In this document: positions 1 to 64,000 of the stretch, one piece after another | How positions within the stretch are numbered: position 1 is the first letter of the stretch | How the letters are laid out: every line of letters begins with the position of its first letter | Source: an uncultured Clostridia bacterium | GTDB taxonomy: Bacteria > Bacillota > Clostridia > Christensenellales > UBA1242 | Assembly: GCA_934772045.1 (NCBI GenBank) | Contig: CAKVMH010000002.1 | Coordinates: 91,062-155,061 of the forward strand | Reading direction: 5' to 3' | Length of the DNA stretch: 64,000 nucleotides | Position numbers and translations under genes: made by a program | Notes under the pieces: generated by a model | What the model saw: the letters and a program-made list of their open reading frames with translations, nothing else | Database searches by the model: none | Told to the model about the DNA's origin: nothing

Positions 1-509
1 ATTTTTTTAACGTAATCATCGGTTTCGTTAAAAGGAATTTTCGTTAAAGTTTTTCCATCATTCGAATAGTTTATATTTTTTAACCATGCGCGAACATTTG
101 TTTCTCCCGCATTGTAACTGGCAATTGCAGTTGTGAAATTATCAAATTTTTTAAACAAATAATTCAAATACATGCAACCAAAATATAAGTTTTTATTAAC
201 ATCATAAAGTTCATTTTCAGTTATTGTCGTGTTTAATTTATAAAACTCAATCATGTACTCAGCGGTTGAAAGTTTGATTTGCATTAAGCCTATCGCGTTT
301 TTGCTTGACCTTGCATTTTGGTTGTATGAACTTTCAGTGTTAATTAAACTTGCAACAAGGGCAGGGGAAAGGTTGAATTCGTTGGCATATGTTTCAATTT
401 GGTTTTTGAATTTAACCGGGTGCAATTTTGCCTGTATTATTAAACCGCCGATTAGTGTAATTACTAATATTAAGATGGTGCATATAATTGCTGGTACAAA
501 TTTTTTCAT
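1..509 (-). CDS. Lytic transglycosylase (SLT domain), N-terminal membrane anchor; 3' end runs off the window
   Basis: Absent from the ORF track because it has no in-window stop. Reverse-strand translation from ATG at 509-507 gives MKKFVPAIICTILILVITLIGG (TM), then LINTESSYNQNARSSKNAIGLMQI and AIASYNAGETNV. These are the ES / GLMQ / AYNAG motifs of family-1 SLT enzymes. Track ORF 253..534 (+) is its antisense shadow. Confidence 0.75.
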   Translation of the reverse strand, partial: MKKFVPAIICTILILVITLIGGLIIQAKLHPVKFKNQIETYANEFNLSPALVASLINTESSYNQNARSSKNAIGLMQIKLSTAEYMIEFYKLNTTITENELYDVNKNLYFGCMYLNYLFKKFDNFTTAIASYNAGETNVRAWLKNINYSNDGKTLTKIPFNETDDYVKK

Positions 510-535
510 AATATATTATATGCAATTTAGTTAAA

Positions 536-1741
536 TTAAAAACTTTCGTAATCTTTTGCAAATGTAATTATATTGTCGCCAAATTTGGTTTTAAGGTTGT
601 CAATTGTGTGGCATAGATTTTCATTCTTTTGGTTGGTGAACAAATTAACTTGGTGTTCATCTTTACTGGTTATTAGGTTTGTAACTGAAATTCTAAGTGC
701 GCGTACAGGTGGAAATTTCGTGCCGGCAAGGCATACAAAAATTTCATAAGCGAAATTAAAAATATCTTGTTCATTGCTAAAATACACATTTTTAGTATGC
801 TGTGCTGAAGAGTAAGTAAAATCTGCAAATTTAATGCCCAAATGTATTGTTTTTGCGCTGAAACCATGTTGACGCATACGCTTTGAAACTTTGCTTGCTA
901 AATCGTGTAGAAAGAATTTGATTTCATCAATTTCTGTCATGTCGTGTACGGCGGTTGAACCATTACCAACACTTTTCGTGTCCTCGTCTTTTGGTGTGAT
1001 TAATTTGTCGTCATCTGTGCCGGTGACTGCGTTGTGCAAATACGCGCCAATCACACCAAAATGCAATTGCAAAAACTCTGGTGTTAGGCAGTATAAGTCA
1101 TAAAGGGTGTTAACATTCATTTTCCTAAGTTTGCTTGCTGTGTGTTTGCCAATCATTATCATGTCATCGATTTTTGTTTGTTTTAATATTGGTATTAGAT
1201 TGTTGTGTGTAATCTCGGTTAAACCCATAGGTTTTCGCATATCACTGCCCAGTTTTGCCAAAGTCTTTCCCCATGAAATGCCTATTGAAACGGAAAGCCC
1301 TAATTCATCTTTAATTTGCTTTTGTATCTTTAAAGCCAACTCACGCGCGGTGCAGTTAAACAACTTCAAACTGCCAGTTACATCTAGCCAACATTCGTCA
1401 ATCCCAAACGGCTCAATCAGGTCGGTGTATTGATAATAAATTGCATGCGCGCGTTCGCTAAATTCTTGATATTTATCATGCTTTGGGGCAACGCAAATAA
1501 GGCTGGGACATTTTAATTTTGCTTCCCAAATTGCTTCGCCAGTTTTAACGCCAAATGCTTTTGCTAAATAATTTTTTGCCAGTATTATGCCTGTGCGTTT
1601 TTTAGGGTCACCGGCAACTGCTACGGCATAATTTTTTAATGCTGGGTTTAATAAACATTCAACCGATGCGTAAAAGTTATTGCAATCTACATGAAAAATC
1701 ACTCTGTCCATACATAAGTCCTTTTCAATATTATAGAACAT
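536..1741 (-). CDS. dinB: DNA polymerase IV (Y-family translesion polymerase)
   Basis: N-terminus VIFHVDCNNFYASVECLLNPALKNYAVAVAGDP is the canonical DinB/UmuC start. 401 aa is the typical length. Confidence 0.9.
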   Translation of the reverse strand: MFYNIEKDLCMDRVIFHVDCNNFYASVECLLNPALKNYAVAVAGDPKKRTGIILAKNYLAKAFGVKTGEAIWEAKLKCPSLICVAPKHDKYQEFSERAHAIYYQYTDLIEPFGIDECWLDVTGSLKLFNCTARELALKIQKQIKDELGLSVSIGISWGKTLAKLGSDMRKPMGLTEITHNNLIPILKQTKIDDMIMIGKHTASKLRKMNVNTLYDLYCLTPEFLQLHFGVIGAYLHNAVTGTDDDKLITPKDEDTKSVGNGSTAVHDMTEIDEIKFFLHDLASKVSKRMRQHGFSAKTIHLGIKFADFTYSSAQHTKNVYFSNEQDIFNFAYEIFVCLAGTKFPPVRALRISVTNLITSKDEHQVNLFTNQKNENLCHTIDNLKTKFGDNIITFAKDYESF

Positions 1742-1879
1742 ATGTTCGACAATGTCAACAATATCTTAAAAGATTTTTTTCATCAAAATAATTTTGAAAA
1801 CATAAAAAACAAACTGATAAATATGGCAAAAATGCCGTTTTAAATTGACTAAATTAAAATAAAATGTTAGCATCGCACT

Positions 1880-2467
1880 ATGGAAACAGTTAGATTTATT
1901 AATGTTAAATTTATAAAGAGTGCAAGCAAAAAGGCTGAATTTATTGAAGATGAATTGCCACAAATTGCCATTGTTGGGCGTAGTAATGTTGGTAAAAGCA
2001 GTTTAATAAACATGCTTACGTGTAACAGCAAAATGGCAAAAACAAGTTCGACACCTGGCAGAACAAGGTTAGTAAATTATTTCAATGTAAACAATCAATT
2101 TTATTTGGTTGACTTGCCTGGCTATGGTTTTAATAAGGCGGGTAAAGGTGTGGCTTCTGTTTGGGATAGTGTTATGAACGATTATTTTGTTGACAATAAA
2201 AAACTTAAACTTGTTATGGTTTTGTTGGATAGTAGGTTAATGCCTACTGCGCTTGATAAGCAAATGATTGATTATTTAGCGACAAATGAATTGCCTTCAA
2301 TTTTGGTGCTTACAAAGGCAGATAAAATTTCAAAAAGTGAACAAAATATCCAAATAAAAAAGGTCGCTGAAAGTTTGCGGTTCAACCCTAATTTAATTAT
2401 CCCAACAAGTTCAAGCAAAAAATTAGGGGCGGACAAAATTGCAGAAATTTTAAAAAATTATTTATAA
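1880..2467 (+). CDS. engB: Ribosome biogenesis GTPase YihA/YsxC
   Basis: P-loop GRSNVGKSSLIN, G3 DLPGYG, G4 TKADK. 195 aa fits EngB. Confidence 0.9.
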   Translation: METVRFINVKFIKSASKKAEFIEDELPQIAIVGRSNVGKSSLINMLTCNSKMAKTSSTPGRTRLVNYFNVNNQFYLVDLPGYGFNKAGKGVASVWDSVMNDYFVDNKKLKLVMVLLDSRLMPTALDKQMIDYLATNELPSILVLTKADKISKSEQNIQIKKVAESLRFNPNLIIPTSSSKKLGADKIAEILKNYL

Positions 2468-2644
2468 ATCATGTAAAAATCATTAAAAACGCCACAAAAA
2501 TGGTGTTTTTTAATAAAATTTTTAGAAATTTGAGTGATTTCTATTAATCTTATTAGAAAACCTACTTATTCAGTATTATTTAAAAATAGGAAAATTTTTA
2601 TTATTGCGTAAATTGTGGTTAAAAATTTTAACAATTGTAAAATA

Positions 2645-2707
2645 TTATGTTAAAATTTTGACTAATCGTCAAAAATTATGCTAAAGATTTTGACTGATCG
2701 TCAAAAA
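2645..2707. promoter_or_regulatory. Two tandem 31/32-bp repeats, each with a 19-bp palindrome TTTTGAC-N5-GTCAAAA (candidate operator pair)
   Basis: TTTTGACTAATCGTCAAAA at 2656-2674 and TTTTGACTGATCGTCAAAA at 2688-2706, spaced 32 bp. A third unit starts at 2708. They lie 40-90 bp upstream of the ATG at 2746. Confidence 0.4.
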
Positions 2708-2745
2708 TTATGTTAAGATAAAAACATATTTAAGGGGGAATAATA

Positions 2746-3804
2746 ATGAAACAAACAAAAGTTGTTCAAATTGGTTGTGGCAAAATGAGCAAGTACACAA
2801 TGCGCTATGTTTATGAAAAAGGCGGTGTTGTACTTGCAGGTTTTGACATTAATAAAAAATTAATTGGTAAAGATATCAAAGCTGTAATTGGTGGCAAAAA
2901 AGATTATGGTGCTAAAATTTATGATGTGCAAGAATTGGAAGCACAACTTAAAATTTTAAAACCAGATGTTGCAATTGTTACAACCATGAGTTTGATGACA
3001 GACTGTATTGATGTACTTATGATTTGTGCAAAATGTGGCGTTAACGCTATCACCACTTGTGAAGAAGCATTTTATCCAAGCAACAGCGCAAAGAAACTTA
3101 CCGCTAAGCTTGACAAACTTGCCAAAGCAAACAAATGCACCATTACTGGTTCAGGTTATCAAGATTTCAGTTGGGGTAGCATGGTTGCAGGTTTGGCAGG
3201 CACCAGTCAATCAATTAAAAAGATTAAAGGTAAATCAAGTTACAACGTTGAAGATTACGGCATTGCATTGGCGCAAGTCCATGGCGCAGGTTTAACACCA
3301 AAAGAATTTGAAGAAAAAATCGTGCCAGCAAATTGCGTGTCTTATGAAGAAAGCCAAGCTTTAATTGCAAAAGGTGAATTTTTACCATCATACATGTGGA
3401 ATGTTAATGGTTGGCTTTGCGAATGTTTAGGTTTGCATGTTGTTAGTCAATCACAAAAATGTGTTGCTCAAAAAGCAAAAGCGGACATTAAATCATCAAC
3501 ACTCAACATGGTGGTTAAAAAAGGTCATTGCACAGGTATGAGCGCGGTTGTCACAACCGAAACAAAAGAAGGCATCACAATTGAAAGTGAATGTATTGGT
3601 AAGGTTTACGCACCAGATGAATTCGACCAAAACGAATGGTCAATTATTGGTGAACCAAACACCACTATTACAGTTTCACGCCCATCGACTGTTGAATTGA
3701 CTTGTGCATCAGTTGTTAACCGCATTCCAGACCTTATTAAAGCAGAACCTGGTTATGTGCCAACATGCAGAATGGGTGACATCACATTTAAGACAAAAAT
3801 CTAA
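2746..3804 (+). CDS. NAD(P)-binding oxidoreductase, DapB-like / amine dehydrogenase (2,4-diaminopentanoate dehydrogenase-like) family
   Basis: N-terminal Rossmann motif VVQIGCGKMS. Length of about 350 aa and general resemblance to DapB N-domain amine dehydrogenases, from memory only. RBS AAGGGGG lies upstream. Confidence 0.45.
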   Translation: MKQTKVVQIGCGKMSKYTMRYVYEKGGVVLAGFDINKKLIGKDIKAVIGGKKDYGAKIYDVQELEAQLKILKPDVAIVTTMSLMTDCIDVLMICAKCGVNAITTCEEAFYPSNSAKKLTAKLDKLAKANKCTITGSGYQDFSWGSMVAGLAGTSQSIKKIKGKSSYNVEDYGIALAQVHGAGLTPKEFEEKIVPANCVSYEESQALIAKGEFLPSYMWNVNGWLCECLGLHVVSQSQKCVAQKAKADIKSSTLNMVVKKGHCTGMSAVVTTETKEGITIESECIGKVYAPDEFDQNEWSIIGEPNTTITVSRPSTVELTCASVVNRIPDLIKAEPGYVPTCRMGDITFKTKI

Positions 3805-3824
3805 TTTAACTTTTTTGTATTGAA

Positions 3825-3854
3825 AAACGATAATCAACAATAGTCATCGTTTTA
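3825..3854 (+). terminator. Intrinsic terminator after the oxidoreductase gene
   Basis: AAACGAT / ATCGTTT stem followed by a T-run. Confidence 0.5.
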
Positions 3855-3893
3855 TTGAATGAATATATAAATTTTTTGCTGAAACATTGAAAG

Positions 3894-3924
3894 AAAAAAG
3901 TCCCTAGTAACATAGGGGCTTTTT
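3894..3924. terminator. Bidirectional intrinsic terminator between convergent genes
   Basis: A-run, AGTCCCTA-gtaaca-TAGGGGCT stem (one G-U pair), then a T-run. Confidence 0.6.
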
Positions 3925-3930
3925 GATTGT

Positions 3931-3987
3931 GACTAACAAGAAACCAAATTTATGAGTGCCAGCGAAATAAATTGGTTTATTATTTTT
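3931..3987 (-). repeat. Stop-codon-adjacent hairpin repeat, copy R1
   Basis: AACCAAATTTAT-gagtgccagcgaa-ATAAATTGGTT. Same family as 38818..38975 and 46519..46571. Lies 2 nt from the TAG of tail copy 1. Confidence 0.7.
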
Positions 3988-3989
3988 GT

Positions 3990-4040
3990 CTATCTCGCAT
4001 TCTGCGATTGCGGGCTAACTGCCGTAGGATATAGTGGCAA
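3990..4040 (-). pseudogene. Displaced copy 1 of the last 16 codons plus stop of CDS 4184..4849
   Basis: Reverse strand reads LPLYPTAVSPQSQNAR-TAG. It differs from the intact tail at 4 nt, all at third codon positions (AGG>AGA, CAG>CAA, AGT>AGC, TAA>TAG). No start codon or RBS. Confidence 0.8.
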
Positions 4041-4084
4041 AGAAAGATTAAAATCTTTGCTTAACCTTTGGTACCGCCTAGCGT

Positions 4085-4129
4085 TTATCTCGCATTCTGT
4101 GACTGCGGGCTAACCGCTGTCGGATACAA
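4085..4129 (-). pseudogene. Displaced copy 2 of the last 14 codons plus stop of CDS 4184..4849
   Basis: Reverse strand reads LYPTAVSPQSQNAR-TAA, in frame with the intact gene (99 nt apart, two stops between). There are 6 nt differences, all synonymous third positions. Confidence 0.8.
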
Positions 4130-4183
4130 AACAAAGTATGTTTCGTAAAACTCAACATATTTGTCTGACTATATCTCCGTCAG

Positions 4184-4849
4184 TTACCTCGCATTCTGCG
4201 ACTGCGGACTAACTGCCGTAGGATATAGTGGCAAATCGAACACGCCTGGGCAGACGTCGCCACCTGTGTATGGTGTGCATGGTGGGATTGGGCAATAGCC
4301 ATAACTTGGCACCAAAACATCTACATCGGCAACAACTTTTAAGATAGTGCTTACGCATGCGTTGATAGTAAATCCACCGGTGGTTGCATTGTATGTACCT
4401 GCAGAAATAACTGCTGTACCAAATGCAACAACTTCAATAGGTGTTAATGATGGTTGTGGCACATACAAAATAACATCTTGTGGTAAACTAATTGTGCCAG
4501 TAGCAGTGCCTGCCACATTGTTAGCATCTGTGTATGTAACTGTTACAGGAACATTGATTGTGGCTTGAACACGTGCAAAATTTGGTCTGTCGTCAAAGCG
4601 AGTGATGTTGACATTGCTAACAGTTGCCTTGCCACCAAGTGAATTTCCACTTACAAATGTTAATGGGCGGGTTGGATTGGCTGGATTTAAATCTGTAAGT
4701 GCCAAAGCATAATCTTCTAATTGAGTTTGGTTCATACAAGCGTCAAACACTTTGGTTACTTGTATACAAATTCTTTCGCAAAGCCCATTTGTAACATTGT
4801 TCGTCTGTCCAGGGAATATGCCCGGACGCGAATCAGTATAAAATGACAT
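4184..4849 (-). CDS. Hypothetical Cys-rich protein with a T/V/N-rich beta-type core (possible spore-surface structural protein)
   Basis: 221-aa ORF with a strong RBS (AGGAGGTAAAAATG). Cys clusters GLCERICIQVTKVFDAC (N-terminal) and YGYCPIPPCTPYTGGDVCPG (C-terminal). No signal peptide. No family assigned with confidence. Confidence 0.7.
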   Translation of the reverse strand: MSFYTDSRPGIFPGQTNNVTNGLCERICIQVTKVFDACMNQTQLEDYALALTDLNPANPTRPLTFVSGNSLGGKATVSNVNITRFDDRPNFARVQATINVPVTVTYTDANNVAGTATGTISLPQDVILYVPQPSLTPIEVVAFGTAVISAGTYNATTGGFTINACVSTILKVVADVDVLVPSYGYCPIPPCTPYTGGDVCPGVFDLPLYPTAVSPQSQNAR

Positions 4850-5154
4850 TTTTACCTCCTAAATTACTACTATATTTTATTCACACAAATAAAAAAATGT
4901 TAAAAATTGCTTTAATTTGTTAGTTTTGTGCTGTTTAATTTGACACATTTTTTGAATTTTGCTATTGTATTAATACAAAGTATTAACTTTGGGTTTTTGC
5001 GCGTTTTGTTTAAGTTTGGCTCAACACGATTTGCAAATTAAAAGGTTGGCTTATAAAACAATACAAAGTTCGCATTTTAAATTAATGTTCACATTTTTAA
5101 ATAGGAACTTCAATTTAAACCAACACAAATTGCTCAAACATTAAAAGGAAATGT

Positions 5155-5850
5155 ATGAAAATTTATTCAATAAGTGACCTTCATCTTGACATAAACAACA
5201 CCAAACCGATGAATGTTTTTGGGCATGTTTGGGACGATTACATAACTAAAATTGTTGCCGATTGGAACGAAAAAGTCACCGATGACGACATTGTTATCCT
5301 TGCAGGCGATTATTCATGGGCAATGAAACTTGAAGATGTTGTGCCAGATTTCAATTGGTTAACAACCTTGAAAGGCACAAAAATTATCATTCGTGGCAAT
5401 CACGACTATTGGTGGCACAGCGTAAGCAAAGTGCGCGCAGTGTTGCCGGAAAATGTTTATGCTTTGCAAAATGACGCAATTAAAATTGGCAATTACATCT
5501 TTTGTGGCAACCGCGGTTGGTTAATACCAGAAGGGAAGAATAAGACAGACGAAAATGATAAAATTTATGCGCGTGAGTTGATAAGGTTGGACCTTTCATT
5601 AAAAAGCGCACAGGCAATGCGGACGGATAATGAACAAATTATTTACATTACACATTATCCACCATTTAATAATAAAGTGGAGCCAAATGAATTCACTAAA
5701 ATGATTGAAAATGCTGGTGTGTCGATTTGCGTTTTTGCCCACCTACATGGCTACATTAACCCAAACATGATGTATAACGAAATAAATGGCGTGAAGTACT
5801 ATTTAACAAGTTGCGACGCTTTAAAAAATAAATTGATTGAAATTGTTTAA
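5155..5850 (+). CDS. Metallophosphoesterase (calcineurin-like phosphohydrolase)
   Basis: Motifs SDLHLD, GDYSW, GNHDYWW, THYPP, AHLHG. Confidence 0.85.
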   Translation: MKIYSISDLHLDINNTKPMNVFGHVWDDYITKIVADWNEKVTDDDIVILAGDYSWAMKLEDVVPDFNWLTTLKGTKIIIRGNHDYWWHSVSKVRAVLPENVYALQNDAIKIGNYIFCGNRGWLIPEGKNKTDENDKIYARELIRLDLSLKSAQAMRTDNEQIIYITHYPPFNNKVEPNEFTKMIENAGVSICVFAHLHGYINPNMMYNEINGVKYYLTSCDALKNKLIEIV

Positions 5851-5898
5851 ACGCACCTTATGTGTGCTTTGTAAACCGGTTAAAATAAAAAGGAATAT

Positions 5899-6828
5899 AT
5901 GGAATTTAAACACATCTCAGTTTTGAAACAAGAAAGCATTGAAGGGCTTAACATTAAGCCTGATGGTGTTTATGTGGACTGCACAACTGGTGGTGGCGGA
6001 CATTCACTTGAAATTGCAAAAAGGTTAACAACAGGCAGGCTGATTTGTATAGATAAAGACACCGATGCTTTGCAGTCCGCACGTGAGCGTTTGGCAGGTT
6101 TTTTAAACAAAATCACATTTGTTAACGACAACTTTGCCAACATCGATCAAATTTTACAAGACCTTCAAATTGAAAGTGTTGACGGCGTTTTAGCCGACCT
6201 TGGCGTTAGCAGTTATCAAATTGACACTGCATCGCGCGGGTTTAGTTTCATGAAGGACGCAAGGCTAGACATGCGCATGAATAAAACCCAAAAATTGGAC
6301 GCAATGCAAGTGGTTAACAATTATAGCGAAGCCGAACTGTCACGCATTTTGTTTGAATATGGGGAAGAGCGTAACGCTCGCCAAATTGCAAGGAAAATTG
6401 TTAAACAGCGTGCAACAAAACCTATTACAACAACATTTGAATTGCGCGATATTGTCGTTTCAAGTTATCCACCAAAATTTCAGGGGAAAGCAAGCCTATG
6501 TAATAAGGCGTTTCAAGCAATACGCATTGAAGTGAACAATGAATTGAATGATTTAACTTCGTCAATTGAAAAAATGTTGCAAGTTTTGGCTAAATTTGGT
6601 AGACTTTGTATAATAACTTTCCACCCATTGGAAGATAGAATTGTTAAAAATGCCTTCAAATTGCACGCGACAGATTGCATATGCCCACCACATATGCCAA
6701 AATGTGTTTGCGGGCATAAGGCGGACATCAAATTGATTACGCGTCACCCAATCGTGCCAACTGATAATGAATTGCTTGCAAATTCGCGCGCAGGCAGTGC
6801 AAAATTACGCATTGCTGAAAAGGTTTAA
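5899..6828 (+). CDS. rsmH: 16S rRNA (cytosine1402-N4)-methyltransferase
   Basis: HISVLKQE, DCTTGGGGHS, DLGVSSYQ, and position at the head of the dcw cluster. Confidence 0.95.
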   Translation: MEFKHISVLKQESIEGLNIKPDGVYVDCTTGGGGHSLEIAKRLTTGRLICIDKDTDALQSARERLAGFLNKITFVNDNFANIDQILQDLQIESVDGVLADLGVSSYQIDTASRGFSFMKDARLDMRMNKTQKLDAMQVVNNYSEAELSRILFEYGEERNARQIARKIVKQRATKPITTTFELRDIVVSSYPPKFQGKASLCNKAFQAIRIEVNNELNDLTSSIEKMLQVLAKFGRLCIITFHPLEDRIVKNAFKLHATDCICPPHMPKCVCGHKADIKLITRHPIVPTDNELLANSRAGSAKLRIAEKV

Positions 6829-6832
6829 TTAA

Positions 6833-7357
6833 ATGGAAGAATTGGAAAAACTTAACCAAACTGAAACAGTTACAGCAGTCGAGCAAGAACAAAAGCAAGA
6901 TTTAAAGCTCGACGATTTTCCACGCCTTGAAGACCTTATCAAAAGTGAACAAGAAATTAAACCAGAAATCAAACTACAAGGCTTAAAGTCTGCTGAGCCT
7001 AACACTCAGTTGGAAGATAGGCCATTCGCCTTAAAAAAGGACGAAAAGAAAAAGTTTGTTAAAAAGCGCCTAAAACTTGTTACAGGCGTATACATTGCAA
7101 TTGCCACATTGTTGCTTGGCTTTGTTGGCGTAAACATTGCAACTTTGGCAGTTTTGAATAAGAAAATTGACAATAACGTTAAAACCATTAGTGAAGAAAC
7201 TATCCGCATTGAAGAAAATAACACATCTTTGCCAGATAACCCTTTGACTGGCACAATTGAAATCGCATTGAACCAACCACGCGATTATAACGACGATAAC
7301 CATTCTTTAACATTGCTTGATAAACTTACAATTCTATTTAGAAGTTTATTTGGCTAA
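6833..7357 (+). CDS. FtsL-like single-pass membrane protein
   Basis: Sits between rsmH and the PBP. One TM (LVTGVYIAIATLLLGFVGVNIATLAVL) follows a charged N-terminus. No sequence-level identification. Confidence 0.5.
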   Translation: MEELEKLNQTETVTAVEQEQKQDLKLDDFPRLEDLIKSEQEIKPEIKLQGLKSAEPNTQLEDRPFALKKDEKKKFVKKRLKLVTGVYIAIATLLLGFVGVNIATLAVLNKKIDNNVKTISEETIRIEENNTSLPDNPLTGTIEIALNQPRDYNDDNHSLTLLDKLTILFRSLFG

Positions 7358-7362
7358 AATAT

Positions 7363-7410
7363 CACCCTAATTGTTTTTAAGCCTAAACGCAAAATTAGGG
7401 TGTTTTTTTT
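7363..7410 (+). terminator. Intrinsic terminator inside the dcw cluster
   Basis: CACCCTAATT ... AATTAGGGTG 10-bp stem followed by T8. Confidence 0.6.
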
Positions 7411-7426
7411 ATACAAAATTCCTGAT

Positions 7427-7631
7427 AAAACCCCGAGTGTTAGCAAATTAATAATATTAGAGTAATTTCACACTAAGTGTAAGCAAAAGACTGCTACACG
7501 TTCTTTTTATGTCACCCTGAGTGCTACAGAAAATAATTGCATAATCATTTATCACCCGTGTGTTGCAAAAGATTACTACTAGTTCTACTATATGTCACCC
7601 TGAGCAAAGCGAAGGGTCTTGCACGAAGTGC
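7427..7631 (+). repeat. Five degenerate tandem units (40-44 bp) of a TCACCCTGAG...GCAAAAGA hairpin-repeat family
   Basis: Units start near 7427, 7468, 7512, 7552 and 7595. The last unit, TGTCACCCTGAGCAAAGCGAAGGGTCTTGCACGAAGTGC, matches 34070..34128. Confidence 0.65.
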
Positions 7632-7723
7632 TTTTTAAGATTTTCTTTTTAAAAGCATAGTGACAAACAAAATGTAAGCAATCGATAAATTCTAAAAACA
7701 ATAAAACTAAAATATATTGCTTT

Positions 7724-9628
7724 ATGAAAAGATTTAAGACATTTTACAATCTCAGTTCCTTGCAAAAGCGTATAGTGGCAATTTTTATAATTGTTTCAAC
7801 ACTTTTTGTTGCATTGTTAGGACGAGTTTTTTATTTACAAATTTTTGCAAACAGACATTTGCAAGTTTTAGCAAGCGAGCAATGGTTGCGTGATTTGCCA
7901 TTGAGCAGTAAGCGTGGCGAAATTTATGACCAAAATGGGGTAAGCCTTGCAACAACAATAACCACTTATGATATATATGTACGCGCGCGTAATGTGAAAG
8001 ACCCTGAATTTTTAGCAAACCAACTATCTTCGTTGTTAGATTTAGATTACAACAAAACATACACAAAAGTGACCAACAAAAAGCAAAGCGAAGTGCTTAT
8101 TAAAATGCAAGTTGATGAAAAGGTCGCTTTAAATTTAAGCAAAATTGCCGGCGTATATCTTTCACAAAACGTGGCAAGGGTTTACCCATACAACAACCTT
8201 ATGACGCAAATTTTGGGCTATTGCACAATCGACAATGCGGGACAGGCTGGGCTTGAAAATTACTATAACAAGTATCTGCGTGGTGTGGACGGAAAAGCAC
8301 TGACACAAACAAATGCGCAAGGTAAGGAAATTGACAACTCACTTACATATTACATTCCTAGCGTCGCTGGTGCAGATTTACACACAACCTTAGATGTGCA
8401 AATGCAATCGATTTTGGAGCAGGAAATGGCAAATGCAATGGAATTGCACAAAGCGCAAGGCGTTACAGGTATCATTTTGGATGCGCAGACAGGGGGCATT
8501 AAAGCGATGAGTTGCTTGCCAAGTTTTGATTTAAACCATATACCACGTGACGACATTGCAACCCTTCAGCAATTAACCAAAAACACAACGGTGGTTGATG
8601 TTTACGAGCCGGGCAGTACTTTCAAATTAATCACCTTAGCAGCGGCGTTAAACGAAGGTTTAACCAACATTAATGAACACTTTTATTGCGGTGGCAGATG
8701 CGTCGTTGACGGCGAGAAAATAAAGTGCTGGAAAAGTGCAGGACATGGCAGTGAAACCTTATTAGAAGCCTTTAAAAACAGTTGTAACTGCGTGTTCGTT
8801 AACCTTGCTTTGCGTGTGGGGTTAGATAAATATTATCAATATCTCAACTATTTTGGCATAGGTGAAAAAACTGGTGTGGATATTTTAAGCGAGTCAAGTG
8901 GCATTGTCATGGCAAAGGAAACGGTTAGGACTGTCGATTTGGCGCGCATAGGCTTTGGGCATGCGGTGGCGGTTACACAACTGCAAATGGCAAATGTGTA
9001 TGCAAAAATAACCACAGGCAATGAAATTACACCACATTTGTTAGATTACATATCGGCTGACAACAAAGTCCTTTATAAACAAAGCACAAGCAAAGCAAAA
9101 ATTAACTTGAAACAGGAAACAATTGCAACCATAAACAAAATGCTTTCAAACAATGTTAACACTGAAAATAAGTACACTTTTGTTGCGGGATACAATGTAG
9201 GTGGCAAAACAGGTACGGCGCAAAAATACGACGCTGACGGTCAAATTGCATCAGGGAAATACATATCAAGTTTCATTGGCAGTTTTCCAGCCGACAACCC
9301 ACAATACATTTTAGCGGTAAGCGTGAATGAACCTAGTGCTGGTGGTTACTATGGTGGTGTGGTTGCAAAACCGATAGGGCAAAAGGTGTTTGAGCGCATA
9401 TTTGAAGTTAAAGCAATTTCGCCAACCGATGAAAGCCAAATAGACAACAAGCCTACCATTGAAATGCCAAATGTTGAAGGTTTGTCAGTTGCAAAAGCAT
9501 GTGCTGAACTTAAAAAATTGGGTTTAGATGTGATGTTTGATGGAGATGGCGAATTTGTTGCCATTCAATTGCCACCTGCTGGAACAATGCTGTTTTTAGG
9601 GGAAATTGTATATCTTCTTTTAAATTAG
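7724..9628 (+). CDS. Class B penicillin-binding protein (FtsI/PBP2B/SpoVD type) with C-terminal PASTA domain
   Basis: N-terminal TM. Motifs STFK (EPGSTFKLIT), SCN and KTGTA. PASTA-like C-terminus MPNVEGLSVAKACAELKKLGLDV. Confidence 0.9.
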   Translation: MKRFKTFYNLSSLQKRIVAIFIIVSTLFVALLGRVFYLQIFANRHLQVLASEQWLRDLPLSSKRGEIYDQNGVSLATTITTYDIYVRARNVKDPEFLANQLSSLLDLDYNKTYTKVTNKKQSEVLIKMQVDEKVALNLSKIAGVYLSQNVARVYPYNNLMTQILGYCTIDNAGQAGLENYYNKYLRGVDGKALTQTNAQGKEIDNSLTYYIPSVAGADLHTTLDVQMQSILEQEMANAMELHKAQGVTGIILDAQTGGIKAMSCLPSFDLNHIPRDDIATLQQLTKNTTVVDVYEPGSTFKLITLAAALNEGLTNINEHFYCGGRCVVDGEKIKCWKSAGHGSETLLEAFKNSCNCVFVNLALRVGLDKYYQYLNYFGIGEKTGVDILSESSGIVMAKETVRTVDLARIGFGHAVAVTQLQMANVYAKITTGNEITPHLLDYISADNKVLYKQSTSKAKINLKQETIATINKMLSNNVNTENKYTFVAGYNVGGKTGTAQKYDADGQIASGKYISSFIGSFPADNPQYILAVSVNEPSAGGYYGGVVAKPIGQKVFERIFEVKAISPTDESQIDNKPTIEMPNVEGLSVAKACAELKKLGLDVMFDGDGEFVAIQLPPAGTMLFLGEIVYLLLN

Positions 9629-9731
9629 TAAATTTGCAAATTTTTTGGGTAAATTAAGGTGTTTTTGTCTTATTTTGTTAGGCATGTAAAATTGCAAACA
9701 GCATCTGCTAAATTGTAGTTAAGGGGGCTGT

Positions 9732-11213
9732 ATGAAATTATATGATATCATACAAAATCTTAAATTTATCGGTATAAAAAACTATTGCGACTTGGACATT
9801 GATAGCCTTACATGCACATATCAAGAAAAGACCAATTCCAGCATGTTTTTTTGCATAAAAGGTAAAAGGGCAGACGGACACGAATACGCACAATTTGCGG
9901 TGAAAAATGGCGCAGTATGTTTGGTTGTCGAGCAATTTTTGCCACTCCCTATAACACAAATTTTGGTTGAAGATGTACGCAAGGCGATGTCGTATATTAG
10001 TTCAACATTTTATAAAACACAGCAAAGCAAAATGAAATTTATAGGTATAACAGGGACAAACGGCAAAACAACAACAACTTTTGTCTTACGCGAGATATTA
10101 AACAAGTTAGGTTGTTCGGTTGGGCTTATAGGCACAGAAGGCACATATATAAACAGCCTAATGCTACCACCAACTTTAACAACCCCTGACCCTATTGATT
10201 TGCATAAACTAATAAACGATATGGACAATAACGGCTGTGAATACTGCATTATGGAAGTGAGCGCGCACTCAATTGCATTAAACAAAATTGACAACATTAT
10301 GTTCGATGTTGTGGGGCTTACAAACATAACCAACGACCATTTAGATTTTTTCATCAATATGGACAATTATTTAAGATGTAAGTTAAGTTTGTTTTCAGCT
10401 GTCCACGCTAAAACTGGCATTATAAATGCAGATATTAAATATAAAAACAAGCTTCCAGGCAGTGGCACAAACAAAACTAATCAATTAAATTTTCCTATTC
10501 AAACCTTTGGCAACACTGGCGACTTTGCATTGCAAACAGTTGATATGGGCACATCTGGCACCGATTTCAGTTTCAAATTTGGGCAAAACAGTTACTCCGT
10601 GCACACAAACATGATAGGCGAATACAACATTATGAATTTGTTGCTTGCGGTGGCGGTGCTTAATAACTTAGGGTTTGATATTAACACAGTTGTAGACACA
10701 ATTTCAAAAATCAATTTTGTTGTGCCGGGGCGTTTTAACATTTTGGACATTAAAGCAAAATACAATGTGGTTGTTGACTACGCACACACGCCAGACGGAA
10801 TTAAAAATGTGCTTACAACCTTAAAAAAATTGCCAATTAACCGCGTAATCACAGTGTTTGGCTGTGGTGGCGACCGCGACAAAACAAAACGCAACGAAAT
10901 GGGTAAAATTGCAACGCAATTAAGCGACATAACCGTTGTTACGACAGATAATCCGCGCAATGAAAACCCAAATTTCATTATAGAGCAAATAACCCAAAAT
11001 TTGAATAAGGACAAATTCATTGCAATTGAAGATAGAACAACTGCAATTAACTACGCTTTAAGCATAGCAAAACCAAATGATGTGGTGGCAATATTAGGCA
11101 AAGGGGCGGAGAATTATCAAGAAATTAAAGGCATTAAATACTGTTACAGCGACTATGCCGTGGTTGATGCCTATTTTAAGCAAAACGTAAAGCAAGTGAA
11201 AGTTTCAAACTAA
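9732..11213 (+). CDS. murE: UDP-MurNAc-L-Ala-D-Glu:meso-diaminopimelate ligase
   Basis: GITGTNGKTTT P-loop. DNPR motif (TTDNPRNE), typical of DAP-adding MurE. Confidence 0.9.
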   Translation: MKLYDIIQNLKFIGIKNYCDLDIDSLTCTYQEKTNSSMFFCIKGKRADGHEYAQFAVKNGAVCLVVEQFLPLPITQILVEDVRKAMSYISSTFYKTQQSKMKFIGITGTNGKTTTTFVLREILNKLGCSVGLIGTEGTYINSLMLPPTLTTPDPIDLHKLINDMDNNGCEYCIMEVSAHSIALNKIDNIMFDVVGLTNITNDHLDFFINMDNYLRCKLSLFSAVHAKTGIINADIKYKNKLPGSGTNKTNQLNFPIQTFGNTGDFALQTVDMGTSGTDFSFKFGQNSYSVHTNMIGEYNIMNLLLAVAVLNNLGFDINTVVDTISKINFVVPGRFNILDIKAKYNVVVDYAHTPDGIKNVLTTLKKLPINRVITVFGCGGDRDKTKRNEMGKIATQLSDITVVTTDNPRNENPNFIIEQITQNLNKDKFIAIEDRTTAINYALSIAKPNDVVAILGKGAENYQEIKGIKYCYSDYAVVDAYFKQNVKQVKVSN

Positions 11214-11226
11214 TTAAAAGGGTGTT

Positions 11227-12222
11227 ATGGTTAAATTAATAACAATTTTTTTGGTTTCGTTTGTTTTGGCTGTGGTGTTGATGCCTATTTTAATGAAGAT
11301 TTTTAGGTCAAAACAAGCCAGCCAAACCATATTAGGTTATATTGAAGAACACAAAAGTAAAAACGGCACATTAACAATGGGTGGTGTGGTATTTATGCTT
11401 ACAACACTAATAGTGTCGCCTATATTTATAAAATTTGACCTTGACTGGTTCGTTGCTTTGGTGGTTGCGCTGTTTTTTGGCGTGCTTGGCTTTATGGACG
11501 ACCATTTGAAAATTAAATATAAACAAAACTTAGGTTTGCGCGCTTATCAAAAGGTGATAGGACAAGTTGGCATAGCCTTAATTTTTGGCTTTTACATTTA
11601 TTTTAGTTCTCAAGGTGGGAATGTCTTTTTGCTGTTCACTGACAAGCAATTTAACATGAAATGGCTCATAATTCCATTTGTTGTTTTGGTTATGGTTGCC
11701 ACCACTAATAGCGTAAATTTAACCGATGGTTTGGACGGGCTTGCTGGTAGTGTCAGTTTTGTGTATTTGTTGATTTTCATTGCAATTTCTTGCATTTTAG
11801 GCACAAAACTTTACAACGCTGGTGAAACTGGCAAAATTTTAACAAATTTAAGCAATATAAACATGCTTTCCGCATCATTCATGGGTGCGATTTTAGGCTT
11901 TTTAATGTTTAACACATTCAAGGCAAGCATTTTTATGGGCGATGTGGGCTCGCTATGTTTAGGCGGATATATCGGCGCTTCTGCTTGCATTGTGGGGCTT
12001 GAATTTTTAATTTTAATTCTGGGCATATGTTTTGTTTTCTCAGCCGTTTCGGTAATTTTGCAGGTTGCAGTGTTCAAGTTAACAAAAAAGCGCATTTTTA
12101 AAATGGCACCATTTCATCATCATTTGCAAATGTCTAATTTAACCGAGCCTAAAATTGTCGTAATATATTCGGCAGTGACATTTTGCGCTGGCTTAATTTG
12201 TATTATTTTTTACCTTTTGTAA
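11227..12222 (+). CDS. mraY: Phospho-N-acetylmuramoyl-pentapeptide transferase
   Basis: Polytopic membrane protein with NSVNLTDGLDGLA, MGDVGSL and APFHHH motifs. Confidence 0.95.
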   Translation: MVKLITIFLVSFVLAVVLMPILMKIFRSKQASQTILGYIEEHKSKNGTLTMGGVVFMLTTLIVSPIFIKFDLDWFVALVVALFFGVLGFMDDHLKIKYKQNLGLRAYQKVIGQVGIALIFGFYIYFSSQGGNVFLLFTDKQFNMKWLIIPFVVLVMVATTNSVNLTDGLDGLAGSVSFVYLLIFIAISCILGTKLYNAGETGKILTNLSNINMLSASFMGAILGFLMFNTFKASIFMGDVGSLCLGGYIGASACIVGLEFLILILGICFVFSAVSVILQVAVFKLTKKRIFKMAPFHHHLQMSNLTEPKIVVIYSAVTFCAGLICIIFYLL

Positions 12223-12261
12223 TAATTTACATTTAAAAAAATAAGATTATTTAGGTGAATT

Positions 12262-13575
12262 ATGAAATTGAAAAATAAAAAAGTTTTAGTGTATGGTTTA
12301 AGTGCATCTGGTGAATGGGCAAGCCGTTTGCTTGTAAAGCATAAGGCAAATGTTTTTTTGTATGATGACGATGAACAAAAGTTACGCTCACGTCGCTTAA
12401 AAAACTGTTTTGTGTTGCAAGAAATAACTGAAAATGTCATTTCCGACCTTGATTTTATTGTTGTTTCGCCAGCAATTGAAAAGGACAATAAAAATTTGCA
12501 GTTGGCGGACAAGCATGGCATTTTAATAATGAGTGAAGTTGAATTCGCTTCTCACTTTGCCAAAAAATTTGTTGCAGTAACTGGCACCAACGGCAAAACC
12601 ACAACAGTGGAACTTATTGAAGCAATTTTAAGTGAAAAATACAAGGCAATTGCATGCGGGAACACAGGCTATCCGCTGTCACGCGCAGTGCTTGAAAACA
12701 AAAACTACATAAAAGTGGTGGAAGTAAGCAGTTTCATGCTGGAACATGCGTCAACTTTTGCGCCACATGTTGCCACAATTTTAAACATCGAGCCAGACCA
12801 CCTAATTCGCCACAAAACCATGGCAGAGTACACAAAACTTAAATTCAACATATTTAAAAATTTAAAACCCACCGATTATGCAGTGGTAAATTTGGACAGT
12901 AACATTCATTGCACCACGCACACAAATGTGGTTACATATTCATATCGCCACATGGCAGATGTTTATTATAACAAGGGTAGTATTTATTTGCACCAACAAA
13001 AGGTTATCGACATCAATCAATTGAAAATTTCAGGCAAGCACAACATTTTGAATGTGATGTGCGCCATTTGTTACGCTTACATTTATAAACTGCCAATTAC
13101 AAAAATCAAAACCGCGCTTATGAACTTCAATGCGGACAATTTTAGGAACACACCGCTTAATGTGGACGGCAACATCAAATTTATTAACGACAGCAAATCA
13201 ACCAACATAGCCTCAACTTTGGCAAGCGTGGAAGCATGCGACGGCGCAATTATTTTGTTACTAGGAGGGTCAAATAAAGGCTTAAATTACACCCAACTTT
13301 TTGAAAAATTGCCAAACAAAGTTAAACAAATTGTAGCATACGGTGAAATTAGGGAAACATTGGCAAACACAAACTCAAACTTAAACACAAATTTTAAATT
13401 TGCACAATTTGAAACATTGCAACAAGCCTTTGAATTTGCAACACAAAATGCAAAACCTGGCGACACAATTCTTTTTTCGCCGTCAAGCGCAAGTTACGAC
13501 CAATACGCAAACTATGTTGAGCGTGGCGAACATTTTAACAGTTTGGTGAAGGCGTATGTTGAAGCAAAAAACTAA
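12262..13575 (+). CDS. murD: UDP-MurNAc-L-alanine:D-glutamate ligase
   Basis: VTGTNGKTTT, DSKSTN and cluster position. Confidence 0.9.
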   Translation: MKLKNKKVLVYGLSASGEWASRLLVKHKANVFLYDDDEQKLRSRRLKNCFVLQEITENVISDLDFIVVSPAIEKDNKNLQLADKHGILIMSEVEFASHFAKKFVAVTGTNGKTTTVELIEAILSEKYKAIACGNTGYPLSRAVLENKNYIKVVEVSSFMLEHASTFAPHVATILNIEPDHLIRHKTMAEYTKLKFNIFKNLKPTDYAVVNLDSNIHCTTHTNVVTYSYRHMADVYYNKGSIYLHQQKVIDINQLKISGKHNILNVMCAICYAYIYKLPITKIKTALMNFNADNFRNTPLNVDGNIKFINDSKSTNIASTLASVEACDGAIILLLGGSNKGLNYTQLFEKLPNKVKQIVAYGEIRETLANTNSNLNTNFKFAQFETLQQAFEFATQNAKPGDTILFSPSSASYDQYANYVERGEHFNSLVKAYVEAKN

Positions 13576-14665
13576 CCAAATAATAATCATTTGTTGCACC
13601 TTTATCCTTGCCATTTTTGGTTGCATAATGGTGTATAGCGCAAGTAAATATTCTGCCACACTGCATTACAACAACCCTTTCTTTTACCTTAAAAAACAAA
13701 TAATAGGTGTGGTTGTTGGGGCAATAGGATTAATTGTCTGCTCGTTCGTCAATCATAAAATTTACAAAAAATTTTATTGGGTTTTCTATATCGTTGGCTT
13801 AATCTTTTTGTGCCTTGTGTTTGTGCCAGGGCTTAAACGCACAAGTTACGGCGCAACACGCTGGATAGGCATAGGCTCACTTACCATGCAACCAAGTGAA
13901 ATTGCAAAGTTTTGCCTTGTTTTCTTTTTGGCGGGCTATTTAAGCGACGGCGACAAACTTGGCAGTTTTAAACATGTCATTATAACGCTTACTCTTGGCG
14001 GACTGTATTGCTTGCTAATTATGTTAGAACCAAACATGAGCATAACCATGTGCGTTGCTTTCACGCTTATTTTTATGTTGTTTATTGGTGGCATGCGCCT
14101 AAAAGTTTTTTGTCTTTTAATTGTGCCAGCCGTCGCAATGGTTGTTTTGCTTATAATCATTGAACCTTACCGTTTAAGTCGAATAATAGCCTTCATAAAC
14201 CCATGGGAAAACCCACTTGACGAAGGATACCAACTCATTCAATCACTCTATGCTATCGGCAGTGGTGGAATGTGGGGCGTAGGGCTGTTTAAAAGCCGTC
14301 AAGCCGAATTGTTTTTGCCGTTCAGTGAAAGTGACTTTATATTTTCAATCATTGCCGAAGAACTTGGCTTTGTTGGGTGCTTGTGCCTTGTTGCAGTCTT
14401 TGCATTGCTTATCTTTACCATTTTCAAAGTTGGCATGCGCGCCAGCAACAAATTTTCATCATTCCTTTGTTTTGGCATAGGCGCACTCATAAGCATACAG
14501 GTTATTTTAAACATCGCAGTAGTTTCAGGCTCCATTCCGCCAACTGGCTTGCCTTTGCCGTTTATTAGTGCTGGCTCAACATCACTTCTCGTCTTCATGT
14601 CAGCAATCGGTATTGTTATCAATGTCGATAGGCAAACTAACAAGGAAATAAGTTTAAACAAATAG
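13556..14665 (+). CDS. ftsW: SEDS-family peptidoglycan glycosyltransferase FtsW/SpoVE
   Basis: About 10 TM segments. Motifs QPSEIAK, SESDFIFS, GLPLPFISAGSTS. Follows murD. Confidence 0.9.
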   Translation: MLKQKTNQIIIICCTFILAIFGCIMVYSASKYSATLHYNNPFFYLKKQIIGVVVGAIGLIVCSFVNHKIYKKFYWVFYIVGLIFLCLVFVPGLKRTSYGATRWIGIGSLTMQPSEIAKFCLVFFLAGYLSDGDKLGSFKHVIITLTLGGLYCLLIMLEPNMSITMCVAFTLIFMLFIGGMRLKVFCLLIVPAVAMVVLLIIIEPYRLSRIIAFINPWENPLDEGYQLIQSLYAIGSGGMWGVGLFKSRQAELFLPFSESDFIFSIIAEELGFVGCLCLVAVFALLIFTIFKVGMRASNKFSSFLCFGIGALISIQVILNIAVVSGSIPPTGLPLPFISAGSTSLLVFMSAIGIVINVDRQTNKEISLNK

Positions 14666-14672
14666 CAGAAAA

Positions 14673-14708
14673 ATGTATACATGTCGCAAATAAGTATACA
14701 TTTTTTTT
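14673..14708 (+). terminator. Intrinsic terminator after ftsW
   Basis: ATGTATAC ... GTATACAT stem followed by T8. Confidence 0.6.
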
Positions 14709-14746
14709 ATTGTATGCTAAAATATCAGTACACATAGGAGGTTATT

Positions 14747-15118
14747 ATGGGAAATTTATCAAAAGCAGATTTACAATGGAATAAAATGATGGATTTATGG
14801 GTTGAAGAAAAATTGGAATCACCATATTTAGAACTTATTGAATATTTTAATGGTATCAATGGAGAGGGACATTTTTGCCATTTTGATAATGTGAGTGATA
14901 ATAAAGACTTAAAAAAATATGTTACAACATTAACGACAATTCTGCCAGAACCATTAAAGAGCAACATTGAACTTGCTTATAAAACATACAAAATTAATCC
15001 AGACGATATAAGCGATGAAAATGAAGAAATATTAAATAATTGTGATAGCGTTTATTATAAAAATGAAGAACTTATTAGTGAAATTTTAAGAAAAAGAGCA
15101 AGTAAAATTAAGTTATAA
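14747..15118 (+). CDS. Small acidic hypothetical protein, possibly DUF4375/DMP19-like (immunity-type fold)
   Basis: RBS TAGGAGG. 123 aa. YFNGINGEGHFCHFDN resembles the vNNGGf.qFf.N core I recall for DUF4375 (low confidence). Bracketed by duplicated ftsW 3' ends. Confidence 0.6.
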   Translation: MGNLSKADLQWNKMMDLWVEEKLESPYLELIEYFNGINGEGHFCHFDNVSDNKDLKKYVTTLTTILPEPLKSNIELAYKTYKINPDDISDENEEILNNCDSVYYKNEELISEILRKRASKIKL

Positions 15119-15179
15119 AGGAGCAATAAATCTGCTCTTTTTTAATTCTGAAATATATAATACTGCACGGACATTAGGT

Positions 15180-15287
15180 GGCTCCATTCCGCCAACAGGC
15201 TTGCCTTTGCCGTTTATTAGTGCCGGCTCAACATCACTTTTAGTCTTTATGTCTGCAATCGGTATTGTTATCAATGTCGATAGGCAG
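15180..15287 (+). pseudogene. Displaced copy of the ftsW 3' end (36 codons)
   Basis: 108 nt colinear with 14528..14635. There are 7 nt differences in 6 codons, all synonymous (ACT/ACA, GCT/GCC, CTC/TTA, TTC/TTT, TCA/TCT, CAA/CAG). No upstream ORF. Confidence 0.9.
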
Positions 15288-15303
15288 CATAAAGACAGCT
15301 GGG

Positions 15304-15396
15304 GTCCCCACAAAACGAATGTTTTGAAGGGGAAAGGAAAAACTGAGCAATAGGCAAGCATTTGCGGAGCAAATCTGCAAAAGCGAGAGTTTTGAC
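15304..15396. repeat. Two hairpin-repeat family members between the ftsW stubs
   Basis: GTCCCCACAAAACGAATGTTTTGAAGGGGA shares AAAAC(G)AATGTTTTGAAG with 34085-34103. GCGGAGCAAATCTGCAAAAGCGAGAG resembles the GAGCAAA...AGCGAA core. Confidence 0.45.
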
Positions 15397-15399
15397 GCT

Positions 15400-15440
15400 A
15401 TGTCCGCAATCGGCGTTGTTTTAAATGTAGATAGGCAAAC
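15400..15440 (+). pseudogene. Second, more diverged stub of the ftsW C-terminus
   Basis: Reads MSAIGVVLNVDRQT against MSAIGIVINVDRQT in ftsW. Changes are synonymous or conservative (I>V, I>L). Confidence 0.7.
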
Positions 15441-15650
15441 AATAAATTTTTACTATAAAAATTAGTGTATTAGATATTGCAAATCATATATTTATAATGT
15501 GATAAGTGTTGAGATATATTTAAGTTATAAAGACAAAAATCAACCATTTATCCGTCTTTAAATTATATGGCATTTAATATTAAATGCAGTGTTGATATTG
15601 GCTGTTGCAAAATTGCGCGCAAAGAGAACAAAAAATTCATATAACCTTAT

Positions 15651-16910
15651 ATGAATAAAGATAAATTTATAATTCGCGGTGGAAACACGCTTTGTGGCAC
15701 ATTGAAGGTGCAGACAAGCAAAAATGCAACTTTACCTATTCTAACTGCCAGTTTGATGAGCGGTGGCAGGGTAGAAATCAAAGATTATCCGCATATTATT
15801 GATGTTGAAAATATGTGCGCTATTTTAAAGGCGCTTAATGTTGATGTTGAAAAAACTTTCGACACCATATTTTTAGACCCACAAAACGCGAATAACGATA
15901 ACATGGACTTTGAATTGATGCGCACAATGCGTTCATCAATTTTTTTGCTTGGAAGCATGCTGGCACGCTTTAAACGCGCCACAATTACCCAGCCAGGCGG
16001 TTGTAAAATTGGCAAGCGCTCAATTGACATACATTTATCATCTTTGAAGAAAATGGGCGTCAAAATTGTTGAGCTGGGCGAATACATATTTTTAGATGCG
16101 ACAAAGGCACATAATGCAAAAATTAAACTTAAAATGCCAAGCGTTGGGGCAACTGAAAACCTTATTCAATTTGCGTGTTTAACGCCAGGTAAAACGGTTT
16201 TAAAAAATGTTGCGCGTGAGCCTGAAATTGTTGATTTGTGTAAGTTTCTTAAAAGTATGGGTGCAAAAATTTATGGCGAAGGCACAAGTATAATTACAAT
16301 ATTTGGTGTGAATAAGTTGTGTGGCACACATTATACTCCAATTGGTGACCGCATTGTCGCTGGCACGCTTATGGTTGCAACTGCCATTGCTGGCGGGCAT
16401 GTTAGGTTGACTAATGCAGTACCAAACCAAAACGCAAATTTAATTGAAAAGTTAAGGCGAATTGGTTGTCAAATTGAAATTGAAAATGATATACTAACAA
16501 TAACTAGGACTGGTGGGCTTGTTTCATGTGGCGAAATTGCCACTGGGTTTTACCCAGATTTTCCAACCGATATGCAGTCGCAAATGTTGGCGCTCAGTTG
16601 TTTTGTTGATGGCGAAACAGATGTGTACGAAAATGTGTTTGAAAACCGCTTGTTAACTGCGCATGAATTGAACAAAATGGGTGCAAACATTTCAGTTTTA
16701 ACTAGCACACATGCAAAGGTTAAAGGTGGTTGCCGTTTGGTTGGGGCAAATGTTAAGGCGTTAGACTTGCGCGGTGGTGCAAGTTTGGTTTTGGCAGGTT
16801 TGGGGGCTAGTGGCGTCACAACCGTTACCGATGTGCATTACATTGACCGCGGTTATGTTGGTTTAGAAACAATGCTTACGGCACTTGGTGCTGACGTTAG
16901 GCGAGAATGA
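15651..16910 (+). CDS. murA: UDP-N-acetylglucosamine 1-carboxyvinyltransferase
   Basis: Colinear with MurA (FIIRGGNTLCGTLKVQTSKNATLPIL). Active-site Cys context PGGCKIGKRSIDIH. Confidence 0.93.
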   Translation: MNKDKFIIRGGNTLCGTLKVQTSKNATLPILTASLMSGGRVEIKDYPHIIDVENMCAILKALNVDVEKTFDTIFLDPQNANNDNMDFELMRTMRSSIFLLGSMLARFKRATITQPGGCKIGKRSIDIHLSSLKKMGVKIVELGEYIFLDATKAHNAKIKLKMPSVGATENLIQFACLTPGKTVLKNVAREPEIVDLCKFLKSMGAKIYGEGTSIITIFGVNKLCGTHYTPIGDRIVAGTLMVATAIAGGHVRLTNAVPNQNANLIEKLRRIGCQIEIENDILTITRTGGLVSCGEIATGFYPDFPTDMQSQMLALSCFVDGETDVYENVFENRLLTAHELNKMGANISVLTSTHAKVKGGCRLVGANVKALDLRGGASLVLAGLGASGVTTVTDVHYIDRGYVGLETMLTALGADVRRE

Positions 16911-17710
16911 CAAAGAAATCGATTATTATCACATCAATATTATGTTCAATTTTGGCACTGTTGGCTATTTTATTCGGTGTCGTTTTTCGCTTGCGTAAAA
17001 TTGAAGTTGTGATAACAGATAAATCTGAAATTGTGCTAACTAATGATGACATTATTTCGGCTTCACAACTAAAATTAAACAAAAGCATTTTTATGTTGGA
17101 CAAGCAATCTGCAATGGACAACATTGAAAATAAGTATGCTGAAATTAAAGTGGTAGATATTAAAACAACAAGTGTCACTTCGGTTAAAATTATGGTTCGC
17201 AAAAGGGTGGAGATGTTCTATGCTGAATATAACTCAAATTACTATTGCTTAGATGAAGACCTTAAAGTTTTGCGCATAACTGAAATTGAGCCTGTGAACT
17301 TAATCAAAATTTCGGCTGAAAAGTTAAATATAAATAGCGACATAAAGGAAAAGATGTTTTTAAATAAAGACCTTGCAAAATTAACATACAATTTCTTTGT
17401 TGCCATGTATGAAAATGTTAAAATTGATGATGACCATTATGCTGAAAGGGCGGACATTTGTAACCTTGTGGGCAGTTTAGATTTTGAAACTGATTATGCA
17501 TTGACAGATAATGGCAATAATGCAGTGAAATTCATTAATTTGATTGTTGTAACGCGCGAAGGTTTAAAAATGCAAATTGCATCGCCGGAAAAAGATTTGG
17601 GCAGGAAGATTAACATTTGTTTTGCAACTTACAAAAAATTGGAAGATAAAACTACTGGCAAAATTGTAATTAAATTTGATGGCACGGTTGCATATTACCC
17701 AACAGTGTAG
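16907..17710 (+). CDS. ftsQ: Cell division protein FtsQ/DivIB-like
   Basis: N-terminal TM followed by a POTRA-like region. Lies between murA and ftsA. Confidence 0.65.
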   Translation: MTKKSIIITSILCSILALLAILFGVVFRLRKIEVVITDKSEIVLTNDDIISASQLKLNKSIFMLDKQSAMDNIENKYAEIKVVDIKTTSVTSVKIMVRKRVEMFYAEYNSNYYCLDEDLKVLRITEIEPVNLIKISAEKLNINSDIKEKMFLNKDLAKLTYNFFVAMYENVKIDDDHYAERADICNLVGSLDFETDYALTDNGNNAVKFINLIVVTREGLKMQIASPEKDLGRKINICFATYKKLEDKTTGKIVIKFDGTVAYYPTV

Positions 17711-17992
17711 TGGCGATTTGTTTTAAAAAACATCGTAAAAGGCGTGCCACAAATGCAATTTCAATATTTATAAATAACGTTAGTTTGTCAAATTTTTAAT
17801 AAATTAAAACCATAGAATCGGTAAACTAAACCAACGTTAACTAAAAGCGCAATTTCTACATTTAGCGTTCTTTTTGCCTGAACAACCAAATTGCGATGTG
17901 TATTTAAAAAGATAACAATACCACATGTTGTGGCGCTAATAAATTTTACAACAAAAATACTTAAAATTTGTTTAACTAGTCTGATAAAATAT

Positions 17993-18021
17993 TTGACTAG
18001 TTTTTTTTGTTTTTATATAAT
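17993..18021 (+). promoter_or_regulatory. SigA-type promoter for ftsA-ftsZ
   Basis: TTGACT (17993-17998), 17-nt spacer, TATAAT (18016-18021). Confidence 0.6.
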
Positions 18022-18045
18022 TATATAAATTAAGTTGGGGGAAAA

Positions 18046-19155
18046 GTGCTTAACAAGTTGAATTTCATCCTTGAAGTGGGCTCTTCAAAATTAGTGTTGA
18101 TGGCATGCGTGAAGCGCAAAGGCACAAGCAAAATTGTCGACAAAGCAACAGTGCTTTACGATGGCTTCATGGATGGTGAATTTTTGTCGCCAGATGAATT
18201 AGAACTTAGCCTTAGTGAACTTTTGCAAACCATAAGTTCCAAGTTGCACACATCAGTTCATTCAGTCACCGTTGGCGTTCCTAGTGAATTTTGTATGTGC
18301 GTATGCAAACGCATTTCGCGCAAGTTTGTTGAACCACACAAGGTTACAAGCAACGACATTGCTAACCTATTTAGTTCAAACACTGGGTTTGGTGAAAGTA
18401 GGGATTATCAAGTTATCAATTATAGCCCTATGCAATACATGCTTGACGATAATGCGGTGACACTAACCCCAGTTAACAAAAAAACATCAACCTTAGTGCT
18501 TGATGCAAGTTACATATTGGCAAAAACTTCATTTATTGATTTTGTCACAAGCAAATTTAAAAAACTCGGCGTTAACAATGTGGACTTTATTTGTTCCGCA
18601 TTGGGGCAAGCTATTAAATGTGCAAAAGATAACGAAGCCAAAAAGCCTATTGCAGTGGTTGATGTGGGGCATATCACAACAAGCGTTGCTGTGCTTAAAG
18701 GTGAAGGGCTTGCCTTGCTCAGTTCATTTTCAATGGGCGGTGGGCACATTTCAAGTGATATAATGCAATTGTTAGGCATGAATTTTAAAGATGCGGAACT
18801 CATCAAGCGCAAAATAATTTTGACAATTGAGCCACAACATAATGAGTATTACGAAATACGCACAAAGGACAGTTTAATTAAAGCACCGATAGGTATGACA
18901 AATCAAATTGTAAAAAGCCGTATCGAAAGTTTGGCAAAAGTTATAGGTGAAATTTTGGCAATTGACCCAGTTTTCAAAAACTATCAACTTTATTTAACTG
19001 GCGATGGCATTGCAAACTTCAAAGGTGTTAAAACAATTTTAAAAAAGCAAACAAACATGGATGTTGAACTTTACAGCAATATGTTCGACACATCTGGCAA
19101 CAAAATGCAAACTTCACTTCAAGGGCTTGTTACCTTGAATGATATGATAATTTAA
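18046..19155 (+). CDS. ftsA: Cell division protein FtsA (actin-like ATPase), short and divergent
   Basis: GTG start after GGGGG. LEVGSSKLVLM and VVDVGHITTSVAV phosphate-binding motifs. Immediately upstream of ftsZ. Confidence 0.8.
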   Translation: MLNKLNFILEVGSSKLVLMACVKRKGTSKIVDKATVLYDGFMDGEFLSPDELELSLSELLQTISSKLHTSVHSVTVGVPSEFCMCVCKRISRKFVEPHKVTSNDIANLFSSNTGFGESRDYQVINYSPMQYMLDDNAVTLTPVNKKTSTLVLDASYILAKTSFIDFVTSKFKKLGVNNVDFICSALGQAIKCAKDNEAKKPIAVVDVGHITTSVAVLKGEGLALLSSFSMGGGHISSDIMQLLGMNFKDAELIKRKIILTIEPQHNEYYEIRTKDSLIKAPIGMTNQIVKSRIESLAKVIGEILAIDPVFKNYQLYLTGDGIANFKGVKTILKKQTNMDVELYSNMFDTSGNKMQTSLQGLVTLNDMII

Positions 19156-19165
19156 GGGGTGAAAT

Positions 19166-20326
19166 ATGGACTATTCAAACAACATTTGTAAAATTAAAGT
19201 AGTTGGCGTTGGCGGGGGTGGCAATAACGCCGTAAATCGTATGGTTAGCGCAGGGATTACTGGCGTTCATTTTATTGCTGTCAACACTGACCAGCAAGAT
19301 TTAAATATGTCACGCGCCGATGAAGTGATCCAAATCGGTAAGAATTTAACCAAAGGGCTTGGCGCAGGTGCAAACCCAGACCGTGGACGTGAAGCAGCAG
19401 AGGAGAGTGTTGACGAACTTAAAAAAATGTTGCAAGACACTGACCTTTTGTTTATCACCGCAGGTTTAGGCGGTGGCACTGGCAGTGGTGCAGCTCCAGT
19501 TATTGCACGTCTTGCAAAAGAAATGGGCATTTTAACCATTGGTGTTATTACAAAACCATTTAAATTTGAAGCACCAACAAGGGCAAAAAATGCAGATAAC
19601 AGCATACAAGAATTGCGTAAGTATGTTGATAGTTTGGTTGTTATTCCAAATGAAAAACTTTACACAATTTTGAAAAAAGATGTATCATTCCTTGATTCAT
19701 TCCGCTACGCTGACGATGTGCTTCGTCAAGCAATTCAAGGTGTTAGTGAACTTATCTCAGTTCCAGGCTTAATTAACTTGGACTTCGCCGACGTTTCAAC
19801 CATCATGCGTGATAAAGGCATTGCACACATGGGCATTGGTAAAGGGCGCGGTGCGAATAAGACAATTGAAGCAGTTCGTCAAGCGGTTACAAGCCAATTG
19901 CTTGAAACCAGCATTGAAGGCGCAACTGGCATTTTGATTAACATCACTGGTGGCAGAGATTTAACATTAAGCGAAGTTTACGAAGCAGTCGACCTTGTGC
20001 GCGATGTAGCAGACAAAGATTGTAACATTATTTTCGGTGCACGCATTAATAACGACACAACTGGCGAAACTGAAATTACCGTTATCGCAACAGGTTTTAG
20101 CGATAAGGATAAAATGCCAACCGTGCCAGAATTTAAGAATAACAGTGTAAATGTTCGCCCATTTACTGAACAAACAGAAAGGGAAGTCGAAGAAGAACCT
20201 ACCACAGAAGAAGAGCCATCTGACATTCAACCAAAAGATGAAGTGGAAGACATTTCAATCAAGGCAAAAAAACCATTTTTAAGTGATGACGATTTGCCAC
20301 CTTTCCTTCGTAAATTGAAAAGATAG
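19166..20326 (+). CDS. ftsZ: Cell division GTPase FtsZ
   Basis: GVGGGGNNAVNRM and GLGGGTGSGAAPV tubulin signatures. C-terminal DDLPPFLRK peptide. Confidence 0.98.
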   Translation: MDYSNNICKIKVVGVGGGGNNAVNRMVSAGITGVHFIAVNTDQQDLNMSRADEVIQIGKNLTKGLGAGANPDRGREAAEESVDELKKMLQDTDLLFITAGLGGGTGSGAAPVIARLAKEMGILTIGVITKPFKFEAPTRAKNADNSIQELRKYVDSLVVIPNEKLYTILKKDVSFLDSFRYADDVLRQAIQGVSELISVPGLINLDFADVSTIMRDKGIAHMGIGKGRGANKTIEAVRQAVTSQLLETSIEGATGILINITGGRDLTLSEVYEAVDLVRDVADKDCNIIFGARINNDTTGETEITVIATGFSDKDKMPTVPEFKNNSVNVRPFTEQTEREVEEEPTTEEEPSDIQPKDEVEDISIKAKKPFLSDDDLPPFLRKLKR

Positions 20327-20358
20327 AATTTCTAAATAAAGTGTAGATATTAAAAATG

Positions 20359-20391
20359 CAGTACAACAACTTGCGGTACTGTATTTTTTTT
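20359..20391 (+). terminator. Intrinsic terminator after ftsZ
   Basis: CAGTAC ... GTACTG stem followed by a T-run. Confidence 0.55.
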
Positions 20392-20564
20392 GAAATCAGC
20401 AATTTTATTTAAAATTTCACTTAAAAATTTTTAAACTTTTTTAAAAATGAGTGTATTATTGTTGCTTTAATTTGCAAATTGTGTTATCCTTTTAAAAGAA
20501 AAAATCGCGTATTGTGGTTGCACAATTTATGCGAAAATTTTATTTGTAAGAGGAGATTTAAAAA

Positions 20565-20999
20565 ATGCGTTGTATTTTCTGCGGTAATAGTGAAAGTAAA
20601 GTTGTCGATAGCCGTTATTTGAAGGACACAAGCATTCGTAGGCGTAGGGAGTGCCTTGTTTGTGGTAAGCGTTTCACAACATATGAAACAGTTGAAACAA
20701 ACCCAATGATTGTTACAAATGTTGACAATATGCGTGAGCCTTTCAAAATTGAAAAATTGGTGGAAAGTGTGCAATATGCCATTTACTGCACCAATGTGGC
20801 AGACACAGCAGAACAAATTGCCAGCAGGATTGAAACCAAACTTTATGCTCTCCAAAAACAGGAAATTACAACTAAGGACATTGTTAAAGTTGCCTTAGAT
20901 GTTTTGTTTGAAGTTAATGCGATGGCTTGCCTTGTTTATTACACTCAACACACCGAGTGTGAAACTTTTGACGATGTTCGCAGGTTCTTAAATAAATAA
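20565..20999 (+). CDS. nrdR: Transcriptional repressor NrdR
   Basis: MRCIFCGNSESKVVDSRYL...RRRRECLVCGKRFTTYE zinc ribbon plus ATP-cone. Confidence 0.95.
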   Translation: MRCIFCGNSESKVVDSRYLKDTSIRRRRECLVCGKRFTTYETVETNPMIVTNVDNMREPFKIEKLVESVQYAIYCTNVADTAEQIASRIETKLYALQKQEITTKDIVKVALDVLFEVNAMACLVYYTQHTECETFDDVRRFLNK

Positions 21000-21146
21000 T
21001 TTTTTGCCTTGCTTTTAAGCAGGGTTTTTTCTTTTAACAATACAAACAGCATACAGCGGTATAAATGTTTTCTTCTGCAACAAAATATTTTGTTAGGGAA
21101 TGTTTTGCTACCTATTATTCTGCATTGAAAAGGTGATGATTTATTT

Positions 21147-21788
21147 ATGAAAAACACAACAAAAGAAATATTATTTTTAAGTTCTGCAATTGCATGTTTA
21201 TGTGCTTTTAGTGCAATGCTCATTATGGTTAAGACAGGGCATAATTTTAAAATTGACCAACTTAACACATTTTTTTACACGCACCAAAATGGCTTTTTCA
21301 CAGGGTTTTTCAAAATTTTCACGTATTTAGGCGAATGGTGGGCAATGGCACTTATCGGTGGGTTGGTTTTAATTTATGCAAAGGATAAGCGTGTTGGCAT
21401 TTTTTGTTTAATTGCTGTTGCAGTTGCTGTTGTGTTGAATTTAAGCGTTAAGTACATTGTTCGTCGTCCACGCCCAACAAACATGATTGTATTTGAAGAA
21501 GGGTATAGTTTTCCAAGTGCTCACGCTATGATAAGTTTTACATTTTATTCAACTTTAATCTACTTTGTTAACACCAAAATGCACGATTTACCTATGCAAA
21601 TTTCATTTTCAGTTTTGTTAGGTTTAACAATCTTGTTGTTAGGCTTGAGCCGTGTATACTTAAATGTACACTATTTTAGCGATGTTTTGGCAGGTTTCCT
21701 TTTCGGTTTTGTGGCACTTTACATCACACTCACACTGTTTAAAATTATAAAGGCAAAACCAGCAAAACAACTTGTAAACCAAACTTAA
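21147..21788 (+). CDS. PAP2-family phosphatase (undecaprenyl-diphosphatase-like)
   Basis: KYIVRRPRP, FPSAHA and SRVYLNVHYFSDV motifs. Multi-TM. Confidence 0.85.
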   Translation: MKNTTKEILFLSSAIACLCAFSAMLIMVKTGHNFKIDQLNTFFYTHQNGFFTGFFKIFTYLGEWWAMALIGGLVLIYAKDKRVGIFCLIAVAVAVVLNLSVKYIVRRPRPTNMIVFEEGYSFPSAHAMISFTFYSTLIYFVNTKMHDLPMQISFSVLLGLTILLLGLSRVYLNVHYFSDVLAGFLFGFVALYITLTLFKIIKAKPAKQLVNQT

Positions 21789-21913
21789 AAAGTTTTAAAA
21801 TTTTACTTGCGTAATTAAATGTAAAAAGCATATGTTTAATTAAACGCAAGTTTTTTGTTGCTTTATCTATCTTTTTGTGTTAAATTAAAGGCAATAAATT
21901 TAAGGAGAACGTT

Positions 21914-23494
21914 TTGATTACAGTTAATAATGTTGCCGTGCAATTCGGCAGTAGGAAATTATTTGATGAAGTAAATTTGAAATTCACAAAAGGCAATTGT
22001 TATGGTGTTATCGGTGCAAATGGCGCTGGTAAATCAACCTTTATGAAAGTGCTTTCTGGCGAATTGGAGCCAAACAAAGGTGAAGTTATCATTCCAGCAA
22101 AAGAGCGTTTGTCGGTTTTGGAACAGAACCAAGAAAAATACAACGATTACACAGTTTTGCGCACAGTTTTAATGGGGCATAAGCGTTTGGTTGAGTTGAT
22201 GGATGAGCAAGAAATGTATTACGCCAAAACCGATTTTACCGAAGAAGACGGCAACCATTTGGCAGAATTGCAAGCAGAATTTGCCGAACTTAACGGTTGG
22301 GACGCTGAAAGTGACGCGGAAAAACTTTTAAATTCGCTTGAAATTCCGCAAGAATTGCATAACGAATTAATGGCGAATGTGGACAGTAAAATTAAAGTTA
22401 AAGTTTTGCTTGCGCAAGCATTGTTTAGTAACCCAGATAACCTTATTTTGGACGAACCAACCAACAACCTTGACGTTAAAACAATCCGCTGGTTGGAAGA
22501 TTTTATTTTGAACTTTGAAAATACAATTATCATTGTCAGCCATAACCGCCACTTTTTGAACAAAGTGTGTACACATATTTGCGACATTGATTACGGCAAA
22601 ATTAACCTATTCCTTGGCAATTACGACTTTTGGTATGAATCTAGCCAACTTGCATTAAAGCAACAAAAGGACCAAAACAAGAAGGCAGAACAGCGCGCGA
22701 AAGAATTGCAGGAATTTATTGCTCGTTTCAGCGCGAACGCATCAAAATCTAAACAGGCCACCAGCCGTAAAAAGGAATTGGAGCGTTTAACAATTGAAGA
22801 TATTAAGCCTAGTAGCCGTAAATATCCTTACATTGACTTTAAATTCGACCAACGCATCGGCAATGATATTTTGTTTGTAAACAAACTTACAAAACCAGGT
22901 GTGTTTGAAAATGTTTCGTTCACTGTCCGCCCGGACAACAAAATTGCAATCATGAGCGACAACAGCAATGTTGTGACCGCACTTATGGACATTTTGGCAG
23001 GTAAGGACACAAATTATAAAGGCGAAGTAAAATGGGGTAAAACCATAACCCCTTCCTATTTACCACAAAATAACAACAGTTTCTTTGAAAATTGCGACTT
23101 AAATTTGGTGGAATGGATAGGGCAATTTACAAAGGAAACTGACGCAACATTCTTACGTAGTTGGCTTGGCAGAATGCTTTTCAGTGGTGAAGAAGCGGAA
23201 AAACAAGCAAAGGTTTTGTCCGGTGGCGAAAAGGTGCGTTGCATGATGGCACGCATGATGCTTCAAGCCGGCAATTTCTTGTTGCTTGACGAACCAACCA
23301 ACCATTTAGATTTGGAATCAATTACCGCATTAAACAAAGGCATGGAACGCTTTGAAGGTTGTATGATTTTCTCAACACACGATGAAGAAATTATGTCAAC
23401 GGTCGCTAACCGCATAATACGCATCAACAAAACGCTTGAATATGACAAAGAAATTGATTACGACACCTATGTTGACACTCAAATGCGCAAATAA
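21914..23494 (+). CDS. ABC-F family ATPase (two ABC domains, no TM)
   Basis: TTG start after AAGGAG. Two Walker A sites (GANGAGKST; second one degenerate), two LSGGE signatures and a charged linker QQKDQNKKAEQRAKEL. Confidence 0.85.
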   Translation: MITVNNVAVQFGSRKLFDEVNLKFTKGNCYGVIGANGAGKSTFMKVLSGELEPNKGEVIIPAKERLSVLEQNQEKYNDYTVLRTVLMGHKRLVELMDEQEMYYAKTDFTEEDGNHLAELQAEFAELNGWDAESDAEKLLNSLEIPQELHNELMANVDSKIKVKVLLAQALFSNPDNLILDEPTNNLDVKTIRWLEDFILNFENTIIIVSHNRHFLNKVCTHICDIDYGKINLFLGNYDFWYESSQLALKQQKDQNKKAEQRAKELQEFIARFSANASKSKQATSRKKELERLTIEDIKPSSRKYPYIDFKFDQRIGNDILFVNKLTKPGVFENVSFTVRPDNKIAIMSDNSNVVTALMDILAGKDTNYKGEVKWGKTITPSYLPQNNNSFFENCDLNLVEWIGQFTKETDATFLRSWLGRMLFSGEEAEKQAKVLSGGEKVRCMMARMMLQAGNFLLLDEPTNHLDLESITALNKGMERFEGCMIFSTHDEEIMSTVANRIIRINKTLEYDKEIDYDTYVDTQMRK

Positions 23495-23565
23495 CAAAAA
23501 TTAGTACGCTTAGTGCTGGCAAAAGGTTGAAATGTAAATGAAAAATAGCAATTTTACATTATAAA

Positions 23566-23871
23566 TTGTTAAAAAAAATGAGTGCTATCTTAGCACTTTT
23601 TTTCATATATTTCTTTATGGGAATGATGGACGAAATTGAAAAATTGATGTGTGCAACAGGCAATTCGGTAAACTATCGAATTGTAAATTTGGGTGGAACA
23701 AGTTTGTATGTTGAAGGGTTAAAAAATGTTGTAAGTTTTGGTGAAACTGAAATGCAATTTCAACTTAAAAATAAGTTGCTTGTGGTGGCGGGTGACAACT
23801 TAAAAGTTAAATATTTAGACAAAACAACATGTGTCCTTTTAGGTTTAATTGAAAAGGTGGAAGTTAAATGA
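23566..23871 (+). CDS. yqfC: Sporulation protein YqfC/YabP family
   Basis: YabP-like beta repeats (LYVEGLKNVVSFGETEMQFQLKNKLLVVAGDNLKV). Immediately precedes yqfD. The true start may be ATG 23578 or later. Confidence 0.7.
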   Translation: MLKKMSAILALFFIYFFMGMMDEIEKLMCATGNSVNYRIVNLGGTSLYVEGLKNVVSFGETEMQFQLKNKLLVVAGDNLKVKYLDKTTCVLLGLIEKVEVK

Positions 23872-24959
23872 AATATGATTTGACTGGCTACAACATAGAC
23901 AACCTTTTGAAAACACTTTACCTTAAAAAATTTAATCTTTCTAACATTGAACGCAAAGCGCACAATAGCGTCAGTTTTGAAATACCGGACAACCAAGCAA
24001 AAAAGGCGAAAAAATACATTGCAAATTTTAAAGGTCAACAAACTGCTGGCATTTTAAAGCGTTTGCCAAAGTTGATTTTGACGAATATTAGTTTATTAAT
24101 TGCAGTGTTTGTTGGTGCGCTGTTTTTTGCATTTTCATCTAATTATATCTGGCAAATACGCATTTTTGGCACAAAAGATTTAGACCCAAATGAAATAATA
24201 ACACTGCTTGAACAAAACGGCGTAAAAAAGGGCAAATTAAACTTAAAATCGACGGAAGAAATTGAAACAATTTTGCTTGAAAATTACAACCGCTTGGCGC
24301 AAGTGTCAGTTATTAAACAGGGCAGTGCCATTATTATAAACCTTAGCGAAAAGTTGGTTTACACTGAAGAAACCTATCAAGCGATTACGGCAAAATATTC
24401 AGGAATTATCACAAAAATTAACATAATTACAGGCACCACAAACATAAAAGTGGGCGACTATGTAAACGTGGGCGACGCGTTGGTTTTGCCTTTCAATTTA
24501 GATAAGGAAGGCAACAAAATTTCTGTCGACCCCATGGCGGAAATTGAAGCAAAGATGTTTGTTGTGGGCAGTGCCAAACTGGACAAAAATGGGACGATTT
24601 TAACCCGCACAGGCAACAAACAAATTGTGTATGATTATTTTATTTTTGACAAGCACATATTTTCTGGCAAAAACAAAAATTCATTTGCTCTTTTTGAAAA
24701 TGTAAGTTATAATAATTTTGTAAGTGATGTTTTGCCATTGGTGCGTCGCACTACTGAGTTTTATGAACTTAAACTGACGCCAATCACATACGATTTTGAA
24801 GCGGAAAAACAAGCGTTAATTGAACAAAGCAGGCAGAATGCAATAAAATCTCTGCCAGCGGAATATTTAGAAATTGAAACCGCACAAAAAACTGAAATCG
24901 TTGGCGAAACCATGTATGCTTACACAACTTACACGATAGAAGGGCGGATAAATGGTTGA
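23868..24959 (+). CDS. yqfD: Sporulation protein YqfD
   Basis: Architecture and the YIWQIRIFG motif after a single TM. yqfC-yqfD synteny as in Bacillus. Confidence 0.75.
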   Translation: MKYDLTGYNIDNLLKTLYLKKFNLSNIERKAHNSVSFEIPDNQAKKAKKYIANFKGQQTAGILKRLPKLILTNISLLIAVFVGALFFAFSSNYIWQIRIFGTKDLDPNEIITLLEQNGVKKGKLNLKSTEEIETILLENYNRLAQVSVIKQGSAIIINLSEKLVYTEETYQAITAKYSGIITKINIITGTTNIKVGDYVNVGDALVLPFNLDKEGNKISVDPMAEIEAKMFVVGSAKLDKNGTILTRTGNKQIVYDYFIFDKHIFSGKNKNSFALFENVSYNNFVSDVLPLVRRTTEFYELKLTPITYDFEAEKQALIEQSRQNAIKSLPAEYLEIETAQKTEIVGETMYAYTTYTIEGRING

Positions 24960-26328
24960 ATTTTTTAACGAAACACAATTAGATGAAGGAATTTTACAAA
25001 ATTTGCAAACGGTTGAACAACAAGTTTACACCTTTTTGCATGCACCTAAAAGTGTTAAAGTTAACCTAAAATTTGTAAGCCCAGAAGAAATACGCACAAT
25101 CAACAAACAAACACGCAAAATTGACAAAGTAACAGATGTTTTATCGTTCCCTTACACAAACATAAAAGTGGGCGAAAAATTAAGGTTGAAAGACTATGTT
25201 TGCGACATTGACCCAACCGACCATAAATTGCTTTTAGGCGATGTTGTCATGTGTGTTGACCGCGCTAAACAACAAGCAGAAGAATACGGACACAGTTTAA
25301 AACGCGAAATTTGCTTTTTGTTTTGCCATGCGATGTTGCACCTTATGGGGTATGACCATATTGACCCAGAAGATGAAAAATTGATGACAAAAAAGCAAGA
25401 AGAAATCTTAAATTCACTAAACATTACACGCACAAATTTCAAGGCTGGCTTTGTTACAATTGTTGGTGAAACAAATGTTGGCAAATCTACATTAATCAAT
25501 CAATTAATAGGTGAAAAAGTTGCAATTGTGAGCCCTAAAAGCCAAACCACGCGTGAAAATATAACTGGCATATATAACGACAAAACCTGCCAAATTGTGT
25601 TTCTAGATACACCTGGCTATCATAAACGCGCAACAAAAATTGATGACGCAATGGACAAACAAATTGAAAATGCGCAGGAAGACACTGAAATTGTTTTGAT
25701 GCTTATCAGTGCAAAAAAGCCGTTGATAAACCAGTACTTGGAACTAATTAAAAAGGTTACAGCAAGCGCAAAGAAGGTTTTGTTAATCAACAAAATTGAC
25801 GAAGTTAAATATGAAAAATTATACCCACAACTTGCCGAACTAAGTGGTGTGGCAAAAGTTGATGAAATTTTGCCAATATCTGCCAAAACAGGCAAAAATT
25901 GTGATGTTCTGCTTGAGATGATTAAGAAATTTTTACCTTGTTTTGACCATGAAATGAGATATTATCCAATTGACGAATATACGGACAAAAACCTGCGTCA
26001 CATGTGCGCCGAAATTGTGCGCGAAAAGGCACTTTTGTTGCTAGATGACGAAATTCCACATGGCATTCAAGTGGTTGTAACTGACTACCGCGAAAATGAA
26101 ACACCAATTCAAATTTACGCTGATGTTTATTGTGAGCGCGAAAGCCACAAAGCCATAATTTTGGGCAAAAATGGCGAGATGATAAAGCAAATTTCCACAA
26201 AAGCAAGGCAAGCAATTGAACAGCTTGTTGGTGTAAAGGTTAACCTTCAATTGTATGTCAAAGTTAAAGTAAATTGGCGCAATGATGAACGCGCATTAAA
26301 AGACTTTGGCTTAATAATTGAAGAATAA
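24952..26328 (+). CDS. Fused endoribonuclease YbeY / GTPase Era
   Basis: Single 458-aa ORF. N-terminal HAMLHLMGYDH metalloprotease motif (YbeY). From about aa 165, GFVTIVGETNVGKSTLIN, DTPG, NKID and a KH-type C-terminus (Era). Confidence 0.85.
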   Translation: MVEFFNETQLDEGILQNLQTVEQQVYTFLHAPKSVKVNLKFVSPEEIRTINKQTRKIDKVTDVLSFPYTNIKVGEKLRLKDYVCDIDPTDHKLLLGDVVMCVDRAKQQAEEYGHSLKREICFLFCHAMLHLMGYDHIDPEDEKLMTKKQEEILNSLNITRTNFKAGFVTIVGETNVGKSTLINQLIGEKVAIVSPKSQTTRENITGIYNDKTCQIVFLDTPGYHKRATKIDDAMDKQIENAQEDTEIVLMLISAKKPLINQYLELIKKVTASAKKVLLINKIDEVKYEKLYPQLAELSGVAKVDEILPISAKTGKNCDVLLEMIKKFLPCFDHEMRYYPIDEYTDKNLRHMCAEIVREKALLLLDDEIPHGIQVVVTDYRENETPIQIYADVYCERESHKAIILGKNGEMIKQISTKARQAIEQLVGVKVNLQLYVKVKVNWRNDERALKDFGLIIEE

Positions 26329-26455
26329 AAGTAAAAGAGAAAAGTATTGAAAAATGCACACCGTTATTCGCTGTAAAGCAAAAAACAAACACAATTTTTG
26401 GTTAGCATAGTGAATAAAAGCGGTGCTTCAACATAAAATATTTTAGGGGGTAATT

Positions 26456-26614
26456 ATGGATTTTAAAACAGATATTGCATTAAAATTTTACGCATCTTTT
26501 GTGCGTACAGGTGACCCTTATTTTTATGTGCTTGCAGTTGATGCCGAAAAAACTGAAACTTTAAGGCAAACTGTGCGTGCAAAGGCGGAAGCGGAAGACA
26601 CATTGTCTTTATAA
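26456..26614 (+). CDS. YqzL-like small protein (52 aa)
   Basis: Below the track cutoff. RBS AGGGGG sits 5 nt before the ATG. Sequence MDFKTDIALKFYASFVRTGDPYFYVLAVDAEK... Its position between era and recO matches Bacillus yqzL. Confidence 0.6.
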   Translation: MDFKTDIALKFYASFVRTGDPYFYVLAVDAEKTETLRQTVRAKAEAEDTLSL

Positions 26615-26644
26615 TTCTGCTGTAATTTTGCTGTGAAAATAAAA

Positions 26645-26665
26645 AAGCGTAAACACACGCTTTTT
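26645..26665 (+). terminator. Intrinsic terminator
   Basis: AAGCGT-aaacac-ACGCTT followed by a T-run. Confidence 0.55.
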
Positions 26666-26753
26666 GTAAAATTGGATAAAAGAAACCAAAGCATCTTAAT
26701 TTGGTTTACAAAACAAATTAAATACATTACAATCTAATTCGAAAAACACACAT

Positions 26754-27425
26754 ATGGACACAAAAGTTAAGGGCATAATTTTAAAATTAATCGACTATAA
26801 GGAAGCAGATAAATTGGCTTCCATTTTTACTTTGGAACAGGGCGTGGTTACCGTAAAGTTTAAAGGTGTTAGGAAGGAAAAATCAAAACTTAAATCTGCT
26901 TGCATGCCGTTCACTTTTGCCGAGTTTAACATAAATCAAACTGGTAACAGCAGGGTGGTGACAAACCTAAATGTGATTGACGACTTTTATGGTATTTTGC
27001 AAAATTACAACAAAACCATTGTGGGCTATATAATATTGGACATTTTAAAAACAATCCTGCCAGTTGAGAAGCCTGAACAAGACCTTTTTGTTTTAACCTT
27101 AAACGCCCTTAAACAAATTGAGACGGAAGACGAATTTACATCTCTTGCTAAATTTATAATCAAATTTGTCGATTTCAGTGGCATGAGCCTAAATTTTGAC
27201 ATACCCAAATACGCATACTTCGATAAGGTCACAGGCGACTTTGTTAAAACCCTTTCCTTTTCCACAATGCAATTAGACAGCAAAGTTTACACCTATCTAA
27301 AAGCCATAAATAATGGCGAAAAGCCAACCGCTTCAAGCACCACACAAAAGCAAGCATTGCGTTTGCTTAACACTGTTTTGCTCATTAAATTTAATGCGGT
27401 CATCAAGTCATTTGAATTTATTTAA
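26754..27425 (+). CDS. recO: DNA repair protein RecO
   Basis: N-terminal OB-fold pattern (KGIILKLIDYKEADKL) and synteny after era. Confidence 0.85.
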   Translation: MDTKVKGIILKLIDYKEADKLASIFTLEQGVVTVKFKGVRKEKSKLKSACMPFTFAEFNINQTGNSRVVTNLNVIDDFYGILQNYNKTIVGYIILDILKTILPVEKPEQDLFVLTLNALKQIETEDEFTSLAKFIIKFVDFSGMSLNFDIPKYAYFDKVTGDFVKTLSFSTMQLDSKVYTYLKAINNGEKPTASSTTQKQALRLLNTVLLIKFNAVIKSFEFI

Positions 27426-27454
27426 TTAAGCACCAAAATGCGGTTTAACATTCA

Positions 27455-27476
27455 GCAGTCCAACTGCATTTTTTTA
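27455..27476 (+). terminator. Intrinsic terminator after recO
   Basis: GCAGT-cca-ACTGC followed by AT7. Confidence 0.55.
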
Positions 27477-27477
27477 T

Positions 27478-27680
27478 ACACTAAAAACTACCAGATGTTC
27501 TGGTCGTTCGGTTGATGTTTACAGATTGACATAAATTTCGTGTCCTCTTGCGAGTGGAAGGGCGTCACAACCTGTGCTGTGTAATCGTTTTGCAAAAGCA
27601 AAACTCAATTTACGCTTGGTTGTTCCTTTCCCCAACAAACCCACCATGTTAGGCTTTGTTGGGGTACTCTGATGAGTACC
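27478..27680. repeat. Unclassified structured element, copy A (modules 1 and 2)
   Basis: 27478-27562 aligns with 60083-60163. 27545-27664 aligns with the reverse complement of 35686-35800. Contains hairpins 27588-27603, 27630-27664 and 27663-27680. Confidence 0.6.
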
Positions 27681-27730
27681 AAAGCGTAGTTACATGCGAA
27701 TAATTTAATTGCAATATGTTTGCTTGATTA

Positions 27731-27759
27731 TTGACAAAGCCCACAACTTGTGCTAAAAT
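27731..27759 (+). promoter_or_regulatory. SigA-type promoter for the WG-repeat gene pair
   Basis: TTGACA (27731-27736), 17-nt spacer, TAAAAT (27754-27759). Confidence 0.6.
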
Positions 27760-27785
27760 ATAATATATTTTAAGGAGTGTTAGTC

Positions 27786-30197
27786 ATGGCGATGTATTAC
27801 CTTGTTGAACAAAACGGAGAGCATTTTTATGTGGACGCAGGTGGGCGACGCGTTCCAGAAGAAAACTTAAAGGGGGACTTTACTTCGGTCAATTATGACG
27901 CTGATTTGGCTTCAAGTAAAGTTAAAACTATAACTCAAAGTGGCAAATTCGGCTACCAAACATTAGATGGGCAACCTCTTGTTGATTGTGTTTTAGACTA
28001 TGACATTAAAACCGCACAAGGTTTTGTGGATGCAATGTCAAGCCTTAAAGCAAAATATATTCAACTTATCCAACAACATCCAGAGAATAAAGCCAAACTT
28101 AGGCAGGAACTTGAACAAGAGGTTAAAAATCTGCATGGGGCAAGGTTAAAAATTATTGCTCATATGCAAAAGTTGGAAAGGGAAGCAACTGCTGAAAAGG
28201 AAACCGCCAAAACACCTTCCAACACAACAGAAACTGTTTCGCCAGCCAAAACAAACAACGCCACAACTTCAACCGCAACAACGCCTGTAACGACAACCGA
28301 AAGCTCTTCACAAACCAAAACCCCTTTGGGCAATGGCATCACAATGCTTAGGGATACACAAGGTCACTACGGCTATGAAGATAAAGATGGCAACATATTT
28401 ATTCCTTGCGACTTGCCAATAGATGTGTCTGCTCCTTCAAAAACATATAACGCTTCAGTAACAAAACTTTTTGAGGAATGCAAAGTTAAGCTTAATTTAT
28501 GCACACCAAGTGAAAAGCAAGCGTTAATAAATGAATATAAGCAATTGTCAGAACGCATACAGACCGCTAGGCAAGCATACAACAGTAAAGTTAAAGAATT
28601 GAAAACATCAAACAGCACCAGCACAGCTACAGCCGAAACAGCTACAGCAAAAACCGCAGAACCAAGCACAACAGACACCAACAAAGTGGCCGAAACTAAA
28701 GCCAGCACCAGTGAAACCAATAATACAACAGGTAAATTTGGCATAACTATTGTAACTGACTCTAATAGCAAACGTCTACATGTAAAAGACGAAAATGGTA
28801 AAATAGTAAAAGACTATCGATTTATGAGTTTTTCACCTGAAGAAAATGTGTATGTTGTTGAAGGCAAACATATTTTTGATTATGGAGTTTTAAATGCAGA
28901 AGGAAAAGAAATTGTTCCTTGTGGCAAATATGTAAAAATTGGACTTTCCTTTTCTGAAGGCCTTGTGTGGGTTGTGAGCAGAGATGATTATCACATCAAG
29001 TTTATTAATAAAGATGGTAATGTTGTTATAGATTCGGACTATACCGATGCTTCTAACTTTTCCGAAGGCTTTGCCGCTGTTAAAAAAGATGGCAAATGGG
29101 GTTTCATCGATAAAGATGGCAAAAAAATTGGTGAATTTGAATATGATGGTGTCCAGCCTTTTCATGATGGTTTAGCGTTGGTTTCAAAAGACGGAGCAAA
29201 AGGTTTTATCGATAAAGATGGCAAAAAACTCGGTGAAATCGAGTATGACGAAACGTATACTCACAGTTTTACGAATGGATTGGCATGTGTCAAAAAGAAG
29301 AATGGTGAATTTGGTGTAATTGATACAAATGGTAATCCAGTTATAGATTTCGGCAAATATGAGTATATTGGCGATTTTGATCGTGAATATACAAAGGCTA
29401 AAGGGAAAGATGGTAAATATGGCATAATAAATAGAAGTGGTGATCCAATTGTAAAATTTGAATACGATAGCTTGCATATATGTGGCGAAAATCTTGTAGA
29501 AGTGTTTAAAGATGGGAAATATGGTTTTATTGATATACATGGAAACGTAATTGTAGATATCAATTGTATTACTTCAAATATACTTACTCGTGGCTTAGTA
29601 TATTTCAGGAGCAAAGAAAAACAAGGCTTGGTTAATGACGATGGTGTCGTTTCATATTACGATCAAGTTATAGATAGAATGTCCGATGATTTTGTTAGTG
29701 TTAAAAAAGATGGTAAATGGGGTTATGTCAATAAAAAAGGTGAACTCCTTAAAGGTGGCTATATTTATGATAAAACCGAAGATTTTTATTACGAACGAGC
29801 CATTGTTAATATAAATGGTAAATGGGGCTTAATTAATAATGATGGCGACATAATTATAGGTTGTGATTATGATGGAATCCATCAAATCATAAGTGGAAAT
29901 TTTGTTTACGCAGAAAAAGATGGCAAATTTGGCATTTTTGATAGAGATGGCATTGAAATTGTTAAATGTACATTAACAGAGGAAGAGGCCGATGAAGCAA
30001 TTGCTAAACTGAAAGAGGGCACATTTAACCCTGAAGATTATAAGCAGGAAACAGTAGGAGCAAACAGCAAGAGAAACACAGGCATCACTGGTGACGATAA
30101 AAGTTTAACAGATGGTGATGAGGGAGTAACTAGCGACGGTGAAGATGTCACTGATTGCGACGACGGCGTTACTGGTGACGGCGGTATAACTGTCTAA
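27786..30197 (+). CDS. Large WG-repeat (KWG-type beta-propeller repeat) protein
   Basis: More than 10 repeats of the KDGKWGFIDKDGK.i.efeYD type. ATG 27786 is preferred over track GTG 27777 because AAGGAG lies 8 nt upstream. Two T/S-rich linkers. No signal peptide. Confidence 0.8.
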   Translation: MAMYYLVEQNGEHFYVDAGGRRVPEENLKGDFTSVNYDADLASSKVKTITQSGKFGYQTLDGQPLVDCVLDYDIKTAQGFVDAMSSLKAKYIQLIQQHPENKAKLRQELEQEVKNLHGARLKIIAHMQKLEREATAEKETAKTPSNTTETVSPAKTNNATTSTATTPVTTTESSSQTKTPLGNGITMLRDTQGHYGYEDKDGNIFIPCDLPIDVSAPSKTYNASVTKLFEECKVKLNLCTPSEKQALINEYKQLSERIQTARQAYNSKVKELKTSNSTSTATAETATAKTAEPSTTDTNKVAETKASTSETNNTTGKFGITIVTDSNSKRLHVKDENGKIVKDYRFMSFSPEENVYVVEGKHIFDYGVLNAEGKEIVPCGKYVKIGLSFSEGLVWVVSRDDYHIKFINKDGNVVIDSDYTDASNFSEGFAAVKKDGKWGFIDKDGKKIGEFEYDGVQPFHDGLALVSKDGAKGFIDKDGKKLGEIEYDETYTHSFTNGLACVKKKNGEFGVIDTNGNPVIDFGKYEYIGDFDREYTKAKGKDGKYGIINRSGDPIVKFEYDSLHICGENLVEVFKDGKYGFIDIHGNVIVDINCITSNILTRGLVYFRSKEKQGLVNDDGVVSYYDQVIDRMSDDFVSVKKDGKWGYVNKKGELLKGGYIYDKTEDFYYERAIVNINGKWGLINNDGDIIIGCDYDGIHQIISGNFVYAEKDGKFGIFDRDGIEIVKCTLTEEEADEAIAKLKEGTFNPEDYKQETVGANSKRNTGITGDDKSLTDGDEGVTSDGEDVTDCDDGVTGDGGITV

Positions 30198-30212
30198 TAA
30201 AAGGAGAAATTT

Positions 30213-31292
30213 ATGGGAATGTTATCAGATATGAGTAAGTATAATGATTCAGCAATTTATAGTTTAGAACAATACCCTATAAATTATTTTACCAGGGAAG
30301 AGTATACTGAATCGTCAGACTTTTCTGGTTCTGACCTAATATTGGTTGAGAAAAATGGTGTTTATGGATATTTAAACCGCCACACTAGGCGTTTGTTAAA
30401 ACCAGGGCTTGACTATCAAGACGCTTTACCATTTTCATGTGGCAGAGGTGTTGTTAAGCGCAATGGCAAATGGGGTGCAATTGATGAAAAAGGTGATATT
30501 GCGGTTGATTTGATTTATGAATCATTAACAACGTTTGCCGAGGACAAGGCATATTGTAAAATTAATGGGAAATATGGATGCATAGGTTTGAATGGCGAAA
30601 TAATTTTCGAACCGATATATCAATTTTCAGGCACGTACCACGAAGATTTTTGTGCAGTAAAACTTGGCGATCAATGGGGTTATGTAAATAAGGAAGGGAA
30701 TAAGACAAGTGCATTTATATTTGATGGTGCACGTCCATTTTCATGTGGGTTAGCAGGGGTTTTGTTCGATGACAAATGGAATTACATCAATTATTCCGGT
30801 AAAATGGTCATTCAATCACCTATAACAAGCCCTTATCAAGATTGTTGTGATTTTGCTGATGGTTACGCGGCTGTTAAACAAAAGGGTAAATGGGGCTTTA
30901 TTGACACAGATGGTGAAAAGGCAGTACCATGTCGTTATCAAGAAGTTGGCATGTTTAAAGACAATATGTTCCCAGTTAAAAAGAATGATAAGTGGGGCTA
31001 TATTGAAAATACCAATGAAGAAAAATTTGTTGTCCCTTGTATGCTACTATTCCCATTGGCAGAGAATGAAAATTTTGATATGACCGTTATAACTAAAATA
31101 CAAGGTTATTACAAAAAGAAAATTAATAATACTAAATCGCCTGCTCAAATTCAAAAGTATTCAAAAGAATGTGAAAAGGAAGTAGCAAGATACAAAAAAG
31201 CAAGAGAACTTTACAATGAATACATCAAACATCTGGCAGAGTTAGATCGTATGCGCAACAAAGGCTTTAACGACATTGATAATATAGAATAA
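30213..31292 (+). CDS. WG-repeat protein
   Basis: Repeats of the NGKWGAIDEKGD / GDQWGYVNKEGN / KGKWGFIDTDGE type. Charged helical C-terminus. Confidence 0.8.
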   Translation: MGMLSDMSKYNDSAIYSLEQYPINYFTREEYTESSDFSGSDLILVEKNGVYGYLNRHTRRLLKPGLDYQDALPFSCGRGVVKRNGKWGAIDEKGDIAVDLIYESLTTFAEDKAYCKINGKYGCIGLNGEIIFEPIYQFSGTYHEDFCAVKLGDQWGYVNKEGNKTSAFIFDGARPFSCGLAGVLFDDKWNYINYSGKMVIQSPITSPYQDCCDFADGYAAVKQKGKWGFIDTDGEKAVPCRYQEVGMFKDNMFPVKKNDKWGYIENTNEEKFVVPCMLLFPLAENENFDMTVITKIQGYYKKKINNTKSPAQIQKYSKECEKEVARYKKARELYNEYIKHLAELDRMRNKGFNDIDNIE

Positions 31293-31405
31293 ACACAACA
31301 AGGTTTTAAGTTAAATAAAATGGCAACTATTATGCAAAAATGCATTAATTTAGTTGCTTTTTTTACGCCGTTTTTGTAATCTAAAAGGGTATAAAAAGGA
31401 GTTAT

Positions 31406-34048
31406 ATGAAAAAGTATGTTTACTTATTCAGCGAAGGCGACGCAACCATGCGTAATTTGCTTGGTGGTAAAGGCGCAAACCTTGCTGAAATGACAAAAAT
31501 TGGCTTACCAGTGCCACAAGGCTTCACAATTTCAACCGAAGCTTGCACACAATACTATGAAGATGGCAGGCAAATTAACGCTAATATTCAAGCAGAAATT
31601 ATGGAATATATTGCCAAAATGGAAAAAATCACAGGCAAAAAGTTCGGTGATATTGAAAATCCATTGTTGGTTTCAGTTCGTTCAGGTGCTAGGGCATCTA
31701 TGCCAGGCATGATGGACACAATTTTGAACCTTGGTTTGAACGATCAAGTTGTTGAAACATTGTCACGTAAGAGTGGCAACCCTCGTTGGGCATGGGACTG
31801 CTATCGTAGGTTTATCCAAATGTTCAGCGATGTTGTTATGGAAGTTGGCAAAAAGTATTTTGAAAAACTTATCGACCAACTTAAAGCCCGCAAAGGCTAC
31901 ACATCTGACCTTGACATGGACGCAGATGACTTGAAAGAACTTGCAAACGAATTTAAGGCTGAATACAAAAAACAATTGGGCAAAGATTTCCCAGTTGACC
32001 CTAAAGTTCAACTTTTCGAGGCTATCAAAGCAGTTTTCCGCAGTTGGGATAACCCACGTGCTAACATTTATCGTATGGACCACGACATTCCATATAGTTG
32101 GGGTACAGCGGTTAATGTTCAAATGATGGCTTTCGGTAACATGGGCGAAACATCTGGTACAGGTGTTGCATTCACACGTAACCCAGCCACAGGTGAAAAG
32201 GGCTTGATGGGTGAATTTTTGATGAACGCACAAGGCGAAGATGTTGTTGCTGGTGTGCGTACACCTATGCCTATTGCAAAAATGGCGGAAATTTTGCCAG
32301 AATGTTACGAAGAATTTAAGAAAATTTGCGACACTCTTGAACATCACTATCGTGATATGCAAGACATGGAATTTACAATTGAAGACAAAAAACTTTACAT
32401 GCTTCAAACACGTAACGGTAAGCGTACCGCTGCCGCTGCAATCAAAATCGCTTGTGATTTAATCGATGAAGGCATGATAAGTGAAAAGGAAGCATTAATG
32501 CAAATTGATGCTAAATCTTTGGATATGCTTTTGCACCCAACTTTCGACGCTGAAGCACTTAAAAATGCAGATAAAAATAATGTCGTGGGCAAGGGTATTG
32601 CTGCCAGCCCAGGCGCTGCCGCTGGTACAATCGTGTTCACAGCAGAAGACGCTGTTAAAGAAGGCAAAGCAGGCAAAAAAGTGGTTCTTGTCCGCTTGGA
32701 AACCAGCCCAGAAGATATTGAAGGCATGAAATATAGCCAAGGTATTTTGACAGTGCGCGGTGGTCAAACATCACACGCAGCCGTTGTTGCGCGTGGCATG
32801 GGCACATGCTGTGTTTCAGGTTGTGGCGACATCAAAATGGACGAAGAAAACAAATGCTTCACACTTGCTGGCAAAGTTTTCCACGAAGGCGACGCTTTGT
32901 CACTTGACGGCTCAACTGGCAAGATTTACGACTGCATTATCAAAACTGTTCCTGCAGACCCTAACAGCGGTTATTTCGGTCGTATCATGCGTTTGGCAGA
33001 TAAATATAAAGCACTTGGCGTAAAAACTAATGCTGACACACCAAAAGATGCTCAACGCGCACAAGAACTTGGCGCACAAGGCATCGGTTTGTGCCGTACT
33101 GAACACATGTTCTTCGACCCAGCGCGTATCGGTGCATTCCGTGAAATGATTTGCGCAGATACAGTTGAAGAACGTGTGCATGCACTCAATAAAATCGAAC
33201 CTATGCAACAAGCAGACTTTGAAGGCTTGATGGAAGCACTTAAAGGTCAACCTGTTACTATCCGTTTCTTGGATCCACCACTTCACGAATTTGTTCCAAC
33301 CAGTGAAGAAGACATCAAAGAATTGGCACAAACACAAGGCAAAACTGTTGCTCAAATCAAACAACTTATCGCCGATTTACACGAATTTAACCCAATGATG
33401 GGGCACCGTGGTTGCCGTTTGGCAGTTACTTACCCTGAAATTGCCGTTATGCAAACTAAGGCTGTAATTAAAGCTGCCATTGCTGTTCAAAATCGTCATC
33501 CAGACTGGAAAGTTGTTCCAGAAATTATGATTCCACTTGTTGGCGAAATTAAGGAACTTCAATTTGTTAAACGCGTTGTTGTTGACACCGCAGACAAGGT
33601 TATTGCTGACGCAAAATCTAACCTTAAATACGAAGTTGGCACAATGATTGAAATTCCACGCGCAGCATTAACTGCTGACGAAATTGCAAAAGATGCAGAC
33701 TTCTTCTGCTTCGGCACTAACGACTTAACACAAATGACTTTCGGTTTCAGCCGTGACGATGCTGGCAAGTTCTTGCCTTCATATTACGCAAACAAAATTT
33801 ATGAAAGCGACCCATTTGCTCGCCTCGACACAAACGGTGTTGGCAAACTTATGGAACTTTCAATTCAACTTGGCAAATCAACAAATCCAAAACTCCACAC
33901 AGGCATTTGTGGTGAACATGGTGGCGACCCTTCAAGTATTGAATTCTGCCACAAAATTGGCCTTGATTATGTAAGTTGCTCACCATACCGCGTTCCAATC
34001 GCAAGGCTCGCTGCCGCTCAAGCAAACATTAAGTTCCCAAGGAAATAG
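31406..34048 (+). CDS. ppdK: Pyruvate, phosphate dikinase
   Basis: 880 aa. GGKGANLAEM, phospho-His loop GGQTSHAAVVARGMG, and CRTEHMF in the PEP-utilising domain. Confidence 0.97.
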   Translation: MKKYVYLFSEGDATMRNLLGGKGANLAEMTKIGLPVPQGFTISTEACTQYYEDGRQINANIQAEIMEYIAKMEKITGKKFGDIENPLLVSVRSGARASMPGMMDTILNLGLNDQVVETLSRKSGNPRWAWDCYRRFIQMFSDVVMEVGKKYFEKLIDQLKARKGYTSDLDMDADDLKELANEFKAEYKKQLGKDFPVDPKVQLFEAIKAVFRSWDNPRANIYRMDHDIPYSWGTAVNVQMMAFGNMGETSGTGVAFTRNPATGEKGLMGEFLMNAQGEDVVAGVRTPMPIAKMAEILPECYEEFKKICDTLEHHYRDMQDMEFTIEDKKLYMLQTRNGKRTAAAAIKIACDLIDEGMISEKEALMQIDAKSLDMLLHPTFDAEALKNADKNNVVGKGIAASPGAAAGTIVFTAEDAVKEGKAGKKVVLVRLETSPEDIEGMKYSQGILTVRGGQTSHAAVVARGMGTCCVSGCGDIKMDEENKCFTLAGKVFHEGDALSLDGSTGKIYDCIIKTVPADPNSGYFGRIMRLADKYKALGVKTNADTPKDAQRAQELGAQGIGLCRTEHMFFDPARIGAFREMICADTVEERVHALNKIEPMQQADFEGLMEALKGQPVTIRFLDPPLHEFVPTSEEDIKELAQTQGKTVAQIKQLIADLHEFNPMMGHRGCRLAVTYPEIAVMQTKAVIKAAIAVQNRHPDWKVVPEIMIPLVGEIKELQFVKRVVVDTADKVIADAKSNLKYEVGTMIEIPRAALTADEIAKDADFFCFGTNDLTQMTFGFSRDDAGKFLPSYYANKIYESDPFARLDTNGVGKLMELSIQLGKSTNPKLHTGICGEHGGDPSSIEFCHKIGLDYVSCSPYRVPIARLAAAQANIKFPRK

Positions 34049-34069
34049 TACATTATTTTGAGTATGTAT

Positions 34070-34128
34070 TTGTCATTCTGAGCAAAAAACAATGTTTTGA
34101 AGCGAAAAATATTGTGCATAGCACTTTT
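34070..34128 (+). repeat. Hairpin-repeat family member (GTCATTCTGAGCAAA...GAAGCGAAAAAT)
   Basis: Colinear with 7593-7636 apart from a 15-nt insert AAAACAATGTTTTGA. That insert recurs at 15312-15328. Confidence 0.6.
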
Positions 34129-34140
34129 AATGTAAAACAT

Positions 34141-34171
34141 AAAAAATCTCTCTTAACCGAGAGATTTTTTT
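34141..34171 (+). terminator. Intrinsic (bidirectional) terminator after ppdK
   Basis: A6, ATCTCTC-ttaacc-GAGAGAT, then T7. Confidence 0.7.
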
Positions 34172-34285
34172 AAACTATAATTAATCTATAAAGCTGTTGT
34201 TTTAATTGACAAGTCAATAATTGCTAGGTTAATATAGTAATATATTGTTTATAATTTTAACAATATTCAAAAAGAGGGGGAGAAA

Positions 34286-35245
34286 ATGAAAGGTAAAAAA
34301 TTATTGTCGGTATTGGCAGTCGGTGCGCTTGTTGCGCCATTGGCGCTTTGCTTTGCTGGTTGCAAAAAAAAGGATAAAAAGTTTGATATTAATGCTAAGG
34401 AAATTTATGCTGTGTCAGCAGTTTCAAGTGTAAATTATTTGATGAATTTAGAGCAAGATAGTGTAGGCACTAAAACTACAAATATCAAATATTCTAATTC
34501 GACAACATCGGCAACAGAAAGACCATTGGCTTTGTCTAATTCTGATGTGGAGAGCATTAAAGACTGCTTGGAACTTTTTGATTCAGCAATTGCAAGTGGT
34601 AAAGTCAGCCAAACAACAGCAAAAAATAATAATCCTACCGATGAATTTGCAACATATACTTTTGTTATGACTATCAATTTGCCCGGGTTGAATGAAAGTT
34701 TTAAAATGTACTATAATGAAGTTGAAACGAAAACCAATCGTAAAATTGAGGACGAAAAAGAAGAGGTTGAAGTATCAACTACACTTGAAGGGGTTATGGC
34801 GGTTGGAGAAACACGTTTTGATATGACTGGTAAACGTGAATTCGAGCAAGAAGGCAATGAAAAAGAATCTTCAATTGAGTTTACAACAAAAAGCAGAACA
34901 AATAGCCAAAACTATGTTGTGATTGAACAATCTGTTGAAGAAGAAAATGGAGAAACAGAACTTGAATATGAATATCAAGTTTACAATAACGGAACAAAAG
35001 TTTTGGATTTGGAAACAGAAATAGAATTTAAAAATGACAAAATAGAACTTGAATTTAAATTAAAGAATTTAACAAGTGGCATGTTGGAAAAAACATTGTA
35101 TAAAATAACAAAAGGAAATGCGAAAGATGTATTCAATGTAAGTTACACTGTTAACAACACAACAGACACATTTGTTGCACAAAAAACAACAACAGGATAC
35201 ACATTTACTTATTCCAATCAGTTTAGTGAAGAAATTAAGTTTTAA
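34286..35245 (+). CDS. Lipoprotein, E/K-rich, unknown function
   Basis: Signal peptide with lipobox LALCFAGC. RBS GAGGGGGAG. Confidence 0.75.
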   Translation: MKGKKLLSVLAVGALVAPLALCFAGCKKKDKKFDINAKEIYAVSAVSSVNYLMNLEQDSVGTKTTNIKYSNSTTSATERPLALSNSDVESIKDCLELFDSAIASGKVSQTTAKNNNPTDEFATYTFVMTINLPGLNESFKMYYNEVETKTNRKIEDEKEEVEVSTTLEGVMAVGETRFDMTGKREFEQEGNEKESSIEFTTKSRTNSQNYVVIEQSVEEENGETELEYEYQVYNNGTKVLDLETEIEFKNDKIELEFKLKNLTSGMLEKTLYKITKGNAKDVFNVSYTVNNTTDTFVAQKTTTGYTFTYSNQFSEEIKF

Positions 35246-35263
35246 TTTATTTAAAGTTTAGTT

Positions 35264-35297
35264 AAAAGAAATCTCTCAGTTAAGAGAGATTTTTTTG
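35264..35297 (+). terminator. Intrinsic terminator after the lipoprotein gene
   Basis: ATCTCTC-agttaa-GAGAGAT followed by T7. It is close to the reverse complement of 34141..34171. Confidence 0.7.
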
Positions 35298-35328
35298 TAA
35301 TGTTAAATTTATTTGACCTCTAGGGAGA

Positions 35329-35376
35329 TAAAAAACACAAGTTGTATGAGCTTGTGTTTTCGAGTGGTCCCGAAGG
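35329..35376 (-). repeat. Duplicate of the tRNA-Leu 3' end (12 nt) plus its terminator
   Basis: AAAAACACAAG...CTTGTGTTTTCGAGTGGTCCCGAAGG occurs again at 35494-35541, where it is part of the intact tRNA. Confidence 0.8.
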
Positions 35377-35528
35377 CGAGTAGCGTTAAAAAAGTTGCCA
35401 CAATTGGCAAGTTTTAGCGTGACGAGTGCGAATGTTTACATGAGCTGGACTCGGTCGAACTTGTTTGACCCCGACCGAAACGTATTAAAAGAATAAAAAC
35501 ACAAGTTTATACAACTTGTGTTTTCGAG

Positions 35529-35614
35529 TGGTCCCGAAGGTCGGGGTCGAACCGACATGATATTGCTATCGCAAGATTTTGAGTCTTGTGCGTCTGCCAT
35601 TTCGCCACTTCGGG
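35529..35614 (-). tRNA. tRNA-Leu (anticodon CAA), CCA encoded
   Basis: Manual cloverleaf. Acceptor CCCGAAG/CTTCGGG. Anticodon stem CAAGA/TCTTG with loop CTCAAAA. Long variable arm GATA-gcaa-TATC. T arm GTCGG-TTCGACC-CCGAC. Confidence 0.9.
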
Positions 35615-35685
35615 ATAGGTAATTAAGATGTACGATGAATTAACTAATTGACCAGTGTTTCAGCACAAGACAATTAGGGTTCCCA

Positions 35686-35780
35686 CCGCAACAAGTTGCG
35701 GAAGGGATAAGGAACAACCAAACAAAGGTTGAGATTGCGAACTTGCAGAGCAATCGCACAATAAGTGCAGGTTGTGACGC
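35686..35780. repeat. Unclassified structured element, copy B (module 2, opposite orientation to copy A)
   Basis: Shares blocks with the reverse complement of copy A: AAGGAACAACCAA (35709-35721), TTGAG, CAGGTTGTGACGC (35768-35780). Hairpins sit at equivalent positions but have different sequences. Confidence 0.6.
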
Positions 35781-35827
35781 GCGTCTGCCATTTCGCGATT
35801 GGGCGAAGGATTTTTCGCCACTTCGGG
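35781..35827 (-). pseudogene. tRNA-Leu 5'-half copy (acceptor and D arm) with a 22-nt insertion
   Basis: Reverse strand CCCGAAGTGGCGAA[aaatccttcgcccaatcgcgaa]ATGGCAGACGC matches nt 1-25 of the intact tRNA-Leu. No anticodon or T arm follows. Confidence 0.75.
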
Positions 35828-35882
35828 TTATATCATTAAGATGTTCGAAGTGACGAAGGAATTTTCGTCACTTCTAAACATT

Positions 35883-35957
35883 TGGAGGCACCAACCAGAT
35901 TTGAACTGGTGAGTGAAGGTTTTGCAGACCTTTGCCTTACCACTTGGCGATGGTGCC
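35883..35957 (-). tRNA. tRNA-Cys (anticodon GCA), CCA encoded
   Basis: Manual cloverleaf. Acceptor GGCACCA/TGGTGCC. Anticodon stem AAGGT/ACCTT with loop CTGCAAA. T arm ACCAG-TTCAAAT-CTGGT. Confidence 0.9.
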
Positions 35958-36200
35958 TTATAGTTATTGTGTGCAATGTGTGCTTAAAACTCTATTAGTA
36001 TATATGAAAAATAAAAAAAATGCAACACTTTTTGTTAAACTTTTCAAAATTCATTAATTTGTCTTATTGTGTTAGTGTTTTCAATTTTGTTTGAAAAGTA
36101 AGAAAAAGTTTACTATTAGTTGGTTTTGCTTGACCTAGGTGTAATATTAAATTAATATAGTTATATAAAATATAGGAAGAGATTTTTTAAGGAGTGGTTT

Positions 36201-36422
36201 ATGGCAGGTAAAAATCCAAAGCAGGACAAATTTTTATGGACTGTTAAAGTGAGCGAAAAGGGGCAGATAGTGATCCCCAAGCAGGCGCGTGAAGAGTTTG
36301 ACATAAAAGAAGGCGACACACTTTTGTTGCTCGGTGATAAGCAAAAGGGTATAGCAATCGCAAAATATGATGATTATTTAAAGTTTGCGGAAGCAATTTT
36401 TAAAGCAAACAAGGGGGAGTAG
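36201..36422 (+). CDS. AbrB/SpoVT-family DNA-binding protein
   Basis: GQIVIPKQAREEFDIKEGDTLLLLGD swapped-hairpin motif. 73 aa. Confidence 0.8.
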   Translation: MAGKNPKQDKFLWTVKVSEKGQIVIPKQAREEFDIKEGDTLLLLGDKQKGIAIAKYDDYLKFAEAIFKANKGE

Positions 36423-37139
36423 ATGTTAGAAATAAAGAATTTAACCAAAAAATACGGCGATAAAGTTGCGGTAGATAGTTTGAGTTTGACCGTTGAAACT
36501 GGGCAAATTTGTGCATTCATTGGTCATAATGGGGCGGGTAAAACAACAACGTTAAAAGCGATTGCAGGTATATTGAATTTTGAACAAGGCGAAATTAAAA
36601 TTGACGGCATTGATGTTAAATCTAACCCTATGGAAGCAAAGCGCATTTTGGCATATTTGCCGGATAACCCTGACTTGTATGACTATTTGACTGGCATTGA
36701 ATATTTGAATTTTATAGCCAACATTTTTAAGTTGTCAGCAGAAGAACGCAAGCAAAAAATTGAGCAGTACGCAAAACGAATAGGCATATATGAAGTCTTA
36801 CAGAATCAAATTTCGTCATACAGCCACGGCATGAAGCAAAAATTGGCACTTGTGTCTGCGCTGATTCACAGTCCGCGCCTTTTGCTGTTAGATGAACCAT
36901 TTGTTGGCCTTGACCCAATCAGTAGCCATGAAACGAAGTTGATTATGCAGGAAATGGCAAAAGCAGGGGCAACCATATTTTATTCTACGCATGTGCTAGA
37001 TGTTGCGGAAAAAATTTGCGATCAAGTTGCAATAATCAAGCAAGGAAAACTGGTTGTGTTTGGCAAAATGGAAGAAGTGAAAGGCTTGCAAAGCCTTGAA
37101 AACGTGTTCTTGGAGTTGGAAAATGACAAACACGATTAA
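36423..37139 (+). CDS. ABC transporter ATP-binding protein
   Basis: Walker A GHNGAGKTT, signature YSHGMKQK, Walker B LLLLDEP. Confidence 0.9.
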   Translation: MLEIKNLTKKYGDKVAVDSLSLTVETGQICAFIGHNGAGKTTTLKAIAGILNFEQGEIKIDGIDVKSNPMEAKRILAYLPDNPDLYDYLTGIEYLNFIANIFKLSAEERKQKIEQYAKRIGIYEVLQNQISSYSHGMKQKLALVSALIHSPRLLLLDEPFVGLDPISSHETKLIMQEMAKAGATIFYSTHVLDVAEKICDQVAIIKQGKLVVFGKMEEVKGLQSLENVFLELENDKHD

Positions 37140-38712
37140 CTTAACAAAAATTTACATCAAGGAAACATTAAGCCGAACATTTAACCTAAAAGGCAAAAGG
37201 AAATTTAGTGCAACCGCACTAATAATTGCGTCATTGTTCCTGCTTATTGCATTAAGTATGGGCTATAATTTATACCTTATGGCAAAATCAATGAATATGT
37301 TTGGTTTTGCAAAAAACATCATTTTGGTTGGTGGTGTTTTTAGCGCATTTATGGTGCTTATGATAACCATAACGGATACTCAAAGCTATTTTTATAAAAC
37401 AAAGGACTTTGAAATGCTTTCAAGCCTTCCACTCAAACAAAGCCAAATTGTAATCGCAAAAATTTTAAGTTCTTACATAATAACCACAATCTATTCGGCA
37501 ATGATTTTGCTTCCAACTTTTGTTGTTTATTTCATATTTTGTAAAATTACCATTGCAAATGTAATTTTCGCCTTACTCGCCTTAATTTTGGCACCTGCAT
37601 TTAGCCAACTTTTGTGCAGTATATTTGCATGGTTGATTAATGCAATATCGTCTAAAATGAAAAATAAAATGCTTATGCGAAGCATTTTAAGCGTGCTTTT
37701 TGCAATAGGCATCACAGTTGTTATTTACTTTGCAAACAGCGATACAATGACTGCCATGCTTTCAATTGAAACACCAGTTTGGTTTAAAATTGTGTTTCCG
37801 TATGTTCATTTTTTGCAAAAGGCGATGTTTGAAAATTCCATTTTGCAATTTTTAGCATTTGTTGGTGTTTGTGTGTTGTATATGTTGGCAACAGTTGGCA
37901 TAATTATGCTGGGGTACAACCGCATAAACAAAAATTTGCTTATCACAACAAACAGGAAACCCGCAAAACACAAGCCGATAACATACAAACAAAAAAGTGT
38001 CGTTTCAACACTTTTAGGGCGAGAAGCGCGAGGTTTTGTTATGAGCCCAACTTACCTTATGAATGGTATTATGGGGCCATTGCTTGCCATTGTCTTGTCG
38101 TTCATGTTGTATGGCATATTTAAAACTGTGCCTAGCGAGCCAATCGTTACAAAAATATTCGTTGCGTTGGAAGTGTTTACGATTCCACTTTGCATTGGCA
38201 TTGCACCAACAACATCGGTTTCAATTTCAATGGAAGGTACAAAGTTTTTAAATTTAAAAAGTATGCCAGTGAAGTTTAAAGACATCGCAATAAGCAAAAT
38301 TCTTTTCAACATTCTTTTAAATTTGCCATGCTTACTGATTGGTGAAATTGGTTTTTGCTTGCTTTTAAAACCTGGTTTCTTGGTAAGCATGATGATAATT
38401 GTGTTCAGTGTTGTTTACCTTGTGATGTGCTCAATTTTGGGTTTGGTGATGAATTTAAAATTCCCAAAACTTAACTGGACAAATGAAGCGCAAGCGTCAA
38501 AACAAGGCGTAAGTTTGCTTATAACAATGTTTATTGACATGTTTATATGCGTGCTTCCTATGGTGCTTTACTTTGCATTGCTTAATAAATTCGCAAACCT
38601 TAGCATGTTGTTGTTCATTGCAGTATCATTAATTCCAGTTGTTGTTGTGCTTGCAATTGCATTAACTTTGTTGTTCACAAAGGGCAAAGAAATGTATCAA
38701 AAAATTAATTAA
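37123..38712 (+). CDS. Multi-pass ABC exporter permease (putative ABC-2-like)
   Basis: About 10-12 hydrophobic segments. ATG 37123 is preferred over track start 37096 because GGAG lies upstream and the overlap with the ATPase gene is short. Confidence 0.7.
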   Translation: MTNTINLTKIYIKETLSRTFNLKGKRKFSATALIIASLFLLIALSMGYNLYLMAKSMNMFGFAKNIILVGGVFSAFMVLMITITDTQSYFYKTKDFEMLSSLPLKQSQIVIAKILSSYIITTIYSAMILLPTFVVYFIFCKITIANVIFALLALILAPAFSQLLCSIFAWLINAISSKMKNKMLMRSILSVLFAIGITVVIYFANSDTMTAMLSIETPVWFKIVFPYVHFLQKAMFENSILQFLAFVGVCVLYMLATVGIIMLGYNRINKNLLITTNRKPAKHKPITYKQKSVVSTLLGREARGFVMSPTYLMNGIMGPLLAIVLSFMLYGIFKTVPSEPIVTKIFVALEVFTIPLCIGIAPTTSVSISMEGTKFLNLKSMPVKFKDIAISKILFNILLNLPCLLIGEIGFCLLLKPGFLVSMMIIVFSVVYLVMCSILGLVMNLKFPKLNWTNEAQASKQGVSLLITMFIDMFICVLPMVLYFALLNKFANLSMLLFIAVSLIPVVVVLAIALTLLFTKGKEMYQKIN

Positions 38713-38790
38713 TAAACTTCTTTACTGTGTTATTTATAATTTATTAGCCACAAAAATAGGGCGGAAAAACAAAATAAATTTCACAAAAAA

Positions 38791-38813
38791 ATGGCTTAAT
38801 CTAAGCCATTTTT
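38791..38813 (+). terminator. Intrinsic terminator after the permease gene
   Basis: ATGGCTTA-atc-TAAGCCAT followed by a T-run. Confidence 0.65.
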
Positions 38814-38817
38814 CATT

Positions 38818-38975
38818 GTGAATACAACAAACCGAATTTACGAGCAAAGGCGAAGGAAATCGGTTTATTCTGAATACAACAAACCGATTTTACAAGTGTG
38901 AGCGAAGAAAATTGGTTTATTTTGGATACAACAACCATATTTATGGGCGAGAGCAAAATAAATTGGTTTGTTTTT
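38818..38975 (-). repeat. Three tandem 52-53-bp copies of the stop-codon-adjacent hairpin repeat (R2a-c)
   Basis: Units begin at 38818, 38871 and 38924. Each is GAATACAACAAACC-arm-loop(GAGCGAAG-like)-arm'-TTT(A/G)TT. Copy c overlaps the TAA of CDS 38974..39681. Confidence 0.8.
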
Positions 38976-39681
38976 ACATATTGCTGTCGCGTGTGAAGCA
39001 TTCTTCCAAAGAAAAATATGCGTTTCTTGCGCGTTTATTGTAGCGTGAAAAGTAGTCAAGCGCAATCATAAGTGAAAATACCAACTTTTTGTCGTTCTGT
39101 TCACTGGCGAGATATAACGAATTTAAAAGCATCAAAAACTCTTCTTTCTCATTAATTTTCAATTTAAAACTATCAACATTGTCAACTATGTGGCGAATTG
39201 TTGCCATAATTTTGTTGTAATAATTTGTTTGATAGTCATTTGAATTTACAATTATGTGTCGTTTAGAGTAAAGTGAATTTAAAGCGTTTTTAAAAGGTAA
39301 AATCACACTTTCAGCAAACAATTTAAATTCTTGCCCAACAGCGTCGTCAGCCCTATAAAACTTTGTTAAAAAGTTGTAAAAATCAATTTCTTTTGTATTG
39401 AAACGATAAAGCAAACTGTAAACAAATGCAATAATTTCCTTTTCATCAGTTGGCATAACAAGGGTGTAGGTTTCGTCACCATTGTCTATAATGCTTGCCT
39501 TAAAAAATTCAACAAAATCAAATTTGTTTAAAGTTGAAGCAACTAAGTTTTTCACCTTTTCATCGGCGTCAATTAATTTTAAAATAGATGCAATTTTAAT
39601 GTCAGCCAAAATATATTTACCAGAAACAAACTCGTCACAAGCGGTGTTAAGGTTTGTTAATTCATACACATTTTCGTTCAT
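38974..39681 (-). CDS. Hypothetical protein (235 aa), no recognisable domain
   Basis: Long ORF with normal composition. Divergent from the DUF4364-like gene. Confidence 0.6.
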   Translation of the reverse strand: MNENVYELTNLNTACDEFVSGKYILADIKIASILKLIDADEKVKNLVASTLNKFDFVEFFKASIIDNGDETYTLVMPTDEKEIIAFVYSLLYRFNTKEIDFYNFLTKFYRADDAVGQEFKLFAESVILPFKNALNSLYSKRHIIVNSNDYQTNYYNKIMATIRHIVDNVDSFKLKINEKEEFLMLLNSLYLASEQNDKKLVFSLMIALDYFSRYNKRARNAYFSLEECFTRDSNM

Positions 39682-39971
39682 AAACCCCTCTAATTTCTAA
39701 AAATAGTATACCATTCAACAAAAATCTATGCAACAAAATAAACAAATTTCTTAATGTGGCATTAAATTAGATTTCACATTGGTTTATTGTGGCCTTTAAA
39801 TTACTACACAACAAATTAAAACTTTAGATTTTTATTTTAAATATAGTTTAGCATAAAAGCAGAATAGCCGTTTAAAAAGTTGTAATTTAATGTAAGATAT
39901 TGTATAATGTAGTCGAAAAGCAAACAAAACCTTTTGCTTAAACTTACGCAACTAATTTTAAAGGGGAAGAT

Positions 39972-40508
39972 ATGGATTTCGTACCAGACAATACGGTTAA
40001 CAAATTAATTTTACTTTATGTTTTAGATAAAATGGAAATTCCGTTGACAGAAAACTCAATTTTGGAAATTTGTTCAAGCCAAAACAATTGGGTGAATTGG
40101 ATGGATTGTAAAGACCTGTTGGGGCAACTTATCACATCAAAGTTTATTTACAAACCTAACACGGAGAATGATGAAAGTAGGTATAACATAACTGTTGCAG
40201 GGCGTGAGTGTTTGGCACAATTTTACACACGTATTCCTGCCAGTTTGCGTTCCCAAATCGATAAATTTGCAGACGAAAACAAATTGCAATTTAAACGCAA
40301 CCAGGAATATATTGCAAAATGCTATAAGAATGAAGACGGAAGTTATACAGTTGATTTAAAAATATTGGAACCTTTAACCACTGAATCAATATTTTCACTT
40401 TCAATTAAGTCGGACACTCGCCACAATGCAACAACAGCATGCAAGCGCTGGCGTGAATTGGCAGCCAATGTTTATGAGTATGTTTACAGCAAAATTATAG
40501 ACAATTAA
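39972..40508 (+). CDS. DUF4364-like (PadR/winged-helix-like) protein
   Basis: N-terminus NKLILLYVLDKMEIPLTENSILEI resembles the DUF4364 family as I recall it. RBS AAGGGGAAG. Confidence 0.5.
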   Translation: MDFVPDNTVNKLILLYVLDKMEIPLTENSILEICSSQNNWVNWMDCKDLLGQLITSKFIYKPNTENDESRYNITVAGRECLAQFYTRIPASLRSQIDKFADENKLQFKRNQEYIAKCYKNEDGSYTVDLKILEPLTTESIFSLSIKSDTRHNATTACKRWRELAANVYEYVYSKIIDN

Positions 40509-40659
40509 TTTTAATTATTTTCATTTTAGAATAACAAGCAATCTTTAATAAATGTTATTTTATTGATATTAATCATAAAAAATAAGGAACATTACATTTT
40601 GTAAGGTTCCTTTTTGGTCAAATCATTAAATCAAAATAGGGTGGTTTAACAAATTAAAA

Positions 40660-41205
40660 TTAATAATAAATGCTGTTGCAACGATATACATTTTCAGAAA
40701 TGTAAATTTCATTTTTAATATGGTAAGCACTGTTGAAACACCAAACTGTAAAGGTGAAAATCATAGGTAGATAAAATGAAACTGAACTATAATAAACCAA
40801 CTGCAACAGGGAATAAGTTGCACTTGCAACCAATAAAAGCAAAGCAAGCACAGCAAAGATGTTTGTAATGAAACGATAAAGCATGATAAAACCATGTTTG
40901 TCAACATTAAAAGCGAAAGTTACACGCTTAATAGATTTACCTTTGCGCTTAAGTGTAGACAAAGTTTGTAAATCATTCATCGCATAAACAATTGAAACAA
41001 AGCCAAACATGACGCTAAAAAACAAAACTAAGCAACAAATGGCAACCATTAAATTAGAAACATCTTTCCAAGTGAAAGCAACAACTAACTGCCAAACAAA
41101 TGCAACAATAAATAAAACGGCAAAAATCATTCTCAGCCAAACATCTTTTTTAATTGTTGGCACATCTTTTGACATATATTCAACATTACGTGCTTTTGAA
41201 TTCAT
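40660..41205 (-). CDS. Hypothetical membrane protein (about 4 TM)
   Basis: Hydrophobic segments only. No motif recognised. Confidence 0.55.
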   Translation of the reverse strand: MNSKARNVEYMSKDVPTIKKDVWLRMIFAVLFIVAFVWQLVVAFTWKDVSNLMVAICCLVLFFSVMFGFVSIVYAMNDLQTLSTLKRKGKSIKRVTFAFNVDKHGFIMLYRFITNIFAVLALLLLVASATYSLLQLVYYSSVSFYLPMIFTFTVWCFNSAYHIKNEIYISENVYRCNSIYY

Positions 41206-41281
41206 ACCTATATTGTAAATTAAAATTTAAGCAATGTCAAACGAAAATTAGTGCAAATGCTTAATCATAAATGTGCGTTAA

Positions 41282-42427
41282 TTAAAGGCAAATTAAACTT
41301 AAAGGAATTGCAACCAAACTGGCAATTAAACCTTGTGTAAGTTTTTGCAACGCAACAAATTGCGGTTTAATGCCCAGTTTTTTAATAAAATACATTGATT
41401 GCAAAAAGATGCTAACACCACCAAAACCAATTAATCCAGCGGTTAAAATGACTTTTAATTGTAAACTGCATACGCAAGAGTTTATGCTGATTGCGCCATG
41501 TGTAATTTCAAAAAGCCCTGCAATAAACGCTTGAATTACACCTGTATCTTTAATGTGTAAAATGCTTGAAATTCCAGTGGCAAGAAATGGAATTATATTT
41601 AAATTGTTAAGTATTTCAATACTTAAAAACGCCAAAACCATGTAAGCACCAACCATTAAAATTGAACTTAAGGCTTCATTTACACTGTCTGCCAAAACAG
41701 ATGACGGCATTCCTTTTTCGTTAGTTTCACATTCCTTTAAAGGTTGTTTTTTGCCACGATAAATTAAACCATTAATTAAACTTGCAACCACGTTTGCAAT
41801 TAAAATTATAAGCCCGACAGTGTAGTTGCTAAAAATTGCCACACCAACCGAGCCAACCATAAACATAGGCCCGCTAACCGAACAAAAAGATAGCATGCGT
41901 TTAGCGTCATCCTTTGTGTAAACACCGCGCTCATGCATATTGCAAATTAATTTTGCGCCCATTGGATAGCCAGATAAAATGGACAAAAAATATACAGCAG
42001 AACATGTCGCAGGCGTGTGATATAATTTGTTAAACAACTTGTCCAATTTTGTTTGTTTTGGTGTTAAAAGTTCAACAATAATTTTGGTGATGATGAAAAA
42101 TGGAAACAAAGCGGGCAACACTTTAAAAGCCCAAACTGAAATCGCGTCTAAACAGCATGTGGAATAAATTTTAGGGTTAGTTATGAATATTATGCAAATT
42201 GATAATAATAAAAGAATTAAGGCAGTTTTTTTATAGTTTTTAACTTTGCTTGTTACCGCTTCAAAATTTACGATTTTTTGGTTCTTTTTGCGATTATTTA
42301 ATTTGGACGTGCTTAAGTCTGTTAAACTTTCAGCAACTGCGTCATTTTTAAGTTTAAATTTTGACGTTGATGAATTATTTGCTTTTAAATTTTCTATCAT
42401 ATATAATGATATTAAATAAAATGGCAT
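41282..42427 (-). CDS. YlbJ-like sporulation integral membrane protein (nucleoside-recognition/Gate domains)
   Basis: Polytopic. The LPALFPFFIITKIIVEL segment resembles YlbJ. Start uncertain. Confidence 0.5.
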   Translation of the reverse strand: MPFYLISLYMIENLKANNSSTSKFKLKNDAVAESLTDLSTSKLNNRKKNQKIVNFEAVTSKVKNYKKTALILLLLSICIIFITNPKIYSTCCLDAISVWAFKVLPALFPFFIITKIIVELLTPKQTKLDKLFNKLYHTPATCSAVYFLSILSGYPMGAKLICNMHERGVYTKDDAKRMLSFCSVSGPMFMVGSVGVAIFSNYTVGLIILIANVVASLINGLIYRGKKQPLKECETNEKGMPSSVLADSVNEALSSILMVGAYMVLAFLSIEILNNLNIIPFLATGISSILHIKDTGVIQAFIAGLFEITHGAISINSCVCSLQLKVILTAGLIGFGGVSIFLQSMYFIKKLGIKPQFVALQKLTQGLIASLVAIPLSLICL

Positions 42428-42494
42428 TTAATGTTACCATTCGTTGCTGTAAAGTGAAATGTGTATAGGTTTAAAATATCACTAAGGGGGAAAG

Positions 42495-43331
42495 GTGAAA
42501 AAATTAACATTAGTTTTAAGCGGTGGGGCAAGTAAAGGTTTTGCACATCTTGGTGTGCTTCAAGTTTTGGAAGAAAACGGCATTAAACCAAGCCTTATCG
42601 TTGGCACATCAATGGGTGCATTAGTTGGTGGGATATACTCAACTGGCAAGCCATTTGATGAAATTTTAACACTAGCACAAAACTTTGGCGGTTTGGGGCA
42701 CTTTTCATTATTTGCAAGTTTATTTCGCGGATATATGCTTAAAACGAAGAAGGTAGAAGACTTTTTGAAAAATTTGCTAGGCAATTTAACGCACAAGGAC
42801 TGCCAAATTCCATTTGTGGCAATCGCAACCGACTTAAAAACTGGCAAACAAGCAAACTTAAGCTCTGGCTTATTGCGTGATAATATCCGTGCAAGCATAT
42901 CAATTCCAGGTGTGTTTAAAACAAAAATCATTGATGATGTTGAATATGTTGATGGCGGATTGTCTAACAACATGGCAGAAGATGTGGCGCATGAATTGGC
43001 ACCAGATTCAGTAATTATTTCGGTCGACGCTATTGGCGACTACGCAACGCAAAAGGAAACGGTAAAGATAAAATCACTTGAAAACATTTTGAATGCAAGC
43101 ACAATTTTAACGCAAAGCATTGTTAAACTTAAACCGCACTATGCAAGTTTAAATATTGTAGTTAGCCAGCCAGATATAAGCCAATTTGACTTTAAAAAGG
43201 ATAAGATAAAAAAGTCCATTGAATATGGCAGGCAACAAGGGTTAAAATATGTTGAGCAAATTAAAAAGTTGTTAAAAGGGAATACAAATGAAGATATTAA
43301 AAAACCTAAAACAAAAAGCAAAGCAAATTAA
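42495..43331 (+). CDS. Patatin-like phospholipase
   Basis: GGASKG oxyanion motif, GTSMG nucleophile elbow, DGG catalytic Asp. GTG start after GGGGGAAAG. Confidence 0.9.
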   Translation: MKKLTLVLSGGASKGFAHLGVLQVLEENGIKPSLIVGTSMGALVGGIYSTGKPFDEILTLAQNFGGLGHFSLFASLFRGYMLKTKKVEDFLKNLLGNLTHKDCQIPFVAIATDLKTGKQANLSSGLLRDNIRASISIPGVFKTKIIDDVEYVDGGLSNNMAEDVAHELAPDSVIISVDAIGDYATQKETVKIKSLENILNASTILTQSIVKLKPHYASLNIVVSQPDISQFDFKKDKIKKSIEYGRQQGLKYVEQIKKLLKGNTNEDIKKPKTKSKAN

Positions 43332-44250
43332 AGCCACAATTATCATGGTGGAAGCAAATATAGATGAACGCGTGTATGAAGCCTGCAAAATTATTTTAAA
43401 GCAAAAATTAGCAAATTTAATTGTGTTCGGCAAGGAAGAAGAGTTTGACGCCTGCTTTAAAACGCCCGCTTGTCAAATAATTGATATTGAAACTTATCCT
43501 AAGCACGATTTAGCAAAACTTTTGTTTGAATTAAGGCAAAACAAGGGCATGACAATGCAAAAAGCCAACGCACTATTAAAACAGCCAATTTATTTTGGAA
43601 TGATGTTGTTAAAGTCAGGCATAGGCGATGGTTTGGTGGCGGGTGCAGTGTATAAAACTGCTGATGTGCTTTTGCCGGCCTTGCAAATAATTAAAACTAA
43701 ACAAGGCGAGCAGTTGGTTACTGGCAGTGTCTTGTTGGTTAAACCAAACTGTGAACCATTGCTTTTTGGCGATGTTTCTTTAATGGAAAATCCGTCAAGC
43801 GAGCAGTTGGCACTAATCGCACAATCAAATGCTAAATTTATGCAGAATGTCGTAGGTATTGAGCCAAAAGTTGCAATGCTATCATATTCAACAAAAGGCA
43901 GTGCAAAAAGCGAAATAGTTGAAAAGGTTCAAACGGCCACAAAACTAGCACAAAGGTTAAACTTTGGTTTGGTTGATGGTGAAATGCAAATTGACAGCGC
44001 ATTAGACTTTACAACTGCAAAACAAAAAGGCATAACATCGGCAGTTGGTGGGCACGCAAATGTGCTGATATTTCCAAACCTTGACGCAGGTAATATAGGG
44101 TATAAATTAACAGCACGCTTAGCAAATTACCAAGCAGTGGGGCCAATAATGCTCAATTTTGCAAAACCAGTTAACGATTTAAGCCGTGGCTCGAACATTG
44201 AAGAAATAGTAAACACAATTATCATCACAAAATTGCTTACAACATATTAA
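43288..44250 (+). CDS. pta: Phosphate acetyltransferase
   Basis: Short-form Pta (320 aa), with SYSTKGSAK and PNLDAGNIGYK. Followed by ackA. Confidence 0.9.
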   Translation: MKILKNLKQKAKQIKATIIMVEANIDERVYEACKIILKQKLANLIVFGKEEEFDACFKTPACQIIDIETYPKHDLAKLLFELRQNKGMTMQKANALLKQPIYFGMMLLKSGIGDGLVAGAVYKTADVLLPALQIIKTKQGEQLVTGSVLLVKPNCEPLLFGDVSLMENPSSEQLALIAQSNAKFMQNVVGIEPKVAMLSYSTKGSAKSEIVEKVQTATKLAQRLNFGLVDGEMQIDSALDFTTAKQKGITSAVGGHANVLIFPNLDAGNIGYKLTARLANYQAVGPIMLNFAKPVNDLSRGSNIEEIVNTIIITKLLTTY

Positions 44251-44311
44251 AAATGTTTTGCGTTTTTTTAAGTTTGTGTTAACATAAGGTGAGAAATTAA
44301 AAGGAAGAAAA

Positions 44312-45502
44312 ATGAAAGTTTTAGTAGTAAATGCTGGTAGTAGCAGTTTAAAAGCACAATTAATGGATTCAGATAACGGCACAGTTTTTGCAAATGCGTA
44401 TTGTGAACGTGTTGGGGCGGAAGGCTCATTCATGACATATAAATGGGCAGGGCAAAAGGTTCGCATTGAGCAACCAATGCCAACACATAAACAGGCATTC
44501 CAATTGTTTTTTGATACTTTGACAAGCAAAGAATCTGGCGTTATTAAAAGTTTAAACGAGATTAAAGCAATCGGTCATCGTATTGTCAATATGGGTGAAA
44601 AATATTGTAAATCAATTGTTGTGACACCTGAAATTTTTGAAGATATGAAAACTTGTGTGCATTTCGCACCTTTACATAACCCAGGCGCGTTAACTGGGCT
44701 TCAAGCCTGCATGGATTTAATGCCGGGTGTTAAAAATGTTACCGTATTTGACACCGCCTTCCATATGACAATGCCAGAAAAGGCATATATGTACGCTTTG
44801 CCATATGAATATTATGAAAAATATGCAATTCGTAGATATGGTGCGCACGGCACAAGCCACAAATATATCGCAAAAAAATGTGGCGAAATTATGGGCGACC
44901 TTAAAGGTAAAAAGATTATTTCATGCCACATAGGTTCAGGTAGCAGTTTATGCGCTATTTTGGACGGCAAATGTGTTGACACATCAATGGGTTACACACC
45001 ACTTGCAGGTGTCGTTATGGGCACACGCACAGGCGATATTGATGCAAGCGTTGTGACTGGCGTTATGCAAGCAACAGGGCAAACAGCCGAACAAGTTATC
45101 ACAACATTTAATAAGAAAAGTGGTTTGTTAGGGCTTTGCGGTTATAACGATATGCGCGACATTGAAGATAACCTTTCTAACCCAAAAGTCAAACTCGCTT
45201 TTGACATGATGTGCTATTCAATTAAAAAATATATTGGTGCATATGTGGCAGCGTTAAACGGCGTTGATGCCATTGTGTTTACAGCTGGTGCTGGCGAACA
45301 CGACGAAATTATGCGTCAAGCTGTTTGTAAGGATATGGACTATTTGGGTATTGAGTTAGATGAAGAAAAAAATGTTAAACTCAACAAACCATTTGACCAA
45401 ATTGTTGAACTTTCACGCCCAACAAGCAAGGTTAAAATCTATCGTATTCCTACAGATGAAGAGTATATGATTGCTTACGAAACAGCGGAACTTACGAAAT
45501 AA
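44312..45502 (+). CDS. ackA: Acetate kinase
   Basis: MKVLVVNAGSSSLK, HRIVNMG, RRYGAHGTSH. Confidence 0.97.
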   Translation: MKVLVVNAGSSSLKAQLMDSDNGTVFANAYCERVGAEGSFMTYKWAGQKVRIEQPMPTHKQAFQLFFDTLTSKESGVIKSLNEIKAIGHRIVNMGEKYCKSIVVTPEIFEDMKTCVHFAPLHNPGALTGLQACMDLMPGVKNVTVFDTAFHMTMPEKAYMYALPYEYYEKYAIRRYGAHGTSHKYIAKKCGEIMGDLKGKKIISCHIGSGSSLCAILDGKCVDTSMGYTPLAGVVMGTRTGDIDASVVTGVMQATGQTAEQVITTFNKKSGLLGLCGYNDMRDIEDNLSNPKVKLAFDMMCYSIKKYIGAYVAALNGVDAIVFTAGAGEHDEIMRQAVCKDMDYLGIELDEEKNVKLNKPFDQIVELSRPTSKVKIYRIPTDEEYMIAYETAELTK

Positions 45503-45581
45503 CTTTTTCACGCGAGTAAAGTTAACATGTCGCTCTTGTGTTTCAAGTTTTAACTTAGCACGCTTAAATAGATATGAAAAA

Positions 45582-45604
45582 ACAGCAGATTGTGCTGTTT
45601 TTTT
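45582..45604. terminator. Bidirectional intrinsic terminator
   Basis: A-run, ACAGCA ... TGCTGT stem, then T7. Confidence 0.55.
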
Positions 45605-45668
45605 GTGTTTTTATTGATTAATTAGTGAGATGCTTTCCTAATAAATCGAAGAAAATGTTGCCTATAAT

Positions 45669-46019
45669 TTAAAGTGATGATTCATTATTTTGCTCTTGCT
45701 CATTCTTGTTAGTGCTTTTTTCTGCCTTATTAATTCTTTCAATACATTTTTCTGCCTTATCAATAATGTCCTTACATTCGTTTGCCAAGTAACAGTATGG
45801 GTAGATTGATACGCCCAATTGGCTGTCGATATACAATGCGTCCTCTAAAATGCGTTTTAATTCTTTTAAATAGACACTGCCTAGATTCCACCTGCAAGCG
45901 TTAAGCAAACTAATTAGCCTTGCCAATTCATTTTTTAACAAAGTAAGCGTATTTTCTGCGTTCTTTACATCTTCGCATTTATATTCAATATCACTTTTTA
46001 TTTCAATTTTATTTTCCAT
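45669..46019 (-). CDS. Hypothetical small helical protein (117 aa)
   Basis: The internal ATG at 46019 has RBS AAAGGAAAC. Track start 46058 lacks one. Confidence 0.5.
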   Translation of the reverse strand: MENKIEIKSDIEYKCEDVKNAENTLTLLKNELARLISLLNACRWNLGSVYLKELKRILEDALYIDSQLGVSIYPYCYLANECKDIIDKAEKCIERINKAEKSTNKNEQEQNNESSL

Positions 46020-46244
46020 AACGTTTCCTTTTATATAACATTTATTAAATTTTGTCAAGGGGTCTTTAAGTTTAAGTGTGGTTTTTTACACTAAAAACTC
46101 CTTTTTGTCCTATAAAACTCCTTTTAATGTATGTTAACTTGTTGTGCTGATAATTTTGACCTTCGCAAAACAATTATATTTATGCTATGTAAAGAATATA
46201 CGTTTAAAATTTTAACAAAAAATTTACAATATTTAAAATTACGG

Positions 46245-46273
46245 TTGACAAAGGATCTCTTCTTTGGTATAAT
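46245..46273 (+). promoter_or_regulatory. Consensus SigA promoter for rpmF
   Basis: TTGACA (46245-46250), 17-nt spacer, TATAAT (46268-46273). Confidence 0.7.
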
Positions 46274-46332
46274 GTGTTCATATTTTGTCGAGTGCATGTT
46301 GTGTGCACGAATATATATGGAGGTATTTAAAA

Positions 46333-46524
46333 ATGGCTGTTCCAAAAGGGAAAGTGTCAAAAGCACGCAGAGATAAACGTCGTGCTAACTGGAAAGCAGC
46401 TGTTCCAACATTAGTTGAATGTCCACATTGCCATGAAAAGAAAGTGGCACATAAAGTTTGCAAAAATTGTGGTTACTATGACGGTGAACAAGTTGTATCA
46501 GTTGACAAAAAAGAAAGTAAATAA
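46333..46524 (+). CDS. rpmF: 50S ribosomal protein L32
   Basis: [21 protein letters not shown]...[20 protein letters not shown] zinc ribbon. GGAGG RBS. The track ORF starts too early. Confidence 0.95.
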
Positions 46525-46571
46525 ACCAATTTATTTCGCTCAAGCTCATAAATATGGTTTGTTTTATTCAC
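46519..46571 (+). repeat. Stop-codon-adjacent hairpin repeat, copy R3
   Basis: AAACCAATTTAT-ttcgctcaagctc-ATAAATATGGTTT followed by GTTTTATT. Overlaps the rpmF TAA (46522-46524). Confidence 0.75.
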
Positions 46572-46591
46572 AAGAACATTTTTTAAATTTA

Positions 46592-46626
46592 AACACCTTA
46601 GGCTAATGAAGTTTAAGGTGTTTTTT
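46592..46626 (+). terminator. Intrinsic terminator downstream of rpmF
   Basis: AACACCTTA ... TAAGGTGTT stem followed by a T-run. Confidence 0.65.
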
Positions 46627-46824
46627 GTTGCGTTTAACAATAAATGAACTGCATGGCAGGGGTGAAGGAATTAGTTTATTAAAATAAAAGAGCCGACAAT
46701 AATGAATGCAACATTTAATCATTACAAATCAATTGAGTAAAACTTTGTAAAGTTAAATTTTTTTATATTGACGCACATTGTCACACCACTTGCTAAATTT
46801 TAAAATTTAAGGTAAAATAAACAT

Positions 46825-47940
46825 ATGGAAAATATAAGGAAAGTTTTATTAGAAAATGAACAATCAATTCGTAAAATCATCTTAAGTGACACAACAAACG
46901 AAATTAAAAAACAAATCATACGCCCAATCGTTGTTAAAAGCGCCAACAAATGGCAGATTGAAAGGTACAAAGGGGCACAAGTGTTTCATGAAAATGTTTC
47001 GTTTGATGAAGTAATCAATTTAAATTTTGCACCATACAAGCAAATTACAATTGAATGTGTTGGTAAGACTTTTGTTTTTTCACGCACGAAAACGAGTTAT
47101 AAAATGAAAGAAACTTCAAACAGCATAAAAGAAATAGATAATACCCACAACAAGCAAAAGCAATATTTTATAAATGAGGGCGACGATGTGCCAGCATTGG
47201 TCGATTTAGGCATTTTTACGCGTGACGGCAAGATTGTGGCTTCCATGTACGATAAATTTAAGCAAATCAACAAGTTTATTGAAATTATCGACGACACGCT
47301 TAAAACTTATAATAGACATGAAATAACTGTGCTAGATTTTGGCTGTGGCAAAAGTTATTTGACATTTTTGGTGTATTACTATTTTGTTAAATTACGCAAC
47401 ATTAAAGCAAAAATTATAGGTTACGATTTAAAAAAAGATGTGGTTGAGCATTGTAACCAAATTGCTTCTAAATACGGTTACGACGGCTTGGAATTTGTTG
47501 TCAGCGATGTAAAAAAAGATGCACTTTTTAAAGGTAAAATTGACATGGTTATAAGCCTTCACGCTTGTGACACAGCAACAGATTATGCACTTAATTTTGC
47601 AATAAATAATGGCGTTAAGCACATTTTTAGTGTGCCATGTTGCCAGCATGAAATCAATTTGAGCATAAAAAAGGCGGGTGACTTTGACATTCTTTTAAAA
47701 GACGGCTTAATAAAAGAACGCTTTTCCGCACTTTTAACTGACGCAATCCGCACCGAAATTTTGCGCGCCAAGGGTTACTCGGTGGACGTTATTGAGTTTG
47801 TCGACTTTGCACATTCACCTAAAAACATAATGCTAAGGGCAACAAAAAATTCTACGCAAAAATCGGTTGGAAAATTATTAGATTTAAAGCAAAAATACAA
47901 CTTTAAACAAACACTTTTGGAACTTCAAACATCAAAATAA
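46825..47940 (+). CDS. Class I SAM-dependent methyltransferase
   Basis: VLDFGCGKSYLTF (motif I) and ISLHACDTATD. Confidence 0.75.
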   Translation: MENIRKVLLENEQSIRKIILSDTTNEIKKQIIRPIVVKSANKWQIERYKGAQVFHENVSFDEVINLNFAPYKQITIECVGKTFVFSRTKTSYKMKETSNSIKEIDNTHNKQKQYFINEGDDVPALVDLGIFTRDGKIVASMYDKFKQINKFIEIIDDTLKTYNRHEITVLDFGCGKSYLTFLVYYYFVKLRNIKAKIIGYDLKKDVVEHCNQIASKYGYDGLEFVVSDVKKDALFKGKIDMVISLHACDTATDYALNFAINNGVKHIFSVPCCQHEINLSIKKAGDFDILLKDGLIKERFSALLTDAIRTEILRAKGYSVDVIEFVDFAHSPKNIMLRATKNSTQKSVGKLLDLKQKYNFKQTLLELQTSK

Positions 47941-48101
47941 GTTCAGTTTTAATAAATTTTAAAGCGAATTTTAAATTTTAATAGCAACACTTTACAAAAG
48001 TAAAACTAATTAAACAAAATTTGTTTTACTTTTTTTAAAAAACAATGTAAAATTAAACTATATAGTTTAACAAATCTATTTTACAACAAAAAGGAAAGAG
48101 T

Positions 48102-49103
48102 ATGAAAATTGTAGTTGACGCTTTTGGTGGGGATTACGCACCTTATGAAATTGTTGCTGGTACAGTTAAAGCCTTGCAAGCGAACCAGGACCTTTCATGC
48201 GTTTTGGTGGGCGATAAGGACAGGATAACTGAAATTTTGCAAGAATTGGTTTTTGCAAGCGATAGGTTAGAAATTGTGCACGCACCAGATGTTGTTACAA
48301 ACGACGACGTGCCAACCACTGCGATTAGGACTAAAAAAACATCAAGCATTGTTGTTGCGTACGATTATTTGAAAACAAATGAAGATGCAGTTGCATTGGT
48401 GAGTGCAGGTAGCACGGGCGCAACACTTACAGGCGCAGTTTTAAAGTTAGGGCGCATTCCAAACATTTCACGCCCAGCCTTAGCACCACTTTTGCCAACC
48501 ATTAACGACAATAAAGTCATGTTAGTGGACTGCGGTGCAAATGCCGATTGTAAGCCAGAAAATTTACTCGATTTTGCCATTATGGGCGACATCTATATGC
48601 GCGCACAAGGTATAAAAGAGCCACGCATAGGCTTACTGAACATAGGTACAGAAGAAGAAAAAGGTGATGAACTCCACAAACAAGCGCATCAGCTTTTGAA
48701 AAAGGCAAAATTAAACTTTGTTGGCAACATCGAAGCACGCGATGTGTTGCGCGGTAATGTTGATGTTGTTGTGTGTGACGGTTTCTCTGGTAACATTTGC
48801 TTAAAATCGATGGAAGGCATTGCTGAAATGCTGTTTGCTGAAATTAAGGACACTGTTAAATCATCATTCAAAGCAAAAATCGGCGCATTGTTCTTAAAAA
48901 GCAGTTTGAAAGGCATTAAAAATAAATATGATTACACGAAATGTGGTGGCGCACCATTGTTGGGTGTCAATAAAATCGTGCTCAAATGCCATGGCAATAG
49001 TAAAGCACCGATTGTTGCAGACACAATCAACCAAGCATATGAATTGGCAAAAAACCAACTAATTGAAAAGGTAAAGAAAGCAGTTGAAAAAGACGAAAAA
49101 TAG
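48102..49103 (+). CDS. plsX: Phosphate acyltransferase PlsX
   Basis: MKIVVDAFGGDYAP, SAGSTGA, GNIEARD. Confidence 0.95.
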   Translation: MKIVVDAFGGDYAPYEIVAGTVKALQANQDLSCVLVGDKDRITEILQELVFASDRLEIVHAPDVVTNDDVPTTAIRTKKTSSIVVAYDYLKTNEDAVALVSAGSTGATLTGAVLKLGRIPNISRPALAPLLPTINDNKVMLVDCGANADCKPENLLDFAIMGDIYMRAQGIKEPRIGLLNIGTEEEKGDELHKQAHQLLKKAKLNFVGNIEARDVLRGNVDVVVCDGFSGNICLKSMEGIAEMLFAEIKDTVKSSFKAKIGALFLKSSLKGIKNKYDYTKCGGAPLLGVNKIVLKCHGNSKAPIVADTINQAYELAKNQLIEKVKKAVEKDEK

Positions 49104-49758
49104 TTTTATTGAATTATTTGAAAAGTGTAGTGAAGACCTTAAAACCTTAGCCTTCACTCATTCTTCATATGCACATGACCACGGCACACAGTGTAATGAA
49201 AGGGTGGAGTTTTTGGGCGACAGTGTTCTGTCCACAATCGTTAGCGATTATTTGTATAAGCACTATTACTATGTTGAAGGTAAAATGAGTAAAATTCGCG
49301 CTAACTTCGTGTGTACGGAGAATTTAAGTACACTGGCAAAAGAACTTCAAATTGAAAACCGCATTTTAACAGGCAAAAGTTTTAAAGCAAGTTCACTTTC
49401 AAACGCAGTTTTGGCGGACACAATTGAAAGCATGATAGGTGTAATGTACTTAACATACGGCATGCCATCAATTGCAAACGCAGTTATTGAAGCGTTGAAG
49501 ATAAAGGAACAAATCAGTGCAGGGTTAAAAAGTAAAGATTATAAAAGTGAACTTCAAATTTTCGCACAAGATAAGCAATTAAAGGTAAAATACACTGCGG
49601 AAACATACATTACAAAAGGTGGGCAAACAAATTTCCGTGCAAGCGTGTTTGTGAATGATGAATTTGTGGCATACGGTCAAGGTTCAACAAAGCGTGAAGC
49701 CGAGCAGAACTCAGCACACCTTGCACTTACAAAATTAAATAAACAAATAGGGAAATAA
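49084..49758 (+). CDS. rnc: Ribonuclease III
   Basis: ERVEFLGDSVL signature and a C-terminal dsRBD (GSTKREAEQNSA). The TTG start overlapping plsX is uncertain. Confidence 0.88.
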   Translation: MKKTKNSFIELFEKCSEDLKTLAFTHSSYAHDHGTQCNERVEFLGDSVLSTIVSDYLYKHYYYVEGKMSKIRANFVCTENLSTLAKELQIENRILTGKSFKASSLSNAVLADTIESMIGVMYLTYGMPSIANAVIEALKIKEQISAGLKSKDYKSELQIFAQDKQLKVKYTAETYITKGGQTNFRASVFVNDEFVAYGQGSTKREAEQNSAHLALTKLNKQIGK

Positions 49759-49909
49759 ACAAATAATTTGCATAAATTAAAATTAAGTGTTATAATTATC
49801 CTTGAAAAAGTTGTGTTAACAGATATGTTACAATGAAAACATGTGTTGATGTAGGCGATTGTGTTATTATTTACCGCACCTGCACACACTATTATACATG
49901 GAGAGAAAA

Positions 49910-50446
49910 ATGTTAGATAAAGTTTTATTCGAGCCAATTTTGGATAAAGATGAAGAAATTGTTAAGATGTACGCACCAGATAAAAGGCGTGCGTGGTTTG
50001 GCACTATTGTTTGGGTTGTGTTTGCAATGCTTTGTTTTGTGCCAAGTGCTGTTTTGGCATTTCTTGCAGGTAAAGATGCATTAGCTTCAGCAATTTTGCT
50101 TACAGTTTTTGCAGTTTTTTGCCTTGTTGTGCCAATTGTTATGATAGCCTTATGGTGTAATAAAACAGTTTACGCAGTTACTAATAAACGCATTTTAATT
50201 CGCACTGGCTACATCGGTGTTGACTATAAAAGTTTAGATTATAATATGCTTGGTGCCATCACTGTTAATGTTAATGTTTGGGATAAAATCCTTCGCAGGA
50301 ACACAGGTACAATATCATTCGGTGGTATGTCAAGCCCATTAACTACACAAGGTGTTGCTAAATTTGTGTTCGTATTTGTTAACAAACCATATGAAACAAA
50401 CAAGGAAATTAAAGCAATAATTGATGAAAATCGCACAAATAAGTAG
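49910..50446 (+). CDS. Membrane protein with bacterial PH (bPH_2/YdbS-like) domain
   Basis: Two TM segments, then YAVTNKRILIRTG. ATG 49910 follows GGAGAG. Track start 49859 is unlikely. Confidence 0.65.
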   Translation: MLDKVLFEPILDKDEEIVKMYAPDKRRAWFGTIVWVVFAMLCFVPSAVLAFLAGKDALASAILLTVFAVFCLVVPIVMIALWCNKTVYAVTNKRILIRTGYIGVDYKSLDYNMLGAITVNVNVWDKILRRNTGTISFGGMSSPLTTQGVAKFVFVFVNKPYETNKEIKAIIDENRTNK

Positions 50447-50580
50447 AAGTAAAAAAATGCAAAATTCATCAAAAATAAATTAAAATTTAAAAATATTGCT
50501 TAAAAGTTAGTTAAGTGTTTGAAAAATGTTTGCCAAAATTAAAATTTTGTGCTAAAAGGTAATATATTAAAGGAGAAAGT

Positions 50581-50778
50581 ATGTTATTTGAACCACCAAT
50601 TGATTTATTAGTTGAAAAAGTTGGTTGCAGGTACATGGTTGCAGTTATTGTTGGCGCCCGTGCTAAGGATTTGGAAAATAAGATTCCAACCTTATTAAAC
50701 GGCAGTTCAAACCTTGCAATTGATTATGCAGCAAAAGAAATTGCACGCGGGGAAGTTGTGGGGGTTAAATCTAACTAA
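50581..50778 (+). CDS. rpoZ: DNA-directed RNA polymerase subunit omega
   Basis: MLFEPPIDLLVEKVGCRYMVAVIVGARAKDL. 65 aa. Confidence 0.85.
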   Translation: MLFEPPIDLLVEKVGCRYMVAVIVGARAKDLENKIPTLLNGSSNLAIDYAAKEIARGEVVGVKSN

Positions 50779-50783
50779 TTTTT

Positions 50784-52961
50784 ATGATAGCAAGAGTGAT
50801 TGTTGACATACCCAATGACGCTGTTGACCGAGTTTTTGATTATATTGCGTTATCAAACACGCAAATTGGCACGCGGGTTAAAGTCCCTTTCGCTGGCAGG
50901 GTGGTTTTGGGCTATGTTATACAATTGACTGAGCAATCAGATGTTGAACCTAGCAAATTAAAAACAATCGTAAAAAATTTGGAACAAACACCAAAATTAA
51001 AGCCAGAGATATTAAATTTATGCCAATTTATGTCTCGGCACTTTTTTTTGCGTTTAAGCGACTGTATTCGCCTTGCATTGCCTTCATGTGTTAGGCAAGA
51101 TAGTGCGCATGAACAGTACGATTATGACCTATCTTTAATTTACGACATTGACACAGCCTTAAATATCATCGGCAAGCGTGCCAAAAATCAACTGGCGTTG
51201 GTTGCTAGCCTTAATGAAAATGGCACAATTAGTTTTAGTAAAGCGGTTGAATTGTATGGCAGGGTTAGCGTTAACACTTTAATTGAAAAAGGCATAGTTT
51301 TAAAAACACCTATTAGGAAAATGCGCACTCCGCAGGTTGATAAAATTCAGGAAGTTAAAAATGTCCTAACACCTGCTCAACTTGACGCAGTTAACACAAT
51401 GTCTGGGCAAGACAAAACATTTTTGCTTAAAGGCGTTACAGGCAGTGGCAAAACAGAAGTGTATATGACAATCATTGAACAGGCACTTTCACAAGGCAAA
51501 ACTGCCATTATGCTTGTGCCTGAAATTTCATTGACACCGCAAATGATGCAACGCTTTAATTCTCGTTTTCCAAACGATATTGCCGTGTTACATAGTAGAT
51601 TAAGCGAAGGCGAACGCTTTGATGAATGGGAAAAGATTTTTACGCATAAAGCACATGTGGTGCTGGGTGCAAGGTCGGCAATATTTGCGCCGATTGAAAA
51701 TTTGGGTGTGATTGTAATTGATGAGGAGCATGACAGTTCTTATGTAAGTGAAAACAATCCGCGCTATGACGCCCACACAGTTGCCGAATTTAGGGCAAGG
51801 GCAAACAAATGTCCGCTTATTTTAGGCAGTGCAACACCGTCGCTTGAAAGTTACCACAATGCAAAAACTGGTGTTTATCAGTTGGTTGAATTAAAGCAAC
51901 GTGTAAACGGCAGTGTGATGCCAGACATTGAAATTGTGGACATGACAAACGAAGTTATGGACGGCAACATGACGCCGTTTTCAAAAAGCCTTGTTGCAAA
52001 ACTTGACAAATGTGTTAAGGATAAAAAACAGGCAATTTTGTTTATAAATAGGCGCGGTTTTGCGTCGTTCGTCATGTGTCGTGAATGTGGTTATCGCGCA
52101 AAATGTGACGATTGCGAAGTTAGCCTTGTTTACCATAAAGAAGATAATCAATTAAAATGTCATTTTTGTGGCAAAAAATACCGCATGCTCACAAACTGCC
52201 CAAATTGTAACAGCGTAAATATTCGCTATGGGGCAACTGGCACTGAGCGCGTTTGCGAAGAGTTAACTAACATGTTTAAAGATGTGCCGGTATTTAGAAT
52301 GGACAACGACACAACGCGTGGCAAGGACGGACATAAAAAAATCCTTACCGAATTTTCGTGCACATCGCCAAGCATTTTGGTTGGCACTCAAATGATTGCA
52401 AAAGGGCACGATTATCCGCTTGTTTCTGTTGTTGGTATTTTAGATGCAGATGTAAGCTTATATAACAGCGATTATAAGTCAAACGAACGCACTTTCCAAC
52501 TTGTCACTCAGGTTGCAGGCAGGGCAGGGCGTAAAAATGCCGACGGTCATGTTGTGCTTCAAACATATGCCCCAAAACATTATGTATACCGCTTTGCACA
52601 AGCCTATGATTACGAAGGCTTTTATGATAAGGAAATTAATGTGCGTCAAACCACAATGTTTCCGCCTTTCAGCACAATTTTGCGCATTTTGGTTAGTTCT
52701 GTGAGTGATGAACGCGCAAAAGAAGTTACCAAAAAAATCTACGACAATTGCCTTACAATCAAGGCAAACCACCCAAAGCAGGTGTTATTTTTGCAAGCAA
52801 TGCCTTCACCTGTTAAAAAAATACAAACAAAATTTAGGTATCAAATATTGACTAGATACCTGCCAAGTGATACAATTACAACAGAATTTTATTCAGCAAG
52901 TGACTTAATTGAAAAAGATGTAAGCATTTTTGTTGAAACAAATCCTAACAATATGAGGTGA
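50784..52961 (+). CDS. priA: Primosomal protein N' (PriA helicase)
   Basis: GVTGSGKTEVY, DEEHD and the Cys-rich zinc insertion CRECGYRAKCDDCEVSLVYH...CHFCG...CPNC. Confidence 0.95.
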   Translation: MIARVIVDIPNDAVDRVFDYIALSNTQIGTRVKVPFAGRVVLGYVIQLTEQSDVEPSKLKTIVKNLEQTPKLKPEILNLCQFMSRHFFLRLSDCIRLALPSCVRQDSAHEQYDYDLSLIYDIDTALNIIGKRAKNQLALVASLNENGTISFSKAVELYGRVSVNTLIEKGIVLKTPIRKMRTPQVDKIQEVKNVLTPAQLDAVNTMSGQDKTFLLKGVTGSGKTEVYMTIIEQALSQGKTAIMLVPEISLTPQMMQRFNSRFPNDIAVLHSRLSEGERFDEWEKIFTHKAHVVLGARSAIFAPIENLGVIVIDEEHDSSYVSENNPRYDAHTVAEFRARANKCPLILGSATPSLESYHNAKTGVYQLVELKQRVNGSVMPDIEIVDMTNEVMDGNMTPFSKSLVAKLDKCVKDKKQAILFINRRGFASFVMCRECGYRAKCDDCEVSLVYHKEDNQLKCHFCGKKYRMLTNCPNCNSVNIRYGATGTERVCEELTNMFKDVPVFRMDNDTTRGKDGHKKILTEFSCTSPSILVGTQMIAKGHDYPLVSVVGILDADVSLYNSDYKSNERTFQLVTQVAGRAGRKNADGHVVLQTYAPKHYVYRFAQAYDYEGFYDKEINVRQTTMFPPFSTILRILVSSVSDERAKEVTKKIYDNCLTIKANHPKQVLFLQAMPSPVKKIQTKFRYQILTRYLPSDTITTEFYSASDLIEKDVSIFVETNPNNMR

Positions 52962-52966
52962 TATTT

Positions 52967-53443
52967 ATGGCAATTAGGGAAATTGTTCAGCATACTGACA
53001 GTTTTATCCGCAAAAAAAGCAAACCAGTAAAAGTTTTTGACGATAAACTTTGGGAATTGCTTGACGATATGCGTGAAACTGTCAATTTTCAACATGGCTC
53101 AGGTTTAAGTGCGGTTCAAGTAGGCGTGCTTAAACGCGTTTTTGTTGTTTGCATTAATGAAGTGTATATGGAGTTTGTTAACCCTGAAATCATTGCAACA
53201 TCAGGCAAACAAGTTCATAAAGAAGGTTGTTTAAGTGTTAAACTTCCTTTCAATTATGTGGAACGCCCACAAACGGTGACAGTGCGTGCTTATGACCGTT
53301 ATGGCAACAAATTCACATTCACATGCGAAGGGTGGACAGCAGTTTGTGTCAGCCACGAAAACGACCATTTGGACGGCGTGCTTTATATAGACAAAATTTT
53401 CACACCACCAAAAGATTTTGTTGATGAGGACGAAGAAGAATAA
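52967..53443 (+). CDS. def: Peptide deformylase
   Basis: GSGLSAVQVG, EGCLS, HENDHLDG. ATG 52967 follows GAGGTG. Confidence 0.93.
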   Translation: MAIREIVQHTDSFIRKKSKPVKVFDDKLWELLDDMRETVNFQHGSGLSAVQVGVLKRVFVVCINEVYMEFVNPEIIATSGKQVHKEGCLSVKLPFNYVERPQTVTVRAYDRYGNKFTFTCEGWTAVCVSHENDHLDGVLYIDKIFTPPKDFVDEDEEE

Positions 53444-54357
53444 TGAAAATAGTGTTTTTTGGAACAGGCGAATTCAGCGTTGACATATTAAAAAGTTTAA
53501 TCGACAACAACCAAAACGTTGTTGCGGTTGTTTCGCAACCAGATAAAGTTAACGGCAGGAACAATAAGGTTGAATTTTCACCTATTAAGCAATTTTGCTT
53601 AAAAAATGGGCTGAAATTGTTTCAGTTTGCAAAGTTAAATTTGGAAGGTGAACAACCTTTAAAAGATTTGGATGCTGATGTTTTTATTACTGCAAGCTAT
53701 GGGCAAATTATCAGGCAAAATATTTTAAATTTACCACGCTTTGGCATTTTTAATGTGCATGCAAGTCTGCTTCCAAAATACCGCGGTTCATCACCAATTC
53801 AGTGGGCAATAATGAATGGTGAAACCGAAACAGGTGTAACCATAATGAAAACTGAATTAGGGCTTGATTGTGGAGATATGTACCTACAAAAGAAAATTGA
53901 CATTTTAGAAACCGACACATCATCTAGTGTATTTAAAAAACTTGCAACACTAGGTGGTGAGTGTTTAAATGAATTTTTAAATAACTTTGATTATTACTTG
54001 AAGCACGCAGAAAAGCAAGATGAAACAAAGATGTCTTACTATCCTATGATTAAAAAAGAAGACTATTTATTAAACTTCAATTCCGCCACAAAATCAATTG
54101 TAAACAAAATTCGCGCTTTGGGAAATTGCTATTTTATCTACAAAGGCATGCGTTTCAAAGTTATTGAAGCAAAGCTTGCTTGCGGTAAAGGGGAACCTGG
54201 CACAATTTTAAGTTGTAATGCAAAATCTGGCTTAATTATAGCCACAAATGATGGGGCGGTTGAAATTGTAACCATTCAGCCAGAAGGGAAAGCTAAAATG
54301 CCAGCAAAGGCATATATGAACGCCAACAAATTTGTTTTGGCAGATGTTATTAAATAA
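53443..54357 (+). CDS. fmt: Methionyl-tRNA formyltransferase
   Basis: MKIVFFGTGEFS, NVHASLLPKYRGSSPIQWAI. Confidence 0.95.
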   Translation: MKIVFFGTGEFSVDILKSLIDNNQNVVAVVSQPDKVNGRNNKVEFSPIKQFCLKNGLKLFQFAKLNLEGEQPLKDLDADVFITASYGQIIRQNILNLPRFGIFNVHASLLPKYRGSSPIQWAIMNGETETGVTIMKTELGLDCGDMYLQKKIDILETDTSSSVFKKLATLGGECLNEFLNNFDYYLKHAEKQDETKMSYYPMIKKEDYLLNFNSATKSIVNKIRALGNCYFIYKGMRFKVIEAKLACGKGEPGTILSCNAKSGLIIATNDGAVEIVTIQPEGKAKMPAKAYMNANKFVLADVIK

Positions 54358-54366
54358 CAACTCAAT

Positions 54367-55386
54367 ATGAAAATTTTAAGTGATTTAAACTTAACTGAAT
54401 TAAAGCAAGAGTTGGCAGATTTACCTTCCTTTCGTGCCAAACAAATTTTTGATGCTATTTTGCAAGCCAAAGACTACGACTCAATTAATTTTAGTGCAGA
54501 TTTAAAGAAAATTTTACAACAAAATTACATTTTAAAACCAGTTCAAATACACAAGGTTTTTACAAGCCGTGACGGCACAAAAAAGTACCTTTTAAAATTG
54601 CACGACAACAACCTTGTTGAAAGCGTGTTTTTAAAGCAAAACTATGGCAACACAATATGTTTGTCAACGCAGGTTGGGTGCAGAATGGGGTGCAAATTTT
54701 GCGCTTCAACATTGAATGGGTTAATACGCAATTTGTCGGCTGGGGAAATGCTTTCAATTATCGCAACATTAAATGCAGACAACGGCAAATGCACTGAACG
54801 CAATTTTTCAAACATAGTGCTTATGGGCAGTGGTGAACCTTTGGACAACTTTGAAAACGTTGTTAAATGGTTAAATTTAATTACCGACCCAAATGGTTTT
54901 AATGTTAGCGAGCGCAACATTTCACTTTCAACATGTGGTTTGGTTGATAGAATTTATGACCTTGCAAAATTGAATTATAACATAACACTTTGCATTTCAT
55001 TGCATGCAACAGACGATGAAACACGCAAAACAATTATGCCAATTGCAAACCGTTATACAATTGCGGAAATAATAAAAGCGGTTAAGGCATATGTAAATGA
55101 AAACAATAGGCGCGTTGTGTTTGAATATTGCTTAATTGACGGCGTAAACAACCGCGAAAAGGACATTTTGGCGCTTAAAAATTTAACGCACGGGTTCAAA
55201 AGCCATGTCAATGTAATTTGCCTTAATCCTAATGGTGGAAGCCTTAAAGCCACCACTCGCCAACAAGCACTTGATTTTGTTGCACGCTTAAATTCAGAAG
55301 GTGTCAGCGCAACATTGCGCAGAAGCCAAGGTGACGACATTGCTGGGGCTTGTGGCATGTTACGCGCCAAACATTTGAATGACTAA
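54367..55386 (+). CDS. rlmN: 23S rRNA/tRNA (adenine-C2)-methyltransferase, radical SAM
   Basis: CRMGCKFCAS cluster, MGSGEPLDN, GACGML. Confidence 0.93.
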   Translation: MKILSDLNLTELKQELADLPSFRAKQIFDAILQAKDYDSINFSADLKKILQQNYILKPVQIHKVFTSRDGTKKYLLKLHDNNLVESVFLKQNYGNTICLSTQVGCRMGCKFCASTLNGLIRNLSAGEMLSIIATLNADNGKCTERNFSNIVLMGSGEPLDNFENVVKWLNLITDPNGFNVSERNISLSTCGLVDRIYDLAKLNYNITLCISLHATDDETRKTIMPIANRYTIAEIIKAVKAYVNENNRRVVFEYCLIDGVNNREKDILALKNLTHGFKSHVNVICLNPNGGSLKATTRQQALDFVARLNSEGVSATLRRSQGDDIAGACGMLRAKHLND

Positions 55387-55564
55387 AATTTTACAAATTA
55401 AAAAAATTGAAACAACCAAAACAAACAAATTAAAAAAGCACAAATTTAACTTTTAAAACTTACAAGTCTTCGGCACAAATAAGGGTAATAGTTTTAAAAA
55501 TGCTAGATTAATTGGTTTGTTTTTTTTTAATTTTGTGTTAAAATAATAGCATTAGGAGTAAAAA

Positions 55565-56221
55565 GTGAAAAAGATTGTTATTTCAGCATCAAGTTTGCCT
55601 GCTGGCAGGAATATGTCCAGCCAAATTGAGTATTTGGAGCGCGTTACTAATTATGGTGCTGATATGTATCATTTTGATGTTATGGACGGCGTTTTTGTTA
55701 AGCATAAATCGGTTGATTATGCTTATCTTGAACAGTTGCAGGAGCGTTCCACAATGCTTTTTGACTGCCACTTAATGGTTCAAAATCCTATGAAAGTGGT
55801 TGATAAATACATAAAAGCAGGCGCACACATCATAACTTTTCATCAAGAAACATTAGATGAGGACCGCACACATAAACTTATAAAACACATCAAAAAGCAC
55901 GGTGTTATGGCAGGTTTGGCAATTGACCTTGACACAGATATTAGCAAAGTTGACCCATTTTTAAACGAACTTGATTTGGTGCTTATAATGTCGGTTAAAG
56001 CGGGCAAGGGTGGGCAAGAATTTCAAAAACAAGCCCTTGAAAAGGTTAAATACGTCCGCGCTAAAAATGAAAATGTGCTGATTGAAATTGACGGTGGCAT
56101 AAATGACAAAACTGCGCCATCGGCAGTGCGTGCAGGCGTGGATATTTTGGTTAGTGGCAATTATATATACAATAACGACACTTTTGAAGCAATACAAAAA
56201 TTAAAAGGTAAAAATGGATAA
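55565..56221 (+). CDS. rpe: Ribulose-phosphate 3-epimerase
   Basis: HFDVMDGVFV, CHLMV, MSVKAGKGGQEF, DGGIN. GTG start after GGAG. Confidence 0.9.
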   Translation: MKKIVISASSLPAGRNMSSQIEYLERVTNYGADMYHFDVMDGVFVKHKSVDYAYLEQLQERSTMLFDCHLMVQNPMKVVDKYIKAGAHIITFHQETLDEDRTHKLIKHIKKHGVMAGLAIDLDTDISKVDPFLNELDLVLIMSVKAGKGGQEFQKQALEKVKYVRAKNENVLIEIDGGINDKTAPSAVRAGVDILVSGNYIYNNDTFEAIQKLKGKNG

Positions 56222-56927
56222 TAGGTTTTATTTTCAAAATCCAGTTGGTGCAGGAAGGGAATTAAATGTTCCCTTTTCTTTGTGTTTAACAGGGCAAGAA
56301 GCCCAGCACTTAATAAAGGTGCGCAGGGCAAAAGTGGGCGACAAAATCGTGGCATTTAACGGCGATGGCTTTGACTATCGTTTTGAAGTGAATGAAATTT
56401 TAAAAGATAAGGTCAATTTAACCCTTATTTCAAAAGCGGTGAACCCATCAAGCAAAAGCCCTAAAATCACAGTATATCTGGCGATGATTAAAAACGAAGC
56501 TTTGGTTGAAGCAATCGACCATTTGGCAGAGTTGAATGTGAAATCTGTCAAACTTTTTAAAGCGGACTATTCAGTTGCAAATTTCGACAACAAAAAACTT
56601 GAAAAACTCACACAAACAGCAATTCAAGCAAGCAAACAAAGTGAACGTGCAGATGTAATGCAAATTGAAATTATCAACAAAAATCAAATTAAATTAAACG
56701 CGCCACAAAACACCTTTTTTGCCTATGAAAATTCAACAGGCAAAATCGGCGAATTTGCAGGCGAATTTGCTTTGATTATTGGGCCAGAAGGTGGGTTTTC
56801 ACAAGAAGAAGTTAATTATTTTTCAACTTTTTCCAAAAATATAAGTTTAGGCAACACCATTTTGCGTGCAGAAGTGGCATGCGTTGCAGGTGTTAGCATG
56901 TTAAAGGTGGTGAACAATGCGCGCTAG
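56214..56927 (+). CDS. rsmE: 16S rRNA (uracil1498-N3)-methyltransferase
   Basis: HLIKVRRAKVGD (PUA-like) and LIIGPEGGFSQEE SPOUT knot. Confidence 0.88.
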   Translation: MDNRFYFQNPVGAGRELNVPFSLCLTGQEAQHLIKVRRAKVGDKIVAFNGDGFDYRFEVNEILKDKVNLTLISKAVNPSSKSPKITVYLAMIKNEALVEAIDHLAELNVKSVKLFKADYSVANFDNKKLEKLTQTAIQASKQSERADVMQIEIINKNQIKLNAPQNTFFAYENSTGKIGEFAGEFALIIGPEGGFSQEEVNYFSTFSKNISLGNTILRAEVACVAGVSMLKVVNNAR

Positions 56928-58155
56928 TGTAGTGACCTTGGGGTGCAAGGTAAATGAATATGAAAGTCAGTCCATAATGAACCAGTTAAAGCAGGCAGGT
57001 TACGAAATTTTTGAAGGGCTTGTGCCGGCAGATGTTTATGTTGTTAACACTTGCGCGGTGACAAATACAGGCGAACGCAAGTCAAAACAAGTGCTTGCAA
57101 AACTTGAAAAACTTAACCCAAACGCCAAAATTGTTGTGTGCGGTTGCGCGGTGCAAAACAACCCAGCTAAATTCTTATGCAACCCAAATGTAATTGCACT
57201 TACTGGCAATTATGGCAAACATATAATAATGGATTTTATCAACAAACAAAACAAAGTTTTGCCCGATTTAATGCACGACCATTACGACGATATGCCACGC
57301 CCAATTGAAACCCGTACAAGGCAATACATCAAAATTCAAGACGGTTGCAACTATTTCTGTTCTTACTGCCTTATTCCATATGTCCGTGGCAGGAGCCGTA
57401 GCCGTAATTTGGCCGACATTTTAGCTGAAATTCGCGACACAAAAGCAAGTGAAATTGTGCTTACAGGCATAAATATGAGCGATTATAGGATAGACGGCAA
57501 ACTTGCACTGGCAACTTTAATTAAGGAAGTTGACAAACTTAACAAGCGTTTTAGGATATCTTCAATTGAATGTAATGTGCTTGACGATGAAATGTTTGCA
57601 GTCCTTAAAGCGTGCAAAAACTTTTGCCCACATTTTCATTTAAGTTTGCAGTCCGCCTGCAACGAAACTTTAAAACGCATGAATAGGCGTTATACAATTG
57701 AAAAGTTTATTGAAATTACGGACAGAATTCGCGCAGAATTTCCAACCGCATGTATATCAACTGACCTTATTGTTGGCTTTAAAGGCGAAACCGATGAAGA
57801 GTTTAATGCAACCTACAAAAACCTTGAACGCATAGGTTTCGATTTTATGCACATTTTCCCATACAGCATACGCTCAGGCACGGTGGCCAGCAAAATGGGC
57901 GGTGATGTGTCAAGCGAAGTTGTTGCAAAAAGGGAAAAATTGTTGCAAGAATTAAACACCAAATTTAAGACAAATTTTTATTTAAAAAACAAAGGCACCA
58001 AACATAAACTGCTGGTTGAAATCGTTGACGAAAATTATTCAATAGGGTATACTGATAACTATATATACACTTACATACCTAAAAAATATAATGTTGGCGA
58101 AATTGTCGACGTTACACTTATTGAGCCATTTAAAAAGGGTATGAAAGCGGAATAA
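56917..58155 (+). CDS. mtaB: tRNA t6A37 methylthiotransferase MtaB
   Basis: UPF0004 N-domain TLGCKVNEYES, radical SAM CNYFCSYC, TRAM C-terminus. Confidence 0.85.
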   Translation: MRASVVTLGCKVNEYESQSIMNQLKQAGYEIFEGLVPADVYVVNTCAVTNTGERKSKQVLAKLEKLNPNAKIVVCGCAVQNNPAKFLCNPNVIALTGNYGKHIIMDFINKQNKVLPDLMHDHYDDMPRPIETRTRQYIKIQDGCNYFCSYCLIPYVRGRSRSRNLADILAEIRDTKASEIVLTGINMSDYRIDGKLALATLIKEVDKLNKRFRISSIECNVLDDEMFAVLKACKNFCPHFHLSLQSACNETLKRMNRRYTIEKFIEITDRIRAEFPTACISTDLIVGFKGETDEEFNATYKNLERIGFDFMHIFPYSIRSGTVASKMGGDVSSEVVAKREKLLQELNTKFKTNFYLKNKGTKHKLLVEIVDENYSIGYTDNYIYTYIPKKYNVGEIVDVTLIEPFKKGMKAE

Positions 58156-58195
58156 TTTAAGTAAAATTTCGTTAGAAATTTGAAAGAAAAACATA

Positions 58196-58247
58196 AAGGA
58201 GATTAATATATTAAGTGTGATATAAGAATCTCCTTAAAAAAGGAGAA
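58196..58247 (+). promoter_or_regulatory. Decoy-SD / anti-SD / SD arrangement upstream of the HIT gene
   Basis: AAGGAGATT (58196-58204) is the exact complement of AATCTCCTT (58227-58235). The same anti-SD can instead pair 7 bp with the real SD AAGGAGA (58240-58246), leaving a 4-nt loop. Confidence 0.35.
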
Positions 58248-58251
58248 TATT

Positions 58252-58587
58252 ATGGAAGATTGCGTATTTTGTAAAATAAGGAAAGGTGAATTGCCAAGCA
58301 CAACTCTATATAAGGATGACGATTTTATGATAATTAAGGACATCAACCCACAAGCAAAAGTTCATTTAATTGCCATTCCAACCGAGCATGTGCCAACCAT
58401 TGACATGATGACAGACGAAGGCACTGCAATGCTGGGCAAAATCATGGGTAAAATCAGCCACATGCAAGAAGAACTCGGCCTAACTAATGGCTATCGTTTG
58501 GTGGTTAATCAAGGTGAAGATGCAGGGCAAACAGTAGGTCATGTCCATATTCACATTCTTGGTGGCGAAAAATTAAAAGAATTTTAA
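58252..58587 (+). CDS. HIT-family nucleotide hydrolase
   Basis: CVFCKI and histidine triad HVHIHILGG. Confidence 0.92.
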   Translation: MEDCVFCKIRKGELPSTTLYKDDDFMIIKDINPQAKVHLIAIPTEHVPTIDMMTDEGTAMLGKIMGKISHMQEELGLTNGYRLVVNQGEDAGQTVGHVHIHILGGEKLKEF

Positions 58588-58597
58588 TTGGTGTATA

Positions 58598-59047
58598 ATG
58601 CAAGATTTTGAAATTTGTTTTGCAAAACAATCTCAGTTGAATGAAATAGTCAAGCTAAACCATTCTTTTGTTAAAGAAAATTGTTGTAATGGCGTTGTTG
58701 CTGATGATTTAGAATATTTTTCAACTAAACAAATTGCAATTGCCATTTTAAACGGCAAGATTGTGGGCTATGCATATGGTTGTTTTGAAATAGAAACAAA
58801 AAACAGAGCATATGCATCTGTTGGCGATAAAATATTTTATTTAGATGAAATGTATGTTTTGCCTAAGTTTAGGAAATTAAAATTGGGTGAGAAGTTGTTC
58901 AATTTTCTGCAGGAATATGCAAGACAAAATGGTTGTCAGTTAATCACACTTAACGCTGTTTCAAAAAACTATAAAAGCCTTTTAAAATTTTACATTGAAA
59001 ATCTAAATATGGAGTTTTGGAGTGCGTTTCTAATTAAAAAGTTATAA
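58598..59047 (+). CDS. GNAT-family N-acetyltransferase
   Basis: YVLPKFRKLKLGEKLF acetyl-CoA binding motif. 149 aa. Confidence 0.8.
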   Translation: MQDFEICFAKQSQLNEIVKLNHSFVKENCCNGVVADDLEYFSTKQIAIAILNGKIVGYAYGCFEIETKNRAYASVGDKIFYLDEMYVLPKFRKLKLGEKLFNFLQEYARQNGCQLITLNAVSKNYKSLLKFYIENLNMEFWSAFLIKKL

Positions 59048-59139
59048 TAGCAAAGCAAAAATGGACTGATGCGTCCATTTTTTTGTTTGATTGTTTGTAA
59101 CACAATACAGTGAAAAGTTTCAATGATTTAATAAATTAT

Positions 59140-59406
59140 TTAACAATTGTCATATTCATTTTTAAATTCGCCAACTTCAAGCCCTGTAATGAATGCAACT
59201 TTCAAATAATTATCATATTCAATAAAGTGCAAATAGTCCCAATGTTCACCTAAATAGTAAACTAAGTCATCAACCAATTTCTTATCTTCTTCACTTAGCA
59301 AACTTTTCAATTTTTTAGTTGTTTCTTCAATGTTTTTGTATTCGATACTAGTTTTTTCGTCGACATCCTTATATTTTCTGTGTTGTAAGACTAAATCAAT
59401 AAACAT
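59140..59406 (-). CDS. Hypothetical small acidic protein (88 aa), divergent from the XRE regulator
   Basis: Strong RBS AAAAGGAGGAAATATG. No motif recognised. Confidence 0.6.
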   Translation of the reverse strand: MFIDLVLQHRKYKDVDEKTSIEYKNIEETTKKLKSLLSEEDKKLVDDLVYYLGEHWDYLHFIEYDNYLKVAFITGLEVGEFKNEYDNC

Positions 59407-59425
59407 ATTTCCTCCTTTTAATTGA

Positions 59426-59500
59426 TTACCTAAATATCGGTAAAAATATTATATTACCGAAATATCGGTAAGTCAACCATTTTCACCTAAATAGTGGTAA
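59426..59500. promoter_or_regulatory. Three operator-like palindromes TTACC-N8-GGTAA in the divergent promoter region
   Basis: TTACCTAAATATCGGTAA at 59426-59443, TTACCGAAATATCGGTAA at 59454-59471, TCACCTAAATAGTGGTAA at 59483-59500. A fourth site, TTACCATTATTTCGGTAA, lies at 59737-59754. Confidence 0.6.
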
Positions 59501-59521
59501 AATCTTTTTAGGTGGTAAAAT

Positions 59522-59734
59522 ATGGAAACATTTTCTAAAAGATTAAAAGAGTTAAGAAAGAAGAATAAATTATCTCAACAAGAAGTATCAATCAAAACGC
59601 ATATAAGTCAATCAAATATTTCTTCCTATGAACTGGGGCAGAACAAGCCAACAATAGACGCGATAATTGCATTATGTAAATTTTTCAATGTAAGTGCAGA
59701 CTATTTAATCGGATTAACAGATGAAATTTTGTAG
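59522..59734 (+). CDS. XRE-family helix-turn-helix regulator (70 aa)
   Basis: FSKRLKELRKKNKLSQQEVS...ISSYELGQNKPT...LCKFFNVSADYLIG. Confidence 0.88.
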   Translation: METFSKRLKELRKKNKLSQQEVSIKTHISQSNISSYELGQNKPTIDAIIALCKFFNVSADYLIGLTDEIL

Positions 59735-59788
59735 CCTTACCATTATTTCGGTAAAAATATTTTTATGTTTAAAAATTTGCAAAAAACA

Positions 59789-59817
59789 TTGACAATATAT
59801 AAAATTTTTCGTATAAT
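59789..59817 (+). promoter_or_regulatory. Consensus SigA promoter for rpsU
   Basis: TTGACA (59789-59794), 17-nt spacer, TATAAT (59812-59817). Confidence 0.7.
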
Positions 59818-59854
59818 AACCTAGAATTTAGAACTAAAAGTGGGTGAATAAGGG

Positions 59855-60043
59855 ATGACTACTATTCGTTGTGGCGAAAATGAATCAATCGAAAGCGCAT
59901 TGAAACGTTTCAAACGCAAATGCCAAAAAGATGGTATTATTGGCGACTTGAAAAAGAAACAAGAATATGTTAAGCCAAGCGTTGCTAAAAAGGAAAAACA
60001 AAAAGCAGCACGCAAACGCGCTATGAAAAAATCAAGGTATTAA
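59855..60043 (+). CDS. rpsU: 30S ribosomal protein S21
   Basis: [33 protein letters not shown]. 62 aa. Confidence 0.93.
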
Positions 60044-60052
60044 GATTTTAAA

Positions 60053-60078
60053 TCACTGGTTTGCCAGTGATTTTTTTT
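60053..60078 (+). terminator. Intrinsic terminator after rpsU
   Basis: TCACTGG-tttg-CCAGTGA followed by T8. Confidence 0.7.
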
Positions 60079-60082
60079 GTAT

Positions 60083-60163
60083 AAAGAAAACTCCAATATA
60101 GTCTGGGGTTCGGTTGAAGTTTACCGATGAACAAAAAATCTCGTGTTCCCTTGCAAGGGAATA
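60083..60163. repeat. Unclassified structured element, copy C (module 1 only)
   Basis: Colinear with 27483-27562. Examples: CTGGGGTTCGGTTGAAGTTTACCGATGAAC against CTGGTCGTTCGGTTGATGTTTACAGATTGAC, and CGTGTTCCCTTGCAAGGGAA against CGTGTCCTCTTGCGAGTGGAAGG. Confidence 0.6.
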
Positions 60164-60530
60164 TAATTTAATAGGATAAGTTAAAAAAATATAACATTAA
60201 TTCACTTAAAAAAAAGTTAAATGTTTTACGCTTACAACATCGTTAAATTTGTTTGCGTTTGGTTTTTTTGTATGATATAATTAAAACATAAAGTTTGAAG
60301 TATAGTTTAAATGGGCACAAGGCAATTTAGCAAACGCAATGCGAACGAATGAATTACTATAAACTTTACAATACAGTACACAATGTTAAAAATTTTCAAG
60401 GTGAACCCTATGTAAAATTTTTTTTAATTGTATTTTAAGATAAATTGCATTTTCAAGCAGTTGTGTAGTAAATTTATTTACTAAAACAACAAAACAACAA
60501 ACGTTGAAGAGATTATTTTAAAGGAGCAAA

Positions 60531-62825
60531 ATGGACTACCGCACACTTTTGAACGATGAACAATATCAGGCCGTAATTTCAACCGACGGCCCTGTTTTAG
60601 TAAGCGCAGGGGCGGGCAGTGGCAAAACAAGGTTGCTTACTTATAGGATTGCATATTTAATTACCGAGCGTGGTGTGCCAGCATACAAAATTTTAGCTAT
60701 CACTTTTACAAACAAGGCAGCGGGCGAAATGAAAGAGCGCATAACCAAAATTGTTCCAGACGGCGACATGGTGACAGTTTGCACATTCCACAGTTTTTGT
60801 GCGCGCATGTTGCGCACTTACGCAAGTTTCCTTGATGGTTACAAAGAAAATTTCACAATTTTCAGTGATACGGACACAGCAAAGATTTTTAAAGATATTT
60901 TTAAACAACTTAACATTGCAGATGAAGATACAAAGTCACGTTTCAAACACAACCTTTCTACAATTAAAAACGAAAATATGTCGATTGAAGAATTTGCAAA
61001 CATTTATCGTTACGACCATACGATAAATGAATTTATTAAATTTTACAACGCTTATCAAGCCGAACTTAAAAAGAATAATGCCATGGATTTTGATGACTTG
61101 CTTATCAATTTTTATAATTTAATTTCCACTAAACGTGAAGTGTTGGACAGTATTCAAAACAAGTTCACATATTTCAGTGTTGATGAATTTCAAGACACAA
61201 ACAAACTTCAATATGACCTTATTAAATTGCTTGCTTCCCGCACACGCAATTTGCTTATTGTTGGCGATGAAGACCAGTCAATTTATGGTTGGCGCGGTGC
61301 TAACATTGACAATATTTTTAACTTCCAGCGTGATTTTAGCGACGCGAAAGTGTTTAAGTTGGAGCAAAATTATCGAAGCACCAAACAAATCCTTGACCGC
61401 GCAAATCTCATCATAAAAAATAATAAAAATAGGCTAGACAAACAATTGTACACAAAAAATGGCGACGGCAGTGAAGTGTACTATTATCCAGCGCAGAATG
61501 AAACAGATGAAGCAGACTTTGTGGTGCGCAACATCATACGCATGCACAACGCCGGCACACCTTACCACGAAATGGCAATTTTAATGCGTCTTAATGCCTT
61601 GTCGCGTGCGTTTGAAGAAAAGTTGCTTGCATATAACATTCCACACATCATGTACAATGGTTTCAAGTTTTTTGAGCGTGCCGAAATTAAAAGTGTTTTA
61701 GCGTATTTAATTGCGCTTGTTAACCCAGATGACGACATAAGTTTTTTGCGCATAATCAACTTCCCAAAACGCGGAATAGGTGACACAAGCATTGCAAAAT
61801 TAACTGAAATTGCCACGCGTGAGCGCGTTTCACTTAAATCGGTTGTTATGGACATTGACAAGCAAATTCTGCCAACCGCTTTGAAGGAAAAACTGCGTCC
61901 TTTACGCGATCTGCTTTTAGATTTAGAAGCCAACATGCAAACTATGCAAATGTATGACTTTTTTACCTACCTTTTGGAACAAACCAAAATTACACAATCA
62001 TTTGACCTAGATAACGAGCAAGAATATGAACGCTTTTTAAATGTGAACTCGCTTGCTAATTCGGTTAAAGAGTTTGAAGAGAACAATGAAAATGCCACAA
62101 TTGTGGACTATCTTCAGTCAGTAACCCTTGCTTCAGCAATGGACGACGATGATGGTGAAGGTGTGGTTATTGCAACCATTCATGGGGCGAAAGGTCTTGA
62201 ATTTGACACTGTTTTCATCGTCGGTTGCGAAGAAAAAATCTTTCCAATCAGCCGTGACGACGAAACCGATTTGGAAGAAGAGCGCAGGTTAATGTATGTG
62301 GCAGTTACGCGCGCTAAAAAGGACTTATTTTTGACATCAAGTGCGTCACGCTTTATGTATGGCAGGCGCGATTACAGCGTTAAATCACGTTTCCTATATG
62401 AACTAGGTTTAGCAAAGGAAAGGCAAATAAATTCACGCTACAATTCATATAATAATTACGATGCTGATAACGACTATTCAACCTATTCAAACCAAACTAA
62501 TCAATATAAATCAAACAACAATTACAGCACAAACAACTATAATTTTAAGAAATATAACACTAATCAAGGAGATGACATGAACAATTTACAAACAAACACT
62601 AACAAAATTTTCAATTACACATTTGGCAAGGACACTGTTACAAAAAAGGCAGTTGATTTTTCAAAAATCAAATTAGGCGCAAAGGTTAAACATCCAAAAT
62701 TTGGCGAAGGCACAATCAGTGAAATTACTCCAAACAGCAGTAACCATTGCGTCAAAATCAAATTCGACCTAGTCGGCGAAAAAATGCTTTCACTTGAATA
62801 CGCTCCAATTGAATTTATAGATTAA
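60531..62825 (+). CDS. pcrA: ATP-dependent DNA helicase PcrA/UvrD
   Basis: AGAGSGKTRLL, VDEFQDTN, IATIHGAKGLEFD, VAVTRAK. C-terminal Tudor-like KHPKFGEGTI tail. Confidence 0.93.
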   Translation: MDYRTLLNDEQYQAVISTDGPVLVSAGAGSGKTRLLTYRIAYLITERGVPAYKILAITFTNKAAGEMKERITKIVPDGDMVTVCTFHSFCARMLRTYASFLDGYKENFTIFSDTDTAKIFKDIFKQLNIADEDTKSRFKHNLSTIKNENMSIEEFANIYRYDHTINEFIKFYNAYQAELKKNNAMDFDDLLINFYNLISTKREVLDSIQNKFTYFSVDEFQDTNKLQYDLIKLLASRTRNLLIVGDEDQSIYGWRGANIDNIFNFQRDFSDAKVFKLEQNYRSTKQILDRANLIIKNNKNRLDKQLYTKNGDGSEVYYYPAQNETDEADFVVRNIIRMHNAGTPYHEMAILMRLNALSRAFEEKLLAYNIPHIMYNGFKFFERAEIKSVLAYLIALVNPDDDISFLRIINFPKRGIGDTSIAKLTEIATRERVSLKSVVMDIDKQILPTALKEKLRPLRDLLLDLEANMQTMQMYDFFTYLLEQTKITQSFDLDNEQEYERFLNVNSLANSVKEFEENNENATIVDYLQSVTLASAMDDDDGEGVVIATIHGAKGLEFDTVFIVGCEEKIFPISRDDETDLEEERRLMYVAVTRAKKDLFLTSSASRFMYGRRDYSVKSRFLYELGLAKERQINSRYNSYNNYDADNDYSTYSNQTNQYKSNNNYSTNNYNFKKYNTNQGDDMNNLQTNTNKIFNYTFGKDTVTKKAVDFSKIKLGAKVKHPKFGEGTISEITPNSSNHCVKIKFDLVGEKMLSLEYAPIEFID

Positions 62826-62833
62826 AGGGTAGT

Positions 62834-64000
62834 ATGACCAAACAAGAAAGATTAATTTACTTAACAAACGAAGTTAATAAACATAACAAAAACTATTATG
62901 TTTACGACAACCCAACAATTTCGGATGCTGAGTACGATAAACTTTATTATGAACTTGTCGACCTAGAAAAGGAACTAGGTTATTCTTTGCCGGACACACC
63001 AACAAAACGCGTTGGCGATTATGTTTTGCCAGGCTTTAAAAAACGTAAGCATGAAATTCCGCTGTACAGTTTAAATAAAGTTAAAGATTTTGCCGACCTT
63101 AACAAATGGCAAAACGACATGCGCAAAGCAACCAATAATGAAAATTTGACCTTTTCATTAGAATATAAATACGACGGCTTAAAGGTTGTAATTAAATATC
63201 AAAATGGGCATTATAAGTCCGCAACGACGCGCGGAAATGGCAAAATAGGCGAAGATGTTACTGCCCAAGTTAAAACTATTCGCAGTGTGCCATTAACCAT
63301 TCCATTCAAAGGCGTTTTGACTGTTCAAGGAGAATGTATGATGACAAATTCTGCCTTTGAAGAATACAACAAAACAGCAGAAATTCCGCTTAAGAACCCA
63401 CGCAATGGGGTGGCAGGTGCGGTGCGCAATTTAGACCCTAAAGAAACAGCTAAACGCATGTTGGACTTTTTTTGCTACGATGTTTTGGCAATTGAAGGGC
63501 AACAATTTGCCACACAAACTGAAATGCACCAGTTCATAATTTCACAAGGTTTTAAAACTGGCAATTATTTCAAAACGCTTTCAACATTAAAACAAGCCGA
63601 AGATGAAATTAACCACATCGACAAGGTTAAAGAAGGGCTTGATGTTATGATTGACGGTATGGTTATTAAAGTTAATGACTGCGCTTGTCGTGAAAATATC
63701 GGTTACACAGAAAAATTCCCTAAATGGGCAATGGCTTTCAAATTTAAACCAGTTGAACAGTCTACAACACTAAAAGATGTGTTATGGCAAGTTGGCAGGA
63801 CAGGCAAAATAACACCGATTGCAATCCTTGACCCAGTTGAATTATCTGGCGCAACAGTTAGTAGGGCAACACTAAATAACACACAAGATATTGAGCGCAA
63901 AAACATAAGTATCAACAGCAGAATTTTTGTGCGCCGTAGCAATGAAGTTATTCCAGAAGTTATGGGGCTTGCTGAACGCGCCGACAATGCCGTTGAAATA
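62834..64000 (+). CDS. ligA: NAD-dependent DNA ligase, N-terminal 389 codons (runs off window)
   Basis: Absent from the track because there is no stop. ATG 62834. YYVYDNPTISDAEYDKLY (Ia domain) and adenylation motif EYKYDGLKV. Confidence 0.9.
   Translation, partial: MTKQERLIYLTNEVNKHNKNYYVYDNPTISDAEYDKLYYELVDLEKELGYSLPDTPTKRVGDYVLPGFKKRKHEIPLYSLNKVKDFADLNKWQNDMRKATNNENLTFSLEYKYDGLKVVIKYQNGHYKSATTRGNGKIGEDVTAQVKTIRSVPLTIPFKGVLTVQGECMMTNSAFEEYNKTAEIPLKNPRNGVAGAVRNLDPKETAKRMLDFFCYDVLAIEGQQFATQTEMHQFIISQGFKTGNYFKTLSTLKQAEDEINHIDKVKEGLDVMIDGMVIKVNDCACRENIGYTEKFPKWAMAFKFKPVEQSTTLKDVLWQVGRTGKITPIAILDPVELSGATVSRATLNNTQDIERKNISINSRIFVRRSNEVIPEVMGLAERADNAVEI

Follow-up and report, generated by a model that had tools for sequence, protein, structure and literature searches.

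Orphan 3′ ends behind a Cys-rich protein gene of uncultured Clostridia resemble scars of small insertions

In Streptococcus thermophilus, the elements ICESt1 and ICESt3 and CIMEs accrete at the 3′ end of the gene fda. Homology-facilitated illegitimate recombination in naturally transformable bacteria is said to have been described in 2002 both by de Vries & Wackernagel and by Prudhomme et al., and insertion with long target duplication was reportedly described by Nobusato et al. in 2000. Inserts of the latter kind have repeats of 46 bp and up, which sometimes overlap gene 3′ ends, and lack mobility genes (Furuta, Abe & Kobayashi 2010, Nucleic Acids Res 38:2428, PMC2853133). The published inserts carry restriction-modification genes and occur mostly in recombination-prone bacteria (PMC2853133). 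Here we describe an array of orphan gene ends that is most likely a recurrent scar in its genus rather than a new coding system. In our best reading, it consists of old, polymorphic modules of the type known as insertion with long target duplication.

The whole stretch of DNA analysed, referred to here as the window, is 64 kb long and contains on its minus strand, at 4184–4849, the gene of a Cys-rich protein of 221 residues with no assigned function. The gene is in the list of open reading frames and has a strong ribosome-binding site. It ends in the functional tail LPLYPTAVSPQSQNAR + TAA (4184–4234), and two stubs, located by a repeat search and translation, lie behind it on the same strand: stub 1, (FV)LYPTAVSPQSQNAR + TAA, at 4085–4129, and stub 2, LPLYPTAVSPQSQNAR + TAG, at 3990–4040. 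The three copies of the last 15–17 codons plus stop, which an earlier note on this DNA had reported, are real and in direct orientation. The repeat search delimits them as 51-nt direct copies at 3991–4041, 4086–4136, and 4185–4235, with identities of 100, 76, and 94% and spacings of 95 and 99 nt. A 29-nt core pattern, with up to three mismatches allowed, is present only at these three sites in the window, and its chance expectation is 0.00. The offsets of 99 nt (in frame, with two stops) and 95 nt had been given correctly. The 45 nt shared by the copies include ten variable columns rather than the eight counted before. All of the differences are synonymous, as claimed; nine of the ten are in third codon positions, and the tenth, in a Leu codon (CTA/TTG), is in the first. 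In a random-substitution test, the eight changes between the tail and stub 1 were all synonymous in 0 of 50,000 trials, and the four changes between the tail and stub 2 in 0.35% of trials. The co-phased antisense frame (YLAFCDCGLTAVGY) is equally preserved in the window copies. Antisense coding was rejected, because Ser TCN/AGY switches in the stub of L010 alter the antisense peptide according to hand translation, which shows the sense frame to be the constrained one. The stubs have no Shine-Dalgarno sequence; however, the companion statement that they lack a start codon has to be corrected, because both open with TTG, a possible start.

One or two stubs are present in 9 of 80 related Ca. Onthoplasma/Christensenellales species representatives, in three of seven metagenome contigs (a metagenome pattern scan gave 31 loci, seven of them relevant), and in one further species, P0001. 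Most species representatives have a single tail, and neither a stub nor polymorphism was found in the many contigs of species P0002. In the stub-bearing relatives, the stub is positioned 82–108 nt after the gene stop, and a tail profile search of 88 loci with 4-kb flanks identified no stub farther away or elsewhere. In many stub-free species, a strong terminator begins about 10 nt or less after the stop codon, whereas in stub-bearing species the terminator comes after the last stub. Therefore, the last stub corresponds to the original gene end. The intrinsic terminator of the Cys-rich gene in the window, identified by a terminator-like scan and comparison with relatives, is at 3894–3924 on the minus strand.

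The codon differences between stubs and their own tails are 84 silent and 12 amino-acid-changing (14 stubs, 13 genomes), which agrees with the earlier view that the stubs are not products of random decay. For most stubs, functional tails from other strains or species are nearer in nucleotide sequence than the adjacent tail. Stub 1 of the window has three differences from the functional tails of L004 and L010, four from that of L055, and six from its own; together with spacer B behind it, it corresponds to the gene tail and 3′ UTR of L055/L010. The stub peptides match alleles that serve as functional tails elsewhere (STNSR, STTNR, STNTR, and SSNAR). The codons at the 5′ edge of the stubs (PL) are often degraded, with the remainder clean, and some stubs are decaying: that of L003 has an N>K change, that of L031 a P>S change, and L038 has lost a stop and has a second stub that is badly eroded. 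Strain L114 of the same species, which is 3.5% diverged and encodes an identical protein, has one tail and no spacers; the 5′ half of this tail resembles stub 1, and its 3′ flank is the 'acaaaaat' of stub 2. Strain L113, which is 1.8% diverged, has the same array as the window, with the third-position variants AGT/AGC, CAG/CAA, and TCG/TCA redistributed among the three copies, which indicates gene conversion.

The tail and the two stubs are separated by spacer A (4130–4183, minus strand) and spacer B (4041–4084, minus strand). Spacer A contains hairpin 1 at 4165–4183 and hairpin 2, AAATATGTT-GAGTTTTACGA-AACATACTTT, at 4133–4162; spacer B contains a hairpin at 4043–4058, and a longer stem, GCAAAGA/TCTTTGC, extends into the first codons of stub 2. 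The spacers had been described as unrelated. They are indeed unlike each other; however, each of them is conserved in other genomes, and the spacers are not junk. There are four spacer types in the genus, 40–66 nt long, and the conserved types, including A and B, recur across species. Spacer A is conserved in L003, L005, L007, L031, L038, L041, L045, L086, and L105, and half of it in L010; it occurs in at least 10 species from different studies, only at the Cys-rich locus, and always with a stub behind it. Several species share with the window the 'tat cct acg gca gtt' haplotype of the tail in front of spacer A. Spacer B is also located between tail and stub in two other species, L055 and L134/L135, with its stem lengthened, and its 5′ half is present in L010.

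The divergence of hairpin 2 between clades is 0.105, in comparison with 0.427 for the rest of spacer A, 0.43 for third positions of the gene body, 0.50 for the tails, and 0.52 for the stubs. The conservation of hairpin 2 exceeds that of neutral sites about fourfold. Module A (tail, stop, and spacer A) is old and not recent, with a non-hairpin part as diverged as synonymous sites. The folding energy of hairpin 2 is −5 to −8 kcal/mol. Its 9-bp stem is retained in L010 with altered arms, which is the only compensatory case and comes from single-sequence folding; RNAalifold found eight pairs in spacer A, with no scored covariation. A search of Rfam at the gathering threshold returned only the two tRNAs, and in the array region nothing credible at E-values up to 10. 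Hairpin 2 has no second copy in the window or in approximately 0.8 Mb of fetched loci, and a dispersed repeat or MITE was rejected on account of this single-locus occurrence. A small open reading frame starting at the conserved ATG of hairpin 2 was also rejected, because its frame relative to the stub varies between species (hand translation); it stops after 15–26 codons in the three species checked. Hairpin 2 appears to be under purifying selection and is probably a 3′-UTR RNA element that acts in stability, processing, or partial termination, which would explain the retention of the module. The conserved 30-nt hairpin is a candidate regulatory RNA element.

Like insertions with long target duplication, the array has direct repeats that exceed 30 bp (here 45–51 nt in three copies, and 107 nt at ftsW), a related genome with a single repeat copy and no insert (here strain L114), and a repeat that may overlap a gene 3′ end. 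The ftsW locus of the window is a particularly close fit: a 652-nt insert with one accessory, DMP19-like gene is followed by the 107-nt duplicate and then by a second stub. By contrast, the inserts at the Cys-rich locus are gene-free and 44–66 nt long, with no open reading frame in spacers A and B, and the ftsW insert holds its DMP19-like gene but no restriction-modification system. The repeats at the Cys-rich locus are allelic variants with synonymous differences instead of identical duplicates, the modules are stacked, and one spacer type with a constrained hairpin is conserved genus-wide. The homologues of the 123-residue protein encoded in the ftsW insert match PF14300, and more distant homologues are found in unrelated contexts; therefore, a cassette dedicated to targeting ftsW was rejected. 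The related species L133 has the same ftsW layout as the window, with a decaying stub. The earlier note had seen one kind of scar at the Cys-rich gene, ftsW, and tRNA-Leu. This holds for ftsW, where six of six differences are synonymous, and tRNA-Leu has related partial duplicates of both its 5′ and 3′ parts.

The likeness of the locus to a CRISPR array, with a repeat-spacer-repeat order, repeats of 45–51 nt, and spacers of 44–54 nt, is superficial. A CRISPR array was rejected, because the repeats are 76–94% identical and the spacers are common to several species. The presence of a repeat at a gene 3′ end likewise gives a superficial resemblance to the template and variable repeats of diversity-generating retroelements; however, the substitutions between the window copies (T>C, G>A, A>G, C>T, and T>G) are not adenine-specific and are all synonymous, and such an element was rejected. 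No reverse transcriptase or cas gene was found among the open reading frames scanned.

We give about an even chance to the reading in which both stubs are displaced 3′ ends of the Cys-rich gene, untranslated and left by serial insertions of approximately 100 nt that each supplied a replacement tail. The ancestral gene would have ended in ...LPLYPTAVSPQSxxxR-stop, with a strong terminator close behind. Two units of about 95–100 nt would have been inserted just before the codons LPLYP, module B first and module A second, each made up of the last 14–16 codons, the stop, and a hairpin-bearing spacer of 44–54 nt. Such insertions would be self-healing: the incoming copy would become the functional tail, and the older tail with everything behind it would become 3′ UTR. 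Stub 2, the 3′ flank of which was compared with that of L114, would be the displaced original gene end. In a boundary comparison, every stub begins at ...TTT|(G)CCACTT, at the same codon position. The right-hand junction is located in a short T-run in all four spacer types, and this T-run follows a spacer hairpin in three of the four. A GC-rich hairpin within the coding region, at the codons DVCPGV (4242–4257, minus strand, terminator-like scan), is positioned just upstream of GATTTGCC, where all repeat copies start. The T-run of the junction matches the gene's own GATTTGCC, which suggests joining by microhomology, not by a dedicated recombinase; this could have been one-sided homologous recombination or template switching at a terminator-like hairpin. 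We infer the first origin of each module from the junction sequences only. Homology-facilitated illegitimate recombination would similarly combine one homologous anchor, here the gene body, with a microhomology join, here between the T-run and GATTTGCC, and would add foreign or allelic DNA beside a conserved gene that borders a variable region. However, its described events usually delete recipient DNA and do not duplicate it.

Once established, a module would be bounded by homology, with the gene body and tail on its left and the stub on its right. Therefore, it could move between strains by ordinary homologous recombination and vanish by repeat deletion. The module may thus persist as a presence/absence polymorphism, which is in part observed: module-bearing and module-free alleles were found to coexist in one species only. 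Codon-clean stubs would be allelic to the functional tails of module-free alleles in the same population and would also swap patches with the neighbouring functional copy. Selection on expressed tails would thereby reach the stubs, which would decay where the exchange fails. This explanation needs long-lived coexistence of both allele types within species and frequent recombination. It is weakened by the finding that the stub peptides are intact in most species, despite saturation of the interspecies synonymous sites and an apparent age of module A equal to that of the species. In L010, L031, and L086, 13 of 42 nt differ between the tail and the stub, which is too many for gene conversion between the two; in these genomes, refreshment must come from other alleles. 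Furthermore, four spacer types sharing one left boundary could also be the product of a site-specific process. If the population-level explanation is true, selection on an expressed sequence preserves an unexpressed allelic copy through recombination, and the poorly understood class of insertions with long target duplication is widened to include Christensenellales and inserts of about 100 nt that carry no gene.

We attach almost no credence to the possibility that the array is the remains of tandem full-length paralogues or an artefact of mixed-strain assembly. All of the sequences compared are metagenome assemblies, and short repeats beside strain variation are a classic source of misassembly; however, the array is not an assembly artefact. 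Neither refuting condition checked from the earlier note was borne out, with no tandem paralogue in 81 loci and with the repeats recurring in independent assemblies: an identical array is present in a 397-kb MEGAHIT contig, and a copy diverged by 1.8% is present in a Hadza contig, the name format of which (NODE_..._cov) points to a SPAdes-type assembler. Twenty further contigs, compared for neighbour genes, share the genes around the locus. The same array thus recurs in independent samples, the contig names of which suggest different assemblers, and the conserved spacers are shared by at least 10 species from different studies. A tblastn search found one gene per locus in 81 loci, with no second or partial gene body, the sole extra match being the window's own stub, and all stubs begin at the same codon. 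It is unlikely, though with some weight, that each stub is a recent neutral relic of a horizontal transfer in which a foreign allele took the place of the whole gene body. The resemblance of the stubs to functional tails of other lineages fits this explanation, as does the comparison of the window with L003/L105, in which the tail and spacer A are diverged by 0.15 and 0.11–0.14 and the gene body by 0.33–0.37; the much lower divergence of tail and spacer makes a recent import plausible in the window clade. However, the gene bodies of the module-A genomes are related no further than their species, homologous replacement by itself makes no duplicate, and comparison between clades makes the age of the module equal to that of the genes, so that purely neutral relics should have decayed. 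The age of module A implies that import alone is insufficient, and that within-species recombination and gene conversion are also needed. The earlier idea of serial gene body replacement gives way to a unit of about 100 nt, consisting of tail, stop, and spacer, placed before the native tail and terminator; its corollary, that the stubs diverged as functional tails in other lineages, survives insofar as the stubs are near foreign tails, with import being only part of their history. Decidedly unlikely, in our estimate, are scars of the attL/attR type, produced by site-specific integrative elements that target the gene 3′ end, with a replacement tail contained in their attP. The accreted elements would later have shrunk to 50–60 nt, like very small CIMEs, and hairpin 2, with its inverted arms and conserved centre of 10–11 nt, would be the recombinase core site. 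As in CIMEs and other products of att-site integrases, a replacement 3′ end is supplied, the native end is left as an orphan repeat, and serial insertion results in tandem repeat arrays. The block of identity spans from a fixed left edge to the exact gene end, as with integrases of tRNA and gene 3′ ends, a distinct tail haplotype accompanies spacer A next to a native-looking stub, the conservation of hairpin 2 is strong, and three loci in one window have 3′-end duplicates. Against this, the tail and hairpin 2 are unmatched in IMG/VR (pattern search) and in INPHARED phages and PLSDB plasmids (blastn). In the 88 loci with 4-kb flanks, no insert between repeats is longer than 66 nt, and no distant stub and no full-size or recombinase-encoding element between the repeats was found; no attP was found in these collections. 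A scan limited to 10 open reading frames around tRNA-Leu detected no recombinase domain. The inserts are two orders of magnitude smaller than known CIMEs, hairpin 2 is confined to one locus, and the divergence of the non-hairpin part of spacer A at the neutral rate shows that it is not a recently spreading element. The alternative named in the earlier note, a recombination site in the last 45 nt or so, gained no support, with no phage, plasmid, or viral copy in the collections searched, no larger insert between the repeats, and no integrase in the 10 open reading frames scanned around tRNA-Leu.

That the stubs are expressed and selected as coding sequence is highly improbable. Expression could proceed through a micro-ORF (TTG/ATG-YPTAVSPQS...), reinitiation that depends on the hairpin, or ribosome hopping. 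Alternatively, in some cells of the population, such as the sporulating mother cell, a DNA deletion could join the gene to the stub and thereby alter the last four residues of the protein. The stub peptide is conserved across clades with third positions saturated (0.52), and the adjacent hairpin 2 is constrained; an in-frame TTG or ATG lies no more than three codons from the Tyr codon in 9 of 15 stubs (hand reading), and the peptide is unlike that of the own tail in eight of 15 (one of them heavily decayed), usually in the last residues or the stop codon. By contrast, all three frames across spacer A, as read from the sequence, are closed and leave stub 1 no usable reading frame, the offsets from the gene stop, 96–108 nt, take every value modulo 3, and the ATG of hairpin 2 is variably out of frame. 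Shine-Dalgarno sequences are missing, six of the 15 stubs are without any start codon, and the lost stop, the substitutions, and the eroded copy described above occur. In the other seven stubs, both of those in the window included, the peptide is identical to the own tail, and nothing would be gained by its use. The closed frames and the frame-inconsistent offsets also led to the rejection of programmed bypass of the T4 gene 60 type; the only downstream Arg codon that matches the take-off codon is the last codon of the stub. We consider it very unlikely that hairpin 2, the codon-clean stub, and the native terminator constitute one selected unit in which the stub is used, or that the self-healing micro-insertion is a genus-wide balanced polymorphism. 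The stub could be brought into use if tail and stub recombined or the DNA between them were deleted in a regulated manner, for example in the sporulating mother cell, or through hairpin-guided unconventional translation. If the stub were really used, an abundant coat-like protein would have its hypervariable last four residues exchanged. Orphan 3′ ends that differ only synonymously can be misread as hidden coding elements, as recoding signals, or as recombinase sites; under the displaced-end reading, the array would be traceable, in an uncultured gut genus, to small self-healing insertions before a native gene end that borders on a variable gene islet.

The Cys-rich protein has 2697 homologues, and the named ones are all from metagenome-assembled genomes of Clostridia/Ca. 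Onthoplasma. The protein is very conserved and probably abundant. A Pfam search identified no domain in it, and there is a weak, sub-threshold NCBIfam match to the BMQ_0737 spore-coat family (E-value 4e-4). AlphaFold2 models residues 28–179 as long β-strands with a pLDDT of about 90, whereas residues 1–28 and 180–221 have a pLDDT below 50; the protein is thus predicted to have an all-β core and two disordered termini. No relative was found in the PDB by sequence search or by Foldseek fold search. In the precomputed Pfam annotation, the called genes that adjoin the Cys-rich gene have matches only to Metallophos, Methyltransf_5, and, faintly, DAP_DH_C.

The minimum free energy fold of the array pairs the tail with stub 2 at long range, through a TCGCA..TGCGA palindrome that is restricted to the window clade. 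A REP-like hairpin element of repeat family D3 (3936–3981, minus strand) is a separate 54-nt insertion, which is absent from strain L114 and has three tandem relatives at 38824–38972.

The 221-residue Cys-rich protein (ORF 4184–4849, minus strand) ends in ...FDLPLYPTAVSPQSQNAR, and the sequence encoding this end is present three times in the window, as 51-nt direct copies at 3991–4041, 4086–4136 and 4185–4235. The two copies downstream of the gene are orphan tails, stub 1 (4085–4129) and stub 2 (3990–4040). A 29-nt core with up to three mismatches is confined to the three copies within 64 kb, where none is expected by chance. An identical array is present in a 397-kb MEGAHIT contig, and a Hadza contig carries a copy diverged by 1.8%; the name of that contig, in NODE_..._cov format, suggests a different, SPAdes-type assembler. 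Therefore, the array is not an assembly artefact, and the three copies reported at 3990–4234 in the earlier note are real. Twenty further contigs carry the same neighbouring genes, a number counted by neighbours and not by the array. The shared 45 nt contain ten variable columns, all of them silent: nine third positions and the first position of a leucine codon (CTA/TTG). The differences are thus synonymous as had been claimed; however, they number ten rather than eight and are not confined to third positions. The codon-position bias is borne out by random substitution: all eight changes between tail and stub 1 were silent in 0 of 50,000 trials, and all four between tail and stub 2 in 0.35% of trials. 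The antisense frame with coinciding third positions is equally preserved within the window. In the stub of locus L010, hand translation shows that Ser TCN/AGY switches alter the antisense peptide while keeping the sense peptide; therefore, the constraint is on the sense reading.

In many species with a single tail, the A-tract of a strong terminator starts at most about 10 nt past the stop codon, and in stub-bearing species a strong terminator sits behind the last stub. Hence, the gene originally ended with the last stub and its terminator. What was inserted appears to be a module of replacement tail, stop codon and spacer, set before the codons LPLYP. Spacer type A, CTGACGGAGATA.AGTCAG..AAATATGTTGAGTTT(T)ACGAAACATAYTTT, occupies 4130–4183 of the window and recurs in loci L003, L005, L007, L031, L038, L041, L045, L086 and L105 of related genomes and contigs, always with a stub behind it. 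Spacer type B is found at 4041–4084, in L055, and in L134/135 from the P0001 species. The spacer of L010 is the 5' half of B fused to the hairpin of A, and two more types are present in L095 and as the first spacer of L038. Stub 1 of the window together with spacer B corresponds to the gene tail plus 3' UTR of L055 and L010. Every stub starts at a common point, ...TTT|(G)CCACTT, preceded by a T-run that in three of four spacer types follows the spacer hairpin. At the equivalent point, the gene itself has a hairpin (4242–4257) followed by GTTCGATTTGCCACT.

One or two stubs are located 96–108 nt past the stop codon in nine of the 80 species-representative loci (L003, L005, L007, L010, L031, L038, L041, L045 and L055). 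Stubs are also present in three of seven gene-bearing metagenome contigs (L086, L105 and L095, the last 82 nt past the stop) and in the P0001 species. An nhmmer profile of the tail detected no stub beyond about 200 nt of the gene, neither at other places in the 4-kb flanks nor in the rest of the window.

Codon differences between stubs and their own tails, the functional gene ends beside them, comprise 84 silent and 12 amino-acid-changing ones, pooled over 14 stubs with one eroded copy left out. Most of the amino-acid changes fall within the last four residues, positions that are variable in functional tails too, and the stub endings STNSR, STTNR, STNTR and SSNAR are functional-tail alleles elsewhere. 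Most stubs resemble a functional tail from some other genome more closely than their own: the L010 stub has 13 differences from its own tail and four from that of L104, and stub 1 of the window has six from its own tail and three from those of L004 and L010. Strain L114 of the window's species, with an identical protein and 3.5% divergence, has one tail without the spacer and the REP-like hairpin; this tail combines the 5' half of stub 1 with the 3' flank of stub 2. In strain L113, the array has three copies as well, and its third-position variants are the same but are distributed differently among them, which points to gene conversion. Decay is seen in the stubs of L003 (N>K) and L031 (P>S) and in L038, where a stop codon is lost and the second stub has a deletion; the PL codons at the 5' edges of stubs are often degraded.

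The mean inter-clade divergence is 0.43 at third positions of the gene body, 0.50 in tails, 0.52 in stubs and 0.427 in spacer A outside its second hairpin, hairpin 2 (4133–4162). Therefore, module A, which carries this spacer, is about as old as its carrier species. The stub peptide is kept while the silent sites of stubs are saturated. The divergence of hairpin 2 is 0.105, and this hairpin is under purifying selection. Its folding energy is −5 to −8 kcal/mol, and single-sequence folding retains a 9-bp stem in L010 despite changed arms. RNAalifold scored no covariation in spacer A, hairpin 2 has no Rfam match, and the rest of the window and the fetched loci contain no further copy. Within the clade of the window and L003/L105, divergence is 0.15 in the tail and 0.11–0.14 in spacer A versus 0.33–0.37 in gene bodies, which suggests that recent module exchange between close relatives also occurs. 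The observation of the earlier note is confirmed and its reading is supported in part: serial gene-body replacement comes close as regards where the sequence variants originated, but misses both the mechanism and the age.

It is most improbable that the stubs are decayed paralogues or products of misassembly, because no locus examined has a second gene body, such as full-length tandem paralogues would provide, and the array recurs in the MEGAHIT and Hadza contigs. Translation of the stubs would account for the conservation of their peptide; however, every frame across spacer A is closed, and the offsets from the gene stop cover every value modulo 3. Shine-Dalgarno sequences are missing, six of the 15 stubs have no start codon and in seven of 15 the peptide equals the own tail, which makes translation very unlikely. 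If the stubs were scars of site-specific integration, this would explain why the left edge is fixed and why the inverted-repeat hairpin is conserved. This origin is unlikely, because no attP was found in IMG/VR, phage or plasmid collections, no locus examined has a larger insert between the repeats, and no integrase was detected, with no recombinase domain in the ten ORFs scanned around tRNA-Leu.

From these sequence comparisons, we conclude that the stubs are most likely untranslated native gene ends, displaced when the gene took up self-healing insertions of the type with long target duplication. Each module type may have originated when a T-run, usually directly behind a spacer hairpin, was joined through microhomology to GATTTGCC. 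Modules would spread by homologous recombination across the flanking gene body and stub, and be lost by deletion between repeats. A stub would stay intact because its counterpart in module-free alleles is the expressed tail, with which it recombines, as it does with the copy beside it. Hairpin 2 may have a 3'-UTR role favouring module retention. The weak point of the model is that both allele types must have coexisted for long periods in many species, which is shown for one only. The constrained hairpin 2 beside codon-clean stubs is the one element that a scar leaves unexplained, and it leaves a low probability for the more interesting reading, in which hairpin, stub and native terminator form one selected unit and the stub is used. 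The closest described pattern is the "insertion with long target duplication", which has repeats of at least 46 bp that sometimes overlap a gene 3' end and occur once in a related genome; it lacks mobility genes, and its mechanism is unknown (PMC2853133). By contrast, the insert at the Cys-rich gene is very small and carries no gene, the copies of the repeat are different alleles instead of exact duplicates, modules are stacked, and one spacer is conserved genus-wide with a constrained hairpin. The array is thus a known kind of rearrangement scar in a new form. Accretion of att sites, a CRISPR array, DGR repeats and gene-60-type bypass each fail on defining features.

Among the 2,697 homologues of the Cys-rich protein, all those with a name belong to uncultured gut Clostridia (Ca. 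Onthoplasma, Christensenellales), and identity is 77–91% for the best 120 listed. The protein has no detectable Pfam domain, a weak, sub-threshold NCBIfam match to the BMQ_0737 spore-coat family, and no relative in the PDB by sequence or fold search. AlphaFold2 confidently predicts an all-beta core (residues 28–179) and disorder at both ends, including the entire Cys-rich C-terminal 40 residues. A strong RBS precedes the gene, which is monocistronic, and a scan for terminator-like hairpins places its actual terminator at 3894–3924. Gene content between it and the convergent engB varies among species; therefore, the tail is the last conserved sequence before a small flexible islet, of which the repeated tail is the boundary. 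The slot (3804–4184 in the window, compared with L001–L080) holds an ord-like 352-aa gene, ORFs of 328, 228 or 370 aa, or nothing. A REP-like hairpin element of ~46–52 nt (AAACCAATTTAT...ATAAATTGGTTT) is present once behind stub 2 (3936–3981), a copy missing from L114, and in three tandem copies near 38.9 kb (38824–38972). Another conserved long-hairpin element (TCTCGATTTGTTGTG...CACAATCAAATCTCGCCTTAAGA) lies behind the tail or stub in three species (L016 4667–4760, L045 4772–4860 and L046 2439–2520), so the 3' UTR of the Cys-rich gene accumulates several kinds of small structured insert. Just upstream of a 2,4-diaminopentanoate-dehydrogenase-like gene (2746–3804), three tandem 31–32-nt repeats (2621–2715), each containing the palindrome TTGAC-N5-GTCAA, resemble an operator array.

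The scar type proposed to be shared with ftsW and tRNA-Leu is of the same kind at ftsW, and tRNA-Leu has related partial 5' and 3' duplicates. At ftsW (13556–14665), the functional 3' end and its 107-nt duplicate (15180–15286) are separated by a 652-nt insert, which carries a 123-aa gene (14747–15118) whose homologues match PF14300 (DMP19-like, a DNA-mimic family). The duplicate is 94% identical, with six differences, all silent, and a different C-terminal extension; the sequence upstream of it looks like an eroded ftsW continuation. A second, shorter tail stub (MSAIGVVLNVDRQT...) is located at 15400–15441. In a related species (L133 1750–2690; also L132), the same DMP19-like gene lies behind ftsW and is followed by a stub of that species' own ftsW tail, which has silent, replacement and frameshift (1-nt deletion) changes. 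The remaining stretch up to murA is taken up there by additional accessory genes (acetyltransferase, ASCH, ADP-ribosylglycohydrolase), so ftsW–murA is another variable islet. L131 has the gene and no stub. More distant homologues of the 123-aa gene are in unrelated contexts. The last 12 nt of tRNA-Leu(CAA) (35529–35614) and its terminator hairpin are duplicated 164 nt downstream with 84% identity (35813–35848), and a pseudo-copy of its 5' end and upstream flank lies ~213 nt upstream (35326–35376), with tRNA-Cys beyond it. Two large ORFs adjoin at 27777–31292; the one scanned (30213–31292) consists of WG-containing beta repeats (PF14903), an ordinary repeat-protein architecture and the source of the largest direct-repeat families in the window.

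Follow-up and report, generated by a model that had tools for sequence, protein, structure and literature searches.

The window analysed here, a 64-kb stretch of DNA from an uncultured Clostridia bacterium, contains the gene order mraY-murD-ftsW-(cassette)-murA-ftsQ-like-ftsA-ftsZ, and the features from ftsW to murA are as follows.

13556-14665, + strand: ftsW, SEDS cell-division gene (ORF list; Pfam PF01098 FTSW_RODA_SPOVE, E 3.8e-100)
14528-14665, + strand: working ftsW tail, 36 conserved codons (GSIPPTG...NVDRQ) followed by the extension TNKEISLNK and a stop codon (from the repeat)
14667-14708, + strand: left module, part 1, a GTATAC-palindrome hairpin with a T-run, predicted terminator for ftsW (fold dG -12.6 kcal/mol, z -3.5)
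14695-14723, + strand: promoter-like sequence of left module part 2, TATACA, 17 nt, TG-n-TAAAAT ending at 14723 (promoter scan)
14736-14741, + strand: AGGAGG ribosome-binding site at the end of left module part 2 (14695-14741)
14747-15118, + strand: ORF123, the cargo gene, encoding a DMP19-like all-alpha protein of 123 aa (32 homologues)
15117-15147, + strand: cassette terminator, GGAGCA..TGCTC with a T-run (terminator scan, 15117-15141; fold dG -10.7, z -4.1)
15150-15179, + strand: right end, a diverged copy of the family motif AAATTTATAATACAATAACTGATGTTAACAGG (joint alignment)
15180-15353, + strand: stub 2, a former ftsW tail, now displaced (15180-15287), which continues in frame through HKDSWGPHKTNVLKGKGKTEQ to a stop codon
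15243-15296, + strand: 54-nt hairpin made up of the last 14 tail codons plus CATAAAGAC (dG -25.5)
15296-15400, + strand: 105-nt structured repeat element of a dispersed family, two hairpins within a long-range stem
15400-15465, + strand: stub 3, a 13-codon restart of the tail (MSAIGVVLNVDRQ) followed by TINFYYKN and a stop codon
15651-16910, + strand: murA, the conserved border downstream of the hotspot (Pfam EPSP_synthase, E 7.4e-82; position in relatives)

As the first-pass annotation of this DNA had reported, positions 14528-14635 of ftsW recur at 15180-15287 (94% identity over 107-108 nt) with seven substitutions in six codons, and a codon-by-codon comparison reproduces this count exactly, all seven being synonymous (ACT>ACA, GCT>GCC, CTC>TTA, TTC>TTT, TCA>TCT and CAA>CAG). 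The third copy (15400-15440, 41 nt) is 85% identical and, in line with its earlier description as carrying only synonymous or conservative changes, differs by four synonymous and two conservative ones (I>V, I>L). The four components claimed to lie between the first two copies, namely a terminator for ftsW, a promoter-like region, the ORF at 14747-15118 and its own terminator, were all located. The working ftsW tail directly adjoins the left module, which occurs only once in the 64-kb window.

These features were compared across about 85 related species that belong to Candidatus Onthoplasma and neighbouring gut Clostridia. In about 27 of them the ftsW-murA junction is empty, with a gap of 9-110 nt, and none of these uninterrupted junctions carries a stub; stubs at such junctions would, according to the first-pass annotation, have pointed to a different origin of the repeats. 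About 20 of the species carry one to five stubs, on the same strand, in regular ftsW-gene-stub-gene-stub arrays, and more arrays were found in the relatives L180, L183, L189 and L197. Tandem single-gene cassettes in one orientation at this one site are present in L053, L041, L042, L046, L015, L027, L180 and L197; the largest arrays comprise five or more cassettes, and the phenomenon is family-wide. In five of seven arrays, the stubs nearer to ftsW are more intact than the distal ones. The comparison thus supports the original suggestion of an element that integrates at the 3' end of ftsW and brings a replacement end with it.

The units have a common order of parts: an ftsW tail (about 36 codons plus an extension), the GTATAC-hairpin terminator, a TGnTATAAT-type promoter, a gene on the + strand, a terminator and the right end. 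The left module follows ftsW tails or stubs at 22 sites in 14 species loci, all of them within the ftsW-murA array region. In other cassettes a conserved TGTGnTATAAT-type box lies 3' of the hairpin, and every cassette is predicted from its sequence to have a terminator hairpin and a TGnTATAAT-type box ahead of its gene. A conserved right-end motif of about 35 nt stands ahead of about 30 stubs in more than 17 species, and every stub is preceded by this element-specific right end, not by ftsW sequence; the copy in the window matches the consensus over its first 14 nt and is about 60% identical to it over the remainder. Two other readings of the right end were dropped, namely a decayed upstream continuation of ftsW, with which only the last ~7 nt align convincingly, and a dif/Xer-like site, the resemblance to an XerD arm being only partial and misplaced for the observed crossover. 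A search of 14400-15700 against Rfam returned nothing significant. No inverted repeats were found to bracket the window unit, and the duplication at the locus is 108-170 nt long and diverged, not a short target-site duplication; the terminal inverted repeats and short target-site duplication of MITEs and IS-derived mobile insertion cassettes are thus both lacking.

The cargo protein of the window yields an AlphaFold2 model (pLDDT 95) of six helices, all-alpha in character. ORF123 itself falls below threshold for PF14300 (DMP19) and for every other Pfam family; 13 of the 21 aligned family members (the window protein and 20 homologues) match PF14300, with a best E of 2.3e-09. A fold search of the PDB with the model gave no match with E below 1, and a profile search against PDB sequences found nothing. 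Homologues of ORF123 reside almost exclusively inside dcw clusters. The protein is 75-84% identical in genera in which FtsW is only about 52-54% identical (84% in L183 and 79% in L093, against 52-54% for FtsW and 44-47% for MurA in the same relatives), and this sequence comparison shows that the ORF123 cargo was transferred horizontally between genera. The other cargo is very diverse, including GNAT, APH and ANT-like enzymes, methyltransferases, a deaminase, peptidases and domains of unknown function, and its genes lie almost all on the + strand. The first-pass annotation had described the element as retaining a single surviving gene; the cargo is indeed one gene but not a remnant, one gene being the normal cargo of the family.

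The crossover point is pinned down in two species, L065 and L074, where the working tail is of a foreign type from the first codon after ..AGG onward and, from that very codon on, the stub agrees with the native sequence of the genus. This switch at one codon indicates that the element supplies a replacement end and inserts at one fixed point. The two novel junctions in these species coincide to within a few bases, and at the extreme left of the homology, beyond which only ..AGG is common; the same two loci contradict a candidate mechanism in which the element would enter at the right-hand edge of the tail and create a long target duplication. The distinction between element-derived and native tails is ambiguous in L183 and also in the window, whose two tail copies are 94% identical. 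Given that the working tail of the window adjoins the left module and that the working tails of L065 and L074 are foreign, we infer that it came in with the ORF123 cassette.

Conservation within the tail tracks codon position. Across a wider set of stubs, pN is 0.077 and pS about 0.56 (pN/pS 0.14), so that non-synonymous changes are much rarer than synonymous ones; equal frequencies had been named at the outset as counting against the proposal. L053 has five stubs: three encode the same 36 residues as the working tail, and the remaining pair depart from it by one to a few residues. At the DNA level, the four stubs open to comparison show differences from that tail at 20-24% of their bases. The tails of different cassettes are 54-86% identical and have exact runs of only 8-23 nt in common; RecA normally needs longer exact homology than this, which makes homologous recombination between them unlikely.

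We consider it probable that the units are small mobile cassettes that lack a recombinase of their own, insert at a fixed point in ftsW and carry a spare copy of its end. The insertion point would lie just 3' of ..AGG in the V-(T/S)-G codons, some 135 nt short of the ftsW end, and the cassette's own tail copy (about 36 codons, a short extension and a stop codon) would keep the essential ftsW whole. The rest of the cassette would consist of the GTATAC-hairpin terminator, the TGnTATAAT-type promoter with its ribosome-binding site, usually one gene on the ftsW strand with its terminator, and the right end. Insertion would displace the previous ftsW end downstream, where it would become an untranslated stub, and repeated insertion at the same point would produce an array in which the newest cassette adjoins ftsW. 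An insertion would be viable only if the cassette's tail encoded a functional end of FtsW, and consequently the tails would keep their amino acid sequence while drifting at synonymous sites. In the window, the 105-nt structured repeat element would first have extended an older ftsW end, creating stub 3, and the DMP19-like ORF123 cassette would then have arrived and displaced the composite end, which became stub 2. The initial claim of at least two integrations is upheld as to repeated events, but in the window the first event differs in kind from the second. Entry would presumably involve a circular form of the cassette and a site-specific recombinase whose gene lies elsewhere.

Neither a motif scan of six-frame ORFs in the 64-kb window nor a search of about 50 cargo proteins and of flanks of +/-5 kb detected a recombinase, in agreement with the earlier remark that integrase, transposase and inverted repeats are lacking here. 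BLAST of 14400-15700 against plasmid and phage records gave no match. In viral contigs the right-end motif produced 80 chance matches, none adjoining an ftsW stub, and the left-module pattern produced none; no circular or episomal form was seen in viral contigs, phage records or plasmid records. A metagenome scan for the joint between right end and tail returned only five matches; each stood in an ftsW context, and a recombinase accompanied none of them. Furthermore, no strain-level gain or loss was found in four species (that of the window and three others, with 10 to >23 contigs each, anchored on MurD or MurA), all strains of a species having one and the same array, so mobility is judged from the comparison between species only. 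In the literature we found no report of ftsW as an attachment site, nor of such arrays.

The stability of the arrays within species and the lack of a recombinase near them would both be accommodated if no dedicated recombinase were involved, and the tail, left module and right end served instead as portable homology through which DNA uptake and RecA recombination spread the cassettes, while unequal crossing-over enlarged the arrays; the locus would then represent a 'minimal mobile element' hotspot in which a stub was duplicated once, long ago. The relative L183 lends some weight to this alternative: its high DNA identity to the window covers the left module and gene only, not the tail or right end, as with a cargo swap between conserved linkers, and both its tail copies are native-type and 93% identical. 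The longest exact run common to the two tail copies of the window, 32 nt, points in the same direction. The L183 pattern indicates that tails are sometimes homogenised by gene conversion, or that cargo is swapped between frames by another route. As a general explanation, however, portable homology does not account for the junctions of L065 and L074, which fall at the same few bases on the left edge of the homology with only ..AGG in common leftward; nor do the runs shared by different tails reach the length that RecA normally needs. Moreover, the genera between which the cargo has crossed are about 45-55% identical in FtsW and MurA, and the flanking homology would accordingly be poor. We regard this alternative as unlikely, if worth weighing. 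The minimal mobile elements of Neisseria, a concept employed in PMC3082526, are variable whole-gene cassettes between conserved genes that are exchanged by transformation and homologous recombination, and they resemble the ftsW units in that one and the same slot between two core genes harbours differing cassettes from lineage to lineage, without a transposase or integrase. They possess neither element-specific ends nor target-end duplications, in contrast to the conserved modules, residual stubs and stacked arrays of the ftsW units.

The low pN/pS of the stubs could alternatively reflect present selection, if stubs were retained for a current function; their translation might yield single-helix peptides of ~45 residues that stem from the last helix of FtsW, or the stubs might influence murA-ftsQAZ expression as RNA or regulatory elements. 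Many stubs do open with an in-frame ATG or GTG just 3' of a conserved TAA, in the pattern (stop)-L-M/V-L-R/T-G-S, and gene callers annotate a 60-aa FtsW-like ORF in L189-L193. Nevertheless, the stubs have no ribosome-binding site upstream, stub 2 of the window has no such start codon, many stubs are broken by frameshifts, stop codons or repeat-element insertions (L020, L024, L027, L041 and L197), and their decay grows with distance from ftsW, all of which renders a present function very improbable. Finally, local tandem duplication or an assembly or binning artefact without mobility, although the sources are metagenome assemblies and repeats can mislead assemblers, is already contradicted and of negligible probability. 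The first-pass annotation had named an assembly artefact as a refuting outcome; the same gene order recurs on at least 23 contigs from independent metagenome assemblies, for which different assemblers had been used. Divergence between the repeats, whose exact runs do not exceed 23-32 nt, is too great for assembly graphs to collapse; each stub follows an element-specific right end, and the same modules flank unrelated genes across many genera.

With respect to known systems, we rate the ftsW cassettes as a variant of integron-like or att-site accretion systems. As in integrons and CALINs, the cassettes are tandem, mostly single-gene and uniformly oriented at a fixed chromosomal site, each has one recombination-site-like junction, the newest appears to enter proximally, and the very diverse cargo is rich in GNAT, APH, ANT, methyltransferase and unknown-function genes. 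Unlike them, the ftsW arrays have no IntI, with no intI tyrosine recombinase gene adjacent, and their site is the coding end of an essential gene, rebuilt by each cassette, in uncultured gut Clostridia. An attC site, 57-141 nt long, is imperfectly palindromic, folds into a hairpin and bears R''/L''/L'/R' boxes, whereas the ftsW junctions have neither; eight right-end and tail junctions folded as DNA gave z values from +1.3 to -2.8, with no attC-like hairpin and no common structure. Integron cassettes are also mostly promoterless and read from a common Pc, while each ftsW cassette has its own predicted promoter and terminators.

The islands that integrate at gene 3' ends (tRNA and tmRNA islands, tycheposons and SCC at rlmH) resemble the ftsW units in that the insert is flanked by direct repeats of the target 3' end and, as observed in L065 and L074, the working copy comes from the element and the old native copy is displaced. 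Composite SCC islands at rlmH show a comparable tandem accretion. In tycheposons, successive integrations push older ones inward and leave partial copies of the target (bioRxiv 10.1101/2020.12.28.424599). Such islands span 5-100 kb and encode their own integrase (ccr-less pseudo-SCC excepted), in contrast to the ftsW units of 0.7-1.5 kb with one gene and no recombinase; the ftsW units further differ in having a standard expression frame in common and in replacing about 36 codons of a protein gene under amino acid selection. In the orphan arrays of polymorphic toxins (CDI/Rhs), a stub of the conserved region leads in frame into a variable toxin domain, and an immunity gene comes next, whereas ftsW stubs end 4-21 codons past the conserved region with no further domain.

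It is possible, although we advance this part of the proposal only tentatively, that the locus represents an integron-like gene-capture platform of genome-reduced uncultured gut Clostridia, in which the coding end of ftsW is the entry point, and spare-end cassettes with a standard promoter-terminator frame are inserted at one base by a remote recombinase or host enzyme, their tails being kept functional by selection. If confirmed, this would constitute a second, independently built solution to the integron problem, that is, the safe stockpiling of single foreign genes at one site; to our knowledge, integrons are not known in these bacteria. An essential gene in a cell-division operon could serve as a landing pad because each element repairs its own damage. 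Tails that are identical as protein but saturated at synonymous sites are a signature of this design and could be used to find similar systems at other genes, and the cassette frame together with the fixed insertion point defines a compact candidate attB/attP pair on which a putative recombinase would act. The cargo, which includes aminoglycoside-modifying-type enzymes and acetyltransferases, has a bearing on gene flow in the gut microbiomes of humans and animals.

As for the DNA downstream of the cassette, stub 3 is the oldest ftsW end, displaced by the 105-nt repeat element and not by a gene cassette. The element encodes the extension and stop codon of stub 2, and the same extension ends the working FtsW of L029, L050 and L046. 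The 13-codon restart 3' of the element is also found in L046, L189 and L193 and is truncated in L029, L041 and L050; stub 2, the element and stub 3 form one composite end, which is intact in L189, L029, L050 and L046. The region 15240-15300 folds with dG -27 and z -6.7, and the 54-nt hairpin within it (15243-15296) is conserved in L029, L050, L189 and L193. The DNA between stubs 2 and 3 had been assigned at first pass to a family of hairpin repeats. BLAST spoke against this, suggesting that the element is unique in the window, a view that was overturned by a covariance model (R1). The model scores 121.9 bits at 15296-15400 and recovers two more diverged copies in the window, one at tRNA-Leu (35671-35782) and one at 27560-27674, whose stems show compensatory changes; the consensus fold of the element likewise includes such changes. 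All 16 matches to the R1 model among 900 kb of ftsW loci lie within tails or stubs, and given this strong enrichment the 105-nt structured repeats may be part of the same machinery.

In the window, the genes run in the order mraY, murD, ftsW, a gap, murA, an ftsQ-like gene, ftsA and ftsZ, with the following features around the repeated ftsW end:

11227-12222, mraY, cell-division and wall cluster
12262-13575, murD, same cluster as mraY and ftsW
13556-14665, ftsW, cell-division and wall cluster
14667-14708, hairpin with T-run (fold z -3.5)
14695-14723, promoter-like site with a TG-extended TAAAAT box (sequence prediction)
14747-15118, + strand, ORF123, encoding a 123-aa protein, between tail copies 1 and 2
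15117-15141, terminator of ORF123 (fold z -4.1)
15651-16910, murA, separated from ftsW by a 985-nt gap

The first-pass annotation had described three copies of the ftsW 3' end, and its particulars were reproduced: 14528-14635 recurs at 15180-15287 with 94% identity, the 7 differences falling in 6 codons and being synonymous throughout (CTC>TTA among them); the last 41 nt appear a third time at 15400-15440, with 4 synonymous and 2 conservative changes; and the terminator-like hairpin, promoter-like site, single ORF and terminator reported between copies 1 and 2 were all located. Hereafter, a tail is the last ~36 ftsW codons with their extension, and a stub is a displaced extra copy, stubs 2 and 3 of the window starting at 15180 and 15400, respectively. 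Because identical or near-identical genes recur in the same order on no fewer than 23 independently assembled contigs, the arrangement is not an assembly artefact. The sole hint of assembly trouble at this locus is a scaffold gap in one assembly of the window species (L004), in which a run of N (5640-5740) lies inside ftsW, just upstream of the repeated tail.

A scan of relatives, with one genome per species, yielded 80 ftsW loci (denoted by L-numbers) from Candidatus Onthoplasma and nearby groups of uncultured gut Clostridia, whose FtsW proteins are 54-88% identical to that of the window. Contrary to what a different origin of the stubs would predict, the uninterrupted junctions of about 27 species (ftsW-murA gap of 9-110 nt) carry no stub. 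About 20 species possess 1-5 additional tails, every one on the ftsW strand, and the other scanned species contain an insert with no recognisable stub. The stub-bearing loci are regular, with ftsW followed by a + strand ORF, a stub, another + strand ORF, another stub, and so on: five stubs spaced at 0.7-0.9 kb in L053, 2 to 4 in each of L041, L042, L046, L015 and L027, and further arrays in L180 (complete, with murA at its end), L183, L189-L193 and L197. The four-tail array behind ftsW in L197 (8979-12868) is followed by a phosphoglucomutase gene in place of murA, and therefore murA is not invariably the downstream border of the hotspot. No strain-level polymorphism was seen in the 4 species compared.

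DNA alignment of all tails defined the frame of the unit, which is common to several genera. The tail starts with GG(C/T)TCAAT(C/T)CC.. (G-S-I-P-P-T-G) and ends with ..NVDRQ, a short extension and a stop codon. It is followed by a left module, which consists of a GTATAC-palindrome hairpin with a T-run, a TGTGnTATAAT-type box and a ribosome-binding site, then usually by one gene with its own terminator, and finally by the right-end motif AAATTTATAATACAATAACT(G/C)(A/G)TGTTAA(C/G)AGG, which closes the unit and adjoins the next tail. We located the left module at 22 sites, always behind an ftsW tail or stub inside the ftsW-murA array region; it occurs only once in the 64-kb window, whose own unit conforms to the type apart from some divergence of its right end (15150-15179). 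Cargo genes vary enormously, 90 of the 187 ORFs being singletons, and their products include GNAT acetyltransferases, SAM methyltransferases, a cytidine deaminase, APH-type kinases, an ANT-like nucleotidyltransferase, HD, S41, S51 and M20 hydrolases, a fucosidase, a CotH kinase, LRR proteins and several domains of unknown function.

The synonymous bias first noticed in the window holds across the arrays: comparison of 14 intact stubs with their own working tails gave pS of 0.56 and pN of 0.077 (pN/pS 0.14), so that non-synonymous changes are far from being as frequent as synonymous ones. The 36 residues of the working tail of L053 are encoded unchanged by three of its five stubs and with one to a few differences by the remaining two; at the DNA level, the four comparable stubs diverge from it at 20-24% of bases. 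Conservation within tails tracks codon positions, with no extra constraint at the DNA level. This is most simply explained if each tail has, for most of its history, served as the true end of some ftsW gene; a cassette with a defective tail would give no viable insertion. Several stubs are interrupted by frameshifts, stop codons or inserted repeat elements, and in five of seven arrays those close to ftsW are more intact than the distal ones, a gradient that fits cassette entry adjoining ftsW.

Two loci bear on the origin of the working tail. The FtsW bodies of L065 and L074 belong to genera with the native tails GMIPP..SIIVFMSA.GV.LNV and ..SLMVFMSAIGVCLNV, respectively; the working tails of both are not genus-native but of a type frequent among Onthoplasma cassettes (GSIPP..SLLVFMSAIGVVLNVDR..), and it is the downstream stubs that match the genus-native tail at the DNA level. 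In L065 the switch occurs exactly after ..AGG, from native GTGGTTTCAGG to foreign CTCAATCCC in the working gene and from the right end ..GTTAAGAGG to native AATGATTCCGCC in the stub. The two new joints thus coincide to within a few bases at the extreme left edge of the homology, which is the position expected from reciprocal insertion of a circle bearing a right-end|tail joint and not that expected of RecA recombination. The main rival explanation, recombination via the conserved linkers alone, appears unlikely given these edge positions in L065 and L074 and the short exact runs common to different tails (8-23 nt only). Comparison of relatives thus supports and extends the original proposal of an element that integrates in the ftsW 3' end and brings a replacement end, and we consider it probable that self-repairing one-gene cassettes accrete at a fixed point in that end.

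Mobility of the cassettes is suggested by the between-species comparison. They would most likely enter as circles with the help of a recombinase whose gene lies elsewhere, although we hold the enzyme class with less confidence than the replacement-end model itself. A motif scan of the window revealed no recombinase, none turned up in the flanks or among the roughly 50 cargo proteins scanned, and searches for plasmid, phage or viral copies of the unit and for attC-like folds were likewise negative. The system works similarly to integrons but differs from them in the defining features (intI, attC, promoterless cassettes); it also resembles att-site accretion at tRNA genes or rlmH, but classical islands are expected to carry their own integrase, which these cassettes lack. 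We found no report in the literature of ftsW as an attachment site or of such arrays.

The ORF123 cargo of the window is horizontally transferred: its homologues are 75-85% identical in genera in which FtsW is ~52-54% and MurA ~44-47% identical. The window and L183 share ~90% DNA identity from the left-module hairpin to just beyond the stop codon, and this high identity stops short of the tail and the right end; both tail copies of L183 are native-type and 93% identical to each other. This pattern, which is the main observation unexplained by the simple model, implies that tails are sometimes homogenised by gene conversion or that cargo is exchanged between frames. Almost all ORF123 homologues occupy the ftsW-murA slot and one group lies between ftsQ and ftsA; this tie to the division cluster at more than one position hints that the family has a role connected with division and is not simply random cargo. 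The protein is DMP19-like via its relatives, PF14300 being matched by 13 of 21 aligned family members; its predicted model (pLDDT 95) has six helices and no structural neighbour in the PDB. In the lineage L094-L097, the homologue between the ftsQ-like gene and ftsA is 55% identical (1280-1690 in L094).

The assignment of the DNA between stubs 2 and 3 to a hairpin-repeat family proved right with a covariance model, BLAST alone having missed the copies. This 105-nt element (15296-15400) folds into two hairpins within a long-range stem, with compensatory changes in the stems among 8 copies from other species; the model built from those copies (R1) detects two further, more diverged copies in the window:

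35671-35782, + strand, copy 2, between tRNA-Leu(caa) and tRNA-Cys
27560-27674, - strand, copy 3 (R1, 37.7 bits, E 8e-08), ~100 nt upstream of a large WG-repeat ORF (27777-30197)

Within 900 kb of ftsW loci, all matches (16/16) fall in tails or stubs. In a working tail, translation of the element yields the extension HKDSWGPHKTNVLKGKGKTEQ (L029, L046, L050; also L027 and L074), after which the tail restarts for 13 codons or about 11 nt, and in L189 and L193 the whole composite is present in working tail and stub alike. Stub 2, the element and stub 3 of the window therefore represent one displaced composite end; the element arrived before the ORF123 cassette. The last 14 tail codons pair with the initial CATAAAGAC of the element in a near-perfect 54-nt hairpin (15243-15296; dG about -21 to -26 kcal/mol), which is kept in five species, the window and four others (L029:6036, L050:740, L189:10324 and 11585, and L193), and may act as an mRNA 3' stabiliser, an attenuator or a recombination structure.

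A diverged 36-nt direct repeat (35600-35635 / 35813-35848) brackets copy 2, duplicating the 5' end of tRNA-Leu together with the adjoining upstream sequence, and the tRNA-Leu duplications bear the same signature of a displaced gene end, here at a tRNA gene. On the opposite side of this tRNA, its 3' end together with a terminator is duplicated as a 51-nt repeat (35326-35376 / 35490-35540) surrounding a ~115-nt hairpin element similar to an insert found within the L027 and L074 elements.

Several other repeats were observed. The motif GTCATTC(T/C)GAGCGAAG..GAATC, which follows several tails or stubs in different species (L020:6940-7000, L027:10010-10050, L093:4885-4915), may be another small repeat targeting these gene ends. 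A separate, dispersed intergenic family of ~46-nt hairpins (ACAAnAAACCnAATTTAyGAG..AAATyGGTTTATT) has no sequence kinship with the element at the ftsW stubs; its members in the window are:

3936-3981, ~46-nt hairpin repeat
38824-38972, three tandem copies
46519-46576, inverted

In addition, three 51-nt repeats with a period of ~97 nt (3991-4235) overlap the end of an ORF on the - strand (4184-4849), and three 32-nt operator-like repeats (2621-2715) lie directly upstream of the ORF at 2746-3804.

Follow-up and report, generated by a model that had tools for sequence, protein, structure and literature searches.

The 64-kb stretch of DNA analysed here (the window) carries three members of a family of small mobile elements that we found inserted in tRNA genes, at a 5S rRNA gene and at the 3' ends of protein-coding genes. 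The elements share a fold on one strand, and well-preserved copies bear a short tail complementary to the intact target, followed by a copy of the target end that is of foreign origin. This copy would replace the gene part severed by the insertion, so that the gene survives. We propose, with confidence that is about evenly balanced, that the family represents non-autonomous, site-specific, guide-directed insertion modules copied in from a single-stranded template.

Distribution of the repeat family

The first-pass annotation had described a structured element shared, in opposite orientation, by the region downstream of recO and the tRNA-Leu locus. The alignment of 27545-27664 (+) with the reverse complement of 35686-35800 on which it was based holds, with 72% column identity. 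Two of the three blocks listed as nearly identical, GCGTCACAACCTG and TTGGTTGTTCCTT, occur exactly twice each in the window, at copies A and B, and two-mismatch matches to them in the window outnumber those in every shuffle. The third block, CTCAA, is common to A, B and L002 only (L numbers denote loci from other genomes) and is not conserved across the family alignment, so that its description as a conserved single-stranded block does not stand. The element is also not a two-copy feature of the recO and tRNA-Leu loci, as had been assumed, since the window holds a third copy and further ones were found in other genomes. Copies A (27552-27664, +), B (35779-35661, -) and C (15397-15284, -) are the window members of a single repeat family, for which the search for homologues in relatives brought the count to 12 distinct copies in six genomes, the nine beyond the window being in five other uncultured gut Clostridia.

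An exact-pattern scan of species-representative genomes returned four loci, all from uncultured gut Clostridia or Lachnospiraceae MAGs. Diverged members were found with a covariance model built from six copies (R1), and comprised copy C, second copies in L001, L003 and L004, and the copies located after the PPDK gene in L048, L053 and L061. The match to copy C (15294-15405, -) scored 49.5 bits with R1 and 82.5 bits with model R2, with which A and B reached 84.7 and 104.1 bits. R2 splits true copies (57-105 bits) from decoys holding exact blocks of the closing helix P1 (at most 24 bits). Pattern scans for the P1 blocks in metagenome and viral collections gave only chance matches, all of them at most 24 bits with R2; two additional viral scans for the family gave zero matches, and BLASTN of copy B against phage and plasmid records gave none. 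The distribution is patchy, since about 150 kb from other relatives, reached via MurA and further RecO homologues, contained no copy. Every locus analysed is a metagenome assembly, and the copies correspond to about six independent insertion events, with one filled/empty pair within a single species.

At gathering score, Rfam 15 recognised only two tRNAs in the whole window, tRNA-Leu(CAA) at 35529-35614 (-) and tRNA-Cys at 35883-35957 (-). Permissive Rfam scans of copies A, B and C yielded chance-level matches only (E at least 0.48), and no Rfam ribozyme match was found for the element. In agreement with the first-pass annotation, the element thus lies outside known RNA families.

A conserved fold on one strand

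Copy A, located in the spacer between recO and WG, has the following parts.

27552-27664 (+): copy A core, with predicted fold
27552-27562 (+): 5' extension GAGTGGAAGGG
27563-27566 (+): CGTC
27567-27572 and 27618-27623 (+): P1, ACAACC with GGTTGT
27588-27605 (+): P2 hairpin
27630-27664 (+): P3 hairpin

Both A and B fold better than shuffled sequence (z ~ -3.6). Three helices are strongly supported, P1, P2 and P3, and 18 of their 24 pairs show compensatory changes among 15 aligned members. In this alignment 92.9% of the paired cells can pair, compared with 40-52% in controls in which the partners were slid by 1-3 columns, and the covariation score was reached by 0 of 500 shuffles. The closing helix ACAACC/GGTTGT, the internal hairpin and the 3' hairpin that had been read from A and B are predicted in both copies and covary across the 15 members, which bears out the earlier view of a conserved folded nucleic acid rather than a plain repeat. 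P1 varies in a coordinated manner (ACAACC/GGTTGT, AAAACT/AGTTTT and GCAAT/ATTGC), and the invariant unpaired or core parts are the 5' CGTC, the CTT after P1, the TTGC/GCAA core of P2, the TCCT linker and GGGAACCCT. Because the paired columns contain 17 G-U cells versus 3 A-C cells, it is a single strand that folds, namely the one reading CGTC...GGGAACCCT; this strand would act as RNA or single-stranded DNA. Its sharp (N)CGTC 5' end is compatible with a putative self-cleaving ribozyme at this position (HDV-like, hatchet).

The 11-nt 5' extension is GAGTGGAAGGG in copy A and GAGTGGAAACC in L004a, and is predicted to pair with the P1-P3 linker. The weak D-arm-like homology that had been noted between copy A and the tRNA part of copy B is due to this extension. 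At its 3' end (27661-27680) copy A lacks the AACCCT motif and reads GGGGTACTCTGATGAGTAC, with a small GTACTC/GAGTAC hairpin; a CTGATGAG string in this region resembles a hammerhead core, with no support from its context.

Layout of the insertion unit and its targets

On the folding strand, the unit consists of the folded core, about 4 nt, a tail of 9-15 nt and an element-borne copy of the target end. The scaffold, from (N)CGTC to GGGAACCCT, measures ~105 nt, and the element ~140 nt. In well-preserved copies the native target end and 0-2 variable nt come first, followed by the CGTC scaffold, the tail and, in some cases, a spacer, and then by the element-borne target end and the remaining target gene. 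The 5' boundary is sharp, at CGTC plus the 0-2 variable nt, with the native target end abutting the scaffold; the 3' boundary is fuzzy and lies within target homology that extends past the junction. Depending on the copy, the element is sense or antisense relative to its target gene. The targets, and the tails with the target sequences that they match, are as follows.

Copy B: tRNA-Leu, after nt 25; tail GTCTTGTGC, target GCACAAGAC
L002: tRNA-Leu, after nt 25; tail (A)GTCCTGTGC, target GCACAGGAC(T)
L001a: tRNA-Gly(GCC), from the 3' side; tail AAGGCTTCGGTCGCG, target CGCGACCTCAGCCTT
L003b: 5S rRNA 3' end; tail ATTTGGCTGGAAAC, target GTCTCCAGCCAAAT
Copy C: ftsW 3' end; tail GTCTTTATG-CTGC, target GCAG(A)CATAAAGAC
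L048: PPDK 3' end; tail AAGGCTCTTGCCGC, target GCGGC(GGC)GAGCCTT
L061: PPDK 3' end; tail CCGTTTAGC, target GCTAAACGG
L053: PPDK 3' end

All eight of these copies are flanked by direct repeats of 36-80 nt of the target end, and A, L003a, L004a and L004b show no clear flanking repeat and no clear tail match. At PPDK and ftsW, the element-borne gene ends differ from the native ones at synonymous or conservative sites only. We therefore rejected target-site duplication followed by neutral drift as their origin, the repeat differences being all synonymous; native and element-borne ends diverged instead within functional genes of different lineages. Adenine mutagenesis of the DGR type was likewise discarded, since the differences at copy C and PPDK are not confined to adenines. 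Between the sister elements L048 and L053, the element-borne gene ends show more differences than the scaffolds, which is not predicted by the copy-in model proposed below in its simple form.

The anatomy is well seen at copy B.

35676-35779 (-): copy B core, from CGTC (35779-35776) to GGGAACCCT (35684-35676)
35661-35671 (-): tail (putative guide) GTCTTGTGCTG, reverse complement of GCACAAGAC at 35591-35583
35781-35848 (-): upstream repeat, displaced native tRNA-Leu 5' flank and tRNA nt 1-25
35590-35635 (-): downstream repeat, element-borne tRNA-Leu 5' flank and tRNA nt 1-25

The matched GCACAAGAC spans the insertion point inside tRNA-Leu(CAA). The downstream repeat forms the 5' part of the functional tRNA-Leu(CAA) gene (35614-35529), and the upstream repeat has a 22-nt insertion in its D-loop part and is separated from the core 5' end by one extra G (35780). 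At the unoccupied site in L049 and L061 the native order is a hairpin after tRNA-Cys, CTTAAT and tRNA-Leu; as this order is kept in front of copy B, its upstream repeat is the displaced native copy. What had been taken for a tRNA-Leu 5' half fused to the RNA as a domain is thus a duplication of the tRNA-Leu 5' flank and first 25 nt, and neither ARAGORN nor Rfam found a tRNA or pseudo-tRNA cloverleaf in the B segment beyond the tRNA-Leu and tRNA-Cys genes.

The hairpin that follows tRNA-Cys is found at 35846-35874 (-) in the window, 15170-15200 in L049 and 17278-17311 (-) in L061. In the relatives the 5' arm is identical to tRNA-Leu nt 1-15 and the 3' arm is similar to the acceptor 3' strand of tRNA-Leu (CCCGAAGTGGCGAAAAATCCTTC..CACTTCGGG). 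The hairpin looks like an internally deleted mini-tRNA-Leu conserved between both tRNA genes, and may serve in processing or be left over from an old insertion. The whole tRNA-Cys/tRNA-Leu operon, including promoter and terminator, is on the opposite strand in L049 (15061-15293) relative to the window (35529-35957), L053 and L061, and L049 lacks the 319-aa gene found between PPDK and the tRNAs.

The third window member, copy C, is a more diverged example.

15301-15397 (-): copy C core, with diverged P1 AAAACT/AGTTTT
15284-15296 (-): tail (putative guide) GTCTTTATGCTGC, reverse complement of GCAG(A)CATAAAGAC at 15256-15243
15399-15437 (-): upstream repeat, displaced ftsW end, whose + strand encodes MSAIGVVLNVDRQTINFYYKN and a stop
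15248-15286 (-): downstream repeat, within a 107-nt ftsW 3' fragment (15180-15286 on +)

Tail and target form a helix of 13 bp with one bulged A, a score that 0 of 2000 shuffles reach. The 107-nt fragment is 95% identical to ftsW at 14527-14634, with synonymous differences only, and the two repeats differ by t/g, t/g, a/t, c/t, g/a and g/a. Duplicated ftsW 3' ends also lie downstream of unrelated small cargo in the window (14666-15286, a 123-aa ORF without Pfam match), in L064 (9209-9313, an AAA_18 gene and an acetyltransferase) and in L066 (8131-8271, zinc-ribbon genes). None of these cargo units has the CGTC scaffold, and units that replace gene ends seem to have a general hot spot at the end of ftsW.

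Near the copies we found no gene for an integrase, transposase, recombinase, reverse transcriptase or HUH protein; Pfam searches of neighbouring ORFs in the window, L001, L002, L004 and L048 identified only housekeeping genes. Of the small ORFs near copies, the 123-aa ORF of the window and a 135-aa ORF of L061 are unrelated to each other. A gene of L048 at 16289-17083, which lies at the contig end and 1.3 kb away from the PPDK-end copy, specifies 264 aa with an HNH/HNH_5 nuclease domain at the C terminus; the window has no counterpart at the corresponding place. In L004 (6067-7277), two inverted scaffolds with their 5' ends outward surround two XRE-type HTH genes and an 81-aa ORF; this pair sits between the secA 3' end and the next gene, with no flanking repeat recognised. 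Copies A and B of the window likewise face outward, with core genes between them. As an inverted pair 8 kb apart they might have bounded a mobile or invertible island, an idea that we rejected because relatives keep the gene order without the element and the L061 tRNA operon is oriented as in the window though it lacks the element.

Filled and empty sites

Insertion polymorphism demonstrates that the family is mobile, with filled and empty versions of both the recO-WG spacer and the PPDK end. The recO-WG spacer that holds copy A measures 351 nt in the window versus ~100 nt in L048 and L049, in which the gene order is kept. Another feature of the window preserved in all relatives fetched is a fusion of the YbeY endoribonuclease and the Era GTPase (with KH domain) in one 458-aa ORF (24952-26328). 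The PPDK end of the window represents the empty state.

34000-34020 (+): empty PPDK 3'-end target, cgcAAGGCT/CGCTGCCGCTC, occupied in L053, L048 and L061

L053 comes from the same species as the window (98% RecO identity), and has A and B plus a post-PPDK copy that is absent from the window. In gene orientation, the filled site of L053 reads PPDK body, foreign gene end, reverse complement of the tail, reverse complement of the scaffold, and native end with downstream flank. The foreign end covers the last 15 codons and the stop; 12 of its 46 nt differ and leave the peptide, RLAAAQANIKFPRK, unchanged, whereas outside these last 46 nt the PPDK genes of the window and L053 differ by 1.7%. Foreign sequence sets in abruptly at 6 nt past the insertion point. 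As both boundaries hug the unit, ordinary two-sided homologous recombination is an unlikely route of transfer. Three PPDK ends are present in L048, the second and third of them separated by a CGTCAAAA... remnant. The sequence at this place (14963-14990), CGTCAAAATTTATTTAAATAATTTTCAA, begins like a scaffold of the type shared by C and L061 and looks like an internally deleted older insertion at a regenerated target.

The tail is complementary to the uninterrupted target

The tail of 9-15 nt, located ~4 nt past GGGAACCCT, corresponds to the reverse complement of intact target sequence on both sides of the insertion point. A match to the junction-spanning target was found in 7 of 8 copies; shuffled sequences attained such scores in 0-40 of 2000 cases. 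Tails score higher with their own targets than with those of other copies, and the start of the match invariably lies 0-5 nt after CCCT. The matches of B and L061 are short (9 nt). Tails covary with orthologous targets, both for tRNA-Leu (CAA in B versus TAA in L002) and for the codon versions of PPDK ('agg ctc' versus 'cgt tta'). Copies C and L061 have a common scaffold lineage, yet differ in target (ftsW versus PPDK), tail and repeats. Since empty sites lack the tail, it was brought by the element.

The tail of L053 matches the native target of its species and not the junction of its own foreign gene-end copy, as would be expected if the target of the recipient is what it recognises. In single-strand folding predictions the tail also pairs with the regenerated downstream junction, in an imperfect helix with a bulge. 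We did not find a second guide in the scaffold loops, where own-target matches showed no excess over cross-pairs on either strand. P1 was dismissed as a second guide mimicking the target, given that L061 and L048/L053 occupy the same PPDK site with different P1 sequences. Comparison of the 5' flanks of the matched sites revealed no shared adjoining motif.

Comparison with known systems

The likeness to the bridge RNAs and seekRNAs of IS110/IS1111 elements lies in a structured non-coding RNA, a programmable target-complementary sequence that steers target choice, and the existence of solo modules. Those RNAs sit beside a DEDD recombinase, have split guides for both strands of target and donor, and leave the gene end unduplicated; the present element, in contrast, has a 3' tail in a single stretch, brings a copy that replaces target sequence, and has no enzyme encoded nearby. 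Pfam searches of neighbouring ORFs in the window, L001, L002, L004 and L048 revealed no DEDD (RuvC-like) recombinase, and the only match was that of the contiguous tail, with no short both-strand matches in internal loops. The omega RNAs of TnpB and IscB (IS200/IS605, IS607) consist of a scaffold of ~100-150 nt followed directly by a 3' guide, an architecture that the element resembles. However, an omega RNA takes its guide from the DNA next to the transposon end and leads a nuclease to sites with a fixed motif alongside, whereas the tail is an inverted match to the intact target with no common adjacent motif; there is no tnpB or iscB gene nearby, no flank-derived guide and no Rfam match.

As do integrative elements at tRNA genes and gene 3' ends, the family brings its own gene-end copy, displaces the native repeat, stacks in tandem and uses conserved targets, and direct target-end repeats of 36-80 nt flank eight copies as expected for a tyrosine-integrase element. 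It differs from them in lacking an integrase, in a cargo of only ~140 nt, in the use of one scaffold at many targets, in the target-complementary tail and in foreign sequence that passes the junction: no integrase gene was found, and in L053 the foreign tract extends 6 nt beyond the junction rather than showing a crossover within a shared core. In IS200/IS605 elements, mobilised by HUH Y1 transposases, a guide within the element end base-pairs with the target and thereby recognises it. The likeness is in strand specificity, folded DNA and base-pairing target recognition, but those elements have 4-nt guides, a fixed tetra- or pentanucleotide target and simple hairpins, and do not duplicate the gene end.

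Target-primed copying (group II retrohoming, R2, prime-editing guide RNAs) serves here as a working analogy only, in which target pairing by a guide is followed by cutting of the opposite strand, priming from that cut at the template's 3' end, and copying up to its 5' end. Guide and primer-binding part of one molecule are complementary to each other, a trait shared with prime-editing guide RNAs. The element differs from target-primed systems by having no linked reverse transcriptase, a size (~140 nt) far below that of introns, and no intron domains; a six-domain group II ribozyme of at least 400-600 nt with domain V does not fit into it, and Rfam gave no intron match. We know of no natural bacterial element built like a prime-editing guide RNA.

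Further classes were set apart as well. P1 reads TCACAAC/GTTGTTC, and elsewhere GCAAT/ATTGC, in place of the RYYYAAC/GTTRRRY boxes of integron attC sites, and the copies are solitary, without arrays or intI. The ends, CGTC... and ...GGGAACCCT, are not inverted repeats and the flanking repeats are 36-80 nt of gene end, unlike MITEs. No reverse transcriptase was found and the PPDK differences are synonymous third-position changes of all kinds, which does not match the TR/VR pairs of a DGR. Dada transposons were rejected as well, as they aim at small RNA genes but do not restore them. Since the element fails the defining tests of each family considered, we rate it outside the known kinds, although a link to a known enzyme family could emerge through an autonomous partner encoded elsewhere in these genomes.

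Proposed mechanism and alternative explanations

We infer from comparison of the copies that the tail pairs with its target during insertion, that the template is single-stranded and that the unit is copied in. The template, RNA or displaced single-stranded DNA, would comprise the scaffold, the tail, the target copy and a few target bases past the junction. The tail would pair with one strand of the intact target and open it. The other target strand would then be cut and its 3' end would anneal to the 3'-terminal target copy of the template, where trimming of mismatched bases would account for the 6 foreign nt past the junction. Extension of this primed end to the 5' end of the template and ligation of the run-off end at the junction would give the product native end, scaffold, tail, element-borne end and remaining gene; the target being regenerated, further insertions could stack. 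The enzyme would be supplied in trans. It may be a reverse transcriptase acting on an RNA template, as for a prime-editing guide RNA or in R2/group II target-primed synthesis, or alternatively an HUH-type enzyme with displaced single-stranded DNA. A weak point of the RNA route is that the promoter must lie outside the unit. The copy-in model fits the boundaries, the positions of native and foreign ends, the dual-complementary guide, the strand-specific fold and the re-used target. A more specific version, which we consider rather unlikely, is a bacterial non-autonomous retroelement acting as a natural prime-editing guide RNA: a scaffold-plus-guide RNA would direct a nick, the nicked strand would prime on the 3' target copy of that RNA, and the whole RNA would be copied in with its spare gene end. 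Changing ~12 nt would then retarget it.

The alternatives account for fewer facts. Scaffold, tail and gene-end copy might form a small double-stranded circle that is recombined into the target by a recombinase of IS110/IS1111 or other type whose gene lies elsewhere, guided by an RNA of scaffold plus tail. The tail is indeed target-complementary and programmable, a circle recombined at the junction would yield the observed order of parts, and solo guide-RNA modules located away from the transposase are reported for ISPpu9 (PMC12288879). Nevertheless, the guide is one contiguous stretch on one strand, whereas seekRNAs are reported to have short matches to both target strands (PMC11187229). The lack of a second match in the scaffold loops and of a DEDD recombinase nearby, the 0-2 variable extra nt at the 5' junction and the foreign sequence 6 nt past the junction also speak against this explanation, which we regard as unlikely. 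Duplicated gene ends and tRNA parts of which one copy is foreign and synonymously diverged are the classic mark of integrative elements. Their presence here, together with the ftsW-end duplications around 1-1.5 kb of unrelated cargo in L064, L066 and the window and the two scaffolds around XRE genes in L004, could point to decayed integrase-type genomic islets of a cis-mobilisable-like kind, with the repeats as attL/attR and the scaffold as a conserved island end (arm, small RNA gene or origin). This is quite unlikely: a sequence-specific integrase does not explain one scaffold family at no fewer than five unrelated targets, tail complementarity is unexpected, covariation with a G-U bias argues for single-stranded function, no locus has an integrase, and the other ftsW islets lack the scaffold.

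The strand-specific fold, the imperfect bulged helix of the tail with the downstream junction, and a regenerated target at which insertions stack would also suit a folded single-stranded DNA recombination site (attC or CTX phage attP-like), in which the tail-junction helix would mimic a duplex target for a structure-recognising tyrosine recombinase. We judge this very unlikely given that attC-type R/L boxes and arrays are absent, the same-molecule pairing is broken in L053, the foreign tract extends beyond the junction, and no recombinase was found near the copies. An ordinary chromosomal family of small or regulatory RNA genes, duplicated and immobile, would agree with the conserved, covarying structure and with the location of copy B inside a tRNA operon, where it must be transcribed. 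It is scarcely credible, being contradicted by the filled and empty sites, the variable orientation to neighbouring genes, the unrelated contexts (tRNA, 5S, gene ends) and the target-specific repeats and tails.

Implications

The arrangement of the element fits no described element. Even read most conservatively, the element represents a structured nucleic-acid family with good support that Rfam does not contain, and it accounts for puzzling partial duplications of tRNA genes, 5S genes and gene ends in Clostridia assemblies, which could be mistaken for pseudogenes in annotation. If the tail is a working guide, the family would represent a very small programmable insertion system, in which a scaffold of ~105 nt and a guide of ~12 nt would suffice to put DNA at chosen sites and leave the target gene undamaged. 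It would then point to a partner enzyme and offer a possible lead for genome-writing tools, and it would bear on how mobile DNA colonises essential genes of gut bacteria.
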